A DNA stretch of 64,000 bases. Source: Takakia lepidozioides (Eukaryota; Plantae; Bryophyta). Below, piece after piece: positions 1 to 64,000 of this stretch; the stretch's first letter is position 1; each line of letters starts with the position of its first letter. A program made the position numbers and the translations under genes. The notes below the pieces were generated by a model. The model did no database searches. It was not told the origin of the DNA and worked only from the letters and a program-made list of their open reading frames with translations. The stretch covers positions 57,598,001-57,662,000 of the forward strand of contig CM060733.1 in NCBI GenBank assembly GCA_030704615.1, read 5' to 3'.

Positions 1-998
1 GCATGCGGCCCCAATGATGCACAATGTTTTGCATGTCTACTGAACAGTCTGCTGGAGAATGGGTCTGCTGTCCGTCTTAAATGCATGACGGCACTGCCGG
101 CGCCAATGATGACGCGCCACGTCGTTCTGCATGGCCCGTCTGCTGTTAGTTTGAACTTCTTCTTCACGCGAGTCATGTGGTCTTCCGATGCATCTATCTG
201 CCCTTTTCATGCGCATTTTCATTTCAGTGCCCTCCATCTCCATTTCCCGCTGCTGACCCCGCCTCGGTTTGTCACTTGGACTTCTGGTCTACTGGTTTGT
301 CTGCTAAGTCTGTTGGTCTGTTTGTGGGGTAAACCTGCTTGGTCTGCTTATGTCCTGGTTTGCTTATCTCAGTAGTCTAGTAAACCCTCAATCCTCAGGT
401 CTGCTCAGTCTGCTCGTTTCGTTCGGCGGTCCACTCAGTCTAACGGTCCAGTCTGCTGCTCTAGTCTGCTTGTCCTCTATGCTGGTCTTTTGTACTGGTT
501 TACTTTGCTGTTCACTTTGTTGGCCTTCACTTATGTACTTTGTTGGAGAGCAGGCTCATGCTGTTCAAGAGTGTGTTCGGACAGCCATTGCGGCTTGGAG
601 AACACACACCAAAGACCCTCCTTTGCAAGTGAATGCGGTGCGGATAGAAGTGGACCGGGTTCGGGAATACATTTTGTGGAAGTATCCTGAGTCTGCCGCT
701 GCCATAGAGGCATTGTATACTGAGGCATTTCTGGGCAGCCCTAGTACTATCACCAGCCCTAAGTATGTGCCAAATGGAACGTTTCAGCAGATTTAACAGC
801 ATACTAGCTAGCAGTCTGGTCAGCAGACTATTCAACAGACTGACCAATAGACTGTCGAGAACAATGCCGAGGACATTTGTGGAGGACGCTGCCAATGTGT
901 CTGCCCACGAGACTGCGGCGCAGACTGCACACGAGTCCATCCAATAGACTGCCCTTGTCCCCTCCAGCACAGGTATTTTTGGTGTTTGGAGACCGCCA

Positions 999-1461
999 TT
1001 GCCGCTTGGTAATCCCACGCATGTAGATCTTACACTTCCCCGGTTTAGGGTCGGTGGATCAAGTGCCCACCTTGAATGGTATAGTGACCTTCACCACATC
1101 GTGACAAACCGGCGTTGGCTCTTTGTTTATTTTCACTATTCCATGGAGTACACGATCGAGGAAGCCAACCAGGTTCTGCAAAGTGCAAGCATGCTTGCAG
1201 TTGATGTGCTTAGTGACCGAAGCGAACCGCCGCTGCTTGTTCAGCTAATAGGCATAAAGTTCGCTGAACTTGTATCCAGTCTGTGACATGGGCAAGGACC
1301 TTAAGGATGATCCCAAGGGCATGGATGACCCACGCCCGGACGAGCTTCGGCATATGGCTATGGCACACCCAGCTTTTGGTGTGCGCGTAAAGCACTTGGC
1401 AGCACTGACAGACACTAGAAGCATTCGTGTCATTTACCACTGGGGTAACGACCCATTTTGA
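999..1461 (+). pseudogene. Unknown ORF interrupted by a 62-bp internal LINE fragment
   Basis: ORFs 999..1286 and 1270..1461 fuse in frame (LVQLIG-MDDPRPDEL) when the 67 nt between the GGCAT copies at 1251 and 1318 are removed. The insert encodes LYPVCDMGKDLKDDPKG, matching LINE family A. Confidence 0.45.
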
Positions 1462-2454
1462 GTCGTAAAAGTCAAAAAACTGGGATCGACTGGAAGTTAC
1501 AACAGACTAGTTACAACATACGTGGTAGTTGGGTTGGACATCCAATGATTGGAGTGGTAAAGGACGCACACGCGCGAACAACTGCTCAGCGATTAATGCG
1601 ATTGATGTTGAAGAACCACGTGGCGTAACCAGGCGGGCCGCCCGTGTGTCTGACCTTTTGGGCTGACTTTGACTTTTCCCTCCGGATGAGTGGACTGACT
1701 CACCCGGGGCGCGGTGACACATGGACGCGGACGTGGATGCGGACGTGGATGCCGATGTGGCGGCGCCGCAACGAGTAGCAATGCTGCCGCGTGGCCACGG
1801 GCCCAAGACGCCACATCGCAGTTGGCCACATCACTTGGAGTGCTGCATGTGACGTCGCAACAGCCACTGGCGAAGTCGACTGCACAACTTCCGGCAGACG
1901 AATCCACGGGGACCACGTAGAGCCATCTCGGGACTGCTTTGGCCAACTCCGCTACCACTGTGCTAGTTGGTTGCACTACAGTAGGAAAGCACGAAAAATG
2001 AGCACTTGTAGTGGTTTGTGTGAGTTTTCAATTGACCTGCATTCTAAGCTGAAAATATGGTTCTGATGCATTCTACTGGTTTTAGTGGTTCACCCATATG
2101 CAGGGGGAATTGAGAAGCAATGATACTGGGCGAGACTCAGAACACAGACCACGATGCATGCACAACATCACGCTAATGAACCAAATAGACGAGGCAACAG
2201 GGAGACCAAAGACCATCACACATACACATAGAAGGTGGACGGACACGACGACAAGTCAGGAAATGTGATATTACATTCAAATTAGAGACCGTCACGGCAC
2301 ACCTGCATATGAGCAAGACTAAATGCCAACATACATGGTTGCCGGACATCACTTAAACTGTCATGGCCCAAATGTTCAAAACTGGTAACGTGAGTATCAT
2401 ACACACTTCTATGAGTATCATTACACACCCAACAGGGACTACAAACATGAAATG

Positions 2455-5400
2455 TCACTTGATACTTTCACCTTTCCTCATACTCTTCTCTGGCCACAGA
2501 GTCACCGTGCCTTTCACGTGCGCTAGTGTGGTCTGGGGGGGGGGGCATCGTCCACATTTGGGCAAGGCAATGTAACACTTGGAAGCATGATCTCGTGGAC
2601 TTTCACCTTGTACCACCCGGATCGAATGTCCTTGCAGTGGAACTTTTCAACCCCGGTTGTAACGGTAGCCTTTAAGAGATCCAAGCAAGAAAAGGTTGGG
2701 CGCAGTTTACAAGGAGCACCTGAGAGCATTGTACACACAAGATCTGATATCTGCAGACACCAACATCAGGGTCCACTCAGCAACAAACATAGCAATGACA
2801 GGGTGAAAGTCAAGCGCAGCTGGGCATGGAAACGATCTTGGTTGCCACAATACTGAATCAGCAGCCAATTCACGGTGTACCAACGTACCTTGAAGCGAAG
2901 CTCGTCGCTGAGGGTGGCAACTGAGGAAAGCTGCCCACGTGTCTTCAACTGCAGCAGCAAAAAGAGGTTTAGTCAGACGGATAAGAATAACATGAACTCT
3001 GGTGGTTGCAATGGTATAAACACACCTCCACGGAGCAAGCTAACAAACACCCTGCTCAGACCCTAGCACTACAACTTCCTGGCAAAAATAACCCTACTAA
3101 AAACCAGCCAGGCAAAGCAAGGAGCCATGAATGCATGCCTGGGGAACCACGTCCTGCTGCGATGATGGTGCCGGGGACAGCCCACTCCTCTTGCTCACTT
3201 GCAATGAATACACATTGCAATGCTTCAAGAAGTGTATCCATAAAGGAAACCAACCAAGTAAGTTTGCGGAGAGGGGCTGGGAACAACCATACCTTGGGCG
3301 CTGCCTCCTCATGCCGGGGGGGGAATCCGGAATGTTGCCGCCGTAGCACTATGGTCGTAGGCGCAGGACCCACCTTCTTCACATTCGACCCCACTGCCAC
3401 TCCCTGTACATGTGGTCCCTGCAAAACATATAGTGCCAGCCTTGCGTGAGAGGGCATCCAGGGGGAACAAAACAAACATGGACTTTGGCTTCGATGTCAT
3501 GTTGCAAACAGTAAGGTTAGTTTCACCTGCATGGGCGCAGAAGTACTTCCCCCAACGACCCCATCCTCTCCCACATTCAAGCTGCCAGTCGGGGTCAGCT
3601 TCCGCGTGCTTGTGAAGACACGCACATCCTTGGAGCAAAACAAATCTTGGCAGTAGGGCCAGACTGTTTCTAAAAGGTAGTCTGAATCGGGCCCCTCACT
3701 GACATTGCCAGTGACATCAAACGACAATGGATGGACCATGTTCAAAGGGGAGTTCCCCCTCCCCTTGTGTGGTGAATCATCCACTAGGAGGGTGTTGGAT
3801 TCGTTAAATCCAGAAAATTCCGACCACACCCTCGACAGTCTCTTCTGTAAGTTTTGTACGGCAGGCCCTTTTGTGGGGTGTGGCTCTGTCAAGGGGTCAC
3901 ACTCCTCTTGTGACCACACAAAGAGGGGAGAACCCTTGACCCCCTGCATGACCACTTTGAAGATGTCTGCAACATTCCCCTTGGAAGCACAGGACCATAT
4001 CCCAACGTAGAAATACCGGAAGAGAAGGTTTAAAAACTCGCAGACCTGGGGCCTTGGGAAAACATACTTGTTGGTGGTCAACACCCATGGCCAATGACGC
4101 CTCGGGTTGGGCTGAAAGTTAGGAATAGAGTGGCACAGGATCCCGTTCAGGTCTAGAACAATTAGTTTCAATTTTTCTATGAAAAGAGCTTTTGAAGGGG
4201 TGTCACGGGGTCTCACCTCAGTGGGTTGGGAGACAACAGTCACCCCGGAGGGCAAAGTTTCGGTCCCCCTGCAGCCTGGACCAGGCAAACTACCACCCTC
4301 TCCCCCTACAGCTTCCCCTTTCCCCCCATCATGAGCAATGACCCCCCCATCGTCCATGTCATCCCCACCAACTTGCTGGACCTCTCCCTCTTCAACGAGT
4401 GGACCCTGCCCCCCACTATGAATATCATCAACAACAGCCCGGACCTCTGTCACATCCCTACCCACTACAATTACTTCCTCCTTGTCAGGTACAATGGTCG
4501 CAGCAGGGGGGTCTTCCATAATGCCACCCGTCACACCCCCTTTTTGCCCCATCATGAGTTCCACTATCTTCTTCAGTTGTGCTTCCATTCCCCTCTCCCG
4601 CTCCGCAGAGAGAGCCGCAAGCCTCTCCAGGGCCCCGATGCGGGCTGCCATTGAGTTCCCCGCTCCCTACGCATACAAACACCCACCCGTACTGTTAAAA
4701 ACCAGAAGAAGAGGCCGAATGTGCAGGATTTTAGGCATTCGGAGATGGCTAGGTTTGGCATAACACCCCTCATGTACCATGCGTGGGGGCCCCACATACC
4801 CACCAAATCTTAGTACAACAACAGATTCATGAATGGAAACCGGACTTCAAAACATACCTGGCTCAAAACAGACTCTGATGGGGTGCCAGTCGCAGCGTTC
4901 TTGCACTCCGCCCCGAGCTCGGACAGTGACGGGCTCCGCGCTTTGCGTCTTTTCTGTATTTGCCCATCCACACACTGTCAGTACAAAATGCCAGGAGCAT
5001 ATGGACAAAGCACTGCCCTGCATATCACATAACAACTAATTCTGCACAAGCAATAAAACCCACTCGTGGGTGTCTCTTCCATCAGAACATGCCACAACGT
5101 AAGAGCAATGAGAAGGGGGTGAGGGAGATTACCAAACGGGCTGCTTGGCCTGCAACTCCTGCCCGGCCCCAACGCGAGGGGTTCGTGACACAAGCACGCG
5201 CTTGCTTCATCCCTTCAACCTTTGCAAGTCCACGAGGGGACTCCCAGTAGGCAACAAGCTTATCCCAATAGGCGGGTTCAGTGTTCATTGGCCTCACACC
5301 AGTCTTCGCCCATTTATCTTTCAGTTTTGCTCTTTCTCCTTTCATTATCTTCCCACATTGCTTCACTATAAAATCACGATTGGCAGGGATAGGTGTGTAC

Positions 5401-5920
5401 TCGTACATTCCATTTATGCCCTCTATTACTGTTGACATGGCACTCTGGGACTGCTGGTCAATGTCTTGTACGCTTGAGTCAAGGTAACGCAATGCCAGGC
5501 CACGCAAATCACGCTGCCAGTGTTCCTTACCTTCGCAGCCAGCATTGATGACTCCATTTCCATGCACCTCCACCTTGTGGCGCTTTAGCCCTGCAGCCAC
5601 CCTTCCCTCTCCATCTCCTTCCCATTGTTTCATGGCATGACGTCGTTCCTTCCTCAGCTCTGATGTCCGTTTCCTGCCCCCATGCTCTGGAGCAGCGCCG
5701 TCATACGTTGTGGGGGGTGACTGATGTGTGCCGGAGGGGGAGGGCCGTATGGAGATGTGGGAGGCCCCCATTGTGACGTGGCAACATCAGGAAGCCAGCG
5801 CCACGACCCCGAAGCAGGGGGGGCTCCCCATGGTGCACTCTGTTGTGGAGACCATCCGGCAGGGGGTGGGTGCCAAGGTTGGTGTTGGTTGGCATTGGTG
5901 GCTGTGAGCTTCACTCCCCT
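2455..5920 (-). CDS. CACTA TnpA-like protein (Transposase_24-like N-domain + FCP1/SCP-like HAD phosphatase + Tnp1-like C-terminal domain), multi-exon
   Basis: Exon ending 5133 encodes YWDKLVAYWESP..KVEGMKQAR..PSRWGRAG (Ptta/En/Spm TnpA signature). Phase-0 GT-AG joins give 5133>4953-4858>4666-3527>3418-3293. After small exons (~3190-3140, ~2948-2889), the last exon encodes FHCKDIRSGWYKVKVHEIMLPSVTLPCP...TLAHVKGTVTLWP, with a frameshift in the G11 run at ~2535-2545. 5' end approximate. Confidence 0.75.
3527..4666 (-). CDS. Exon encoding FCP1/SCP (NIF)-family HAD phosphatase-like domain
   Basis: ORF 3497..4651 contains LIVLDLNGIL, VFPRPQVCEFL, YVGIWSCA, LFVWSQEEC, KRLSRVW and NTLLVDDSPHKG, the FCP1-homology motifs in order. 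Confidence 0.85.
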
Positions 5921-6545
5921 TCCGCTGCCAAAAACATCCCACACACAAGGTGCATCAGCTGTAGTCCTACTGAACACAACGTCACCAGAGCACAAACCAT
6001 CCCACAACCACAACTATGGATTGGCTGACCTCAAACCCACTCCCCTGCAGCGCAAGTGCCAAAAACTGAAAAGGAGAGGGACAGAATGTCCTCATAACAT
6101 GTAAGCCCATTCATTGGTGAAGAAACAGAATGTGGGCGGGTTCACATCAGTACCACATGAAACTTACCAGGAAACAGAACATCCATCCGGGTTTTGCACA
6201 TATCCAGTGGACATCTATTCACACAATCAGCAAATGGCTGTATGGCGGAGCCCAGCAACGGAGCCCCAAAAGGCCTAAAGACTCTCAATGTTGGTAAACA
6301 CAGGTGCAGACACAATTCAATTGAAAGGATATTGCAGACCTAGCCTCGTTGGAGTTATCAACGCATATAGCAAATGCGTACTCCAACGCAGGTGCAATGA
6401 CGTGACAAAGCAACATTTCCTTGACCTAAAAACTAGTCCCTCTGCACACAGTGGTAGACCTGAAGGTTTTTCCACGATGTCCTCCCCCATGACACAAATT
6501 GAAAACATGTTCAGGGATGTTTTCTGCCTAACTTCATTTTCTGCC

Positions 6546-7653
6546 CAATCAGATCTCCTCTACGCTGATGATGTTGCCCTTTTGGCACAATCCCCGGTCT
6601 TTCTGCAACGCCATATCAAAATTTTGGAACAGTTCTGCAAAGACTATGGGATGCAAGTCAATCTTAGCAAGACCAAGATCATGGTCTTCAATGGCCAGGC
6701 TGATCGTAGATTCATCTTCAACCAGCAGGAAATTGAGATTGTCAAATCATACCGGTACCTAGGTCTGGTTATCCACTCCCCCAAGTTTCACTTTGCAGCC
6801 ACTGCCTTGGACAGATTGACTAAAGGTAAGGCGGCCTCCGTCCGCCTTCACGCCAAATGCAAGCAAATACATCTGCGGCATCCCCCGACCAAAAAGTGGT
6901 TGTTTGACACCGTCGTCAGCCCTGCTACCATCAATGGTTGTGAGTTCTGGGCACCTGGTGTCCCTGTCTCCTGGTGGGAAAAGAATTTGGAACCATTACA
7001 GTCATCTTTTCTCCAAGCAATGCTTGGCGCCAGGAGCACAACTCCATCTCAGATCCTAGGTGCAGAGTTCGCATGTGTACCATTGCAATCCGAGGCACAG
7101 TTCAGGCTTACAATCTTTCTCCATAGATTGCAGGCCCTTCCACCCAAAGGGCTAGTGGCAAGGGCCCTCACAACATCTATGAGGCTCAAAGCTGCAGGTT
7201 TCGGGAACTCCTGGTATGCTCGAGTGGACAGTTTATTGAAACGTAACGGACTTTCTACTGCTTTCCTATTACCAATGAACCCACATGAGGTGGACATCAC
7301 ATCCAGACATGACCGCAACAGACTCATTCGGAGAGAGCTTATGGAATTACATGTCAAGAGAACTTGGATGCTACCCAATCTCACAACAAAGCTCCACTTC
7401 TATCGAGAGACATTCTTGGTGCTCCGCGATGATAGAATCTTCAGACCAAATTACCTTTCAGCACCCTTACCTCCTTCCCTCTTGAGGGCATTGGGGCGGT
7501 TCAGGGTGGGTTCCCACAACCTACGGATAGAGACTGGCAGATGGGAAAACCTGCAACGGGAGGACCGCCTATGTCCAGCTTGCATAGGGCGCAACAAGGA
7601 AATTGAAACTGAAGAACACTTCTTCTTCTACTGCCCTGTATACTACGAGATCC
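6546..7653 (+). mobile_element. Truncated non-LTR retrotransposon (family B): RT C-half and CCHC zinc finger
   Basis: LLYADDVALL, VNLSKTKIMVF, YRYLGL, FRVGSHNLRIETGRW and RLCPAC..ETEEHFFFYCP; near-identical to 57860-58075. Flanked by minus-strand family A remnants (~6440-6545, ~7654-7725). Confidence 0.85.
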
Positions 7654-9771
7654 GTTTGAACAACTTTGTGGATATGTGCATCCCAGTTTCAGTTTCAGTT
7701 TCAGTTTCAGGAGAACTCAACGCCCAGAAAACAAGAACACAAGTAGGGGTAGAACTCACCTCATGCGCAGCGGTTTTGTGTTGTTTGCGCACCTTTTGGA
7801 GAGACTCTGCAGATGGAGGTGCAATTTCCTCGAACTGTCCTCCACCTCATCGTCGTCGCCCATGCTATACTCGCTTGTGTCAAAATCCGAACTCGAAGAC
7901 CGCCCACCGCTCTGCCTTCCCTCTCGCACCGACGCCATCTGTACCGGATTCAGTCGAGCCAGGCGGGGGCTCCTTCGCACCGCGGGGCTGGAATGTGCAG
8001 AAGTGGGAGGAGGTGATGCTGCCTCGGCGGTCGAGCGTTCTTACTAGGCGTGGACATAGACCATGACAAAGATGAAGACGAGCGAGGACATAGACCATGA
8101 CCAAGACAAAGACGAGCGAGGAAGACCAAGACATGCAAAGGAGGAAAGAAGGACAAGGAGGGGAGTGTGATCACACACACCCCCCCCGATCTGTAGTGAA
8201 GATCCGGCCGTTGTTGATTTCAAATATGAACACGTGTCGTGCATCCGACACTATGGCCTTTTCGACTTTGAGACGTTAAACCCTAAACCACTTACAATCC
8301 TCCAGACAACTAGATGTAGTGATTCACACAACTGACATGGATCCGTTAACTTTTTTTCGTTCAAAATTAGGCGAAGGAAACACACTGCAATGATGCCGTG
8401 TATGGCTCCGCTTTACATGCATTCTTGGAGAAAATGCGCATGATGTGTGAGAAGTGAACACAGTGCTCTGCCAAATGATTCAGCAAAAACAAACTCAACT
8501 GTAGTGGTTCTCCCATCGCAGAGAAGGGTCCATTCGACACCCATCGCACCATGCCAGGTTGAGGTCCTCACACACACACCTACACACCGAGAATTTGCGA
8601 ACCCACATCAGCTGGGAGAACATGGAAATTACCCCGTGGATCACATGCAAGCATGAATGAGAAATGGGTTTATGTTACATGGGAGATTTTGGTGTACCTG
8701 CGCGACATGCAACTCTGTCTACATACTCCATAAGTCGCTGTCCCAAGACCCAAGTGGACAGGGGAGGCCGGTGAGTCTGTACCACAAATGGTAATCATAC
8801 AGCAGAGGGTACTGCTGCCCAACGTGCAAAAGCCGCCGGCTGCAGGATGCTAGGCATGCGAACTCGGGCACAACACGCCTCCTCTGCACCCCACTCCGTC
8901 CCAACCAGTGCAAAACAACCGTGCATGCATTGACTGCCCTCTGGCTTTCTCTCCAGGCATTTGGGGGTCTGCGATCTGCTACACGTAAGTGTCTTTGAAT
9001 GCGACGATCAAAGGATCCGGTCACTTGCAGTTGCCGTCTCAAGGGCAGCATTGCAAGAATCAGAATTAAGTAAGAAAGATGGTGGAAGAAGCTGCAAACA
9101 GCAAATGAGTGAAGTGGCAGGGCGATGCTCCATTTTTAACATGCTCCCCTTCCCGCCATGGTGATAGAGCCACACAAATGGACTCTCTTCCCGCCACGGT
9201 GCAATTTCACGGCAACGGAACGGGATTGTCCGCCGAAACGTGATTTGGAGATGGCCTAAGACAAGTGGCGCAAGTTCTGGCCTTGTAGTCAGGTTGTTCA
9301 CACTTCAATGCACACATTTCATACACATTCAACCATATGCCCAAGATCACAACGTCGTCAATCGTGAAAATTGAAATTCCACGTACGTCCTCCGATTCCT
9401 CACACACACACGAACTGTAGAGACAGGTCGTTTTCCAGGATGTCGTTGTTTGAGTCGATTTTGGTCATTTCTCTCAGTGTCTTGTTGAAAAGATTCTAGT
9501 TATGATGGGAAGCATCGTGATGGCTTTTAAATGGTTTGCTGTTGAGTGTAACTTTTCATCATGTTGTGGAATCTACCGGTTGGTATAAAATGTCAATTGT
9601 CTTCTCTGCCAAGGATGTGCGGCTGAACCTTTCAAATTGAGATTGCAGGAGGAGGGAATTGACGGTAGTGAAATGGGAGTGGCAGAGCCAAATTGAGGAA
9701 TCTCTGCAAAGGAGAATCCGGCCCCCTGCAACGGCGTGCACAAACAGCATTGAAGAGGCTCCCCAACAAAA

Positions 9772-12378
9772 ATGAGTTCCCCTCGCCCATGCGGAGGACT
9801 TCCAATTAATCACCCCTGTAGACAGAACACCCGAGATGACAGGTTGTGGGAAAGAGAAGTGGCACGTGCCCGAGCCCTTGGGCTTTCAAGGATGCCATGC
9901 CCATGTGAACGTTGTTTGGGCACTACAAGTAGATCTGAGGACGGTGTGCGCACACATCTCCTTCACCACAAAAGACATGAAGCATTTCGGGTGTGGATTG
10001 GAGATGGACCTGCAGACGAAGACGATGAGGAGTGGGCACAATTGGACAATGCACACCCCCGAGGGAGCCATACAGACAGGCCAGACGAGGACTATGTCAT
10101 GGGCGCAGGACATGAACCAGGCATGGACGGAGGGGTGGAGATTACTCGAATGTTGCAGGAAGCATTCCACATCATGGACGATGCTGAAGAGGGGGACGGC
10201 GCTGCGACAACTGGGGATGGTGATGACGCAGGAAATGAAGGCATTCACGTGGGGGAAGGCGTGGAAGGAGGTGGAGATGAGAATTGAATTCTGCACACAT
10301 GACACTAGAAGAAGCATGTGTGCCACTGTACGAGGGATGCAAATCCACAAAGCTTGCTGCCACCATGCTGTTGATGAACCTGTGCACAACCCACGGAGTC
10401 TCAGACCATTTTGTGGACGAGTTGTTCTCTTTGCTTCGGCTGAACTTGCTTCCACAACCAAATGAAATGCCAAAAAGCTGTCACATGGCCAACCAAATGA
10501 TTGGGAAGCTCGGCCTCAACTACGTGAAAATACATGCATGTCCAAAAGGACATGTACTTTTCAGAAGAGAGTACAAGGATGCTATGGAGTGCCCCAAATG
10601 CGGTGCAGCCCGATACCATGATGTGGGCAGGTTACAACAGCCAGCCAAGGTGTTGAGGCACTTTCCCCTTATCCCCCGTCTATTACGAATGTACAAATGC
10701 AAGACCATTAGTGAGCTCATGACTTGGCATTCCAGGAATGCCTCAAACGATGGTTTGGTAAGGCATGTCCCAGATTCCCTTGCATGGAAGCATATAGATG
10801 CAACTTGGCCCGATTTTGCCGAGGACCCACGCAATGTGCGATTGGCTGTATCTACGGATGGAGTAAACCCATACGGATCAAAGAGTTGCACATGGTCCAC
10901 ATGGCCCGTGCAGTTGGTGGCATACAACCTGCCACCATGGTTGACAACAAAGAAATTCTTTGTCATGTTGTCTCTCTTGATTCCAGGCAAGGAGTCCGTG
11001 ACAAATGCAAACATAGATGTATATTTGCAACCATTGATTGAAGAGCTACAGGAACTATGGATTGGAGTTGAAGCTTACGACATTTTGAAACCAGTAGGGC
11101 AACGGAGTTTCACCCTCCGTGCCATACTCATGTGGTCAATCCACGATTTCCCCGCATATGGCCTTATTGCGGGTTGCAAGACGAAGGGCTACAAAGGGTG
11201 CCCCATTTGTGGGCCCTATGTGGATTCACGGCACTCAAAGCCACTAGGGAAGACAATATACATGGGGCATCGACGTTACCTTGCAAGAAACCACCCCTAC
11301 CGACGAGCAGGAAGGCACTTCAATGGATGTGTTGAAAAGAGAATGGCACCAAATGCTGTGACACCGGAGGAGACATTGCAATTTGCAAAGGAGAAAGAGG
11401 CGTTCATGGAGATTGGAGGGAGAAACGGAAGTAGTGCGGATCCAGCCATGGAGCACGGGGTGAAGCGCCGGACAATCCTTTGGGATTTGCCATATTGGAA
11501 GGTGCATGAATCCCCCCCCCCCATTCACTCACTTTCTTTCACATTGTGCTTCCTGGAATTACCTTTACTGTCAGGAGTCCTTCCACCAACTCCTAAGTCA
11601 GTGTAACTACTATGCAGTAGATGTTGAAGTCGTACACCTCACTGTGGAGAGGATCGTGGAGTTGTTGAAAGCAGAATGTAGTAACATGGACAACTTCTGC
11701 CACATATTCTACTTTTTTTGCCCATAGAACTTGGTCTCATGGGAGGACATTTGGCATTTCAGAACCTCTTGCAGCGGTACCTCCTGGACCCCATGCATTG
11801 TGAGAAGAACTTCTGCGAGAACATTCTGAAGACTATCTTTGGGGAGAAGGATACGATAAACGTACGAAAGGACATGGGGAGATTGAAGGGATACGGTCAC
11901 ATCTGTGGCTAAGGCCTGATCCAAATAGGCCAGGCAAAGTGCTCATGCCAGCAGCATCATACGTCCTGACCAAATCAGAGCAAGAGGATTTTTTGAAGAC
12001 ATTGGGAGCCATGAAAGTGCCAACCGGATTCTCGGGTGTTTTCCAAAAGCATGCCATAAACAAGAAATGGTCGGGGATGAAGTCACATGATCTACACGTG
12101 ATGATGCAACAGATTTTGCCAGTGTGCATTCGGGGTACGATGGCGCCAGGTCCTCGAACAGCCATAATGCGTGTAAGTCGAGTGTTTAGGAAGATTTGTG
12201 CGAAGGTGTGGGATCCGAGGGACATTACATCGTTGCATGAGGATGTGGCTATGACCCTATGTTTGCTGGAGAAAGAATTCCCTCCATCATTCTTTGACGT
12301 CATGACGCACTTGCTAGTGCATCTTGTAGAGGAGTTGCATGTGTGTGGGCCGTAGCCAGCCGGTGGATGTACCCCAGG
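9772..12378 (+). mobile_element. CACTA/En-Spm TnpD transposase (transposase-associated domain, Transposase_21, DUF4218), frameshifted and 3'-truncated
   Basis: MPCPCERC..VRTHLLHH; KIHACPKGHVLFR; LRHFPLIPRL; RNVRLAVSTDGVNPY; YNLPPWL; IDVYLQPLIEEL; WSIHDFPAYG; intron ~11502-11762 (PYWK|NLLQRYLLDPMHCEKN); GMKSHDLHVMMQ; FPPSFFDVMTHLLVHL; ends abruptly after RWMYP. Confidence 0.92.
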
Positions 12379-12595
12379 GATGCCTCGGCGTGAGCCTGGT
12401 CACGTGAGCACGTGAGCGCGTGAGCGCGACTGCGCTCACGCCACGTCACCTTGCGCAAATGCCACATCACGGGTCTCAGTCCACGTCATCACACGTGGAG
12501 GCCGAGTCACCACGCACCCAGAAAGAAGTGGAGTGTATTCCCGCGGATTGGCACCCTTTACCGCGGAAACAAGCTGGACGACATAATAAAAGGCA

Positions 12596-12950
12596 TTGAA
12601 TAAATGATGGATGAATGTACAGTTGGATGATAAACAGATGGATGAGTTTGAAAAATCTATGTAGATGGATGAATGACGGATGGATAAGAGTAAAATGGAT
12701 GAATGTATAATGGATGTTGAGCAATGACAAAAATTCATGACAGGAAGATGCATGACCAAATCTTTTGACGAATGCACAAAGTATATGAAATGAGTGTGGA
12801 AGGTTTGTGGGGTGGATTAAAGAGTACAGAGGATGAATGTACAATGGATGTTGTACAAAGGAAGCTTTCATGAATGGAGCACGCATGAATACAGTGTAGA
12901 TGAATGCACAATGGATATGAGAAGAGTCAGGAAGGTTTGTGAGATGGATT
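12596..12950. repeat. Degenerate GGATGAATGTACA/GATG-rich tandem repeat
   Basis: Many ggatgaatg(t/c)a(c/t)a and gatggatg units between TnpD and the 3' end of the MTase-like gene. Confidence 0.6.
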
Positions 12951-13078
12951 CATACATATAGCAATTTAAACGAAAGTTGATTCTGTGATTATTATTTGTT
13001 CTAAAGGAACAACTACGGTAGAGTAAGGGGATTCAACGTTTCCAGATAATATGAAAATGAATATTAAAAGAATACCGT

Positions 13079-16000
13079 TCAGTCTGACTCAGAGTCAGTA
13101 CAATGTATCCCCTCTTCCTCTGCATCTAAGTCTAAGTATTTTAGAACACCGGATCCACGCTGGATACACCTACGGCTGGACACTAAAAAGTCAGGGGATA
13201 GGGACTCGGACGCGTGAAGTGCCATTGCTTCGGCATAAACAGGGAGCAGAAAATTGGAAAGGGGGCTGTCGAAAACAGACTCGCCAGAAATGACTGTATC
13301 TCCTGAAGATCCACCGCTGGCTTTCCTGAAAGACAGCCTGAAAAAGTTATTACTGTAACTTTGATGTTATCGAGAAATTGAGTATGACTCCCAAAGAGGG
13401 TTTAGCACTTACTCACATGAAAAGTCGTTGTCGACCTGCTTATCTTCGGGATCGTCATCATTTCGAATATGAATACGATCAGTCTGTGTGCCTGAAGTGG
13501 AGCCAGACAAAAGGGGGAGGAGCACTGTGTTGTAGAGGTCAGAATCACCCTCCATACCAAAAAGGCTTCTTCCGCCTGCCTTGCATGCGTGGTAAGTTGC
13601 TCCTGCACCAGACAGGAGAACATAAGCAGTTTGGAGGAGGGGATTTAAGCAGATGAAACTATTGAAAGGAAACCAATTCGGAAGGGAGAAAACGAACCTG
13701 TGGACACAGAAAGATCGACCACCCGTGCAGAGCGGTGGCTGCATGACTCCAGCAGTATTTGCATGAATGCTGGTGACTTTTCCTTTGCACCTCTCCAGGG
13801 AGTGCCATCTGGTCTCTTCAGAGTCTGACTGGACTGCATGAAGTTGTACAAAATGTCATCGACATGGGGCTCATAGGGGGGGTTGACGAAACAACCCTGG
13901 TCAGAAATCTCAAAGCTGCGGATGGAGGATGGTGTCTTTGATGTGCGAATCCTCCGCAGGCAGATCGCCTCGAACATCCTCGTCTGCCAAAGATAGCAGG
14001 TTAGTGTGGTAAACACAATCTAAAGTGGAAGTGTGTACATCGGCTATTCAGAACTCTGACACCAAAAAAACCATGAATCGTTGATGATCGGTGTCGATCA
14101 TAAAACATTCTACTAGAGTGGAGCTGCAGAGAAAATTGAAACTCATGATCAAAGCATAAGCAGAAGGCAGACGGCATACCAGCTGACCAGGGAAACCCCC
14201 TTTCACAAGGTAGAGGCTGTTCACACAATTCCATGTGCGCAAAACTTCAAACCCTGAAGACTTGAGGTATGATGCCAATGCCCGACGACTATCATTGTCA
14301 CATGACTGAAAAAGCAGAAGTGTCCCTGCATCAGAGAGGAAATTGTTACAGAACCCGAATACCCAACTCCAGTAGTTGTCCTCGAATTTGTTCCACCCTG
14401 ACGTCTTGCCCTTTGGAAGAACTTCTGGGACAGCCTGGCCATCCGGGATGTCGAGAATGACAATGTCGGCCGCATAAGTTTTCTGCACACCGCACACGAA
14501 GGTGGGACCTGTGCTCACCTGCAACAGACATGTTTTTTATAAGAACGATGGCAAGAATGTTTTCAAAGAACGAGACTGAAATACTGAAAACGAAACATTC
14601 AGAGAAAAAGGAAAGAAAGTGGAATTCTCACCAGATTGAGGAATGAGATTATATTGTCCCAGGTAGGGGATGGCACCCCAGTGTATCCTCTCTTTCGACT
14701 CTGCATCATCGAAAGCCAACCCTCATTAACAATTTTCATCTCTCCTGCTGAATCAGAACGGGAAGGGTGTGGCTTGGCATCGAACACGCACTGAAGAGTG
14801 CGGGTATATCTTCCAGCACTAAAGTCCTGCCCACTCTCCATCTCCTTTTCATTCTCCTTCCCCTTGTCCTTTTCCTTCTCTTTGGACTTGTCTTTGTCCT
14901 TTGGCTTTGCTGGTGAGATGGCTATGACATCAACAGCCTTGTCTTTTGGTTTGCGGCCCGCCTTCTTTCCCTTCTGCGGCGTTCCCTGAGCATCAGGCTC
15001 CTTGGCAGCCAAGGTTGCTATGTTTCGTTGATACTCCTCGTCAGTCAAAGGCGCCAGCATCTCAGCGTTATTGTTCAAGTATTTCATATGCTGTTCTTGA
15101 AAGGTCGTGTGCTCAGGTGGGCAGTCAAGGTACCACCCACAGTCTCTGAAGTGAGAAGGACTCCAGTCCTTCAATATCCCTGCAGTATACATGGTTGGAT
15201 CGTTTGCAGGGTCCGACCACATGTCAAGATAGTCGGGAATTCCGCTCAGGTGATTTCCTTCCATAAGCACATATTTCGTGTACCTGAAAAAAGGAGATGA
15301 ATCCCAACCCACAAAAGCGCTCAGTGAGAAAGATGCAAGTAGAACAGAAAGAATAAAACATGGATACAAATGGCTCTGACAACTGCTCCAAGGACCTTTC
15401 AAAACCACACTACTGCTCCAGATATGAATGTCGTCAACGCCATTCAGAACATTCCATTCCATGACACTGTAAATACATCCTAATCCAGGTGAAAGCAAAT
15501 ATGCGATTAGAAATGACACAGACATAGAAGTGAATGTCGTCAACGACATTCAAGAATGAAGCCAAATTATTACTGAAATGAAGCAAAATCACAGGGTGGA
15601 AATAAAAAAATTGAGTAAGGAACCAACCAGGAAAACTCAATGCACATTCATAACGAACCTATCACTGAGGACCTCACAACATCACTGTATGTGAATGGCG
15701 TCAACGCCATTCACAAAAATACAAAAAAGAAACCAATTACTTAGCTCCCCAATCCATGAAAATTGAATTTGTCGTTTTTTAATAATACAGACACAGCTGT
15801 GAATGTCGTCAACGACATTCACTTTGGATTTCTTAAAACAGAGCTTATGAAGCCTCCATATTCATCGCAAGAGGAAAAAACAATGCAGAACAACTGAATG
15901 TCTGCATTGACATTCAGCAAAATGAAGTGATCAACCCTCATTGTATCCTCTATGGACATTACAAAAATTTAAATAACCTTGAGGACCACACAACAACTCC

Positions 16001-18712
16001 GTATGTGAATGTCGTCAACGCCATTCAAGGACATTATCAATTCTACTCAGGGACAATATAATTGCACCCTTAGATCCTAACCAGGTGAATTCATATACTC
16101 GCTTAAGAATGACTCAGACAAAGAAGTGAATGTCGTCAACGACATTCAATCTGGATCTAAGATTGCAATCCATATGAAGCCACATTTTTTCCCAAAAAAA
16201 CAGTAGAGTTTCAAGTATGACATTTCACCTGTACACAACTCGCATCATGGCCCACTCTCCTCCAACCTGACTGTCAAAGTCGTTGGACCGTAAAATGTTA
16301 CCATCTTTGGAGAACTCCCGGAAAAAACAGTATCTCCACGTGAGACCTCTCCACTTCCTTATGTATGCCTCCAATGACATTTGGGGAGGGGAAACAATCG
16401 CAATGTTCAGGTCCTTCAAAGTCTGATCCAGCACAATGACGGCGCGCTTTTCCAGCTGCAAATAGAATATTTGTCAGAATTGCAAAAAAGAAACACATCA
16501 CATACTTGAAGATAAGAAACAGCATGTTCGAATACACACCTGACTCCAAAATGTAGCCTTGTGGAGCCAGTTATCAAACACCAAATCACTGATTCCTTCC
16601 ACCTTTGTGCCAGGCTGTATGGTGCTCTTTGGGAACTGATTCAAGTCCTTTACTGTTTGATCTGAGTTCCATATCTCCAGCCACCTTATTTTTGTTTGTG
16701 GGTCGACCATCGATATGGCCAGCCGGTGCAATTTCTCCTGCTGCATCTCCGGATGCACATGCTTGTCATAGTGTGTTTTGATCTGCTGAAGGAACTCAGG
16801 ACCAAGTCCAGGATCTACTATTCTAAGCTGCTTTCCGAAGGCTGACATCAATTTGGTTCTTCGCATCTCAAACTCCTTCTTTATTGCAGCTTCCACACCC
16901 TTTGATGTCCTTAGTTCCTCTGGTGTAGTGCGGTAATATTCGGATTTTCCCTTCTCAGCTGCCTCTGCCAGTTCTTGCTGCATTCATTCAAGTAGTGATT
17001 AGCTCCGAAGGGACTCTAAACATGTATTCGAAAAGTAAACAGAGTACAGACTCGGGCTTACCGCATACATGTACTCCAGAAACGCCTCTCGTGTCAAAGA
17101 ATACCAAGTGCCTGCAGCTCTTCCTGTTTCGCACTTCTTGATGATATTGGGTGGTAGTACTGTCCGAAAATCATCCAGCTTCATCAGACCAATCCTCTGA
17201 ATTCGGAATAGTGTGTGAACCAAGCTTGTTGTCACATGCGATTTCTCTGTCGATCTGCAAAAACATTGAAAACATTGCATTCCTTACCACTGTTTTTTGA
17301 GGATCAACAAGACACTACAGAGGGAATCAAATCTCCTGGATGACTTACTTGTGTTCACGTCGTGCATATGAGTAAGTAGCCTAGCGATGTCGTTTCCTGG
17401 ATCCAAAACCATTGCCTCCACAAACATGCTTGTCTTTGTCTTTCGAATGGTGTTTCTGAATGTATCCCATCCATGCAGCAATCGGTGGTTGCCGTCCCCA
17501 GACGTAGAACATGTGGTTGCAAATTGCTGGTGTTCTTTCCCATCATGAGGCCCAGCTCGAACTCCTCATTGGCATCTTCTCCAGCACTCATCCCAGTTAT
17601 CACTGATCTCTGGAGAAACTAATGTGCTTTTCCCATTTATATCCGTCAGTGACACATAAAACTTGTGCACCAAGTCTATATCCATGCACAAAATCACTCT
17701 CCATTTTGTTATGTCGTGGGAAGAGGTGGTGGACGCACAACAGGCATTGATATCATCCGGCACAGAGGTATGTCCAGACGCCCTCCAGATACGAGCATGT
17801 CCCTTATAACCTCCTGAGGTTTACTTCTGGAATGACATGAGTTCTTTCACCTTGTCAAGGTAGTGCACTTCGGATTCATCTGCTTCATCTGTATTCTCTG
17901 AGCTTTTTGCGGACTCGTCCCCATCTCCAGATCCTTTTCCCCTCTGATCCTGTAGGCTTCGACCTCACAGTTTTTCTGCACGATGCCCATTCAGTTCTGA
18001 GTAAGTCATTTGCAAATAGTGAATGGCGGTAACGACCATCACTCTGTATCAAGGAAACTCACCATGAATGGTGTGAAAGAATTCAGACAATCCCACAGAA
18101 AAGCCGAGACTGTCGTATTCAAAACAAAGCGAGAGCAATAGCGAACGGCGTTAACGACAATCACAAAGATAACGACCTGCCGGATCGGTGTTGTGTAATG
18201 ACATACATGTGCAACTGATTGGCGGCAACGACATTCAGTGTAGTTTAGGGCGGATAGTAAGTGCAGACTCTCTCTTCAAACACATATGTACATAAATGTC
18301 ATCAAGCAGAATCGAATGGCGTTAACGACGCTCGCGATTCAGTATTCCTGCTAAAGAATGGAAGAGGAAGGACTCCTTGAAAGGCAATCACCTAGACAAT
18401 AGATAACAACTTCACTGGCACCTTCTTAGGTTGAACTTGATCCCCTTCTTGCAGCTTTCCTCTTCCCTCTCACATCTGCTGGATTTCTGTCTGCGCAAGG
18501 GTTGCTTGACCTTCTTCAGGTTCGGCGTTCCGCGTGCTTCCACCTTCTTCAGTGTCCTTCGATTCATCTCTGCCTCCACAGGCTGGCGCACTCTTATCGG
18601 CCGCTGTGTCGCAGCCGTGCTAGCTCAGTTTCCGTCTGCTCTTTTTTTGAATCAGTCTCCGCGTTCACCTGCTGCCTTGGCCCTGTGTTCTCCAACAAAC
18701 GACGCCTCGTCA
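13079..18712 (-). CDS. Spliced ParB-like (DGNHR) + beta-class N4C/N6A DNA methyltransferase-like fusion protein
   Basis: Exons ~18712-18422, 17949-~17349, ~17254-17062, 16977-16540, 16455-16229, 15283-14632, 14518-14180, 13983-13698, ~13602-13417, ~13337-13079. MTase motifs in beta order: ADIVILDIPD (motif IV, DPPY-like), NFLSDAGTLLLF, TRMFEAICL, WRGAKEKSPAFMQILLESCS, RVVDLSVSTG|ATYHACKAGGRSLFGMEGDSDLY (motifs I-II). MFYVW-DGNHRL at ~17480-17510 needs a 1-nt correction. Several indels in the 5' exons. Confidence 0.75.
15425..16148. repeat. Intronic array of seven 22-bp palindromes TGAATGTCGT-CA-ACGACATTCA
   Basis: Copies start at 15425, 15531, 15692, 15800, 15895, 16006 and 16127, all inside intron 15284-16228. 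Confidence 0.9.
18020..18334. repeat. Second intronic array of degenerate copies of the same 22-bp palindrome
   Basis: Copies at 18020 (TGAATGGCGGTAACGACCATCA), 18142, 18216 (TGATTGGCGGCAACGACATTCA) and 18313, inside intron 17950-18421. Confidence 0.75.
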
Positions 18713-20215
18713 TTTTCTCTCTGCGCTAAGTCTCTCTCTAAGGGAAGTAAAATAAAGAGACTTTCTTCTCTTTCGTATTCTAGAAGGAACCCTCTCCAGC
18801 TTGACTACCACTCTCCCTCTAAGCGCGAACTAGAAAAACGCAGTGACTCCCGATTTCTTGCGGGATTGCCTGTGTTCTTGCTTGTCTCTAGAAGCATCGG
18901 ATTCCCTCCCGCGTGACCGTTACACATAGTCGTTTCGATATTAATGCACATGCCAACAATTGGGTACAGCTGTTCGTATTCAGTTATGGATGTCTGACGT
19001 GTGCCGCCCAAAACAAAACGGCGTGTTCTAAATTATAACTGGTTCAATATTTTAAAACGAACAGCGAATCCAGAAATTGATGCGCATTCTTAAACAAATA
19101 AATATAAATGAACGAGAGTTTGATGACAATTTTGGAATATCATACAAGGTCATCCTTGTTATCCGGTCCATCCACATTCGTTGCACATTTGGAACTTTCC
19201 AGTGCGCATGATCATTGGTAGTAGTATATAGATACATATTACTTATCTGCAATCCTTCTCGATCCTGTGGCATGCTTCCAGGAAGTCGGCTTTGTTATTG
19301 GGGTTTATTGTGAGGTCTGATTAAACGGTTTTAAAGTTTCCGACACTGCCCCTATGGATTCTCTGACCACTGGGCCCACAAGAAAATAATTAAATGGACG
19401 GCTGCATATCTGGAATGAATAACAGAATAATGCACAGTCGTTATCTGAGCTTCCTCCGCCATATGCTCTGCTCATTCTTCAACTGTGTTCTGGAGACAGC
19501 AGTAAACCGATTTACACTAGATCTGCGATAGCAAGGTACACATACTCGAGGAAGGAAGATGGCTTCCTCTGAAGCGGAGTTCTTCTCGATCAGACGCAAA
19601 CCAGTGCCGTCTCCCAGGAAGTCCTTGACAATGATTGCAATTGTTCTGGAACATGTCTTGGCTACCCGTTTTCAGCTGCAGAATGGCTCCATCTTTTGGA
19701 GAAAGAGGTTTACGATCTGAAAGGGAAGTTGGTGAAATATCTTTCCAAAACCGTGATGAGACGGCTCATATCAGCCAGTGGAGAGTGCGTCCTGGTCGAT
19801 ACAGAGTACTTGGAGAGCCTCTTAAAAGTCCCTTGGGTCATATGTGACGACCGGGACTGCTGCTTCGGGCGTTGAAGACAAGATGAGGGGTGGTGAAAAA
19901 AGAACAGACTTCCCCACTCCAATCGTTGAGCTTTCGATTCTTTCGATGATGACATAAGTGAAATTCCAAATCCAGTCCTTCCTACTGTGGTTTCAGAAGT
20001 CGATGAGAAGAGATTTTGTAGTGTCATTCCAATTGCGGCGATGGGAGGGAATGGCTGGATTCAAAACGAGTTGGCGGGATTGATTGGGAATCTTGAACAG
20101 GCCTGTGAAGTTCTTGCCCGGAGACTTTTTGCTGCGATATCATATTCGGCTGCCTCCTCCTCCGCGGTTGGAGTGTAACCATCATGATGCATGTAAGGAC
20201 AAGAACACGACGGGC

Positions 20216-20715
20216 NNNNNNNNNNNNNNNNNNNNNNNNNNNNNNNNNNNNNNNNNNNNNNNNNNNNNNNNNNNNNNNNNNNNNNNNNNNNNNNNNNNNN
20301 NNNNNNNNNNNNNNNNNNNNNNNNNNNNNNNNNNNNNNNNNNNNNNNNNNNNNNNNNNNNNNNNNNNNNNNNNNNNNNNNNNNNNNNNNNNNNNNNNNNN
20401 NNNNNNNNNNNNNNNNNNNNNNNNNNNNNNNNNNNNNNNNNNNNNNNNNNNNNNNNNNNNNNNNNNNNNNNNNNNNNNNNNNNNNNNNNNNNNNNNNNNN
20501 NNNNNNNNNNNNNNNNNNNNNNNNNNNNNNNNNNNNNNNNNNNNNNNNNNNNNNNNNNNNNNNNNNNNNNNNNNNNNNNNNNNNNNNNNNNNNNNNNNNN
20601 NNNNNNNNNNNNNNNNNNNNNNNNNNNNNNNNNNNNNNNNNNNNNNNNNNNNNNNNNNNNNNNNNNNNNNNNNNNNNNNNNNNNNNNNNNNNNNNNNNNN
20701 NNNNNNNNNNNNNNN
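20216..20715. other. Assembly gap (500 N)
   Basis: Run of exactly 500 N. Confidence 1.
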
Positions 20716-20975
20716 CGTTTGGCGGCGGACTGGGGGTGCGACGGAGCGCGTGCTGTCGTCGGCGGGGGGGGGGTGGTTGTGTGGTCCGTTTGGGGGAAGC
20801 CGCGTCGTGCACGAGGCCCACCGGTCAGCTTGGGGTCGTGTGCGCTATAAAGTCCCAATTATTGGAAAATGAGAGGCGTAACCAAAAACCCCAAAAAAAA
20901 AAACCAAATAGAAACTAAAATGAGAGGCGTAACCAAATAACCCAAAAAAAAAAAACCAAATAGAAACTTTTCACC

Positions 20976-21195
20976 GGGTGGTGTAGCTCAATTGGATAGT
21001 GCAAAGTGTGTCACCCTGGTGTCTCGGGTTCAAATCCTGCTACTCTGTCCTGTGGGCATGGTTTGTTTTGTGAGGGGTCGGTCCGGGGTGACTTTCTTGT
21101 GTGCCAAATGGCTTTATATAGATTAATTTTCCCCCCTCCTCAAGGGCTTGAATAGTGAGCAGTCGCTCCCTGGTTTCCTTGGAAAATAAAAACAA
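20976..21195 (+). mobile_element. tRNA-derived SINE (or tRNA pseudogene head with tail)
   Basis: GGGTGGTGTAGCTCAATTGG (box A) and GGTTCAAATCC (box B, ~21026), no proper cloverleaf, unrelated body, A-rich end GGAAAATAAAAACAA. Confidence 0.6.
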
Positions 21196-21712
21196 GCACA
21201 TTTTCTCTTGCTTTGCTTTGGCAAAACATAAGAGGGAAGTTAAATTAGGGAGCATGACTAAGCACAACACACCAATCGGAGCCTTGACACAGTGTAAGGT
21301 ACTTTTGACCACATTTTCTCCGTTGACTTCAACACGATGCAAAGTCTCTCTCTACAAGAGAGCCAATAAAAAATAGAAATTTTATGTATCAAGATACTAA
21401 AATTCAATTTGAAAATAGTTATCTCTTACCTCCATAAATTGCAGGGCCTTACTAGTGCATGTCACGCCTTGAAGAAGAGATAGGCTACATTTATAGGTCT
21501 ATGTGGATTTGAACCCATAACGTATGTGTGCGCTGGAATCTGTGCCCTCTGGAGTTGTTCCTGAGAGGCGCTGCTCGTGCTTGCCTGGAATTAGAAGACG
21601 AGGAACGTATCTCGGCAAACCAAGGTGAAGACGATGATCGTTATGCAACCCACACCATAGTTTCTGCCCGAGTCTGCCCCCAGGAAGTCGATTAGGCGGA
21701 GAAGCAAAGGAG

Positions 21713-24700
21713 ATGGCCGCCGATTTCACCTTCCCTTACTTCTACTATTATCCCCCTTACTTCACGTAAATCTCTGTCTCTTTACAGTGCACAACGTTTT
21801 TTGGTGTCATTCAATCCCATGTTTTGGATGCTGGATTTCTCCGTAGACACCTCGTAGTTCAGATACAGCCAAATGCATAGGATAGTTAGGTTTTAAGCTA
21901 TGAATTGGTATGAGTTAGATGAAGCCATCTCATTGCAACAGGGGAAGTTGAGGAGGCAATGTTTGGGGTTATTGATACGGTTTCATCTATTTTCCTCAAC
22001 TGGTTATTGGTGTGTACACTACGAACAGATTGCCAAACCCTGACTTGGGGGTTTTCAGGACTTTCCTAGGGTAACTTGCCATCAGACAGCCTCAAATGGC
22101 TCAAATGCTTACTGCTTTCTTGCAACTGCAGACTGCAGCCAGTTAGGGATACCAGGGAGAAGCAAATTGAGCTATGGAAGGAGCTTATTCTGAAGTACTG
22201 TAAACACAACAAAATATTTTGCATCGACTTGGAAGACGAGTTCCCACTCTTCGTCAATGCAACCATCGATCGTAAGTACATTCTTAAACTGGGGATATCC
22301 AATTTGAAGCTTTGGGTGCTCTTTGGGTCTCCATTGGATGTTTGAAATTGTAAAGGCCAATCACTGAACGCTGTTGCAACTTAAATTTCCTTTGGGGTGA
22401 TGGGCATCATTCTAGTTAAAAGGGGTTTCAATTCTGGCATTTGAGCAGAAACTGAAATGCTTCTGTGGTTGGTATAATCTATTCTGAATGGAGCTGGTAC
22501 TTGATATTGAAGATAAAGCTTGTTGTGAACTGAGGAGTGTCAACCATTGTTGCTATGAGCAGGAAAGCTGAGCTATGAAGCACGAGAGCTTTTTCTCGGC
22601 ACTCTGGTTTCTGAAGGTACACTCTCTCTCTTCTGTGCCATTGTCTCCCTCTAGCATGATTTTGATGCCGGCCTTTACATTGACACTCAAGCAGTTTCTT
22701 GTTGGCTGGGCGTGATGAGAGGTCAAGATCAGGATGAACTATGCCCTCAAGGTTGAATCATAGGCACAGTTGGCAGGGAACAGTCAACTAGTACATCTCT
22801 CTCTCTCTCTTCTGCCATCCAGGGTGACAGCATTTCATTTCAGTGATAAATGCGGGGCTATGAAAATAACATCAATAACCCTGCAAACAGGCTGTGAAGT
22901 TTGCATGCAGACAAGTGCCTCTGAGCACATTTATGGCAGTTGAGGGAGATAAGTATATACCTGCAGCTGAGTTGTGGGGATAAGCTAAACACTGGTGGGT
23001 GCAAACCCCACAAAAGGCTCCGGGAGGGTCAGTTTCCCGCAGGGTCGATGGCCGTAAGGCTCAAATGAAAGAAATGTTTGAGTCCTCCCAATTACCAGAA
23101 TCTGACCCTTTCTACTATTAAGTGCTTGAAATGGGTCAAGGGCCACAAGGCTACGGCAAACAACTTCTTATGAGTACGATCTCTCTCTCTCTCTCATAGC
23201 CTTGTGGCCATTTGGTCGGAACAGGACAGAGAGAGAGAGAGAGAGAGGATGTACTCATGAGACATTGTTTGCCGTAGCCTTGTGACCATAGACCCTGCGT
23301 CCAGTTTGGACAGGAGGGAACAGAGACTACCTTTGTGAGGGGCCACTCCAGTAGTGGGACTTCCTTGGTAATTTCTAGGGTATGGAATGTCAGTTCAAGA
23401 GTGCCTTAGTGTTCGTATTACTCCCCAACCCCCTCATCACAAATCACAAATTTACAGTTCTGTTGCTTCGTCTCTTTTGTGCCGAACTTCAACATCTTGC
23501 TGTGACTAAATGCAGGCAGGGCTGAATGGTTGGATAAAGGGCATCGGAAATGCCTCATCTTATGGCGCAGAATACAAGATTGGGCTGAGTTGTTACTCCG
23601 CTTTGTAAGTACTGTCATGCTTGTTCTTTGGCATGGCTTTTTTTGGAAAGAGTGGTCATCATATTACATTGTTTTTGGGTTGCGGGCACAAGAGCCAGAA
23701 AGAGTGGGTGTGAGTCAGAGGTAACAAAGGCAAGTGTTATGGGTTGGGAAGTTGTCTAAAGAGAGTGACATGGCAGGTTCAAGAGAATGGGATGGAGGAT
23801 AGTGTGATGACGCTTGATGAAATCTGCTCCGGCGATGACACACGTGGATCAGGTAATTTGTGCTTAGGACATGCTCCCAGGCAAAGGAAGGCTAGCAAAG
23901 TTGTCCATCTGTCTGTCTGCCCATTCTTTCCCTCTCTTCCGCTCTCTCACACACAGTTCTGCCCAAACTGGGCAAGGGGTCTATGTCAAGGCTATGGCAA
24001 ACAACCTCTTATGAGTACTCTCTCTCTCTCTCTCTCTGTCTCCCTGTCCTCTAGGAAGCCTATTGACATTGGGTGGACTTGAAACGGGAGTACATTAATG
24101 TCTCTGTGACTAAATGCCGGCCTTGTGACCTCGTGTCCTTGTTTGTTTCGACCTGAAGCGCTTTGCTTCAGGTAAGGTAGTGCATTGGATTTAGTTGGAA
24201 AGCTTGGGGCCTTTCCCTCTTTAGAATATGCCTACTCGGGCCATTCCCTGCAACTCCCTGGAGTGTGATCTCTGAATGGTAACAAGCGGACTCCTACCGC
24301 TTGGGGGCAGCCCCTCCGCCCAAATTGGGCAGTCGTATGCTCTGTCTAGCATACTCGGCACTTGGGCTCGGGTTGGTTCCTGTGCTTAAACTTATGGCCT
24401 GCGAAAACAATCAAAAATTTAGCTCCTATCAACATCAACGCTCCTCAGGGTGATCCCTGGGAATTGGTTACTTATGCCAAATCTAGGGCTTCATGTGTAG
24501 TTTTTGGGGTGAATCCCAGGATGGACGATGTGTCCTTTAAAACTACATGCTCTAGCTTAGGCTTGGATTTCATGGCTAATGGTACCATCTCGAGACTTGA
24601 TAACAGGGGTACGTTGAAGGTTGCAATGACCAAAAGTGCTTCTAATAGAGTCCCGCATCAATTCAATCTCAAAGAAGTTCGTCCCTTGACTGGCTGGAGA

Positions 24701-27700
24701 GCGGTCTTAGACATTGGTGATTCAATGGGGCGCTCTAGGAAGACAACCAAGGGCAACAACTTCAACTTGAGAGTTTCTAATCGGTTTGATGCTCTGGATG
24801 AGGTTGAATCCAAACAGCCAGAAGGACAAGATGCTTCTAAGTGTACAGAACCTGAACGTCCTGAATCTGAAGGATTTGGTACTCTGAATGGTTTACCAAT
24901 CCTCAAGGTTTACACAAGACGAACAAATTCTATACATGGGGTAATTGTCCCCAAGCCGTCAGATGGACAATCTGTCCCTAAGTGTGCAGAGCCTGAACGT
25001 CGTGTAACTGAAGGATTGGATACTCTAAATGGTTTACCAATCCTCAAAGTCTACACAAGACGAGCAAAATCTATACATGGGGTAATTGTCCCCAAGCAGT
25101 CTGACGGACAATCTGCCCCTATGTGTGTGGAGCCTGTGCGTCGTGTAACTGAAAGATTTGGTACCCTGAATGGTTTACCAATTCTCAAAGTTTACACAAG
25201 ACGAGCAAAATCTACACATGGGGTAACTGTCCCCCCTTTGCAGAACGGTTGGCCGTCCAGGAGCAATCACAAGCTACCTAGACGACAAACAATTCACACG
25301 CAAAGGGCTGGCTTGCGGCTGGCCACTTTCAACTTCTCAGGGTTGACCAACCAAAGGAAACAACTTGAAGTGGGACAAGTTCTTCGGACTAATGATATTC
25401 ATATCTGTGCTGGGCAAGAAACATGGGAAACGTTGGATAAACTGGTTGGAGATGTCATTGGTTATAAACGGGCAGGTAAGATGTGTACTCTCAAGGCAGC
25501 CTCTGCCAAACGCGGTCAAAAAGGGGTCGGATTCTTTGTCCGTGATTTCTTGTTTGACAATTGTGAGCAGACGGTTAATTAACTGTCTAGAAGAGCTTCA
25601 GCTTTTGACCTTGAATAACAGGACAAGAGGTGACCAAGTGCATGTTGGAGGTGTCAAGGCTATAGCCCTTGCACGACACTTTGAGAACAGAACGGGACGG
25701 GTAGCTCAGTGGTAGAGCACCCCACCGGAATGGGGGAGGTCCTAGGTTCAATCCCTAGCCCGACCACACGCCAGTGGTTTTCCAACATGGTATCAGAGCC
25801 AAGGTTGGGGCGGTGGTCAGAATGGGTGGGCATTAGCTATAAGGGCTATGCCTTGAGGGGGAGTGTTGGAGTGTCAAGGTTATAGCCCTTGCACGGCACT
25901 TTGAGAATAGAACGGGACGGGTAGCTCAGTGGTAGAGCACCCCACCGGAATGGGGGAGGTCCTAGGTTCAATCCCTAGCCCGACCACACGCCAGTGGTTT
26001 TCCAACAGTGCAGTGGACTCGTGAGAAACCCCAAACTGGGGAACGTTCCATTGTGGACTAAATCATAATGGACAAAATTTTGTTCCCCCAGTGTGCCAAT
26101 CTGTTGATCGACAGAACTGATATTGGTACCTCTGACCACTTCCTGGTTTGGACTGAGATCAAAAGGTGTTTTCCCACCACCAAGAGATCTGTGAAACGTT
26201 CGATTCGGAAGTGGCGCATAGAAAAATTCCACAATGAGGAGGTCAAGGCTGAGTACGTCCAGGCCTTGCAAGAGTCTCTCCCTCATTTTGTCCAATTGCT
26301 CCAAGAACTTCAGTCACGCTCTGTTAACGCAAGAAATGAAGTCGAAAGAGCAGTGGACTCTTGGGAGAGTTTCGTTTCCTCCGTGGCTGACAAGATCATT
26401 GGGAGGAAACTAATTGTCTGCGGTAGAGCAGTTAATTGGTGGACTAATGAGATTAAACTCAAGATAGCTGAGAGACGAGCCCTCTATAAAGAGTGCTGCA
26501 ATTTGGAAACCAACAGAGAATTGTGGGCGAGGTACTACCAGCTCCGTAAAGATATCAATCAGCTTGTTAGGTCTCAGAAGAAATTATACTGGGACAAGTT
26601 ATACAGTGAAATAAACTCAAACCACCATGGTGGTAATGACAAGAAATTCTGGTTGGCCCTTCAACGTTTGTACAAACCGAAAAATGGTCAGCAAGTACAA
26701 GCGCTGAAGACTACTAAAGGTGCAGTGGTGACTTCATCGGTTGACATTGTCAAAACCTTTGAAACTCACTACAGTATCCTTGGCAGAACTTCTAGGTCTA
26801 ACAGTGAGGGGTCTTGTGCTGAATGGAGGGACAGTTGGAAAAACTGTTCCTATGATTTAAAACAGCCCTGATGAACTGGAGTATATTTCAATGGCGTATA
26901 ATGCTCCCATTAGTTCTTCTGAGATTGTGGAAGCAATTGAACATTTAAATGGATATAAAGCTGGTGGACCTGATGGTATTGTCAACGAGCTTATCAAGCA
27001 TGGTGGCGATCCCATGATAGAGGCCCTAGTTCTCCTCTTTAACCTTATCTGGAAGACTGAATTGATCCCCTTTCGCTGGCGACAGGTTGTCATTGTCAAT
27101 CTATACAAGAAGGGTGACAGAGAAGAACCGGGGAACTACCGTGGCATCACGCTCCTCAATGCTGTTGGCAAGACATTCTGCAGAGTTATAAGTACTCGTC
27201 TCGAGGTTGATCTGTAGTCTAGAGGTTGTTTCCACGAAGGCCAAGCTGGCTTTCGGCGAAACAGGGGCTGTGTGGATCATATCTTCACTCTAAGCCAGAT
27301 TATCCAGGGAAGGAAAAAAGAAGGGAAACCCACTTATGTCTTTTTCCTGGATGTCAAAAAGGCTTATGACACAGTGTGGAGGGATGGCCTATGGTTCTGC
27401 CTCTGGTCTTGTGGGATCAAGGGAAAGATGTGGAGAGTTGTCCACAACTTGTATGCTCACACCAAAAGCTGTGTCACTGTTAATGGACAGAAGTCCAACT
27501 TCTTTGACATAGACCAAGGTGTAGCTCAAGGATGTACTCTCTCCCCTCTGCTCTTCAATGTTTTCATCAATCAACTCCTCGAGGATGTGGAAAGTGAGGG
27601 ATTTGGGTTAAGGGTGGGTGATACCACCATACCAGCCCTTATGTTTGCGGATGACTTCGCAGGCATAGGGGAGACTCCAACCAATCTCCAGGAGTTGATT

Positions 27701-29871
27701 GATTGCGCGAAGAGATACTTTGATCTTTGGGGGCTAGAGGCTAATGTCAGCAAATGTGCAGTGGTAGCATTCAACGACAGAGGAGAGGGAGGAAGTGATC
27801 TTAAGTGGCAGTGGGGTAGCCAAGAGATCCCGGTCCTCCCTTCCTACACTTACGTGGGCGTTGAGTTCTCCTCTAATTGTAATTGGGATGCACATATCCG
27901 GAAAGTTGTTCAAACTGGCAAGGGCAAAGCTCTGGGGCTCACTAAATTTTTCCACTGCAGAGGGGTCAACTCTGAGGTTAAGAAAACCATGCTTTGTCGC
28001 GTTATTAGACCTGCCTTGGAGTACGGATCTGCTATATGGGTTGATAACTCCAACCAGGCTAAGTCTCTAGAATCCATTCAAGTGGGGGTGCTTAAGGAGT
28101 GTATGTCAGCATGCTCCAAAACAGCCAATGTGGCTGTTCGGGGTGAGTTTGGCATTCCGTCCTTAAGCTCCCGACGAGATGAATTCAAGGTCAGATGGTG
28201 GGGTCAGCTGCAACATATGCCCAACACCAGATATCCTAAATTAATCGACTCTATATCTTGGAAACAGGACCGCCCTGTCAAACAGGCTAAGTCCTTGCAG
28301 AAGAGAGTAGAAGAGATCCTCCAGGACCTGGACCTGGATCCGCAAGTCTTGACCCTGCTGGATAAATCTGACTTAGAGGCTGTAGTGTCCTCAGCCATGT
28401 CTGTTGCCATGAGATTGTCTGATGAAAATGAAGTTACGCAGAAAACTTCCCTGAACTTGTTTCCAGTCTGTGACATGGGGGAGGACATCTTGGATGACCT
28501 CAAGGGTCTACCCACTCTCGGCACTAGACTGAAATTTAAACTCAGGGCAGGAAGCCTACCTTTGAACAGCAAACAGAAGCAGAGAGGAAAGGGAGAGTGC
28601 AATTGCCCGTTGTGTGGGCAATCTGAAGACAGTATTCATTTTCTGATACACTGTCCGGGGTTCTCTCACCAAAGAGACGCTCTCTTCAAATCTATCAAGG
28701 GAATTGTGCCTGTACCCCTGTTTACCAACTTTGAAAGTCTCGAGGCTGAGCCAAAAACCCAGGCCCTCCTGAGGCCTAGTTTTTGGGCAAATCACACACA
28801 GCAGATTGATGCTTGTGTGAAGGGATTTCTAGAGGATATCTGGAAAACCCGGATTAATTCCTTATATGGAGGTAAGTCTTACTACCAACGTCAGCCCCTG
28901 ACAGAGGTAGGTTCTGTCCCTTTTGTTCCCGCTCAAACTGGGCGCGGGGTCAATGGCCACAAGGCTACGGCAAACAACGTCTTATGAGTACAATCTCTCT
29001 CTCACCCACACACACCTATGGCTTGTGTGAGGGCTTTCTAGTGGATATCTGGAAAGCCAGAACTAATTGTTAATACCAAGGTAAGTTACACTACTGGAGT
29101 GAACCCCTCACAAAGGTAGTTCCTATGCCCTATGTTTCCGTCCAAAGTGGGCACAGGGTCTATGGCCAAAAGGCTACGGCCAAAAAAGTCTTATGAGTTC
29201 ATTTTCTCACACATACACACATTTGGGTTCCTGTGGATGGTATACAGTTTCTCTCTTTCTTTTTCTAGTCTCTCGTTTATCTGTTCACTCCAAGGTCTAC
29301 GGCCAGCAGGCTACAACAATCAATGTCTAGTGGGTAGATCTCCTATCCTATGGGCCCTCTATGTCCCCGATGGCCACAATTACAATTTGCTTATATCTGT
29401 TTATCAGCTGTACCTAAAGGCCATGGAAATTTTCGGTTTAGTCGTATATACGCTGGTGGTTGAAACCCCACAACTCCCTCTAGGAGGGTTAGAAACCTTT
29501 TGAGACTATGCTAATATGATTACGCCTTGGCCAAAGTTCCAAGGGGAATAGTGCGAGTAAATGCTGTGTCATCCATTTTCCACCATTGGAGTGGTAAATG
29601 CAGTCACTTCCACAGTTGTCTGAGGTAAGGTGGAGGCTTCATAACTGGTCCTGGAATCAACATCATTTCTAGAACGATGTCCATTCCAGCGTGGTTCAAT
29701 GGCTTTGTGTCATTCATAGACTAAACATCTGTGGCCTTTTTGGATGCAGAACTAGCGGGTATTGACCGAGTAGTGCTAGTACGAGTTGTCAAGATTTTGG
29801 AGCAACGGGGAAAGGCTGCCATCTTCAAAGGAACATCAACTGATGATGAAGGCATCAAGTTTTCTGCATAG
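21713..29871 (+). CDS. VPS25: ESCRT-II subunit VPS25, 6 exons
   Basis: Exons 21713-21765, 22132-22271, 22563-22616, 23516-23604, 23777-23852 and 29750-29871 splice in frame: MAADFTFPYFYYYPPYFTLQPVRDTREKQIELWKELIL...GRAEWLDKGHRKCLILWRRIQDWA...ELAGIDR...KAAIFKGTSTDDEGIKFSA*. Confidence 0.95.
24839..25235 (+). repeat. ~3 x 141-bp coding tandem repeat in the LINE N-terminal region
   Basis: 47-aa unit (K/M)C.EP.R...E...TLNGLPILKVYTRR..S.HGV.VP repeated three times in ORF 24362..25582. Confidence 0.9.
25643..26007 (+). mobile_element. TRIM with tRNA-like LTRs (Helenus-type non-autonomous LTR retrotransposon)
   Basis: LTRs 25643-25787 and 25864-26007 (TGTTGGA...TCCAACA), PBS TGGTATCAGAGCC (tRNA-iMet) at 25788-25800, PPT GAGGGGGAG at 25855-25863, 5-bp TSD GTGCA. 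Confidence 0.95.
25695..25766 (+). ncRNA. tRNA-like Pol III unit inside the 5' LTR (identical copy at 25915-25986)
   Basis: Acceptor GGACGGG/CCCGACC (one mismatch), D-arm GCTC-AGTGGTA-GAGC, T-arm CTAGG-TTCAATC-CCTAG, non-canonical anticodon arm; TTTT lies ~12 nt downstream. Confidence 0.75.
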
Positions 29872-31120
29872 GTAGTCCTTAGAAAGTTGTCTCAATCTGT
29901 CAGAAAGATCTTGTACCTCTAGGAGTTTGCCGTTGTGGCTCATGACCAATCTCGTGGAATGATTCTCGTTTGAGGTTGAAACTTGGCTGAATAGATTTAT
30001 ACAGAATGCAGGGGAGGAAGAGACCAATAAGCTAGACAAGTGTCTTTCCATGCTCTAGTTTTTGAAAGTGCAATGATAGGTTTCTGGAAATGAATGTGGT
30101 GAGCTTGATGCTGATCATGCAGTGGCATTGGATTGTTTGTAGACTAGCAATCTTTGCTGACAGGCAATGGCAGCTTGTGATAGAAAAATAACCCACTGTT
30201 GCACCACTTCAATTCATGATGCACTGAAACCATATCCACACATTTTCTTTGCTAACATATCCTGATATCTTAGTTCCATATAGGACCAACTTTGATGAGA
30301 AGAATAGATGGCAAATCCTTGCTCTTACCAACCATACCATAACTATGATGCTGTAGTCAGGGCCATCATCAGTCAAAATATTCAAACGATTATCTTTGGA
30401 TCAATATAGCCAAGGTGTGCATCAAGGCCGCTGAATTCTCGTCGTCCTCCTCATAAATCAACAATCCATGTCATCTGGGGAATTCCTGCAAGATCAGGCC
30501 ACACAATATCATTTCAGACACACAGAAGAAGCCAGCCACAGCCAGCATAACGAGAGTTACTTGTCCAGGATCAGGCTCTATAATGTGGTCCAATGTTTGA
30601 GGCCATTGACATAAATGGGGCTGCAAGCTGTCAACACTGGCAACTCCGTCAATCTACCCGTCCATCCCGATATGTACAGTCCACCATCTTGCCCAATATG
30701 GCAACTAGCGCTCACCTCAGGTGGCCTGTCCACTCTGGTATTTCCGACAAGGAGTCACCATTCATAACTCAGTTGTTCATTATGACCTATCCTGCCACAT
30801 GCAATACAGGTCATGGCCATCAACCATAACCATTACCATTACCATTATTTGACAATACATGGCTCTTCCATTTAAATTATTCACCCTAAGTGGTATTCAC
30901 ACAATTCCAATTCTGCATGGGAAAATATAGTCAGGGCAGTAAGACCTGATTTGCACTATCTGGCTATAAACGCTCGATTAAAAAGAAAAATACAGTAGTG
31001 AGGTTGGAGATGTGGGGCAGAGAGAAAGAAACAACTGTTGAGGGCCCATGAGACGACAGGAACAACCATCAATCAACACCTGGAAGCCGAAATGCCTTAA
31101 GCAAGCCTTATGCAAGAGAG

Positions 31121-31535
31121 ATTGTACTCATAAGACGTTGTTTGCCGTAGCCTTGTGGCCATTGACCCCGCGCCCAGTTTGAGCGGGAACAAAAGGGACA
31201 GAACCTACCTCTGTCAGGGGCTGACGTTGGTAGTAAGACTTACCTCCATATAAAGAATTAATCCGGGTTTTCCAGATATCCTCTAGAAATCCCTTCACAC
31301 AAGCATCAATCTGCTGTGTGTGATTTGCCCAAAAACTAGGCCTCAGGAGGGCCTGGGCTTTTGGCTCAGCCTCGAGACTTTCAAAGTTGGTAAACAGGGG
31401 TACAGGCACAATTCCCTTAATAGATTTGAAGAGAGCGTCTCTTTGGTGAGAGAACCCCGGACAGTGTATCAGAAAATGAATACTGTCTTCAGATTGCCCA
31501 CACAACGGGCAATTGCACTCTCCCTTGCCTCTCTG
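31121..31535 (-). mobile_element. 5'-truncated family A LINE copy with TSD
   Basis: Nearly identical to ~28575-28993; flanked by a CTTATGCAAGAGAG duplication. Confidence 0.9.
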
Positions 31536-31606
31536 CTTATGCAAGAGAGAGAGAGAATGTACTCATAAGATCGTTGTTTGCCGTAGCCTTGTGGCCATTG
31601 ACCCTG

Positions 31607-31645
<39 letters not shown>

Positions 31646-31931
31646 TCCTGCACCCAGTAGTGGGGTTGCCACCAACCAGGTTAGGAAATGCAACTAAATC
31701 CGTTCCAAGTGCTTGTGCAGATTGCCACCTACCTTGCAATTCAGTGTCGACTGAAGTGCTACCAATGATACGATTTCACAGAACAGTAGCTTCTGGGACT
31801 GCTATTTTAGCCCGATGGCTATAATAGATGGCTTAAATAGGCCACGATCAAACCAGTGATACATCTGAAGAAGATTTACATGCATTGCAGAAATGAGAAA
31901 AAGAGAGAAACAAGAGTTTCACGTCTGAGAG

Positions 31932-32945
31932 CATGTACTCGTAAGAAGCTGTTTGAAGTCTGAGAGGAAGTCCTCATAAGACGTTGCTTGCCGTAGCCTT
32001 GTGGTCATTGATCCTGCGCCCAGTTTGGGCAGAACACAAAGGGACAGACACTACCTTTGTCAGGGGCTGACACCGGTAGTATGACTTACCCTGGAACAGA
32101 CAATTGATCCGAGTTTTCCAGATCTCGTCTAGAAATCCCTTTAAACAAGCATCGATCTGCTGTGTGTGATTTGCCCAATAACTAGGCCCCAAAAGGGCCT
32201 GGGCTTTTGGCTCAGCCTCGAGATTTTCAAAGTTGGTAAACAAAGGTACAGGACCAAATCCCTTGATGGATTCGAAGAGGGCATCTCTCTGGTGAGGACA
32301 ATGAATCAGAAAGTGGATATTGTCATCAGGTTGCCCATACAACAAGTATTTGCAATGCGTCTATCCTCTCTGCATCTGTTTGCTTCCCGACCTGAGTTTA
32401 AATTTCAGTCTAGTTCCAAGAGTGGGTAAACCCTTGAAGTCATCCATGATGGCCTCACCCATATCACAGACTGGAAACAAGTTCAGGGAAGTTTCTGCCT
32501 AACTTCATTTTCATCAGACAATTTCCTGGCAACAGACATGGCTTTGGACACTACAGCCTCTAAGTCAGATTTATCCAGCAGGGTCAAGACTTGCGGACTT
32601 AGATTCAGATCAGTGTTGTTTTTTTCATATTTCCAAAATCGCTGGCGGGGCCACCTGTGAATTTCACCCAGTGCCCATGTGGCGAGAATATCGAGGTGAC
32701 AAAGTTAGAAAAGTGGCTATATTCCAGGTGTCACATAATCATTGGTCCACGTCGGCAAGTTTAGGCTCCTAAGATTTATCTCCTGTTGCTTTTTGGCAAA
32801 AAATTCATTTGTACAAGTAGCTGACCAAGTTTCCAGGTCGAAATCTGGCGATTTTTCGCCAGAAAGAAAAACACTGATTCAGATCCTTGAAAATCTCTTC
32901 TACCCTCTTCCGCCAGGACTTCGCCTGTTTGACAGGGCAATCCTA
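31932..32945 (-). mobile_element. Older 5'-truncated family A LINE copy carrying a MITE
   Basis: ORF 31974..32345 is homologous to the LINE C-terminus; ACGTCTGAGAG is duplicated at ~31921 and ~32946. Confidence 0.8.
32611..32876. mobile_element. hAT-type MITE
   Basis: TIRs CAGTGTT.TTTT / AAAAACACTG, 8-bp TSD ATTCAGAT (32603-32610, 32877-32884), no ORF. Confidence 0.85.
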
Positions 32946-32957
32946 ACGTCTGAGAGC

Positions 32958-33205
32958 ATGTACTCATAAGACGTTGTTTGCCGTAGCCTTGTGGCCATTG
33001 ACCCTGAGAGCATTGACCCCGTGCCCAGTTTGAGTGGAACACAAAGGGACGGAAGAGATTGTACTCATAAGACGTTGTTTGCCGTAGCAAACAACAAAGG
33101 GACGGAAGAGAGAGAGAGAGAGAGAGAGAGACAATGTACTCATAAGACGTTGTTTGCCATAGCCTTGTGGCCGTTGACCCCGCGCCAGTTTGAGCGGAAC
33201 AGAGA
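32958..33205 (-). repeat. Tandem stack of very short family A LINE 3' ends separated by (GA)n
   Basis: TGTACTCATAAGACGTTGTTTGCC recurs at ~32959, ~33060 and ~33135, then again at ~33211 as the end of the next copy. Confidence 0.85.
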
Positions 33206-33209
33206 GAGA

Positions 33210-35727
33210 ATGTACTCATAAGACGTTGTTTGCCGTAGCCTTGTGGCCATTGACCCCGCGCCCAGTTTGAGCGGAAACCAAAGGGACAGAACCTACCTCT
33301 GTCAGGGGCTGACATTGGTAGTAAGACTTACCTTTATACAAAGAATTGATTCGGGTTTTCCAGATATCAAATCCCTTCACACAAGCATCAATCTGCTGTG
33401 TGTGATTTGCCCAAAAACTAGGCCTCAGAAGGGCCTGGGCTTTTGGCTCAGCCTCGAGACTTTCAAAGTTGGTAAACAGAGGTACAGGCACAATTCTCTT
33501 GATAGATTGGAGGAGAGCTTCTCTCTGGTGAGAGTACCCCGGACAGTGAATCAGAAAATGAATATTGTCTTCGGGTTGCCCACACAACGGGCAATTGCAC
33601 TCTCCCTTTCCTCTCTTCTGTTTACTGTTCAAAGGTAGGCTTCCTGCCCTGAGTTTAAATTTCAGTCTGGTGCCGAGAGTGGGTAGACCCTTGAGGTCAT
33701 CCATGATATCCTCCCCCATGTCACAGACTGGAAACAGGTTCAGGGAAGTTTTCTGCCTAACTTCATTTGCATGAGACAATTTACTGGTAACAGACATGGC
33801 TTTGGACACTACAGTCTCTAAGTCAGATTTATCCAGCAAGGTCAAGACTTGCGGGTCCAGATTCAGATCCTTGAGAATCTCTTCTACTCTCCTGCCAGGA
33901 CTTGGCCTGTTTGACAGGGCGGTCCTGTTTCCAAGATATACAGTCGATTAACTTAGGGTATCTCGTGTTGGACATGTGTTGCAACTGACCCCACCATCTG
34001 ACCTTGAATTCATCTCGTTGGGAGCTTAAGGAAGGGATGCCAAACTCACCCCGAACAGCCACATTGGCTGTTTTGGAGCATGCTGACATGCACTCCTTAA
34101 GCACCCCCACTTGAATGGATTCTAGAGACTTAGCCTGGTTGGAGTTATCAACCCATATAGCAGATCCGTACTCCAAGGCAGGTCTAATAACGCGGCAAAG
34201 CAAGGTTTTCTTGACCTCAGAGTTAATCCCTCTGCAGTCTAAAAATTTAGTGAGACTCAGCGCTTTGCCCTTGCCAGTTTGAACAACTTTCTGGATATGT
34301 GCATCCCAGTTACAGTTGGAGGAAAACTCAACGCCCAGGTGAGTTATAAGTACTCGTCTCAAGGTTGATCTGGAATCTAGAGGTTGTTTTCACGAAGGCC
34401 AAGCTGGCTTTCGGCGAAACAGGGGCTGTGTGGACCATATCTTCACTCTAAGCCAGATTATCCAGGGAAGGAAAAAAGAAGGGAAACCCACTTATGTTTT
34501 TTTCTTGGATGTCAAAAAGGCTTATGACACAGTGTGGAGAGATGGTCTATGGCTCCGCCTCTGGTCTTGCGGAAACAAGGGGAAAATGTGGAGAGTTGTC
34601 CATAACTTGTATGCTCACACCAAAAGCTGTGTCACTGTTAATGGACAGAAGTCTAACTTTTTTGACATAGACCAAGGTGTAGCTCAAGGATGTACCCTCT
34701 CCCCTCTGCTCTTCAATGTTTTCATTAATCAACTCCTCGAGGATGTGGAACGTGTGGGATTAGGGTTAAGGGTGGGTGATGCCACCATTCCAGCCCTTAT
34801 GTTTGCGGATGACTTCGCAGGCATAGGGGAGACTCCTTCCAACCTCCAGGAATTGATTGATTGCGCGAAGAGGAGGGAGGAAGTGATCTTAAGTGGCAGT
34901 GGGGTAGCCAAGAGATTCCAGTCCTCTCTTCCTACACATTGCAAAATATCTTGCCAACAGCATTGAGGAGCGTGATGCCATGATAGTTCCCTGGGTCTTC
35001 TCTGTCACCCTTCTTATATAGATTGACAATGACCCCCTGTCGCCAGCGAAAGGGGATCATTTCAGTCTTCCAGATAAGGTTAAAGAGGAGATCTAGGGCC
35101 TCTATCATGGGATCGCCACCGTGCTTGATAAGCTCGTTGACTATGCCATCAGGACCACCTGCTTTATATCCATTTAGATGTTCAATTGCTTCCACAATCT
35201 CAGAAGAACTAATGGGAGCGTTGTAGGCTTTTGAAATATACTCCAGTTCATCAGGGCTGTTTTGAATCATAGGAACAGTTTTACCAACTGTGTCCTTCCA
35301 TTCATCAGAGGACCCCTCACTGTTAGACCTTGAAGTTCTGCCAAGGATACTGTAGTGGGTTTCAAAGGTTTTGACAATGTCAACCGATGAAGTTACCACT
35401 GCACCCTTAGTAGTCTTCAGCGCTTGAACTTGCTGACAGCTTTTCGGCTTGTACAAGCATTGAAGGGCCAACCAGAATCTCTTGTCATTACCACCATGGT
35501 GGTTTGAGTTTATTTCACTGTATAACTTGTCCCAGTATAATTTCTTCTGAGCCCTTACAAGCAGATTGATATCTTTACGGATCTGGTAGTACCTCGCCCA
35601 CAATTCTTTGTTGGTTTTCAAATTGCAGCACTCTTTATAAAGGACTCGTCTCTCAGCTATCTCGAGTTTAATCTCATTGGTCCACCAATTAACAGCTCTA
35701 CCGCAGACAATTAGTTTCCTCCCAACG
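33210..35727 (-). mobile_element. 5'-truncated family A LINE with an internally inverted RT segment (34341-34937 on + strand)
   Basis: ORFs 34932..35783(-), 34430..34966(+), 33829..34362(-) and 33216..33845(-) are consecutive pieces of the ORF seen at ~26400-28987. Confidence 0.9.
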
Positions 35728-36448
35728 AGGGAACAGAGAGAGAGAGGGAGAGAGAGGGTGGAGAGTTGATACGGGACTGCCATGACTTTCTCACTCCCAA
35801 CGACATATCATTTTTTCAAAATTTGTTTCTACTCCTGGCAGGCTTGACTAGTACTACATTTCATGGGGAGCAGGTTACTAAAAACTTTTACAGTAGTATC
35901 TGTGCAAAAGAGAGGGACTATGCTCATAAGGATGACCTGCGGTTCCTTGCAGCTAGACAGGAAACAACCCCTCCCAGTTGAGGAAATCTCAGCATGAAAT
36001 TAGATGGCTCTTGCACATCCACACTATCCTTGCAAAAGCTAATTGTAACACCGAAAAGCAGGAGGAGGAAATAGTACCTCTTCTGTGAAATTGCATTGGC
36101 CAGTGCTAAACATTGTCCCTTAGTCAAAGCCACTGCACCAAATTGTGTGAACTGAGTTCCCCAAACGAAAAACATATCTGGGAAGAGTGCACACTTGGTA
36201 TGCCTCGAATGTCTTGTCACAGTGGATTAAATCAAGATCCATGTCCCCGGGCTCCAGGCTAAAGTTGGACAGAGGACAACCATAGAAGGTTTCACCAGTT
36301 AAGGCCCTCAAACAAGAAAGCCCTTTGAATAAACGTGGACTTGTCGAACTTCTCCATGTTCATTTGAGTTCATGCAGGAGTATGACATGCAGCTGAACCA
36401 TCTCATTGAGCGACATTTAATTGAAGAAATTGGAAGATGGTAAACCCC

Positions 36449-38639
36449 CTACAGCCTCGCCTTGTGTCTCCATCTCCTCAATGAGTTGGAAAGTTCTGTA
36501 AGCCTAGTCTGCCGCGCACCACTCAAAAGCGTAGTATATGTTATGAAATTAGGGCTAACACCATCAGAAAGGGCATCCTTTCCCTTTATCTCCTCAAACA
36601 ATTTGTAGGCCTCAGCCACCCGGTCAGCCTTGCAAAGTCCATGAAGCAGTGTGTTATAGGTAACAACATCCACACATCCCTTTCCACTCATTTCCTCGAA
36701 AAGTTTCGAGGCTTCGTCCATTCTTCCACCCTTACATAGCTCATCCAGGAGCGTGTTATATGTGACTGCGTCGGGTTCACAGCCTGAGTCCTGCATCTCT
36801 AGCAGAAGGTGCCCAACCTCCTCAACCCTGCCTGCCTTGCGAAGTCCATCAATAAGAGTGTTGTACACTGCAACATCTGGAGTGCAACCTGCACGTTTCA
36901 TGTCTCTGAGAAGTGTGAAGGCATTATCAACACGCCCTACTTTGGAAAAACCATCAATTATTGCATTGTAGGTGAAGACGTCCGGGGCATACCCTCCCTC
37001 TGCACACACGCAATGCAGTGAGTAACTTGACAGTGGACAACAACACATTGAGGGACCACAAATCTCTTACAATACATGAGCTTCCTTCAGCATTTTAGAT
37101 CCACCATTGGTTCAACCATCAAAATAATCCAAAGTTACCCACCAATCTGGTCTTTCACTGAAGGCGAAAGTGCAAGAAAATGCAGGGAACACGTCGATCA
37201 TTTACCATCCATCTCCCGTCAGTTCATAAAGGTTGGTATGATCCTACTAAGCAACAAGATGGGATCTGGATCTGAGGAGACCAACCTTCCATCTCTTCAA
37301 AAACCTCCCACGCTTCATCAAGTTTCTCTGCCTTACAAAGGGCATTGATGAGGATATTGTATATACACTCATCAACAGGACAGCGCCTAATTGACATTTC
37401 CTTGAAAACCTTGCGTGCCTCATTTGCCCTACCTGCACCACTCAACGCCTGAATCAGGCAGCTGTACGTGATTACGTCTGGTGTAAGCCCTTTATCTATC
37501 ATTTCTCTAAATAATTTCCATGCAGCATCAACTCTGCCTGACTTCCCAAGGCCATGGATGAGGGTGTTGTATGTCACAATGGATGTGACAAGACCCCTGT
37601 CTTCCATTTCTTTGAAAAATTCGAGGGCTTTGCCCACCCTGCCAGCCTTGCCCAATCCATCAATCATTGAATTGAAGGTGATCACGTTGGGATGACAACC
37701 CCTCTTTTTCATTTTGAGAAAGATGGAGCATGCCTCATCCATGGCGCCAGCTTTGCACAGAGCATCAATCAGAGTAGTAAATGTAACAACGTCCGGTTCA
37801 CAGCTTTGGCTTTGCATTTCTTCGAACATCTTACTCACAAACACCACTTTCCTGGTCTTTTTGAATGAATTCATAAGGATGTTGAAGGTGAAGGTGTCTG
37901 GGTGGCACCCGGTCTGCCACATGACCTGATAGACAGCATATGCCTTATGATGATACCCAGCTTTAACAAAGGCACAGATGAGGGCATTGTATGCAAACAC
38001 TTCAGGCAAGCACCCCAATTGCTTCATGCGATTCAAAGCCTCTACAGCTTTTTCCAACAATCCTGCACTGCCATAGCTTCTGGCCAAGCTGATGTATATT
38101 TCCGGTATTGGCCTGCAGCCTTCCTTTCCCATATCATCCAGTATCTGCTCGATGTCTGCAAACCTTTTGGTGCTGCCTAAAACCCCCACCATTGCATTGT
38201 ACGTTTGAAAGTTATGGGTGAATCCATATTGCTGCCCGACCCAGTTGAAAAAACCCAATGCCACATCCGCGTCTCGCTGTCTCTTCAACACATGACATAC
38301 AAACTTCGGAATGAGATTTAAACCCAGCTGCCTCAATGCTACTTCTTTGTCGGTTCCCCATAGCCCTCTTCGAAGTATTCGGCATACAGCCTCCATCTCC
38401 ATATCTGTGATCCGGGCATGATGGGTTTCTGTTCCAATTCCCTTTCTGCCAACTTGAAGAACCTCCCGCGCATCCTTATCAACCTTGTCTCTCCCATCCT
38501 TAACAGTATGTACGGAACTGCTAGCCTGAAGCCTGTACACCAAGCAATCGAACCCAGGAGAGCCGCACCTGTGGTGTAAACCTAAAGACCGATGCCTTTT
38601 GAGCAATTTCACCAAGGAAGAGCAAGCTTTGAAATGCAT
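36449..38639 (-). CDS. P-class pentatricopeptide repeat protein
   Basis: Tandem 35-aa PPR motifs (PDVVTFTTLIDALCKAG etc.) after ALGFFNWVGQQYGFTHNFQTYNAM. Phase-1 intron 37285-37000 joins EEME|EGGYAPDVFTYN. C-terminus uncertain (possible frameshift near 36500). Confidence 0.9.
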
Positions 38640-39432
38640 AGCCAATAAGCTCTGCGGCTTCAACTCAGGGCATGAGGAAATCACAGCCCCCGCTCATTGA
38701 CACATTGTTGCTGACCGAATCACATTACATGCAACAGTCTCTCTCACACGCGAACATCCTCTCTTTCTCTCTCTCCCTCCCTCCCTCCCTCCATGTCAGG
38801 TCTGAAACATCTGGGTTTTTGGTCAAAGATACTTTTTGTTAAGGAACATCAACCAAAACTCTCTGGTGCATGACAAATCCTAACACGTTCCCCACGAACT
38901 AGAGTGGTTCCGCTCAGGGCGAAAATATTTGACACTATGAAATCTAACGTGACAAAAAATAGTTGTTTGGAGGATTGTAGATTGGTGTATTCGAAGTCAC
39001 AGATATTTTGGTCTGGCACCTGATGTTTTATGCGGTAAAAGAGTAGGTGGGTATCCCATGTATGATGAAACCCTGGGGAGCTTTACTTACAAACTGACAT
39101 CTCATCTAGGTCTTCAGAGCAGGATATGTGTTGAGAGATACTGCGAGGCCAGCAGGTTCGGAATTCAACATTTCAAGTGCGCAAACAAGAGAGATGGTCT
39201 TGCAGACAACAATCTCTAAGTAGGATGGATTACTTGATGCTCGGCAAAGACATTGTATTATGAAGCAACTCTTATGACGTACTACAATGCGTCACCAAGT
39301 GCCGTCCAGCCGTGCTTGCACCAACTCCTCCACGCACAGATCTCGGAGTTGGTCTGCAAACAACTCATTGCAGGACCAAACTTGGTATGGTGCCATGCCT
39401 CGTTATGCGCTTAATTGATCTTGAGGGGGACG

Positions 39433-40908
39433 ATGGCAGCTATGGTGGATTCAGGATTTGAAATATGGAAGGAGCTGTCAGTGAACAAAGTGGTGGTCGA
39501 CTCATGGCCGCTATGCGAAGTCCTACTCGTGAATGATTCGCTCTATCCCGGATGGTTGGTTCTATCCCTCGCATCCCCGAAGCCCGCGAGATTTCTGATT
39601 TGTCAGCTGAAGAGCAGGTATGTCTTCTAAGATTACCCAGGGACGCATTCCAACGTATACATGTTGTCGGATGGTTTCTAGGGAATAAAAGTGGGTTTTA
39701 CTCGATTTTTTTCTCCCGAGCTGGATCATACCTACAGACAAGTTTCCAACTTCACTGCAGCACCCAGCAGCATCTTATTGATTCAGGAGTTTGACGAGGA
39801 CGAAAGAGACATTTTCCATAGCTGGGCCGTTATTGGCTATGCAAGACCTACGGGAGTTACATACTGGGACTGTCACCCAAGTGGGAGGGGCCATATCCGC
39901 AAGCCTGCTTGACATTTGTGCGACGGTGAAGCAGCACACTAATGACTAATGTCCCATTGGAGATTGATGCTCCAATCTCTGCAATAGCTAACATTCTTCC
40001 TCTTTTGACATCATGAGTTTCAGGTCATGCTGTGTCAGGAGATAAGCCTGGCCTCACGAATCCTTGAGAAAGTCTTCACTCCGAACAAGCTCAATGTCGG
40101 AGCTCTGGGCAATGTGGTATGTCGCATAACACTTTGAAAACAGATTATAATTAGCTCTAGCAGGATGATGATGGGAATGGGTGAATTTGGATCTTATCAG
40201 ATTGTATCAGCAGTGGTGTTGAAAAGTGTCCCCCGCAGTCATAACTACGTACCTGGCATTTCAGCCTTCAAGAACAGATTTCTTATGTAGGGAGCATTTT
40301 TCAACCCACTCATGTTAGTTAGTTCATGTCTCTCTTCTCTCTCTGCGTTTTTATATCTGCTGTTTTCTATGATATGAATGTATGTCTTGACTGAGTCTTC
40401 CCGTCTTGAGTCTAGACACAAACGGAGTCTGCAACTTCCTTTGGGAATAGATAAGTCAGTGGGGAGCTATAATAGCTGGTCATTGCCAAACAGGATATGG
40501 TTCATTGTCTCACTGTGGGATTGACTCTCTAAGTTATGAGACAGTATTCTTTCTGGTTTCCTTCCTTTTTCCTAGTTGTTTAATTTCCTTGAGTTTTTGT
40601 CCTTGTGCTTTTGTTTTCATCTTGAATGCACTTTTTTACCTTGGATGTGACTACCTTTCAATCTTTGCTAGCAATGATTCAATTTCTTCCAGGACCAGTA
40701 GGTTGTATGAGACGCCCTGACCTTCACTGTTCTTGTTCTTGGATTGTTCTAGGTGGCCCAGGTGCATATACATGTGGTTCCAAGGTTCAAGTCAAACAAG
40801 GCATGGCCAGGCCCAGTCTGGGGGGCTCATCCTGCTCGCCCATTTCCAGATCTTGAGCTCCAGGAATGCATACAGAAAATCAAGGCTGTGATAGGAGAGC
40901 TTAGCTAG
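39433..40908 (+). CDS. HIT-family hydrolase, bacterial-type subfamily, 3 exons
   Basis: Exons 39433-39617, 40024-40116 and 40753-40908: WPLCEVLLVNDSLYPGWLVL(I)PRIPEAREISDL..Q|..PNKLNVGALGNV|VAQVHIHVVPRFKSNKAWPGPVWG. One base is missing at ~39563. Confidence 0.85.
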
Positions 40909-41881
40909 CTCTCCTCCAGAGCATCTGACTGTCTCTTACTGTGACCACCCCTCCAAACACCACCCTGCCCCTGAAACACACATCTGCTTGAACACATGAG
41001 CTGGATGGATGTTCAAATGCGCAAAGGCTTCTGATACTTGCTCAAGAAGTTTGCTAAGCTTGATGAACAAAGTGCGCCGTGTAGCATGTCGAAGACTGAA
41101 AGCAATATGTGATCTTCTTTGCAGGTTGTGTGTCGAGTTAGTGCTAAGAAGAACTCAATATACATTTTTGTCCTTTCAATTTTCCAGTTTTAGACCATCA
41201 ACAGCAACACCATCTCATCGTTCAACTTCCTCTTCCTTAGCCTCCAATTCCTTTGAGAAGATCCATGGCAAAAATTATGGGATTCTGGGTTTCCAGCATG
41301 TATCTGGAATCAACTCGCCCTAGGGTCACAAGGACTACCAAGATGTTATAGTAGCTATCACGATCCTCCTGCATTCTCCTCCGTGTTCACGAAAAAGTAA
41401 GATATTAAACATGAACAAATCCATGGTGCAGGTCGAGCTGTGCTTTGCGCCAGCTCCTTAAAAACAATCGTAGCTCTCCATAAGGAAAGTGACCAGCCAG
41501 AAACGTTCATTTGCAGCCGATGTCTGAGGATAAAGTAGGCACCGTGTACCCTTCGACGATGACACTCGTGTTGTTGTTTGTGGGTGGGTTTTACCTCAAG
41601 GTGAGTGGGGACTGAAGATTGTAAGACAATCGCAATCTACTGAGAGAGCATTAACGGTTAAGACTGGGAGAGGAAGAGATGACTTCTACTTGGATCTTGC
41701 AGCTTCTAACAGCGCACTTGGTTTAATCCATCGCACCACATACTGTCTTATCCATCAAATGGCAGATATTTCAACACTCATCAGAGTGCGCAGGCGTTTC
41801 ATCGCACGTCACTCCAAAATGATCACAACAGCTCAGATCCTGAAGGGTTATAGCAGGATGGTGGATTATCACTCTTCTTTG

Positions 41882-43666
41882 ATGACCCAGATCTCTTCAG
41901 AATCATACAACGGGGAATCTTCCACATTTTCTTCTTTACCGTCACTAGCCAGACGCAACACAGATGGAAGGTGTGTAGCCTTGCAACTGCCGCGTGATGT
42001 AACGAGGCGGATATTCTCGCAGCTCGATTGTTGTGACCTCATGAATTGCTCCCTTGTTTGCAGGTTTGTTATCTCTCCTTCGTACTCCAAGCAAGCCACT
42101 TCTTCCAGAGTAGACCATGAAGCATTTGCGCGCTTCCCAGCCGCTCATTTCTGTAATCTCTGCAAGCCGTTTTGATTGAAGAAATCCCCATGTGTATGCA
42201 TAGTTTTGGACTACTTTTGGTGGCCTTAAGTGCAACTTCAAAGGTCCCGTATCGGACCTTGTAGTTCCAATTGAGGCCACTGAAATCGCTAACTGCTCAG
42301 GAATTTTTCCATGCATATGCATGGGTATATTACAGAGTGCAGGGATGAGGCACTATTAAGGTAGTCCTCACATCAAGTTGGTGCACTTCGTTCCGGATGC
42401 ACGGAGGAACAATACAAGAGGTCTTTCGTTAAAAAGCAAGAGAGCAACAAATGAACTGAATTGAAATGTAGATGAATTGGACTGGGAATGTTGAGCAAGA
42501 GCTGAAACTGAAGAATGGCCTATTGCTGCAAAGGGCAGTGATAGTTTCCCGGTGATTTGCTATGGCATTCAGGTAGTCCATTGTTTGCATCTCTTTGGTG
42601 GCTATCCCTCAGCATTGTGGTTCTGGTTGGTGTCAGGCAGTAGGTGTCTGCCAAGGTTAGTATGTCGGCACCTGAGTCACTTTAATCATGGGGAATTGCC
42701 CCTAAGTATGCCCACTGAAGTATTTGCCACTTTTCACCCACATTGCAGCTTCAAACCCTTTCAATTGATTCTCAAGTACATTCTCCCCTCCTGATACCAA
42801 CTCTCTTGGAGAGGGCCATGGTATTTAAGCCATCAGGGTGTGAAACTCAGCCTGACATTGCCATATGGCTTCACAAACTGGTTACAGCAAAGTCCATTCC
42901 AAAGGTGCATCAGCTAAAGCATGATGTTGATTCCAGCACTACTACTGGAATCCTCTTAAGGGCCTTGATCGATTGAGTGGGAAAAGGGAAGAATTGTGTC
43001 CTCTTGCTAGCAACTATTTGCACAGGTAGTCGCACCAGAGGAGTGAATAGGAAGAATGCAGTGTTGAGAGGGTTGTGATTTTTGTCTAATAAATCTGGCT
43101 GTAAGACGGAGGCTGAATTAGGGAACAGCTCTATCCATGGTAGTTCAGCATTATCTGAGTAAACCATACCATGCAGCTCAATGTGCTCCTTGGTCTGAAT
43201 GCAGAAGATGGGGGCCAAATAGTTTCACCTATTTGGATTGTATCATGATGGGTCTACTCTACAGAAATGGAGAAGGTTTTGATTTGAAAGATTGTGCTGT
43301 CTATGAAGTCAGTGTCTTTGGATTATGAGACTAGCTTGTGTAGGTCATTGCACTTTCATGATTTTTGAGATATAGAAGCCCCTACAATGTGAACTTTGGC
43401 GAGATCATACATCATGGCTGAATGCTAGTCAAGAGTTTACTAATAGGATGCTGTGGCGATGGTGTGAAGGCAATGGCTATATGAGTCGGGAGAGCTGAGG
43501 GAGGGCTGGCAGGAAGAGTTTTTGGAAGAAAAATCAGTGCGTGGTCTCCTCGTGAACCGTGAAATCAGACATTGTCGCCCCCATTACGCTGCTTACCTGG
43601 CTGGCAGTCCAGACTAATGAATGGATGGCATGTTTTTCATGCATATCGGACAGACATTGTTTGTAA
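41882..43666 (+). CDS. Small F-box protein, 2 exons
   Basis: Exon 41882-42063 (LQLPRDVTRRIFSQLDCCDLMNCSLVCR) joins in phase 2 to 43470-43666 (QWLYESGELREGWQEEFLE...). Start codon uncertain. Confidence 0.7.
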
Positions 43667-43937
43667 TGGAGTGTGAAATGAGTCCGAAGACATTGAGGCA
43701 TGACCTACTCATGGACTCTGACATATCCAATTTCATGTTCATTGAGGTGTGTGCGAGACTGTTGTATAAACTCATTCAACTTTGGAGACCCAGCCTTGTG
43801 GCTGTAGAAGTGGGGCCTGGTTGAGCTGAGCAGGAAAGCTGGGGAGAGGGGGAAATCGATCACCATTGCTGAAGTCTCAAAAGGATGGACCAAATTTACA
43901 CTTGATACCTGCAATGAGATTTTTCTTTGATGTAGAG

Positions 43938-44555
43938 AATGTACGCATAAGATGTTGTTTGCTGTCGCCTTGTGGCCATATACCCCACGCCCAGTTTGTG
44001 TGGAACAAAAGGGAACAGAGGCTACCTTTGTGAGGGGCTCACTCTGGTAGTATGACTGACCTTGATAGAATGTACTCATAAGACGCTGTTTGCCGCAGCC
44101 TTGTTGCCAGTGACCACGCCCCCAGTTTGAGCGGAACACCAACTGACCTTGATAGAGACAATTATTTGGGTTTTCCAGATATCCTCTAGAAAGCCCTTCA
44201 CACAAGCATCAACTTGCTGTGTGTGACCTGCCCAGCAATTAGACCCAACATGGCCAGGGCTTTAGGCTCAGGCTCAAGATTTTGAAAGTTGGTGAACAGA
44301 GGTGCAGGGACAATGCTCTTGATGATCCTGAAGAAAATGGATATTGTCTTCAGGCTGCCTGCACATCGAGCAACTACAATTTCCTCTTCCTCTCTGCATT
44401 TGTTGATTGTTCGAAGGTAGGCCTCCCACCCCGACTTTAAATTTCAGTCTTGTGCTGACGGTAGGTAGGCCCTTTAGATCATCCTTAAGGTCCTCACCCA
44501 TGTCACAGACTGGAAACAAGTTCAGGGAAGTTTTCTGCCTAACTTCATTTGATGT
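43938..44555 (-). mobile_element. Degenerate family A LINE 3' fragments (two tandem ends)
   Basis: NEVRQKTSLNLFPVCDMGEDLKDDLKG and TGRGVYGHKATANNIL; 3'-end motifs at ~43940 and ~44071. Confidence 0.8.
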
Positions 44556-45025
44556 AGACAGCATTTGGTCTGCAGAAGCGAGCATGAAATACTAATGTTG
44601 TTGTCGAAGCATTGTGCTCTGCATCTGGACTTCAGGCCTCCCAGACTGCACATCAGATGCAAATATATATTGTACCAGGCCGGGTAGTGACCATTAGCAT
44701 TAAAATATCAAAAGGGTTCAAAAGGGAATTCGATACTCAATAGCCAGGTTGAAGTAGGCTCATCAACCAGAGGTTCCATTCAGCAATAAACAAATTACTC
44801 AATTTTCCTCCTTATGTGAGTTTCTTTTGTTTCAAGGGTTGGTGTAAAGCACCACTATCGGTCAAAAAGGGGCCTGGGGCAGGATGATGACACCATATGT
44901 AGGAACCAGCTTTGGCTTGGAAGTTCTCCTAGCTCCCCAAGACCTGGACTCCAAATTTCAGCATTAATGGTTCAGATTTTATTTTTGGCTTGGCATTTAC
45001 GCTGATATGTGCATTTACATGTGGG

Positions 45026-45494
45026 TGTGATGCCTCAAAACGAGCCTGAAGCATATACTCCCTTCCTCTCAAGAAACAAGTTTTCACAACAAGGGGGCGA
45101 GCGGAAAGAACAGGCAATGCGCGAGAGGAGGATCAAGCAGGCGGATCTGACACACATGAGCTCTCATCCAAAGCTTGTACACCGAAATCACATATACACT
45201 AACACCCGAGTACACCGCCCTGACCTTGTGTCAGGGCGCCATCTTTATACAAAAGCCCTAGCATTAGTTGCTCGTAGCGTGGCGAGGCGTCACAAGCCAA
45301 AACCCACGGCGCCGCTTTGTAACCCTAGATCTGGTGAAGGGCCAGGATGTGGCCACCAGCCAAAACTAACCCTAACCTAGATATAATTGTAACGGTTTAA
45401 CGGCATTATACGCCAAAAAATTATACTATGGATGTGTATCGCCATTTTGGATGAAATGGGTCATTTCTAGGCTAAGCAAATATGGGGCATTACA
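45026..45494 (-). repeat. 3' LTR of the gypsy element
   Basis: ~45140-45494 matches 53567-53880 directly; ~45033-45130 matches 53165-53262 in inverted orientation. Confidence 0.88.
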
Positions 45495-48400
45495 TCTCTG
45501 AAGCCTACCCCCCACAAAAAATCCTGAGTTCCGCGAAGGGAAAATAAATAATAAGGAAATATCACCCTCCACTGTTGGGTGAAAAACCTACCAAGGGAAA
45601 ACCTAGCACTTGCAAATTGGGCCGAGGACAAAACCCTTGGCTAGGAAAACCGTGCAGGGAGTATAGATGGTGATATATACCATGAGACTAAAATATTTCT
45701 AAGGCCTAGAGAGGTCAAGTCCTAGGACCCCAAGAATCACCATCCGCAAGCTAATACTAAGCCGCTGAAGAGAAGAGGATCAAGCTGAAGTAGATCGGCA
45801 AAGAAGATCAAGACATCACCCCACCGTACGCCCCTCCACATTACCACATGTAAGATCAAAAACTAGCTCGGAATGCACCAAGTCCGTCAAGGAAACAGGT
45901 TCATCCCGCACTTCAGTATTGGAGCCTTATGGAAGAAAGAGAGCACGTCGCCCAGGTAAAATCTGATAGATCAAGTATGGGCCTTCGATCTTGAGCTTAG
46001 ATTTGCATGCATGTTTGTCATGCTGTAATCGAACGCACACGGTCTGTCCCACCTGAAACAGGTTAGAATACTTGACACGCTTGTTAAAATTACGGGCCTG
46101 GGTTAGCTGAGCCTTACCAATGTTTGTTTTGGCATCATGGATAGACACTGCATGCCGAGCATGAAGATCCTCAACAAAGGTATCAAGATCAATCGGATCA
46201 GCAACAGTAGAGATAAGAGGGGTAGAATGCAAAAGAGAAACACACTTGCGACCATACAACAACTCAAAATGAGTCTTCTTGGTGCTAGCATGCACGGCGG
46301 GAAGAAATGTATCCCACTCCCTGGTAAATGCGCCATTCTTCTCCAACATTCGGCAAAGAGTTTGGTTGAAGCGTTCCATAAGGCCATTGGTCTGGGGATG
46401 GTATGGGGCTGTGGTGGAGTGCTTAATACCGAAATTGAAGCAAACCGCCGTGAGGAGCTGGTTACAAAACTCATTGCCCTGATCTGTTAGTATCTCCCGA
46501 TGACACTCATGCCGCATAAGGATCTCATTGAAGAAGAACTGAGCTACAGCATCACTAGCCTTGGAACGCAAAGGCCGGACTTCTACCCACTTAGTCAAGT
46601 AGTCGGTAGCAACACAAAGGTAGTTTTGACCCTTTGATGTGAGTGCGAGGGGTCCTACTAAGTCAATGCCAACACTAGCAAAAGCAAGGTGGCAGGCAAA
46701 GGCTACAGCTCATACAAGATCCGGGCCCTAGGGAGAGCAATGTTAGCACGACAACCTTCACACTTAGAGATGAACTCTGTGACGTCTCGGTGAATTCCCA
46801 GCCAATAGTATACCTCTTGGATGCGGGCCACAATTTTCTTGATACCAAGGTGACATGCATACAAAGAACAATGGAAACGCTCCAATAAAGCATTCAGCTG
46901 GCTTCGTGGTGGCACCTCCAAATAGCATGGCACTCCTCCTCTAATGAGCTCCTTGAAAAGCTTAACACCCATAAAATGGTGAGTAGACACATGATACATA
47001 ATTTGTTTACGTAAGGACTCGGAAAGGCCAGCAGGCGAACGCCCTGATTGGCATTGCTGGAATAGCGCAGCATATAGTTGATCATCTATGACTGCACTGC
47101 ACATAAAGGTAAATAATGGGCTTTAGAGAAGGTGGTCTGGAGTGCCCGCACCTATGATTTCCAGCCAGGGATACCTTCACCTCATTTGTTACTACTCATG
47201 GACAACCAAATCATGCCTTGAGGCTCAAGCCAATAGTCACACCGGAGTGCAGCAGCTGAAATACAACATACTCGGAGGCCTAGGAAAGAGAAGAACTGAA
47301 TCACAACAAGGAACTTCCACCAAACCATCTGAATTCTCTCTAAGCGATAAATCCACCACACATACTAACACACAAAAAAAAAATCAACCAAGATCATCAA
47401 GAAGGCTAGACCAGCCCCAAGCAGCCAATATGCCATTGGAATCCAAGGCCAAGAGGTGTTGATCTGCACAAGAAGGTTGAGAAGAGGGGCAGGATCAGGA
47501 GGAGGGGCTGCATTAGCAGCAACAAGGTCATCCAAGGTTAACATAGGCCTGCTGACAGGAGGATCTACCCGTGTGAGCGGATCAGCATTTGTGTTTTCTT
47601 TGCTCTTCTTGTAGACTATATCCATGTCAAATTCCTGTAGGTACATAGTCCATCTAGCAAATCTGCCATGAAGTTCCTTTGGCTTAACAAGATCCTTAAG
47701 TGGAAGATAATCAATCTCTACCACAAACCGGCTGCCATGTAAATATTGCCTGAAATGCTTGACACCAAATACCAGGGCTAGACCCTCCTCATCAGATATG
47801 GAATAATTCCTTTCATGACGATCTAGACGACGAGATGCATAAGCTATTACATGCTCCTTGCCTTCTACAACTTGACATAAGATTGCAGAGATGACAACAT
47901 CTGATGCATCAGTCTGAAGCAAGAAAGGTAATTCAAAGTTGGGAAACATCAGGATGGGAGCTGAACACAAAGCCTTGCGAAGGGTGTCAAAGGCAGCCTG
48001 CTGGGAGAAGGTCCATTCAAACCTAACATCTTGCACAACACCTTGGTCAGAGGATGAGCAAGCTTGGTAAAGTTCTTTATGAAGCGCCTATAATAAGAAG
48101 CCAGACCAAGGAATGATTTGATACAATGTTTATCCCTGGGAATAGGAAAGCCCCAAACTAACTCAAGCTTAGCAGGATCAGGAAACAAACCATCTTTGGA
48201 CAGGATATGACCAAAAGTGCAGCTCAGACATGAACAGCTCACACTTCTTGGGTTTTACCTTGTCAAGTCTTGCAGTGCGCAATTTGCTGAAAACATGTTG
48301 TAGATCAGTCAAGTGAGCATCAAAACTGGCTAAGTATACATTGATATCATCGACATAAATCAAAGCACACTCCCAGCGAAGATTGCCCAAGACAATGTCC

Positions 48401-51400
48401 ATGAGGCGTTGAAAAGTAGAGGTGGCATTGCACAAACCAAAAGGCATGGTCTCATATTGGTATTTGCCCATGCGACACACAAATGAGGTCTTTTCCTTGG
48501 CTGCTTCAGTAAGAGGAACTTGCCAAAAACCAAATGCAAGATCAAGAGAGGAGAAAATTGTAGCACCATGCAATTGATCCAAGGTCTCATTAATCATGGG
48601 TAGTGGGTATGCATATTTTTTGGTGATGTCATTCAGTTTCCTGAAAGTCAACACATAAGCGGGTGGTGCCATCTTTCTTACCTAACCAGGACAACTAGAT
48701 TGGCCCAAGGAGAAACTGAAGGCTTAATCACACTAGCATCAAGCATTTTCTGGACTTCTTCTTCTTGGACTATAACACGTTCCTTGACACTCTCCCGGTA
48801 TGCAAATTGTTTAATAAGAGGTCTTTCAGTGACAATGTCATGTTGAAGGATAGGAGTGTGCCCCAAATCAGTGGATCCCAAACTGAAAACATCTAGATTA
48901 TTTGCAATAAGCATTTCCACTTTCATCGTTTGACCTGAAGAGAGAGTGGTGCCCAACTTGATTTCAGATAATACTTTGGTGAGGGCTGTCTTACCTTCTA
49001 GGCTGAAATCAGGGACAGGTGGTGGTGCAACTGCAGCAACAGCATCCAAGGGGCCATGTTGGATGCCAATGGCCTCAAGTCCTAAGCCAGCTTGTACCTC
49101 TTGTATTTTAGCAATGGGTAGAGCAATGATGCGAGCCAGAACTTGCCCATTCTTAATAATCACAGGGAAGCGCTCGGGATTAGCAATCAGAATCTTGATT
49201 TCTTGCCTATATCCTCTATCTAGAACACTAGTGGCCACCAGACAATGCTTAAGGGCAGTCAGTCTCCTCCATCCTTCAACTTCTAGGAAATGAGTTGTTG
49301 GACATAAGAAGACCAGACCAGTCTTGACCACCTTTTGGGTCATGGCAGGGATGGTGATATTGAGAGGCACGAATTAGAGTAGAATTCTTTGGAATAGCTA
49401 TGGGCATCCCTATCCTATCCCCAGCACCAGGAACATGCCACTGATATAAGAGTTGAAAATTAGGCTGGAACTTGTAGAAATCATTCCAATTGAGGTTGGA
49501 GTGAGAGTTCTGTTATACCTCATTTATCAGGGCCTGGACTCTGGACAAATTGGCTGTAGCAAACCCAGCTTTGATGTTCACTGCTTTCAAGGGAACCACT
49601 ACTTCATGCCCTTCTCCATTGTTAAAGCGAAGGGAGTAGTCTGCTAAGCTGGGGTGGCACCAGCTCCAGTCATCTAGTCAAGGCCTAGCAGAAATTGATC
49701 TCCAATGGTAACTATGCAGGTTACCACAACCTCCTTTTTATGAATTCTGATGGGAACAGTGACTAATCCTAAGGGCTCATACCTGGATCCATCTACAATT
49801 AGCACCTCAATACCTGTGGCAGGGCAGAGTTTAAGACCAAGAACTCTTACAACACTTAAAGGTATAGCAGATATAGTGCATCCAGTATCAACCACACAGG
49901 GAAAGCTGAGCTCGTGGATATGGCACTGGGCCATGAGGGGACTGATCTGCTAGCCAGCAGTCTGTCTACTGAGAGGACAATGCAAAGCTTTAGAGTTAGT
50001 AGATAAAACAGCTTGAATTGGAACATGAGAAGTAGGGTTGGTAGATGATGGACCTCTTGCCCCCTTCCCAAGAGGTCTCTCTAGTTTAAAGGAGGGGAAG
50101 AGCCACTAGCTGTCTTCTTGTTCTTGATCAACTCTGGTAGCCCAGAATGTCTGCACAATGCTTCGTCCAGTGTTCAAAAGATCCACAAATGTAACAGGCA
50201 GCAAAATTACCCTCATAGGCTTGTCCAGTCTGGGTTTGACCTCTATTGTTACCACCTGTTTGTCCTTGGCCATGTCGAGGCTGCCACCTCTGTTGATGAG
50301 CCGGCATGGCAGCAAACTGAGTGGCCACAGACTCACTAAGACTTCCCACAGTATTAGCCAATCCCTGAAGAGTAAAGTCATCAGCTTTGCATAGCATAGC
50401 AGGAGGAACATAGGAGGAGGATGTTGCAAACATGCCAAGCTCTGAGCCCATTGGAGCTTGAAACTTGGCATGATGTTGCATTGATTTGCTGTCAGCCAAG
50501 TCAGCCATTTTTAAGATTAATTTCTGCTAACATAGTCTTGTCATTGACAAAATGACGTCGTTGAGCCCAATTCTGAATAGTGGAAGACAACCCAAGGATA
50601 AAATACCTCTTAACCATGCGATCCCTCTCTGCGAGGTCTATAATATTTTCAACAACAGCAAATTTGAGATCCATGTAATATTTCCACAAGGACTCCCCAG
50701 GTTGGTAAGTCCTGGCAGAAAGCTTGGTAAAACAATCCAGATGCCTCTCAGGAGGTTTGAACTATGTCTTTGCCCATTCCACCAGAGTTGCCCAATTGAG
50801 GCTGAGATCATCCATGACAGCTGCATGCAGGAAGTCACGAGCTGGTCCCTTCATGCTCATCCTACAGATCGTCATCTTGAAATTCTTAGGCACTCCATTG
50901 ACACTAGCAATGACCTCAAACATCTGAAGATATCTATCAAAGTCTTCTCCCATGGTATATTCTGGGTAAGGTTGAGTAGTCAGCTGAGGGATCAAATGAC
51001 AAGGAAAGCTATGGTTGATGTGACTAGGGAGGACAGACCCATGAGCAGGGCAACAGGTTCCATGGGAGTAGCACTACTATGCACATATCCAATAGCTGCA
51101 GAATTATAACTCATATTATTATTGCTGGCTGATCCTACAGCAGTTGAAATGGGCAGATGTGACATCACCGTGCCCATGGGGAGAGCAGGTGTTGCCAAGG
51201 TAAGTCAACTTCAAGTGGGTTTGTGGCATTCCACTCATGGGAAGAGTGGATGCCACTCCCACCGGTTGTATTGATACTGATCCTATACCGCTAGGAGAGA
51301 TATTGCTAACATGCATGCCTATGGACAGGCTAGAGACAAGGTGTGGTAGCACCCCAGCCTGTGGAGCAGGGAGAGCCCCCACTGATTGACCTGTGATGGC

Positions 51401-53164
51401 AGGAGTCGGAGCAGCAGATACACTAGAGGGCCCTTGCATCTTGATACCCCCACCTCGAACAACACCATACACATTCAACACAGGAAAATTGCCTACATGC
51501 ATACCCGAATTTGCATGCAACAAATTCCCTCCCCCGAGAGTGGGACTAGGGAAATTTACAACAGGCAACACACTAGGACTCAAATTAGCAACCTGGGCCG
51601 GCATACTGCTCGCAATAGCCCGATTGTCCGAGACCAACCCGATTCTGCCCTGCCCATGACCAGATCGCCTCATGGGCTCACTACCTTGAACCTCCATGGC
51701 TCCACTAATCTGAGTAGGAAAAATTGCGGGGTCCACCCCCGATTCCATGGGCAAAACAACAGAGCCCTCCTTATTTATCCTCACGATACCATCATCATGC
51801 AACAGTTCTAAGTCCTCCTCAAAATTACCAGAGTCCAAGGAAACTTCATCAATCAAGGCATTACCTGTCCTGGAGGTTGTCTGATTCCCCACTTACATCA
51901 GGTATGCCCTTGCCAGGCGGCCCGAGTGGCTCTCGTGAACTAGTCATGAACTTCTATCTACCAGATCGCAACCAAGAACTTGCAGATGTGTTTGGCATGC
52001 AAAAACAAAGACAATCGTGGAAAAGAAAGAACCTCTAAGCCGTTGGGATGAGCAGCCGCGGCCTTGGCTTGGCACCCGTGAAGCTTCGGGAGTCCAGACA
52101 GAGCAAGAAAGAAGCTTGAGCGGGTCGTGAGAACTGGAACCATAAACTGCCAACGCCAGCCACTCCCACACTCTCTCGTCCTTAATCCAGAAGCCCACCC
52201 GTGTCGTGTCGTTCTCCTCCCACGTCCGGGACAGCACTGAGGAATTGGGAAAGCTATCCAGGTGATCTGCAACGCGAGGGCAAAGTACACGCTGCTCTTC
52301 AAAGCAGGTGCCTGGCAAAATCACGATGTCGGACGACTGCACATGCAAACTATTTCCCACGAGACCATCCACCAGTCCACTGTCGTGGGTTTGTAACGAC
52401 ATACCCGGGAGTGAAATCGAAGAGCTCGTAACAACAAGGCTCCAGAGCCTTCGAGCAACAATGAAAGCCAAGAGCCTGTTGTCTATTCGGTCGTCTGCCA
52501 CAGGCCCGACTCACGGCGGACGGATAATGGTAAGTGGAGCCCGAGCGCTTCCCAGGCCACCTGCCGATGATGAAGAAGACGAGCCTTGAATACTTCTGTC
52601 CGCAAGCGCAGGGAATTTCTAACAGCCACGACGGCTCGGGTCTGGCACAACGTACTCTCTCTCCCAAAATTAGAACTAGACCCAGGTCGCACAAAAATCG
52701 CCTCGTGATGACTGTTCATCCTTTCAAACAGATGCTTCAAACTTTTCAAACCACTGCACATCCTCCGGAAGCAACTCTCCTAGAGACTCATCATAATCCT
52801 GAGAGCGCTCAACATCCCTCTCAAACTCTCTCTCTCGTTCTCTCAGACACTCGTAATAAGGACCTGGATCATAGAAATTATCAAAATGATAGTACTATGG
52901 ATCACAACTATCTAGAGAGCTGGGCGACCTCTCATCTCCAGGCTTCGGCCTCATTCACATTAACATCATATCTAGGGCTAGATGAATTCAAATGCACGAC
53001 AAGACCAGGACCATCTACACTGGCACGAGGTTCCCTGTGTTTCAACACATAACAGGGAAGAGGATCTTAGAGGTGCTCCGTGCTGGGTTTAGGCAGGGGT
53101 GACACTGGCGAGGCAACAATGCCAAGCAGTGCACGTCGAGAGGGGTTAGTGGCAGCAAGATCAA

Positions 53165-53880
53165 TCGCCTCCTCTCGCGCATTGCCTGCTCTTTCCGCTT
53201 GCCCCCTTGTTGTGAAAACTTGTTTTTTGAGAGGAAGGGAGTATATGCTTCAGGCTCGTTTTGTGGTGAAGAGAAGCCGGGTAGCGTCTAGGTGTTTTAG
53301 CATCCACTACCCGCTCCGACAGCATTGTTAGGTTGTTGAGGGATCTGCACGCTAATTTTTTGATCGTTGCTCTCTAAACAGTCTTGTCTGATGGCGGCCA
53401 ACCACCTTGCGATGTTTTCTCTTGTTGTTTCGTATTTGCTTTCTCACCCTGCTCATTGTGCTGTGTTGCAGGATGATGGCCTCAGTGCGTAGTACAAGCT
53501 GTGTAGCACGCAGAGAGAGAGAAAACCTGTCGGTGCAAGTTGATTTGGTTTTTGAGATTGAGACTAGGCGGATCTAACACACAAGAGCTCATCCAAAGCT
53601 TGTACACCGAAATCACATATACACTAACACCCGAGTACACCGCCCTGACCTTGTGTCAAAGCGCCGTCTTTATACAAAAGCCCTAGCTTTAGTTGCTCGC
53701 CGCGTGGCGAGGCGTCACAAGCCAAAACCCACGGCGCCACTCTGTAACCCTAGATCTGATGAAGGGCCAGGATGGCCACCAGCCAAAACTAACCCTAACC
53801 AAAAAATTATACTATGGATGTGTATCGCAGTTTTGGATGAAACAGGTCATTTCTAGGCTAAGCAAATATGGGGCATTACA
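53165..53880 (-). repeat. 5' LTR of the gypsy element, with U5 and adjacent leader inverted (~53165-53565)
   Basis: The direct match to the 3' LTR stops at ~53567; the missing U5 part reappears reverse-complemented at 53165-53262. Confidence 0.82.
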
Positions 53881-54796
53881 TGGGTCTGAGCCTGTGGTTC
53901 TTTTTTCATTAGCATCATACCTCATAAATGACAGGGCTATTTTCTCCCCTTCAAGTATGGGCCTGAACTGTGAATTGTTGCTCCAAGCATTATCAAGAAT
54001 GTCGCAAAATGATGAGATATTATGATGCTCAGGTGACCAAGGAGTTTTACTCTACCTTGAAAACTCACCGTATCTGTTGTTCCACAGCTTGATGTTTTGC
54101 TTAGTTGTGTTGATTTTCTTCTTTCTATTCAAGGTGGCTCATACCATGGAAATGTACAATTTTTTAAAACAGACTGTTCAACATATAGCCCCAAAGAAAT
54201 GTCTTCTCCATACCTTTCTAAAGAGCTCTTGCACACTTGTTATAACTCAATATTTAAAAGTCATAAGCCTTTGGATTTGTAATTAGTTCCATGAGATTAT
54301 TTTCATGCCAAAAAGCTGCAGACTTCAGCCTCTTTCATACAGACCAACAGGATCTCATGTTCAGTTTAGAGGTGTCATGTGTCATGAGACAGATTTGGAC
54401 GTTTCTGGGCAGCCATAACAACATTAGCTACTGAGGTGTGCCAGGTCAACACAAGAAACACATCTATGTGCAGAGAAGTTCATGCAACAATTTGAACATA
54501 GGAGGTTTTCCGGTTTCAATGCTACATCCACACTTCACAATCAACACACCTGCTTTTCAGCACCATTACAGCTCATGTACAAATGGCTGCCAACTTTTCA
54601 CTTAGGCGAAGGGTGAATGTATGAAACCACAACAGAGTTTTCTGCAATAGGAAAGACATTTGTTCTTCCTACCACGATAATAAGTTAGATGGGTTTACAA
54701 AAGGGCCTCTGTCCCCTTTCTGAAAACAACCATAAAAATAATAGAATTGAAAAAATTGGGAGGCCCCATTGGTGTGGGCATGAAGGCTTACCGGAA

Positions 54797-57700
54797 TTAA
54801 GTTGGACGAAAGATCTCCCCTCTTATCGAGTTAGCCCACGTGTAGGGTTCACCTTCCAAATTCCTAGCATAAATTTCACATAACTCAATGCCTGCCACAC
54901 TCATTGCAAAGTGGAGGGAGGGTGGATAACCCATATTGATGATCTTCTGCTCACTGATTTTCCGCGAGGCATACTCACAATTAACAGAGTATAACGCTGA
55001 TGCTTCCTCCCAGATACGTGAGACAGGCTTGCGCTCCCACCTTTGGGAAACCGGATTCTTTGATTCCAAGAGAAACTGCAATCCAAAGCAGTACATCTAC
55101 TGTGAACACCCTGATAACGCTAATGACAGCAACAAACCCAGCAATCTCTCTCCCTTTGCACTGCAGACTGAGTGCGGGGTTTGAAAGAAAGAACAATTGC
55201 ATGACTACCCCTGTGACACAGGAAATTCCAAAAGAAACTGCAACCCAACCCAATCTACTGTGAACCAACCCTCATAAAAACCAACAAGAAACAAACCCAG
55301 AAATCTCTTTCTCTGCTCAGTCTGCACCCATTTCATCAACGTTTCTGTTGGTTTAAAGGCAAGCATGTTCTTGTGACTGCACTCCCATAACAGGGGCAGT
55401 GTGAACCCAGCTCAGGAAGGTTCACTATTGGCGTTCTGAGTTCCTAATAGTATAACATGCTGTTAGGATCTTGGGCTTTTCTGACCCATTCTGCGTAGTC
55501 TTCATCTTGTTCCACAGCAATATGAGTACATTCTATGGGTACTCCTTTGAATAAGCCTCTGTGAAAGCATCAAATGACAGTCTTTCACACGATTAAGAGA
55601 GGCTGGAAACAATGACAAAAACTGTGGGCTTCCATCTGCCTCCTGAAGTGTATGCACATCTATGTAGCAAGCCTTCTGCTCTTAACTATCCTTCCACTCT
55701 GATCCCAAGATCTGTACCATCCAAAACTGGATGCAGGGTCTATGGCAACAAGATCCATCAGGATACTTTTAACAGTTATATCTCACATGGATCAAAGGGA
55801 GGCTCTATGATTGGTGTGAGATTTCAGTCATGTAGCAGCTCAAATTCTGTTCTCCCCCATATTTAGCCCCTTTCCTGTCCCTACCAAGCTGGGCAGGGGG
55901 ACTATGGTGACAAGGCTGCAGCAAGCACAACCTAATGTAAGAACATCTCATACGCATCAAACAATGAAAAACAATCTGAGGGCTGACAGGAAGCTCTACA
56001 GCTGCTCTACACAAATTGCAGAGAAAATCTAGATCTGTATGCTGGTGTATGTAGGTGATCTCTTGCAGATGCTGTGCATTTATATACAACAGACCTGACA
56101 CAGTGCACACTTATTCAATACCCATCTTTGTTTTCCTAGTGTGTGCTGGTCCTTACCTTCCTGTACTTGGCTATGATGTTGTCTGGTGCCTCCTTTGAAC
56201 CGGAGTTGTATGCTGCTTGTATCTCTGGGTTCCATTGCATAAGATGGTTTTCCCATGTCGGCTTGTACTGAGTATAGTTTCCAAACTTGAAATGTGGATC
56301 CATCACCATGGAATCTGAAGATAACCAAGAAACTGCATTAGAGAGGATGGACCAAGAGCTTTTAGAACAAACTAGAAGTCCTATCTGGTTCTGACTATGC
56401 TTTTGATTGAAAGATATGAAAATTATTAGCTGAAGAGAATAAGACATTCTGGAAGATTAACTCTCTATCTGGACAATTGTGGCCCTCTGATTATTATAGA
56501 GTTTCTTTCCGCGGACGGTATAAAGTACCATTTCATTTCATTTCATTTCTCACCTACACTTGGCTAATGACATCTCTTCTCTCCCTTGAGCAATAGTTGC
56601 TTTCGGCTGCTTGCGGAGTTTTTCCCTTCTCTTGTCCAATAAGCTCTTTGGGCTTTCCGCAGACGTTATAGATTCTTTTCATTTTTATTTCTCCACTTCA
56701 GTTCTTATTTGGTCTTACTTTCTTTTGTACTGCTGTATCACATGAGGACCTCTGGACAGACCTAGAGGAGGATAACCGAGGCTGTCGGAGCCAATGCTGC
56801 CCAAATCATAAATCTGGCCAAGAATTGATTTGGAGTGATAATAAATCCTCCTATCCCTTCTTTCTTGATTGGATTTGTCCTTGTTGCTCCTCTCCTTCTT
56901 CATGTGGTGTGGCCACTTCTGTGGCTTTAAGTGGGCTGGAAGCTGCACCTGAGGATTCAGACAACAAGTGCTAAAGTAGATTCCCAAAACTGGTTTTGGT
57001 CTAGATCCTAGTTACAGAGCCCATACAACCTACTGAAACCATCAGGCGAATAGGACCAGGACTTTCCTAATGAGAATCCCACATCATGATAGGGCTTGAG
57101 TAGGATTCCATCAGTTCCTTTCTAACACTGGAGAAACAAAAGTATAACTTTCAACATACATTTTGACCTCCAGTTCACCATGGTAAACTCAGTCTGAAAC
57201 TGTCAACTCAGTCTCAAAGCATGAAGTTGAATTCAACATTACTACCTTACAGATTGTACTCATAAGACGTTGTTTGCCGTAGCCTTGTGGCCATTGACCC
57301 CGCGCCCAGTTTGAGCGGGAACAAAAGGGACAGAACCTACCTCTGTCAGGGGCTGACGTTGGTAGTAAGACTTACCTTCATATATAGAATTAATCCGGGT
57401 TTTCCAGATATCCTCTAGAAATCCCTTCACACAAGCATCAATCTGCTGTGTGTGATTTGCCCAAAAACTAGGCCTCAGGAGGGCCTGGGCTTTTGGCTCA
57501 GCCTCGAGACTTTCAAAGTTGGTAAACAGGGGTACAGGCACAATTCATAGATTTGAAGAGAGCGTCTCTTTGGTGAGAGCTTCTGTTTGCTGTTCAAAGG
57601 TAGGCTTCCTGCCCTGAGTTTAAATTACTACCTTACAGAAATGAAATGAAATGGTGCTTTATAACGTCCGCGGAAAGCTCGTAGAGCTTATGGGACAAAA

Positions 57701-60700
57701 TGGAAGAAAACATGAGACAGGAACAAATCCAGAAACCACAATTAATGTTCTAGCGATTGTCTAAGGGTGAAGGCCTCGTGTAGGTAGGCTGCCAAGCATT
57801 TTTGATCCTCATAGTGAAAGACATCAGTGAGAGTTTGGGTTCCACTGAATAAACAGTGGAATCTCCCACGGATCTCGTAGTATAGAGGGCAGTAGAAGAA
57901 GAAGTGTTCTTCAGTTTCAATTTCCTTGCTGCGCCCTATGCAAGCTGGACATAGGCGGTCCTCCCGTTGCAGGTTTTCCCATCTGCCAGTCTCTATCCGT
58001 AGGTTGTGGGAACCCACCCTGAACCGCCCCAATGCCCTCAAGAGGGAAGGAGATAAGGGTGCTGAAAGGTAATTACAGAGAAAGAGAGAGATGTCGTCAT
58101 TTATGTTTACTCCCAGCAGCCTTGCAAACATGGACAACTTGCCCCAGAAATTCAGGGGAAAGGAGGGGATGGGACAGCTGAAATTGGTTCTGACTTTCAA
58201 AAAAATGTCAAGTTGGGCATGAAGCCAAGCAGAATTCAGTCCAGAAAGTAGACCCAAGGAAGAAGGAAATGAAATGAAATGGTACTTTATAACATCCACA
58301 GGAAGCTCAAAGAGCCTATAGGACGAGGAAAGAAAGAAACAAGAAAGAGGGTGGGGCCCTCCACAAGAGAGAGGTTCTACAGACTCAAGGAAGGGGAAGA
58401 AAGAGAGTATCCACATAAGCATTACTACAAGAGGGGACAGGGGACATACACACATCCATGCATACATATGTCGATGCGTGAAACAGACCTCTTCCCCTGT
58501 TTTGCCGGCATCCAGTGCCCTTTTATATAAATCATTGAGCTCCTCCATTGTTTCTGATAGATAGCTCTTTCGTTCGGCGTCCGTGACAGTGAGAAATTCA
58601 TCCAAGTGGGCCAACAAATAGTCAGCAGCCATCGGCATTGGCGGCATGCTGTTACAGCCCCCAACCCCGCAACAATCACTTTGACCGAATTTAAAGATCC
58701 CATTGTGAGAAAGGGACACAAGAAGTTTTTACAGTCACAGGAGGCCAAGAGGGTCCCATGGGCCAGTCATCCAGAAATGAAATGATACTTAATAATGTCA
58801 ATAGCTTAAAGGACAAAGGAAGCAGGGGACAGGAAAGAATAAAATGAAATGAAATGGTACTTTACAACGTCTGCAAAAAGCTCAAAGAGCTTATGGGACA
58901 AAAGGAAACAAGAAACAAGACAATGAATACCAGCAAAGCCCTGAGTAGCAAAGCCCAACCACAGTAAGCAAGTAACTCAGAGTATATGTTGACCAAACAC
59001 AATTACACACCTGATGCTCAAATATGACATTGAATCCCATACTGGAGGAAAACTCCCCTCTTCTCACACTAGGACCCAGTCAGTCTTGACTGACTGAATC
59101 CTGTTAAGAATCAAACAATGCAGAAATAGGAAGAAGGAAACTGAATTGAGGTAGCAAATTGTGAAATGGAGCTCCTGTGTTTTTGTGTTTGCTATCTTAG
59201 TCTGCTCACCTTCCTTTGAATCGAGCTTTCAGGAATCTGCGAAAAACGGCAATCTCTAGCTCATGGGCTGGCAAATTTGAAGGTACCACCTGCCCTGAGT
59301 TACCAACCCCACCTCTTGACCTCTTCCATGCAGGTTTTTCTTCAAAATATTTTAGCACCTGCATGAAATGAGAGTTAGTTAGTACTTTGTGCAGGTTGAT
59401 GAACTTGAATGTTGCCATTTACTTTGTGCACCATCAGAAATTGTTCGAGACTGCCGTGGTTCAAGAAAGTAAATTACTGAATGTTCGATCAATTTATCAA
59501 AACTAAGTGATGGAAGTCCAGCTCATCTCTGAACCTTCACACTACAGATCTAAGCTGCAATAGTTGCTTGCCTGTTTGTTGCGACACACCCAGTAGCGGT
59601 CACCATCCAGGTCACCATTAGCAATCTCATCAACCACTGGACGGTCTCCCTGGGTCGAGAAAAAAATGGTATATTTGCTGTCCTCCACAAACGGATCAAG
59701 GCGTTCATCCCATACAGCCTCAAATGGGCGGATATCCCCCCAGTGCTTGCCCGGGTTCCTGTACACTAGAACCTTCCCATATACTTTCCCGTCACCCCTG
59801 CCAAGTGAAACCAGTCAATAGGAGTGCAAACCCTGTTTCTTTTTCCTTGTTTGGTGGGAGCAAGGAGGGGCAAATATAGCAGAGAAGACCTTCTGAACCA
59901 AAGATCTCTCTCTACATTTTCCCCTTGCAATTTATACTCTGGGACTAACTTGCAAGTGAAAAAAGTAAAAATGCAAGTAAAAACAGTCTCATGCTTCACC
60001 ACATTATGCCCAAAGCAATACACAGGTGACTTAGCAGAGGAACTTATTCATTTGGATCAGAACATAAACGCTTATGAGGCACTCCATCTCTAGGCATTGA
60101 TGTAGGCTCATTTCTTTCACCCACGGTGTGCAATCACAGTTTCTCTGCTTGTTACATAATCTTCTCCCAAAAGCTTTTTTGAGCTCTTTGCGAGTGTATA
60201 GAATTCCAGTATGTCTTTCTCCTTCTCAATGTTGTTGTAGGAGTTTCGTTTGGAATGATATCTTGGCTTACTAAGCACTTTGAGCATCCAAAGGCAGTAC
60301 CATATTGTTCTTTTCTTGATGCTGTCCAAATTGAGTGCAGTGTTTATGGCCAAAAGTCCAGGCAAGCAAAGTCCAATAAGTGAGTCTCTCTCCCCCACTG
60401 TGGACATAATAATCTCTCTTCTCCTTTCTTATCCAAGAAGAGAAAACATATTACCAGACAGGGTATAGTAAGCTTACATTGAAATCGCAACTTGATTAGG
60501 CTTCAAAAGCCCAGATGGATCAGCTGTGGCCATGAGGTAATAGGTGTCAGGAATGGGGACACAACCTTTCCTTAGATCCAACAATTTTTCCTCTGCGATC
60601 CTCTTTAAATTCTTCTGCATCTGGGGATGATTCATTGGTATACCCGCCACGAGCATTCGATACGTTTGGTCACGATATGTTTGGTCTTCAAAGTTATTCT

Positions 60701-63040
60701 TCACTTCTGAACGATCCCCATGCACATGTTCCCGGATAGTTGTTAGGTCTTTGACAATGCAGAGATCAAACTAGAGTTAATGTGGTGGTTTCTAAAAACA
60801 CGTTTGTCGATGACTCCATATCCATCGTCAGGTATTCCCCATTTAAAAACAGCTTTTACTTAGAAGAGTGTTGCACTGGTGTTATTCTGGAGGCAGAACC
60901 TTCTATCACTGGATGGGACCATGCTGGACCCTTGAGAGAATTGACAGCTCTTACCCAAGAGGACTAATTGAACAGTGTACAAGACATTCATTAGACACTT
61001 GACCTGGGGTGGGTTCGCCAACACTGAAGTGGGGTTGATTGACTTGTCCCACAATTGGTAACACATGCGTCCATGACTTCAAAAATTCTATGCACATCAG
61101 AGAATCTACCGACCTTCATAAGCAGCCTTCCGGGTGGTGATAATGTTCTGGATATCTTCTCTTCTCTTGTGGACATGATCAAGAAAGAAGGAGCCTGGGA
61201 CGCCGCATATGGTGAGTAGGGCTATCAAATCTTTTGAAAGATTCGCGTCTTTCGGCTTCCGGCTGCCATACTCAACATCATGTTACACAAGACACCAACA
61301 TCAACATCTCAAGCATATCAGACTAGGAAGAACAGATCTTTCCATCAAGTTTAGCTCTATGCACCACACCCACACATCTGATTCATACATCCTAGCTTGC
61401 ATGAAGAAACAGGCATGATCATTGGAAGTAGGAATGAACAGGTGCATCCAGTTAACAGTAAACTGGCACATGCAAATAGCAGCATAGTATTGACATACTT
61501 CGTGCAAAGGAGCTCCAGAGAATTTACAGTCGGAAACCCATCAAGCTTGGAATCTGAATCGACCTTTAGCATGGACTTTCGATAGAGGATAGTTGCCGAT
61601 GGCAGCTGAAATCCACACAAACAAGTTAAGTGGTAACCCTCGCACATCTAAAATCATCATAGCATTCTGTAGCCATGGAGTTCTCTCCAAGTTTCTTAAT
61701 GATCCGTTTGTACTTTCCCTCCCCTTCCTGAGAAGGCTCAATGATTTTTAGACGTATTGTGCCTAAGATTTGACCTTCATCTATGTCAAAAGCAAGTAGA
61801 CACCTCACAGTATCGCCTTTTGTAACACAGGCAAGCATAAGTTTTCGTTGCATGCAGTTCTACCCTCACCACCAAGCACTCAAACCAGGAAGTTTAAGGT
61901 TGAGTGATATCTGAAATATCAGAAAAAGGATGCACAGAACCAACTTATAGCCAGACATCATTGTCACCATAGACATTTCAGCAGATTTCCTGTCACTGTG
62001 TACACCCTCTTAGAGTAGCAATGTGGGCAACACTCTTAACTCCCTGCAGGCAAAAGTTGATCACCAGTCCCCAAAAGGTGTTTGAGACAGAATGTCACAA
62101 CTAAACAGAGGCATGAGGACTCATGTGTTGGTTGAGAGGAACCTTGTGATTTACAGCAAGAGTTCCCTTGATGGCCTTGCCCCCATAAAAAAGCCGCACC
62201 TGTAGCAGTGTTGGATAATCCTGGACAGCAAAAGGACCATTTCACAAAGGAGCATTGTGTGAGCACTCTGAATTGTCAGAACTTCGATTTGGTTTGAAAA
62301 TTTGGAAACAAACCCATGTTAGTATAAATCATAAAAATGATCTACAGCGAATGGTATGCCGGGGTACATCATGGCTGATAGTTACAGGGTAAAGATCAAG
62401 AACTAGATGACAGATTGTGCATCAGCTCCACACTCTTGGAGTCAACAGGATGGTGCTTTATTTCAGGAGTTCGAAAAGAACAGTCGATAATGGTGAATAG
62501 AGTCAGCCTGAACTCATCTACCCCGTTAAATAGCTTAAAGTTTACATACAATGTTGCTACAAGATTTCTTCTTCCAGTTCCTAACGTACCTCTTCCCCAG
62601 CAGTGTCATTTGTCATCTGGCCTTTGAAGACAGAAGCAGGGCATTTGCGTGCCAAACATGGCGAGATTTGGCCAGTGCCATCGGTATGGGACATTTTATT
62701 CCCTGACTCGTCCAAGGTCTGTCAGGACAACGCCGGTCCCAATCCAAGGGAAAAGACAAGTATAGCTCCAATTAGACAGAGAGCAAGCCGAATATCACCA
62801 CACCACAGAATGGAGAGATCGTGAATAACAGTATCATACACATCACACACAAGCTGATTTCAATTCACCCCCAACACAAAGACGGTAACTCTTTGATATG
62901 AAGATACAGAGCATACCAAAATAGTTTTGAAATGAACTGCCTTACTGTGCAGAGAATATCGTCGATCATCTTAATGTTGACCTGTGACAAGTCGATGTCT
63001 ACGGACATAGACTTTGATAGCGCAAGTTGCAACCTGGATA
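54797..63040 (-). CDS. RDR3/4/5: RNA-dependent RNA polymerase, RDR3/4/5 (gamma) clade; 3' exons only, 5' part not resolved and probably beyond the window
   Basis: Exons encode SRLQLALSKS (~63000); HTDGTGQISPCLARKCP (~62680); LLQVRLFY..AIKGTLAVN (~62190); LPSATILYRKSMLKV (~61580); SKDLIALLTICGVP (~61220); YYLMATADPSGLLKPNQV (~60520); VYRNPGKHWGDI..IFFSTQGDRPVVDEIANGDLDGDRYWV (~59600-59760); LYKRALDAGKTG; WPHHM..SKSILGQIYD; FAMSVAGIELCEIYA. Confidence 0.92.
57253..57624 (-). mobile_element. Young 5'-truncated family A LINE in an RDR intron, 16-bp TSD
   Basis: ATTACTACCTTACAGA is duplicated at ~57238 and ~57624; ORF 57260..57541 is nearly identical to the full-length copy. Confidence 0.9.
57640..58075 (-). 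mobile_element. 3' fragment of family B LINE with (CATTT)n tail
   Basis: NYLSAPL..FRVGSHNLRIETGRW..CPLYYEIRGRF..* followed by a 3' UTR ending TTATAAAGCACCATTTCATTTCATTT. Short copies of this end lie at ~56500-56550(+), ~58265-58340, ~58842-58920 and ~63669-63835. Confidence 0.85.
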
Positions 63041-64000
63041 TGCAAACAGTTGATAGACACCAACAAACACAAAAGCACACCATCAGAAGGGGCACTCACT
63101 GAGACTCAGCAGTTACTAGTTGCTTTTATGGATATCGCTACATGAAAGGCTCTCTGGATATGCACTGGCTCTCAAACATGATATATCATCCTCATACCTT
63201 CATAATCTGCCACATTTGGAAGACATGCAGGATAGGCAACTCAGGTTGGCACTCGCGTCATGCTTACAAATGAAGCAAAGAGAGCTCGTGCAACAAGAAC
63301 TTGAGTTACAGGGGTTTTTGTGAAGTTGCAAGTAGACCATGGGCAAAATGGACAGAACCCGCTACGATTAGTGGAAGGTTGCTTATGCATGCTATTATTG
63401 TGGCACTACTGGATGCAATTGCAACCTAAAAGCCTGTTGTCTTTGGGCTGTCCTGCCCCTTCAATTTTCAGTTTCCTGGCTTGTAGTTCCAAACTGCCCT
63501 TCTGATGATATCAAGTCTTGCAATGTCCATTTGCCTGCTGGGTTTCAACATTGCAGGCCTGGGACTCTCTGATCTTCCCACGGACATTACAAAGTTTCTT
63601 CCTTTTGTTTGTCTGTCTTCTGATCAACACTACTCTTTCCCCCCCTTCTCTGCCTCTGACCAAGTGGAGAAATGAAATGAAATGAAATGGTGCTTTATAA
63701 CGTCCGCAGAAAGCTCATAGAGCTTATGGGACAAAATGGAAGAAAACATGAGAGGAAACAAAACCAGAGCCAAGAATAAAAACTATTGCTCGAGCGATTG
63801 TCTAAGGGAGAAATGAAATGAAATGGTGCTTTATATGGTGTCTAAGGGGGAGAAAGAGTCTATCAGCCACACAGCTACAAAAAGAAATGCATCATAGATG
63901 TGCTGTGATGAAAAGAAAAGCATCATCTAAGATACCAAGATACAGGGTGATATATATTGTGATGCCGACTCTGACCGTCACAAGCACTTCATCTGGACTC

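What the first reader, a model, noticed from the sequence alone, without database searches (positions are those of the whole stretch)
2455..5920. FCP1/SCP-type phosphatase domain spliced into the middle of a CACTA TnpA protein
Seen: phase-0 GT-AG junctions (5133>4953, 4858>4666, 3527>3418) join the Transposase_24-like exon in frame to a complete HAD/FCP1-homology domain, and later exons give the Tnp1-like C-terminal domain. Established: CACTA elements capture domains such as ULP1 proteases, and FCP1/SCP enzymes dephosphorylate the Pol II CTD. Inference: a DNA-binding transposon protein tethering a CTD-phosphatase-like domain could tune its own transcription or silencing. Motif I is DLNGI rather than DxDxT, so activity is uncertain. 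One small downstream exon needs a GC donor.
Basis: partly seen in the sequence, partly recalled or inferred. Interest (0 to 1): 0.78.

Follow-up and report, generated by a model that had tools for sequence, protein, structure and literature searches.

The report
Phosphatase-like domain inside transposon regulator
A now-broken copy of a likely bryophyte CACTA transposon has a whole phosphatase-fold domain written into the gene for its accessory TnpA protein, which would let the transposon carry an atypical phosphatase or phosphoprotein-binding module to its own DNA.

Summary
Largely confirmed. A minus-strand gene, divergent from a CACTA TnpD transposase, encodes a TnpA core, a helix/coil, an acidic linker, a full NIF/FCP1-fold domain and a DUF8039-type end. 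TnpA homology runs across both upstream junctions into the very exon that holds the NIF domain, and a contig of a ~88% identical paralog lacks both introns with exact lengths. Splicing from the NIF exon onward has no RNA support. The GC-donor exon is not needed for frame. DLNG is not decay: it marks a separate, uncharacterised subfamily (32 of 34 relatives), so 'Pol II CTD phosphatase' is only a fold analogy. A 37-codon sample suggests purifying selection (pN/pS 0.32, P=0.03). This copy is broken (frameshifts, 84-nt filler, truncated TnpD); termini were not found. No NIF in 95+11 TnpA relatives, mostly fragments; my paper searches found no description. The scan noted NIF-ending second genes in moss CACTA elements of two other genomes; here the domain lies mid-protein. 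New variant of TnpA with a captured enzyme domain (ULP1 is the precedent).

The parts
7749..8040 (-). Candidate first exon of the TnpA gene (Ser/Asp-rich, ends at a GTGAGT donor); inferred only
   Evidence: open frame 7756-8040, translation; no Pfam support; no RNA tested here
6279..7655 (+). LINE reverse-transcriptase fragment, likely inserted in the first intron of the TnpA gene
   Evidence: RVT_1 E 1.8e-10; similar LINE pieces elsewhere in the window, e.g. 7449-7655 vs 58074-57868 at 98.6%
5133..5924 (-). TnpA core exon: Pro/Trp-rich low-complexity start (frameshifted in this copy above about 5735), then Transposase_24-like helical core (about 5573-5133)
   Evidence: pLDDT 91.6, six helices; indels against X1/X2
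4858..4953 (-). Exon 2, 96 nt, basic helix beginning KRRKARSP
   Evidence: aligns to spliced relatives P0037, P0062, P0074, P0065; 94+2 letters between the flanks in the X4 contig
3527..4666 (-). Exon 3, 1140 nt: TnpA coil (about 4650-4500), acidic Gly-rich linker, NIF domain
   Evidence: alignment to P0065 and P0125 runs into this exon; X3/X4 contigs on 4455-4668 and 4051-4222
3620..4168 (-). NIF / FCP1-SCP-fold HAD domain of the DLNG subfamily: motif I DLNG, motif II WS, conserved Lys, motif IV DDSP
   Evidence: PF03031 E 3.5e-13; model pLDDT 82; Z 19.4, rmsd 2.5, 167 aligned to SCP2; alignments
3293..3418 (-). Exon 4, 126 nt, linker; predicted
   Evidence: AG/GT sites, phase 0; no RNA bridge
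2889..2948 (-). Exon 5, 60 nt; predicted (an optional GC-donor exon near 3189-3140 may lie before it)
2455..2750 (-). Last exon: DUF8039/Tnp1-like beta domain, with 84-nt foreign filler (2657-2740) and a frameshift near 2535 in this copy
   Evidence: filler and indel
9754..12380 (+). TnpD transposase gene (Transpos_assoc, Transposase_21, DUF4218), divergent from the TnpA gene, broken near 12355-12380
   Evidence: E 4.5e-05, 2.1e-75, 1.1e-14; sequence

Best explanation
This is the TnpA accessory gene of a CACTA transposon, likely from a bryophyte, with a complete DLNG-type phosphatase-fold domain inside its linker exon; the intact protein is predicted to bind the element's own DNA through the TnpA core and to act there on a phosphorylated host protein as a slow phosphatase or phospho-binding module, likely favouring the element's expression. 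Shown: the exon order and frames, the domain identities, TnpA homology reaching into the NIF exon, removal of introns 1 and 2 in a paralog's contig, and breakage of this copy. Inferred: splicing on to the DUF8039 exons, DNA binding (from angiosperm TnpA), any catalytic activity and any substrate. The nucleophile Asp, the motif II Ser, the Lys and the motif IV Asp-Asp are kept, and the general acid/base Asp is Asn across the subfamily, so turnover would be slow or need another acid.
For: Full NIF domain in an open 1140-nt exon. BLASTP of the spliced model to P0065 spans model residues 54-300 (E 1.3e-20) and to P0125 64-282, crossing both junctions; exon 3 starts at residue 247 and NIF at about 411-416. 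Intron 1 position is conserved: 45 of 57 scorable relatives (92 examined) have Val, the GTx read-through codon, at that place, against 6.5% background. X4 contig: 4614-4668, 94 other letters, 5133-5249; 464-94 = 370 = 179+191. The same paralog-level identity covers the coil and the NIF start in X3 and X4; pN/pS 0.32 in both (P 0.032 and 0.016), with DLNGILCH unchanged. Relatives without NIF have core and C-terminal domain in one protein (P0037, P0065, P0074, P0123). C-terminal HMM from four relatives scores 33 bits against at most 5.1 in 500 shuffles. Arabidopsis TnpA binds element termini and activates them (bioRxiv 10.64898/2026.08.24.746577, sections read). TnpA-like proteins with a ULP1 domain exist (row 5).
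Against: No contig bridges 3527>3418 or later junctions, nor the linker 4223-4454, so NIF-to-DUF8039 splicing and the coil-to-NIF link in the paralog are not seen. X3/X4 are only guessed to be RNA. The paralog's exon 2 did not align at 80%, so only its length agrees. The selection test rests on 18 changes per region from cut tables, without multiple-hit correction. The near-identical copy in X1 has two extra letters inside the NIF domain near 3853. The NIF branch is very long (2.32). 0 of 95 and 0 of 11 TnpA relatives carry NIF. The subfamily has no function on record in my searches. Nothing here names a substrate.
Confidence: 0.42

Rival explanations
1. The fusion is real but the main product ends at the NIF domain: the donor at 3526 is read through to the stop at 3497, or both isoforms are made, giving the NIF-terminal architecture noted earlier in moss elements.
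For: The frame stops only nine codons after the donor; no RNA bridge downstream; earlier scan notes e1-9728884 and e1-7303624 describe NIF at the end (unchecked).
Against: Strong donor CAG/GTGAAA, three further phase-0 introns that are T-rich like introns 1 and 2; the DUF8039 exon has no other TnpA core to belong to; an X3 contig carries an open version of 2491-2630.
Confidence: 0.2
2. The NIF domain is a catalytically dead or structural module (like TIM50's phosphatase fold), used for protein contacts or stability, with no role in phosphorylation.
For: General-acid Asp is Asn (role of the second Asp from PMC9062747 passages); TIM50 is among the fold matches (Z 17.9); very long branch. A paper suggests a like role for inactive DIRS1 methylase domains (PMC4738411 passage).
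Against: All other catalytic positions are kept, and DLNG, WS and DDSP are near-invariant from plants to metagenomic and giant-virus relatives, which suits a retained active site.
Confidence: 0.23
3. The domain is a neutral passenger: a gene fragment captured in frame into a tolerant linker and carried without function.
For: Absent from other TnpA relatives; this copy and the X1 copy are broken; CACTA elements capture host fragments (PMC13317346 passages).
Against: The whole domain is open and folds although only about 35% identical to any relative; synonymous excess against the paralog; it groups with other non-host-like NIFs (96/84).
Confidence: 0.1
4. The domain is a small-molecule or DNA-end phosphatase that helps repair excision sites rather than regulate transcription.
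For: HAD phosphatases of the DxDxT type include polynucleotide 3'-phosphatases; the host substrate of the DLNG subfamily is unknown.
Against: The fold is the SCP/CTDNEP1/UBLCP1 protein-phosphatase type (Z 15-19) and well above other HADs (Z 11 or less).
Confidence: 0.05

Closest known systems
En/Spm (CACTA) TnpA, e.g. Arabidopsis TnpA-Spm1 (bioRxiv 10.64898/2026.08.24.746577) and maize TnpA (recalled)
   Same: Accessory gene beside a TnpD transposase; Transposase_24-like helical core, coil and DUF8039/PF03017-type end; separately transcribed gene.
   Different: Carries a 180-residue HAD domain inside the linker exon; bryophyte-type family (named relatives Riccia, Ceratodon, Calypogeia), whereas that preprint reports TnpA-like proteins as apparently restricted to flowering plants; divergent orientation; DNA binding untested.
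Transposon accessory proteins with a captured ULP1 domain: KIU/VANC of VANDAL Mutator elements, CACTA-ULP1 of grapevine and rice, Transposase_24+Peptidase_C48+DUF8039 proteins
   Same: Host-type enzyme domain placed in a transposon regulator and kept (PMC13317346, PMC2528002 passages; row 5).
   Different: The cargo is a phosphatase fold, not a SUMO protease.
DLNG subfamily of FCP1-homology proteins (named after C1271.03c in one source label)
   Same: Motifs DLNG, GIWS, NTLLVDDSP; 25-39% identity.
   Different: Host members are stand-alone; this domain lies on a long branch with five unnamed metagenomic proteins; grouping with plant host genes is not rejected (p-AU 0.116).
SCP1/SCP2, FCP1, CTDNEP1, UBLCP1, TIM50
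   Same: Fold (Foldseek E about 1e-9; Z 15-19), first Asp, Lys, motif IV.
   Different: DxN instead of DxD, Ile instead of Thr; 15-25% identity; CTD specificity not shown.

Membership tests
CACTA/En-Spm element | TnpD transposase (Transposase_21 with DUF4218, Transpos_assoc) | tested here: met
   gene is broken near 12355-12380
CACTA/En-Spm element | CACTA/G terminal inverted repeats with 3-bp target duplication | tested here: inconclusive
   872 left/right pairings, none with both a long match and a duplication; gap of Ns at about 20200-20715, ends may lie outside or be lost
TnpA | Transposase_24-like core | tested here: met
   E 0.036 alone; 58 of 95 relatives match, two above cut-off
TnpA | DUF8039/Transposase_23 C-terminal domain | tested here: met
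   indirect: matches P0074 and P0123 ends, and the P0074 end is DUF8039 by features and structure; no direct Pfam hit
TnpA | Tandem tri-helical HTH DNA-binding domain | tested here: inconclusive
   six-helix model; best Z 5.4, only weak helical matches
TnpA | Binds motifs in element termini and activates the element | not testable with these tools
   needs ChIP or EMSA
FCP1/SCP CTD phosphatases | NIF fold | tested here: met
FCP1/SCP CTD phosphatases | DxDxT/V motif I | tested here: not met
   DLNGI against DLDET in SCP1
FCP1/SCP CTD phosphatases | Activity on phospho-CTD | not testable with these tools
   needs an assay
DLNG (C1271.03c-like) subfamily | DLNG, GIWS and NTLLVDDSP motifs | tested here: met
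   32 of 34 relatives have DLNG, one DLKG, one lacks the region; all three motifs in the window

The most novel reading that the evidence does not exclude
Bryophyte CACTA elements evolved a sequence-targeted phosphatase: TnpA tethers an active or substrate-trapping FCP1-fold domain to the element's ends, where it resets the phosphorylation of RNA polymerase II or a silencing factor, an anti-silencing route by dephosphorylation not described for any transposon in the papers I searched; a transposon-specific NIF lineage would have been reused in several cargo settings.
Probability: 0.18. Interest if true: 0.82.

Novelty: new variant of a known kind. Interest (0 to 1): 0.52.

Why it matters
TnpA is a sequence-specific regulator that demethylates and activates its own elements, and how it engages host machinery is only partly known. 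A lineage that built a phosphatase fold into TnpA points to phosphorylation as a lever in transposon-host conflict, extends TnpA beyond flowering plants, and gives a testable handle on an uncharacterised DLNG phosphatase subfamily found in plants, other eukaryote-like contigs and giant viruses.

Tried and rejected
No whole genome is held, so copy number and intact copies could not be surveyed. No RNA holder listed by index; X3 and X4 came by species label. Parts of the gene without cover in X3/X4 say nothing on expression. Searches for annotated TnpA-NIF fusions found none: NIF query near and longer lengths gave only PF03031 proteins (21 and 13 hits); TnpA profile, longer lengths, 11 hits without NIF; these searches are word-limited and most relatives are single-exon fragments. 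A TnpA alignment had no stretch conserved enough for a locus scan. None of 101 NIF-bearing loci (80 kept of 162 metagenomic, 21 viral) had a TnpA core or TnpD. Fold searches of the TnpA core gave no clear match. Termini not found; CAGACT, a candidate subterminal motif, is not enriched over the window (52 against 43.6 expected). Placing the window's NIF with plant host genes was not rejected. The ORFs upstream of NIF in L007/L019 show no significant tblastn match to the window's methyltransferase-like gene. Rejected: that DLNG is decay of this copy; that the GC-donor exon is required; that the NIF exon is a separate gene (it begins with the TnpA coil). Paper searches without a relevant hit: (listings only). 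The Scp1 D98N paper was not available. A complex prediction was not run: a phosphorylated substrate cannot be given. The reading frame of the 5' end differs between X1/X2 and X3/X4 and was left unresolved.

Full report
Setting. The window is eukaryotic DNA with LINE, LTR and PPR sequences. A CACTA TnpD gene lies on the plus strand at 9754-12380 (Transpos_assoc E 4.5e-05, Transposase_21 E 2.1e-75, DUF4218 E 1.1e-14) and breaks off near 12355-12380. The gene in question lies on the minus strand, head to head with it, with a LINE fragment (RVT_1 E 1.8e-10) between. No genome was held. The named relatives of the TnpA core are from Riccia sorocarpa, Ceratodon purpureus and Calypogeia fissa (8 of the 10 proteins looked up had names) and Sphagnum, so the host is likely a bryophyte; that is an inference.

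Observation. The three junctions are as stated, all GT-AG and phase 0. Two more phase-0 introns (3292-2949, 2888-2751) complete a model of about 786 residues from 5774; all five introns are 31-34% T against 15-24% in the exons. The GC-donor exon is possible (3189-3140) but not needed for frame. Exon 4666-3527 holds the whole NIF profile (E 3.5e-13).

Is the flanking gene TnpA? The core exon alone scores under the Transposase_24 cut-off. A full scan gave 95 hits (two, P0097 and P0099, are repeat-driven noise); 58 of the 95 match Transposase_24 at E<=0.05, two above the cut-off, none matches NIF. Most are single-exon fragments. Those that go on (P0037, P0065, P0074, P0123) have core, helix, coil, linker and a C-terminal beta domain; that of P0074 is DUF8039/PF03017 by features (0.94) and structure (TM 0.75). 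The window's last exon matches it on both sides of a frameshift (P0123 residues 299-339 and 336-359); read with X at the break it scores 33 bits on a four-sequence HMM against at most 5.1 in 500 shuffles (389 reported). There is no direct Pfam hit for this exon. The core folds into six helices (pLDDT 91.6), compatible with the tandem HTH reported for TnpA, but fold searches were inconclusive.

Is NIF in the same protein? Three lines support the upstream link. First, the alignment of the spliced model to P0065 runs from residue 54 to 300 and to P0125 from 64 to 282; exon 3 begins at 247, so TnpA's own coil opens the exon in which NIF starts at about 411 with no stop between. Second, intron 1 is conserved: 45 of 57 scorable relatives (92 examined, 35 did not match the anchor pattern) read into Val at that codon, background 6.5%. 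Third, a 618-nt contig in run X4 (RNA by guess only), about 88-90% identical, lies on 4614-4668 and 5133-5249 with 94 letters between: 464 skipped minus 94 is 370, the sum of the two introns, and 94 plus the shared AG is exon 2's 96. Contigs in X3 and X4 also cover the coil (4455-4609) and the NIF start (4051-4222) at about 86%. They are separate contigs; the linker 4223-4454 is not bridged. Nothing bridges 3527>3418 or later junctions, and the frame stops nine codons past that donor, so a NIF-terminal form is a live rival. I put the core-coil-NIF fusion at about 0.9 and the continuation to DUF8039 at about 0.75.

What kind of domain? The model (pLDDT 82) matches CTDNEP1, SCP1/2, TIM50, UBLCP1 and Fcp1 (Foldseek E 1e-9 to 2e-5; Z 19.4, rmsd 2.5, 167 aligned for SCP2, other HADs Z 11 or less). 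By sequence the nearest are plant and unnamed proteins at 25-39%; 32 of 34 have DLNG. So DLNG is a subfamily mark, also seen in metagenomic and giant-virus contigs. Against SCP1 the first Asp, the motif II hydroxyl, the Lys and motif IV are kept; the second Asp, proposed general acid/base (PMC9062747, passages), is Asn. HADs with another residue there are often slow to release the aspartyl-phosphate (recalled, no call). In a 37-row tree (a subset of 102 distinct domains; L012 and L081 dropped as duplicates) the window's domain joins P0004, P0017, L001, L007 and L019 (96/84) on a very long branch (FastTree on all 102 agreed, 0.945); a grouping with plant host genes is not rejected (p-AU 0.116), so the donor is not settled. 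In L019 the NIF frame lies between an ORF that looks methyltransferase-like by eye and a SET domain (E 4.3e-09); no TnpA core or TnpD was found in any of the 101 loci, so their transposon nature is only a guess.

Selection and decay. Using the differences listed (19 of 24 and 19 of 25 were shown; 18 of each fell in whole codons), pN/pS is 0.32 in 37 codons around the NIF start (P 0.032) and 0.32 in 31 codons of coil and linker (P 0.016); DLNGILCH is unchanged under silent changes. This is a small, uncorrected sample. The window's copy is broken: against X1/X2 it lacks 17 letters near 5900 and one at 5735, with a stop near 5787; 2657-2740 is replaced by 72 other letters in X1, and 2657-2735 is found inside unrelated contigs of X3 and X4, so it is likely filler; the C run near 2535 is two letters longer than in an X3 contig. 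The X1 copy has two extra letters inside NIF. X1 and X2 are small contig sets that cover introns too, which suits a multi-copy element (inference). Termini were not found.

Mechanism. Arabidopsis TnpA binds clustered motifs at element ends and activates them through host demethylases (bioRxiv 10.64898/2026.08.24.746577; outline, two sections and a term search read, 'phosphatase' 0 times; its supplements are closed and could list cargo domains). ULP1 domains are known cargo of Mutator VANC and CACTA proteins (PMC13317346 and PMC2528002, passages; row 5). By analogy the most likely reading is a DNA-tethered module acting on a phosphorylated host protein near the element, slowly or as a binder (0.42). 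Pol II CTD is the best-known substrate of the fold but nothing here singles it out. Rivals: NIF-terminal product (0.2), inert interaction module (0.23), passenger (0.1), DNA-end or small-molecule phosphatase (0.05).

Novelty. Ten paper searches (listings, with passages of five papers) found no phosphatase domain in a CACTA TnpA; the library lacks most subscription papers. The scan itself noted NIF-ending second genes in moss CACTA elements of two other genomes (unchecked AI notes; no sequence look-alike was found). This case adds an internal position before DUF8039 and transcript-level support for the upstream junctions. It is a new variant of TnpA with captured enzyme cargo, real but mechanistically open, in a dead copy: interest 0.52.

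Noticed in passing
window 13080-18000, minus strand: Multi-exon gene converging on TnpD whose later exons look DNA-methyltransferase-like by eye (DIVILDIPDG near 14470; VVDLSVSTG near 13720); no Pfam or PDB match. Possibly further cargo of the same element.
   Followed up: partly
L019 321-5576; L007 71-3862: NIF domains of the window's tree group lie downstream of a long ORF that looks methyltransferase-like by eye; in L019 a SET domain follows (PF00856 E 4.3e-09). Looks like a multi-gene cargo cluster.
   Followed up: partly
L081-L101: 21 viral contigs, likely giant viruses, encode relatives of the same NIF subfamily.
   Followed up: partly
window 1974-2013: 40-nt stretch that begins CACTACA and ends TGTAGTG, a miniature inverted repeat without a matching target duplication.
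   Followed up: partly
window 15400-16150 and 18000-18330: Repeats with a palindromic core (TGAATGTCGTCAACGACATTCA), spaced about 100-160 nt, inside introns of the methyltransferase-like gene.
   Followed up: no
window 2657-2740: In-frame 84-nt filler replacing 72 nt, identical to part of other, deeper contigs in X3 and X4: a capture or repair event, or an assembly chimera.
   Followed up: partly
P0149, P0151, P0152, P0066: Sphagnum and unnamed proteins in which a TnpA-core relative ends a protein with UBR1-like domains (PF22960): possible domestication of the core into a host gene.
   Followed up: no
window 36449-38693, minus strand: PPR-like gene in two frames (by eye).
   Followed up: no

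Follow-up and report, generated by a model that had tools for sequence, protein, structure and literature searches.

Exon structure of the gene

The gene at 13079-17964 of the window (the whole stretch of 64,000 nucleotides of Takakia lepidozioides DNA analyzed here) is real. It lies on the minus strand, has the eukaryotic, multi-exon structure with introns that the earlier note had described, and ends in a stop codon at 13081-13079. A truncated CACTA transposase gene lies beyond its 3′ end, and palindromes fill its fourth intron and recur in degenerate form upstream of its first exon. Exons 2–9 (17254-13082, minus strand) comprise 2,569 coding bases uninterrupted by stop codons and with GT-AG borders, giving a clean frame of 856 codons across eight exons. 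As first read, exons 6, 7, 8, and 9 (14518-14180, 13983-13698, 13602-13413, and 13325-13082) join in frame at canonical GT-AG borders, and exons 2–5 are likewise spliced in frame at canonical GT-AG borders. The exon 5/6, 6/7, and 7/8 junctions agree with uninterrupted ORFs in relatives; the exon 7/8 junction, across which the reported VVDLSVSTG|ATYHACKAGGRSLFGMEGD is indeed found, is validated by P0050 and by an intronless ORF (L011:13636-13920), both of which read uninterrupted across the equivalent site.

The exons, all on the minus strand, correspond to successive parts of the protein. Exon 2 (17062-17254) follows the ParB domain, contains WYSLTREAFLEYMY, and has 50% identity over 52 residues to L009, the closest relative, while exon 3 (16540-16977; 72/148 residues identical to L009) belongs to a helical middle region and exon 4 (16229-16455) was placed by reading the sequence and by comparison with L009. 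Exon 5 (14632-15283) carries a conserved CGWYLDCP block, a lysine-rich linker of low complexity, and the helix that leads into the methyltransferase-like domain. Exon 6 (14180-14518) holds strand 4 and the reported ADIVILDIPD (14470-14441), which includes D-I-P-D (14452-14441), the counterpart of motif IV; a conserved WN comes next. Motif X and the first half of motif I (PWRGAKEKSPAFMQ...VVDLSVSTG) are encoded by exon 7 (13698-13983), and the second half of motif I together with motif II (ATYHACKAGGRSLFGMEGD) by exon 8 (13413-13602), where the family profile aligns with motifs I-II of M1.HpyAVI and CcrM. An NPPY within exon 7, at about 13880, was considered as a second catalytic motif and rejected as a chance occurrence, being conserved in none of the relatives. 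Exon 9 (13325-13082 plus the stop codon) encodes an acidic C-terminal tail; a tblastn search with the last-exon ORF of L009 matches 13282-13085, and the acceptor and frame were read from the sequence.

The 5′ part of the gene is broken. The earlier note had placed a FYVW-DGNHRL motif near the N terminus; both parts are present on the minus strand (17509-17498 and 17496-17479, respectively), but in different frames, separated by an extra G at 17497. Aligned with the intact exon of L009 by a frameshift-aware method (111/209 residues identical, 53%), the ParB-like exon 1 (17349-17964; about 17955-17353 in the alignment) needs eight single-base frame corrections, near 17832, 17726, 17662, 17574, 17534, 17497, 17477, and 17422, and its donor site bears a 2-base insertion. 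This copy as assembled therefore cannot encode the ParB domain. The same aligner called for no frame corrections in exons 3, 5, 6, and 7, the four tested. Such a clean 2.6-kb run of exons 2–9 beside a shattered exon 1 is unlike uniform decay, so the eight indels could have been introduced during assembly; if so, this copy may be intact. A short ORF beginning at the ATG originally proposed (18597-18712, minus strand; weak similarity to an upstream ORF of L009, 11/27) could be an additional exon at the 5′ end or else an upstream ORF, and the 5′ limit of the gene is uncertain. Taken as a whole, the initial observation was partly confirmed.

A multi-copy family with ParB-type and methyltransferase folds

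Resemblances to other sequences are far above chance. Exon 6 alone has 64 relatives at E ≤ 1e-3 among 1.84 billion proteins, and the ParB exon has matches in at least 435 protein clusters. Single assemblies contain several diverged copies, and some relatives lie on contigs without introns that resemble spliced transcripts. The stretch thus carries a single member of a gene family that has introns and is present in multiple copies in plant-like genomes; an intact member encodes a protein of about 1,000 residues with an N-terminal ParB-type fold, a helical middle, and a C-terminal beta-class amino-methyltransferase fold.

Folds were predicted for natural relatives rather than for the copy in the window, and this structural check recovered both of the domains proposed for the gene. 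The N-terminal part adopts a ParB fold (Z 9.4 and rmsd 1.9 Å over 90 residues against Myxococcus xanthus ParB), and its best approximately 48 Foldseek rows consist entirely of ParB, Noc, KorB, PadC, sulfiredoxin, SerK, and SbnI; at the sequence level the domain has no match in Pfam or the PDB. The DGNHR motif is nearly invariant in the family, with D, G, N, and R invariant and H present in at least 90% of rows. For the C-terminal part, fold and profile matches on relatives bear out a beta-class N6A/N4C amino-methyltransferase with motif IV before motif I: the best Foldseek match is CcrM (8e-11), followed by M.BceJIV, M1.HpyAVI, M.MboIIA, M.PvuII, rotifer N4CMT, and M.RsrI, with VIA-align Z scores from 14.8 (CcrM) down to 12.6, and the family profile matches PDB sequences of M1.HpyAVI (2.7e-5) and CcrM (2e-4). 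PF01555 gave near-threshold matches in two relatives, none of its scores reaching the gathering cut-off, and single exons of the window have no match in Pfam or the PDB.

The catalytic site of this domain is noncanonical. The suspected degeneracy of motif IV extends beyond this copy to the family at large: throughout 67 family rows the tetrapeptide is D-(I/V/L)-P-(E/D), and (D/S/N)PP(Y/F/W) is absent from all of them, so methyl transfer by the family appears doubtful on this sequence census. The SAM-binding motifs keep their aspartate, threonine-glycine loop, and glutamate, and the FxGxG loop is altered, its first glycine being replaced.

Palindrome arrays and neighboring transposase genes

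Six palindromes of 22–24 nt of the GTGAATGTCGTCAACGACATTCAC type, with the core TGTCG-N4-CGACA, fill intron 4 (15424-16149). The window contains three exact cores against 0.01 expected and six sites of the long form against 0.00 expected, and degenerate copies lie upstream of exon 1 (18020-18335), including a site at 18220 with one mismatch. Similar arrays recur beside relatives from other assemblies: the core occurs 5, 16, and 20 times at related loci L001, L013, and L014, arrays are present at L016 and L017, and L024 bears a symmetric variant, TCTCGGATCCGAGA. None was seen in the sequence searched at L009, L011, and L012. Family loci thus bear arrays of dyad-symmetric sites, T(G/C)TCG-N4-CGA(C/G)A, in 5′ regions and introns, which is a new observation on this gene family.

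The CACTA TnpD noted nearby is a fragment (9772-12355, plus strand) comprising Transposase_21 and the first half of DUF4218, whose ORFs extend to 12355, leaving 724 bp between them and the stop codon of the gene. It breaks off mid-DUF4218 at 12352 and is convergent to the gene; neither the rest of TnpD nor a CACTA terminal pair enclosing the gene was found in the window. The earlier proposal that a CACTA transposon carries the gene is not established, and the link to CACTA is weak; among the longer related loci only L016 has a nearby TnpD fragment. Short dispersed repeats of the GGATGAATGTACAATGGATG type (12600-12920), between the TnpD fragment and the 3′ end of the gene, may represent the subterminal region of an element end.

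A different neighbor is conserved in three diverged relatives (L011, L012, and L013), which keep the same divergent, head-to-head partner ORF with a conserved CxC...CxH SWIM ending. Its Mutator-like assignment is based on a language-model look-alike search, in which its atlas look-alikes are MULE families (0.91–0.93), and on the SWIM motif, with no match to Pfam MULE. Because of this shared partner, the carrier is most likely Mutator-like, and the adjoining CACTA fragment is most likely a neighbor in a transposon-rich region. The window contains neither a partner gene nor terminal inverted repeats, so the borders of the element are undefined here.

Proposed function, alternatives, and known systems

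Its own palindromic sites give the gene the appearance of a transposon passenger able to recognize its own DNA. On balance we favor the explanation that the family consists of self-recognizing ParB and methyltransferase-like passengers of DNA transposons, probably Mutator-like, with this copy partly broken. The ParB part and the adjacent helical region would bind the palindromes of the element as a dimer, possibly spreading from them as an NTP-switched clamp, and the methyltransferase-like part would then act on element DNA, either as a noncanonical writer or, more likely, as a SAM-binding or base-binding pseudoenzyme. The element would thereby be marked, or shielded from host silencing. We infer this chain of binding, nucleotide switching, and methylation from folds and site arrays; the initial idea of self-recognition gained support from the conserved arrays, and the initial interpretation as a whole is partly supported.

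An active N6-adenine or N4-cytosine DNA methyltransferase with an unusual catalytic loop, writing a self-mark on the element, appears unlikely. The fold is complete, the motif I/II aspartate, TG loop, and glutamate are kept, and the D-x-P-(E/D)-G-L-P-V-P loop and WN are so strongly conserved as to indicate selection on that site; in rotifers and Marchantia, moreover, beta-class enzymes acquired horizontally are active (PMC8885841; bioRxiv 10.1101/2021.02.12.428880). However, no member has the second proline or the aromatic residue of (D/S/N)PP(Y/F/W), the first FxGxG glycine is replaced, and all PF01555 scores fall below the gathering cut-off. Rather less probable is a CACTA element in which the gene would serve as the second ORF (TnpA equivalent) and the palindromes as subterminal binding sites. 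The palindrome half-site appears to share CCGACA with the En/Spm TnpA site, CCGACACTCTTA. Two loci adjoin TnpD fragments, the window and L016, where a TnpD C terminus (DUF4218 and DUF4216) lies 2 kb upstream of the ParB exon on the same strand, and accessory genes with ParB are known from red-algal elements of the CACTA superfamily (bioRxiv 10.1101/2025.02.11.637652). Yet the TnpD of the window is cut mid-domain, convergent, and without its remainder, L016 lacks Transposase_21, the orientation relative to the gene differs between the two, no CACTA terminal pair encloses the gene, and L011, L012, and L013 have the other conserved partner and no TnpD.

Conserved intron positions, the 856-codon clean frame across eight exons, and relatives on intronless, transcript-like contigs would suit a family of host genes, either domesticated or without any mobile past, that lies in transposon-rich DNA by chance. 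This we consider improbable, given diverged copies within single assemblies, hundreds of protein clusters, broken 5′ exons in this copy, a conserved transposase-like partner, and cis palindrome arrays typical of self-recognizing elements. That the two domains reflect chance or ORF stitching, as the lack of Pfam or PDB matches for single exons of the window might suggest, is extremely improbable: uninterrupted natural relatives reproduce the joins, and high scores for both folds together with family profile matches already refute it.

Among known systems, a transposon passenger of this kind would have its closest precedent, by analogy, in the ParB accessory genes of red-algal Plavaka elements (bioRxiv 10.1101/2025.02.11.637652, a 2025 preprint). 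In red algae, ParB accessory genes with adjacent inverted-repeat arrays occur in CACTA-superfamily and Mutator elements, and the Plavaka cassette moves among CACTA-type, Mutator, and other elements (bioRxiv 10.1101/2025.02.11.637652). Plavaka (CACTA superfamily) PAG2/PAG3 are likewise passengers with an N-terminal ParB-like domain and inverted-repeat arrays beside the gene, a likeness drawn by analogy, and their cassette also has a DNA-methylase-like module. In Plavaka, however, the ParB domain shares a protein with a 2OG oxygenase, and a second gene encodes the N6A methylase as a fusion with SET, whereas the present family joins ParB and a methylase-like domain in one polypeptide, has a plant-like host, and has lost the catalytic motif.

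A ParB fold followed by a beta-class amino-methyltransferase with motif IV before I is the typical architecture of phage and prophage ParB-N6_N4 fusions (ParB-CTPase fold and PF01555; PMC12704722). Both systems share this domain order and are linked to mobile elements, but the present gene is eukaryotic and divided into nine or more exons, its product has a long helical middle region, and motif IV reads D-x-P-(E/D) in place of DPPY. The family shows no similarity at the sequence level to phage ParB, and its weak resemblance to a phage methylase covers only 63 residues; it may plausibly descend from a prokaryotic fusion. The beta-class DNA methyltransferases CcrM, M1.HpyAVI, M.BceJIV, M.MboIIA, M.PvuII, M.RsrI, N4CMT (bdelloid rotifers), and MpDN4MT1 (Marchantia) share the fold and permuted motif order, with motifs X, I, and II alignable, but differ from the family in its missing catalytic tetrapeptide, altered FxGxG loop, and subthreshold Pfam scores.

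VANC of VANDAL Mutator elements, to which the Bostrychia preprint also refers, is a transposon-encoded anti-silencing protein; the short motifs that it targets accumulate in the noncoding DNA and introns of the element. Its fold is unrelated to that of the present family, for which binding and methylation loss are hypothetical, and the likeness would lie in the putative target sites, also found in the noncoding DNA and introns of the element itself.

Gene structure and the frame-broken first exon

The ParB–methyltransferase-like gene lies on the minus strand between 13079 and about 18000, and its exon map was drawn from the sequence and its three-frame reading together with tblastn placement of ORFs from L009, the closest relative, a 5-kb metagenome scaffold that holds all exons in the same order. 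Because each L009 query ORF matches the window once, we count a single copy of the gene. Following a ParB-like first exon (17964–17349), exons 2 (17254–17062), 3 (16977–16540), 4 (16455–16229), 5 (15283–14632), 6 (14518–14180), 7 (13983–13698), 8 (13602–13413) and 9 (13325–13082, with the stop codon at 13081–13079) give 2,569 stop-free coding bases, with GT-AG at every border and compatible phases throughout. The exon 5/6, 6/7 and 7/8 junctions are read through without interruption in several longer relatives (the proteins P0050, P0038 and others), and an intronless ORF in the related locus L011 (13636–13920) spans the motif I junction. GT-AG borders, agreeing phases and the relatives' uninterrupted ORFs together establish that the gene and the in-frame splice junctions proposed in the earlier note are real. 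The residues were also placed correctly there: ADIVILDIPD, assigned to motif IV, is found at 14470–14441, and VVDLSVSTG–ATYHAC straddles the exon 7/8 junction. Window exons were searched separately, and folds and profiles were built on the natural proteins of relatives rather than on joined window exons. An assembly gap of 500 N occupies 20216–20715, 1.5 kb upstream of the gene, and restricts searches for the other end of the element.

The first exon differs from those that follow. An extra G at 17497 puts FYVW and DGNHRL into different frames, so that the two parts of the FYVW-DGNHRL motif previously described near the N-terminus are both present but out of frame with each other. Frameshift-aware alignment of 17955–17353 with the intact first exon of L009 requires eight single-base corrections to recover 111/209 identities, and reading of the sequence places a two-base insertion, relative to L009, at the exon 1 donor site. 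With the same aligner, the four later exons tested (exons 3, 5, 6 and 7) need no corrections and contain no stops. A broken exon beside clean later exons is not the pattern of uniform decay, and exon 1 has the highest identity to L009 among all exons. Given this contrast and the high identity, the eight indels may be real, making this a 5′-dead copy, or else they may be assembly errors.

Fold and motifs of the two domains

Since the window exon is frame-broken, the ParB fold was tested on the closest relative. An AlphaFold2 model of P0093, the protein of the L009 ParB exon, built from 120 rows reached a pLDDT of 85. By Foldseek its top ~48 rows are all ParB, Noc, KorB, PadC, sulfiredoxin, SerK or SbnI (best E 2.9e-3), and VIA-align superposes it on Myxococcus xanthus ParB with Z 9.4 and an rmsd of 1.9 Å over 90 residues. 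At the sequence level, neither single proteins nor the 120-row profile hit anything in Pfam or among PDB sequences, ParBc and ParB proteins of known structure included. The glycine–arginine phosphate-binding motif GxxR reads GERR in ParB and GCHR in Srx; its putative counterpart here, DGNHR, hardly varies among 120 relatives, in which D, G, N and R never change and H is kept in at least 90%.

The methyltransferase fold was likewise tested on a relative, P0050, and not on the joined window exons. The AlphaFold2 model of its residues 265–580 (pLDDT 74) has only beta-class enzymes as top Foldseek matches (CcrM, 8e-11), and VIA-align of the relative's C-terminal model gives Z-scores of 14.8 (CcrM), 14.6 (M.BceJIV), 14.4 (M.MboIIA), 14.2 (M.PvuII) and 13.9 (rotifer N4CMT). 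A profile of motifs X/I/II built from 13 rows matches M1.HpyAVI (2.7e-5) and CcrM (2e-4); M.MboIIA, M.RsrI, Mod and the N4-cytosine enzyme of rotifers are matched more weakly, at the same position. These fold and profile matches among relatives bear out the proposal of a methyltransferase-like module. The order of its motifs is permuted, with motif IV (exon 6, D-I-P-D at 14452–14441) upstream of motif X/I (exon 7) and motif I/II (exon 8). We take the modelled beta-class fold and the permuted order as established. Window exons had no match to PF01555 (N6_N4_Mtase), and P0050 (20.8 bits) and an L011 ORF (25.9 bits) scored below its gathering cut-off of 26.7 bits, so that neither the window exons nor these relatives reach it. 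More generally, exon pieces of the window searched singly found no match in Pfam or PDB sequences.

Unlike the fold, the catalytic tetrapeptide of the family is, from the alignment, not established. Across 67 aligned rows, position 1 of motif IV is D in 51, E in nine and Q in five; position 2 is I, V, L or Y; position 3 is P in 58; and position 4 is E in 33 and D in 24. The tetrapeptide is followed by G-L-P-V-P and then a nearly invariant WN. (D/S/N)-P-P-(Y/F/W) is absent in 67/67 rows, position 2 never being P and position 4 never aromatic, and the caveat raised at the outset, that the catalytic motif may be degenerate or dead, holds. Motifs I/II, which serve SAM binding in beta-class enzymes, read VVD-x-x-A/S-x-T-G ... 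A-L/M-E in the family; D, a single G and E persist, and the F and first G of FxGxG are replaced. An NPPY at 13871–13882 in exon 7 was considered as the true catalytic motif and rejected as a chance occurrence, being absent from all relatives.

Taken together, the models indicate that the family's architecture is a ParB fold joined to an N6_N4 methyltransferase, and the fold matches of relatives to the ParB superfamily and to beta-class enzymes support the earlier pairing of a ParB with a methyltransferase-like domain. A recent survey found this architecture enriched in phages (PMC12704722).

Relatives, palindrome arrays and possible self-recognition

All relatives come from Logan, ENA or JGI contigs. 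Exhaustive phmmer with exon 6 retrieved 64 proteins at E ≤ 1e-3, the majority of them exon-sized fragments from these assemblies, and a profile of the ParB exon retrieved at least 435 at the same threshold, all sharing the strictly or almost strictly conserved blocks IPLCR, VRP, FYV, DGNHR..AW and MH..N. By tblastn, exon 7 found no match in phages and exon 6 none in plasmids; when a single phage methylase was aligned with the family by hhalign, it gave a weak local match over motifs X and I only. A ParB motif scan of a bacterial and archaeal genome collection produced one match, L024 (CADCWO010000058.1, 1–4691), a 4.7-kb contig assigned to the MAG of an uncultured cyanobacterium of the Synechococcales. 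It carries a full multi-exon ParB–methyltransferase-like gene plus three GGGTCTCGGATCCGAGACCC palindromes, and is therefore read as a mis-binned eukaryotic contig; we rejected it as a prokaryotic relative and regard it as eukaryotic contamination of the MAG.

Palindromes accompany the gene in the window and in relatives. Intron 4 holds six of 22–24 nt between 15424 and 16149, and degenerate copies occur at 18020–18335. The core TGTCG-N4-CGACA is found exactly three times in the window, all in intron 4, vs 0.01 expected. Relatives in other assemblies are likewise accompanied by arrays of this core, whose spacer and flanks differ from lineage to lineage. The site TGTCGGATCCGACA occurs in five copies in an intron of L001, in 16 copies upstream and in introns of L013 (~288 bp apart) and in 20 copies in L014; L016–L022 carry arrays of TGTCGGGGCCGACA, and L024 has three copies of TCTCGGATCCGAGA upstream of exon 1. 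Some of these form long tandem arrays with one palindrome per unit, located upstream of and within the gene, with a period of ~288 bp in L013 (5748–8396 and 12426–14153) and L014 (1–5528) and of ~190 bp in L016 (11642–18354). In the L024 variant the two half-sites have changed in step, preserving the symmetry, and this argues that the dyad is under selection. No such palindrome was found in the locus DNA examined for L009, L011 and L012. The cross-lineage arrays lend indirect support to a putative protein–site pair encoded in cis, and the ParB region with TGTCG-N4-CGACA is a concrete, testable candidate for such a pair.

The closest published case is found in the giant Plavaka elements of red algae, members of the CACTA superfamily, which carry PAG3, a ParB with a 2OG oxygenase that is adjoined by inverted-repeat arrays, and also PAG2, an N6A methylase with a SET domain; the PAG cassette is found in Mutator and other elements as well (bioRxiv 10.1101/2025.02.11.637652). 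Our literature search found no publication on the fused ParB–methyltransferase-like architecture of the present family. We consider it possible, and on balance doubtful, that land-plant DNA transposons possess a working ParB/parS-like self-recognition system. In such a system, a nucleotide-switched ParB clamp would load on the TGTCG-N4-CGACA arrays that the element itself carries and spread across the element, and the fused, catalytically altered methyltransferase module would write a non-5mC mark or block the host silencing machinery. If true, the principle of the bacterial partition complex would have been put to eukaryotic use, for transposon self-protection.

VANC of VANDAL elements is a transposon-encoded, sequence-specific self-recognition factor in plants. 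Should intact members of the present family bind their own palindromes, they would represent a second kind of such recognition in plants, built from a bacterial or phage ParB–methyltransferase architecture, and would extend to plant-like genomes a cassette reported so far only in red algae. The family also provides a natural experiment on the beta-class methyltransferase fold after loss of DPPY. The window alone, with one partly broken copy, has smaller value.

Nature of the carrier element

The transposase next to the gene is a CACTA remnant, a TnpD fragment (9772–12355, plus strand) that is convergent to the gene and 724 bp from its stop codon, and the earlier note had proposed a CACTA transposon as the carrier. 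The CACTA ORFs comprise Transposase_21 followed by positions 1–53 of 114 of DUF4218, where homology stops at 12352, and the rest of TnpD is absent elsewhere in the window. No CACTA-type or other inverted pair enclosing the gene was found in the window, which has the 500-N gap upstream. With the fragment cut, its remainder missing and no enclosing termini, the CACTA proposal is not borne out for this copy. Among relatives, linkage to TnpD occurs in L016 only, where a TnpD C-terminus without Transposase_21 shares the strand of the ParB exon and sits 2 kb upstream; L011, L012 and L013 show no such linkage.

These last three loci have a different neighbor in common, a conserved head-to-head partner gene of two large ORFs (~1,200 residues) at 3743–6193 in L011, 3049–7217 in L012 and 599–4251 (minus strand) in L013. 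It matches no Pfam family and no Pfam MULE model. The nearest clusters to its first ORF in the atlas, a language-model look-alike search, are MULE or SWIM families (0.91–0.93). The second ORF ends in a conserved CxC...CxH SWIM signature (Pfam SWIM E 0.46), and its atlas search gave only a SWIM lead at 0.76. The partner gene is absent from the window. We consider, with moderate confidence, that the carrier is more likely Mutator-like than CACTA. The window copy is an incomplete example of the family, partly broken and adjoining a probably unrelated transposase fragment.

Several other features of the window were recorded. Short repeats of the GGATGAATGTACAATGGATG type at 12600–12920 (three within three mismatches vs 0.01 expected) are confined to the interval that separates the TnpD fragment from the 3′ end of the gene, and may mark an element end. 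Directly after the end of TnpD homology, at 12390–12450, is a G+C-rich dyad with repeated CACGTGAGC units that could mark either a breakpoint or the terminus of an element. Farther away, an inverted pair that is perfect over 25/25 positions starts with CACTACAGTATCC at 26767 and runs to 35357, and a second inverted pair, CACTGTCCGGGG, lies at 28649 and 31466. The flanking triplets differ; the two pairs may represent ends of a CACTA-type or other element around a reverse-transcriptase ORF at 27272–28987. At the other side of the window, an ORF on the minus strand at 3500–4651 has a NIF/FCP1-like phosphatase domain (E 3.4e-13).
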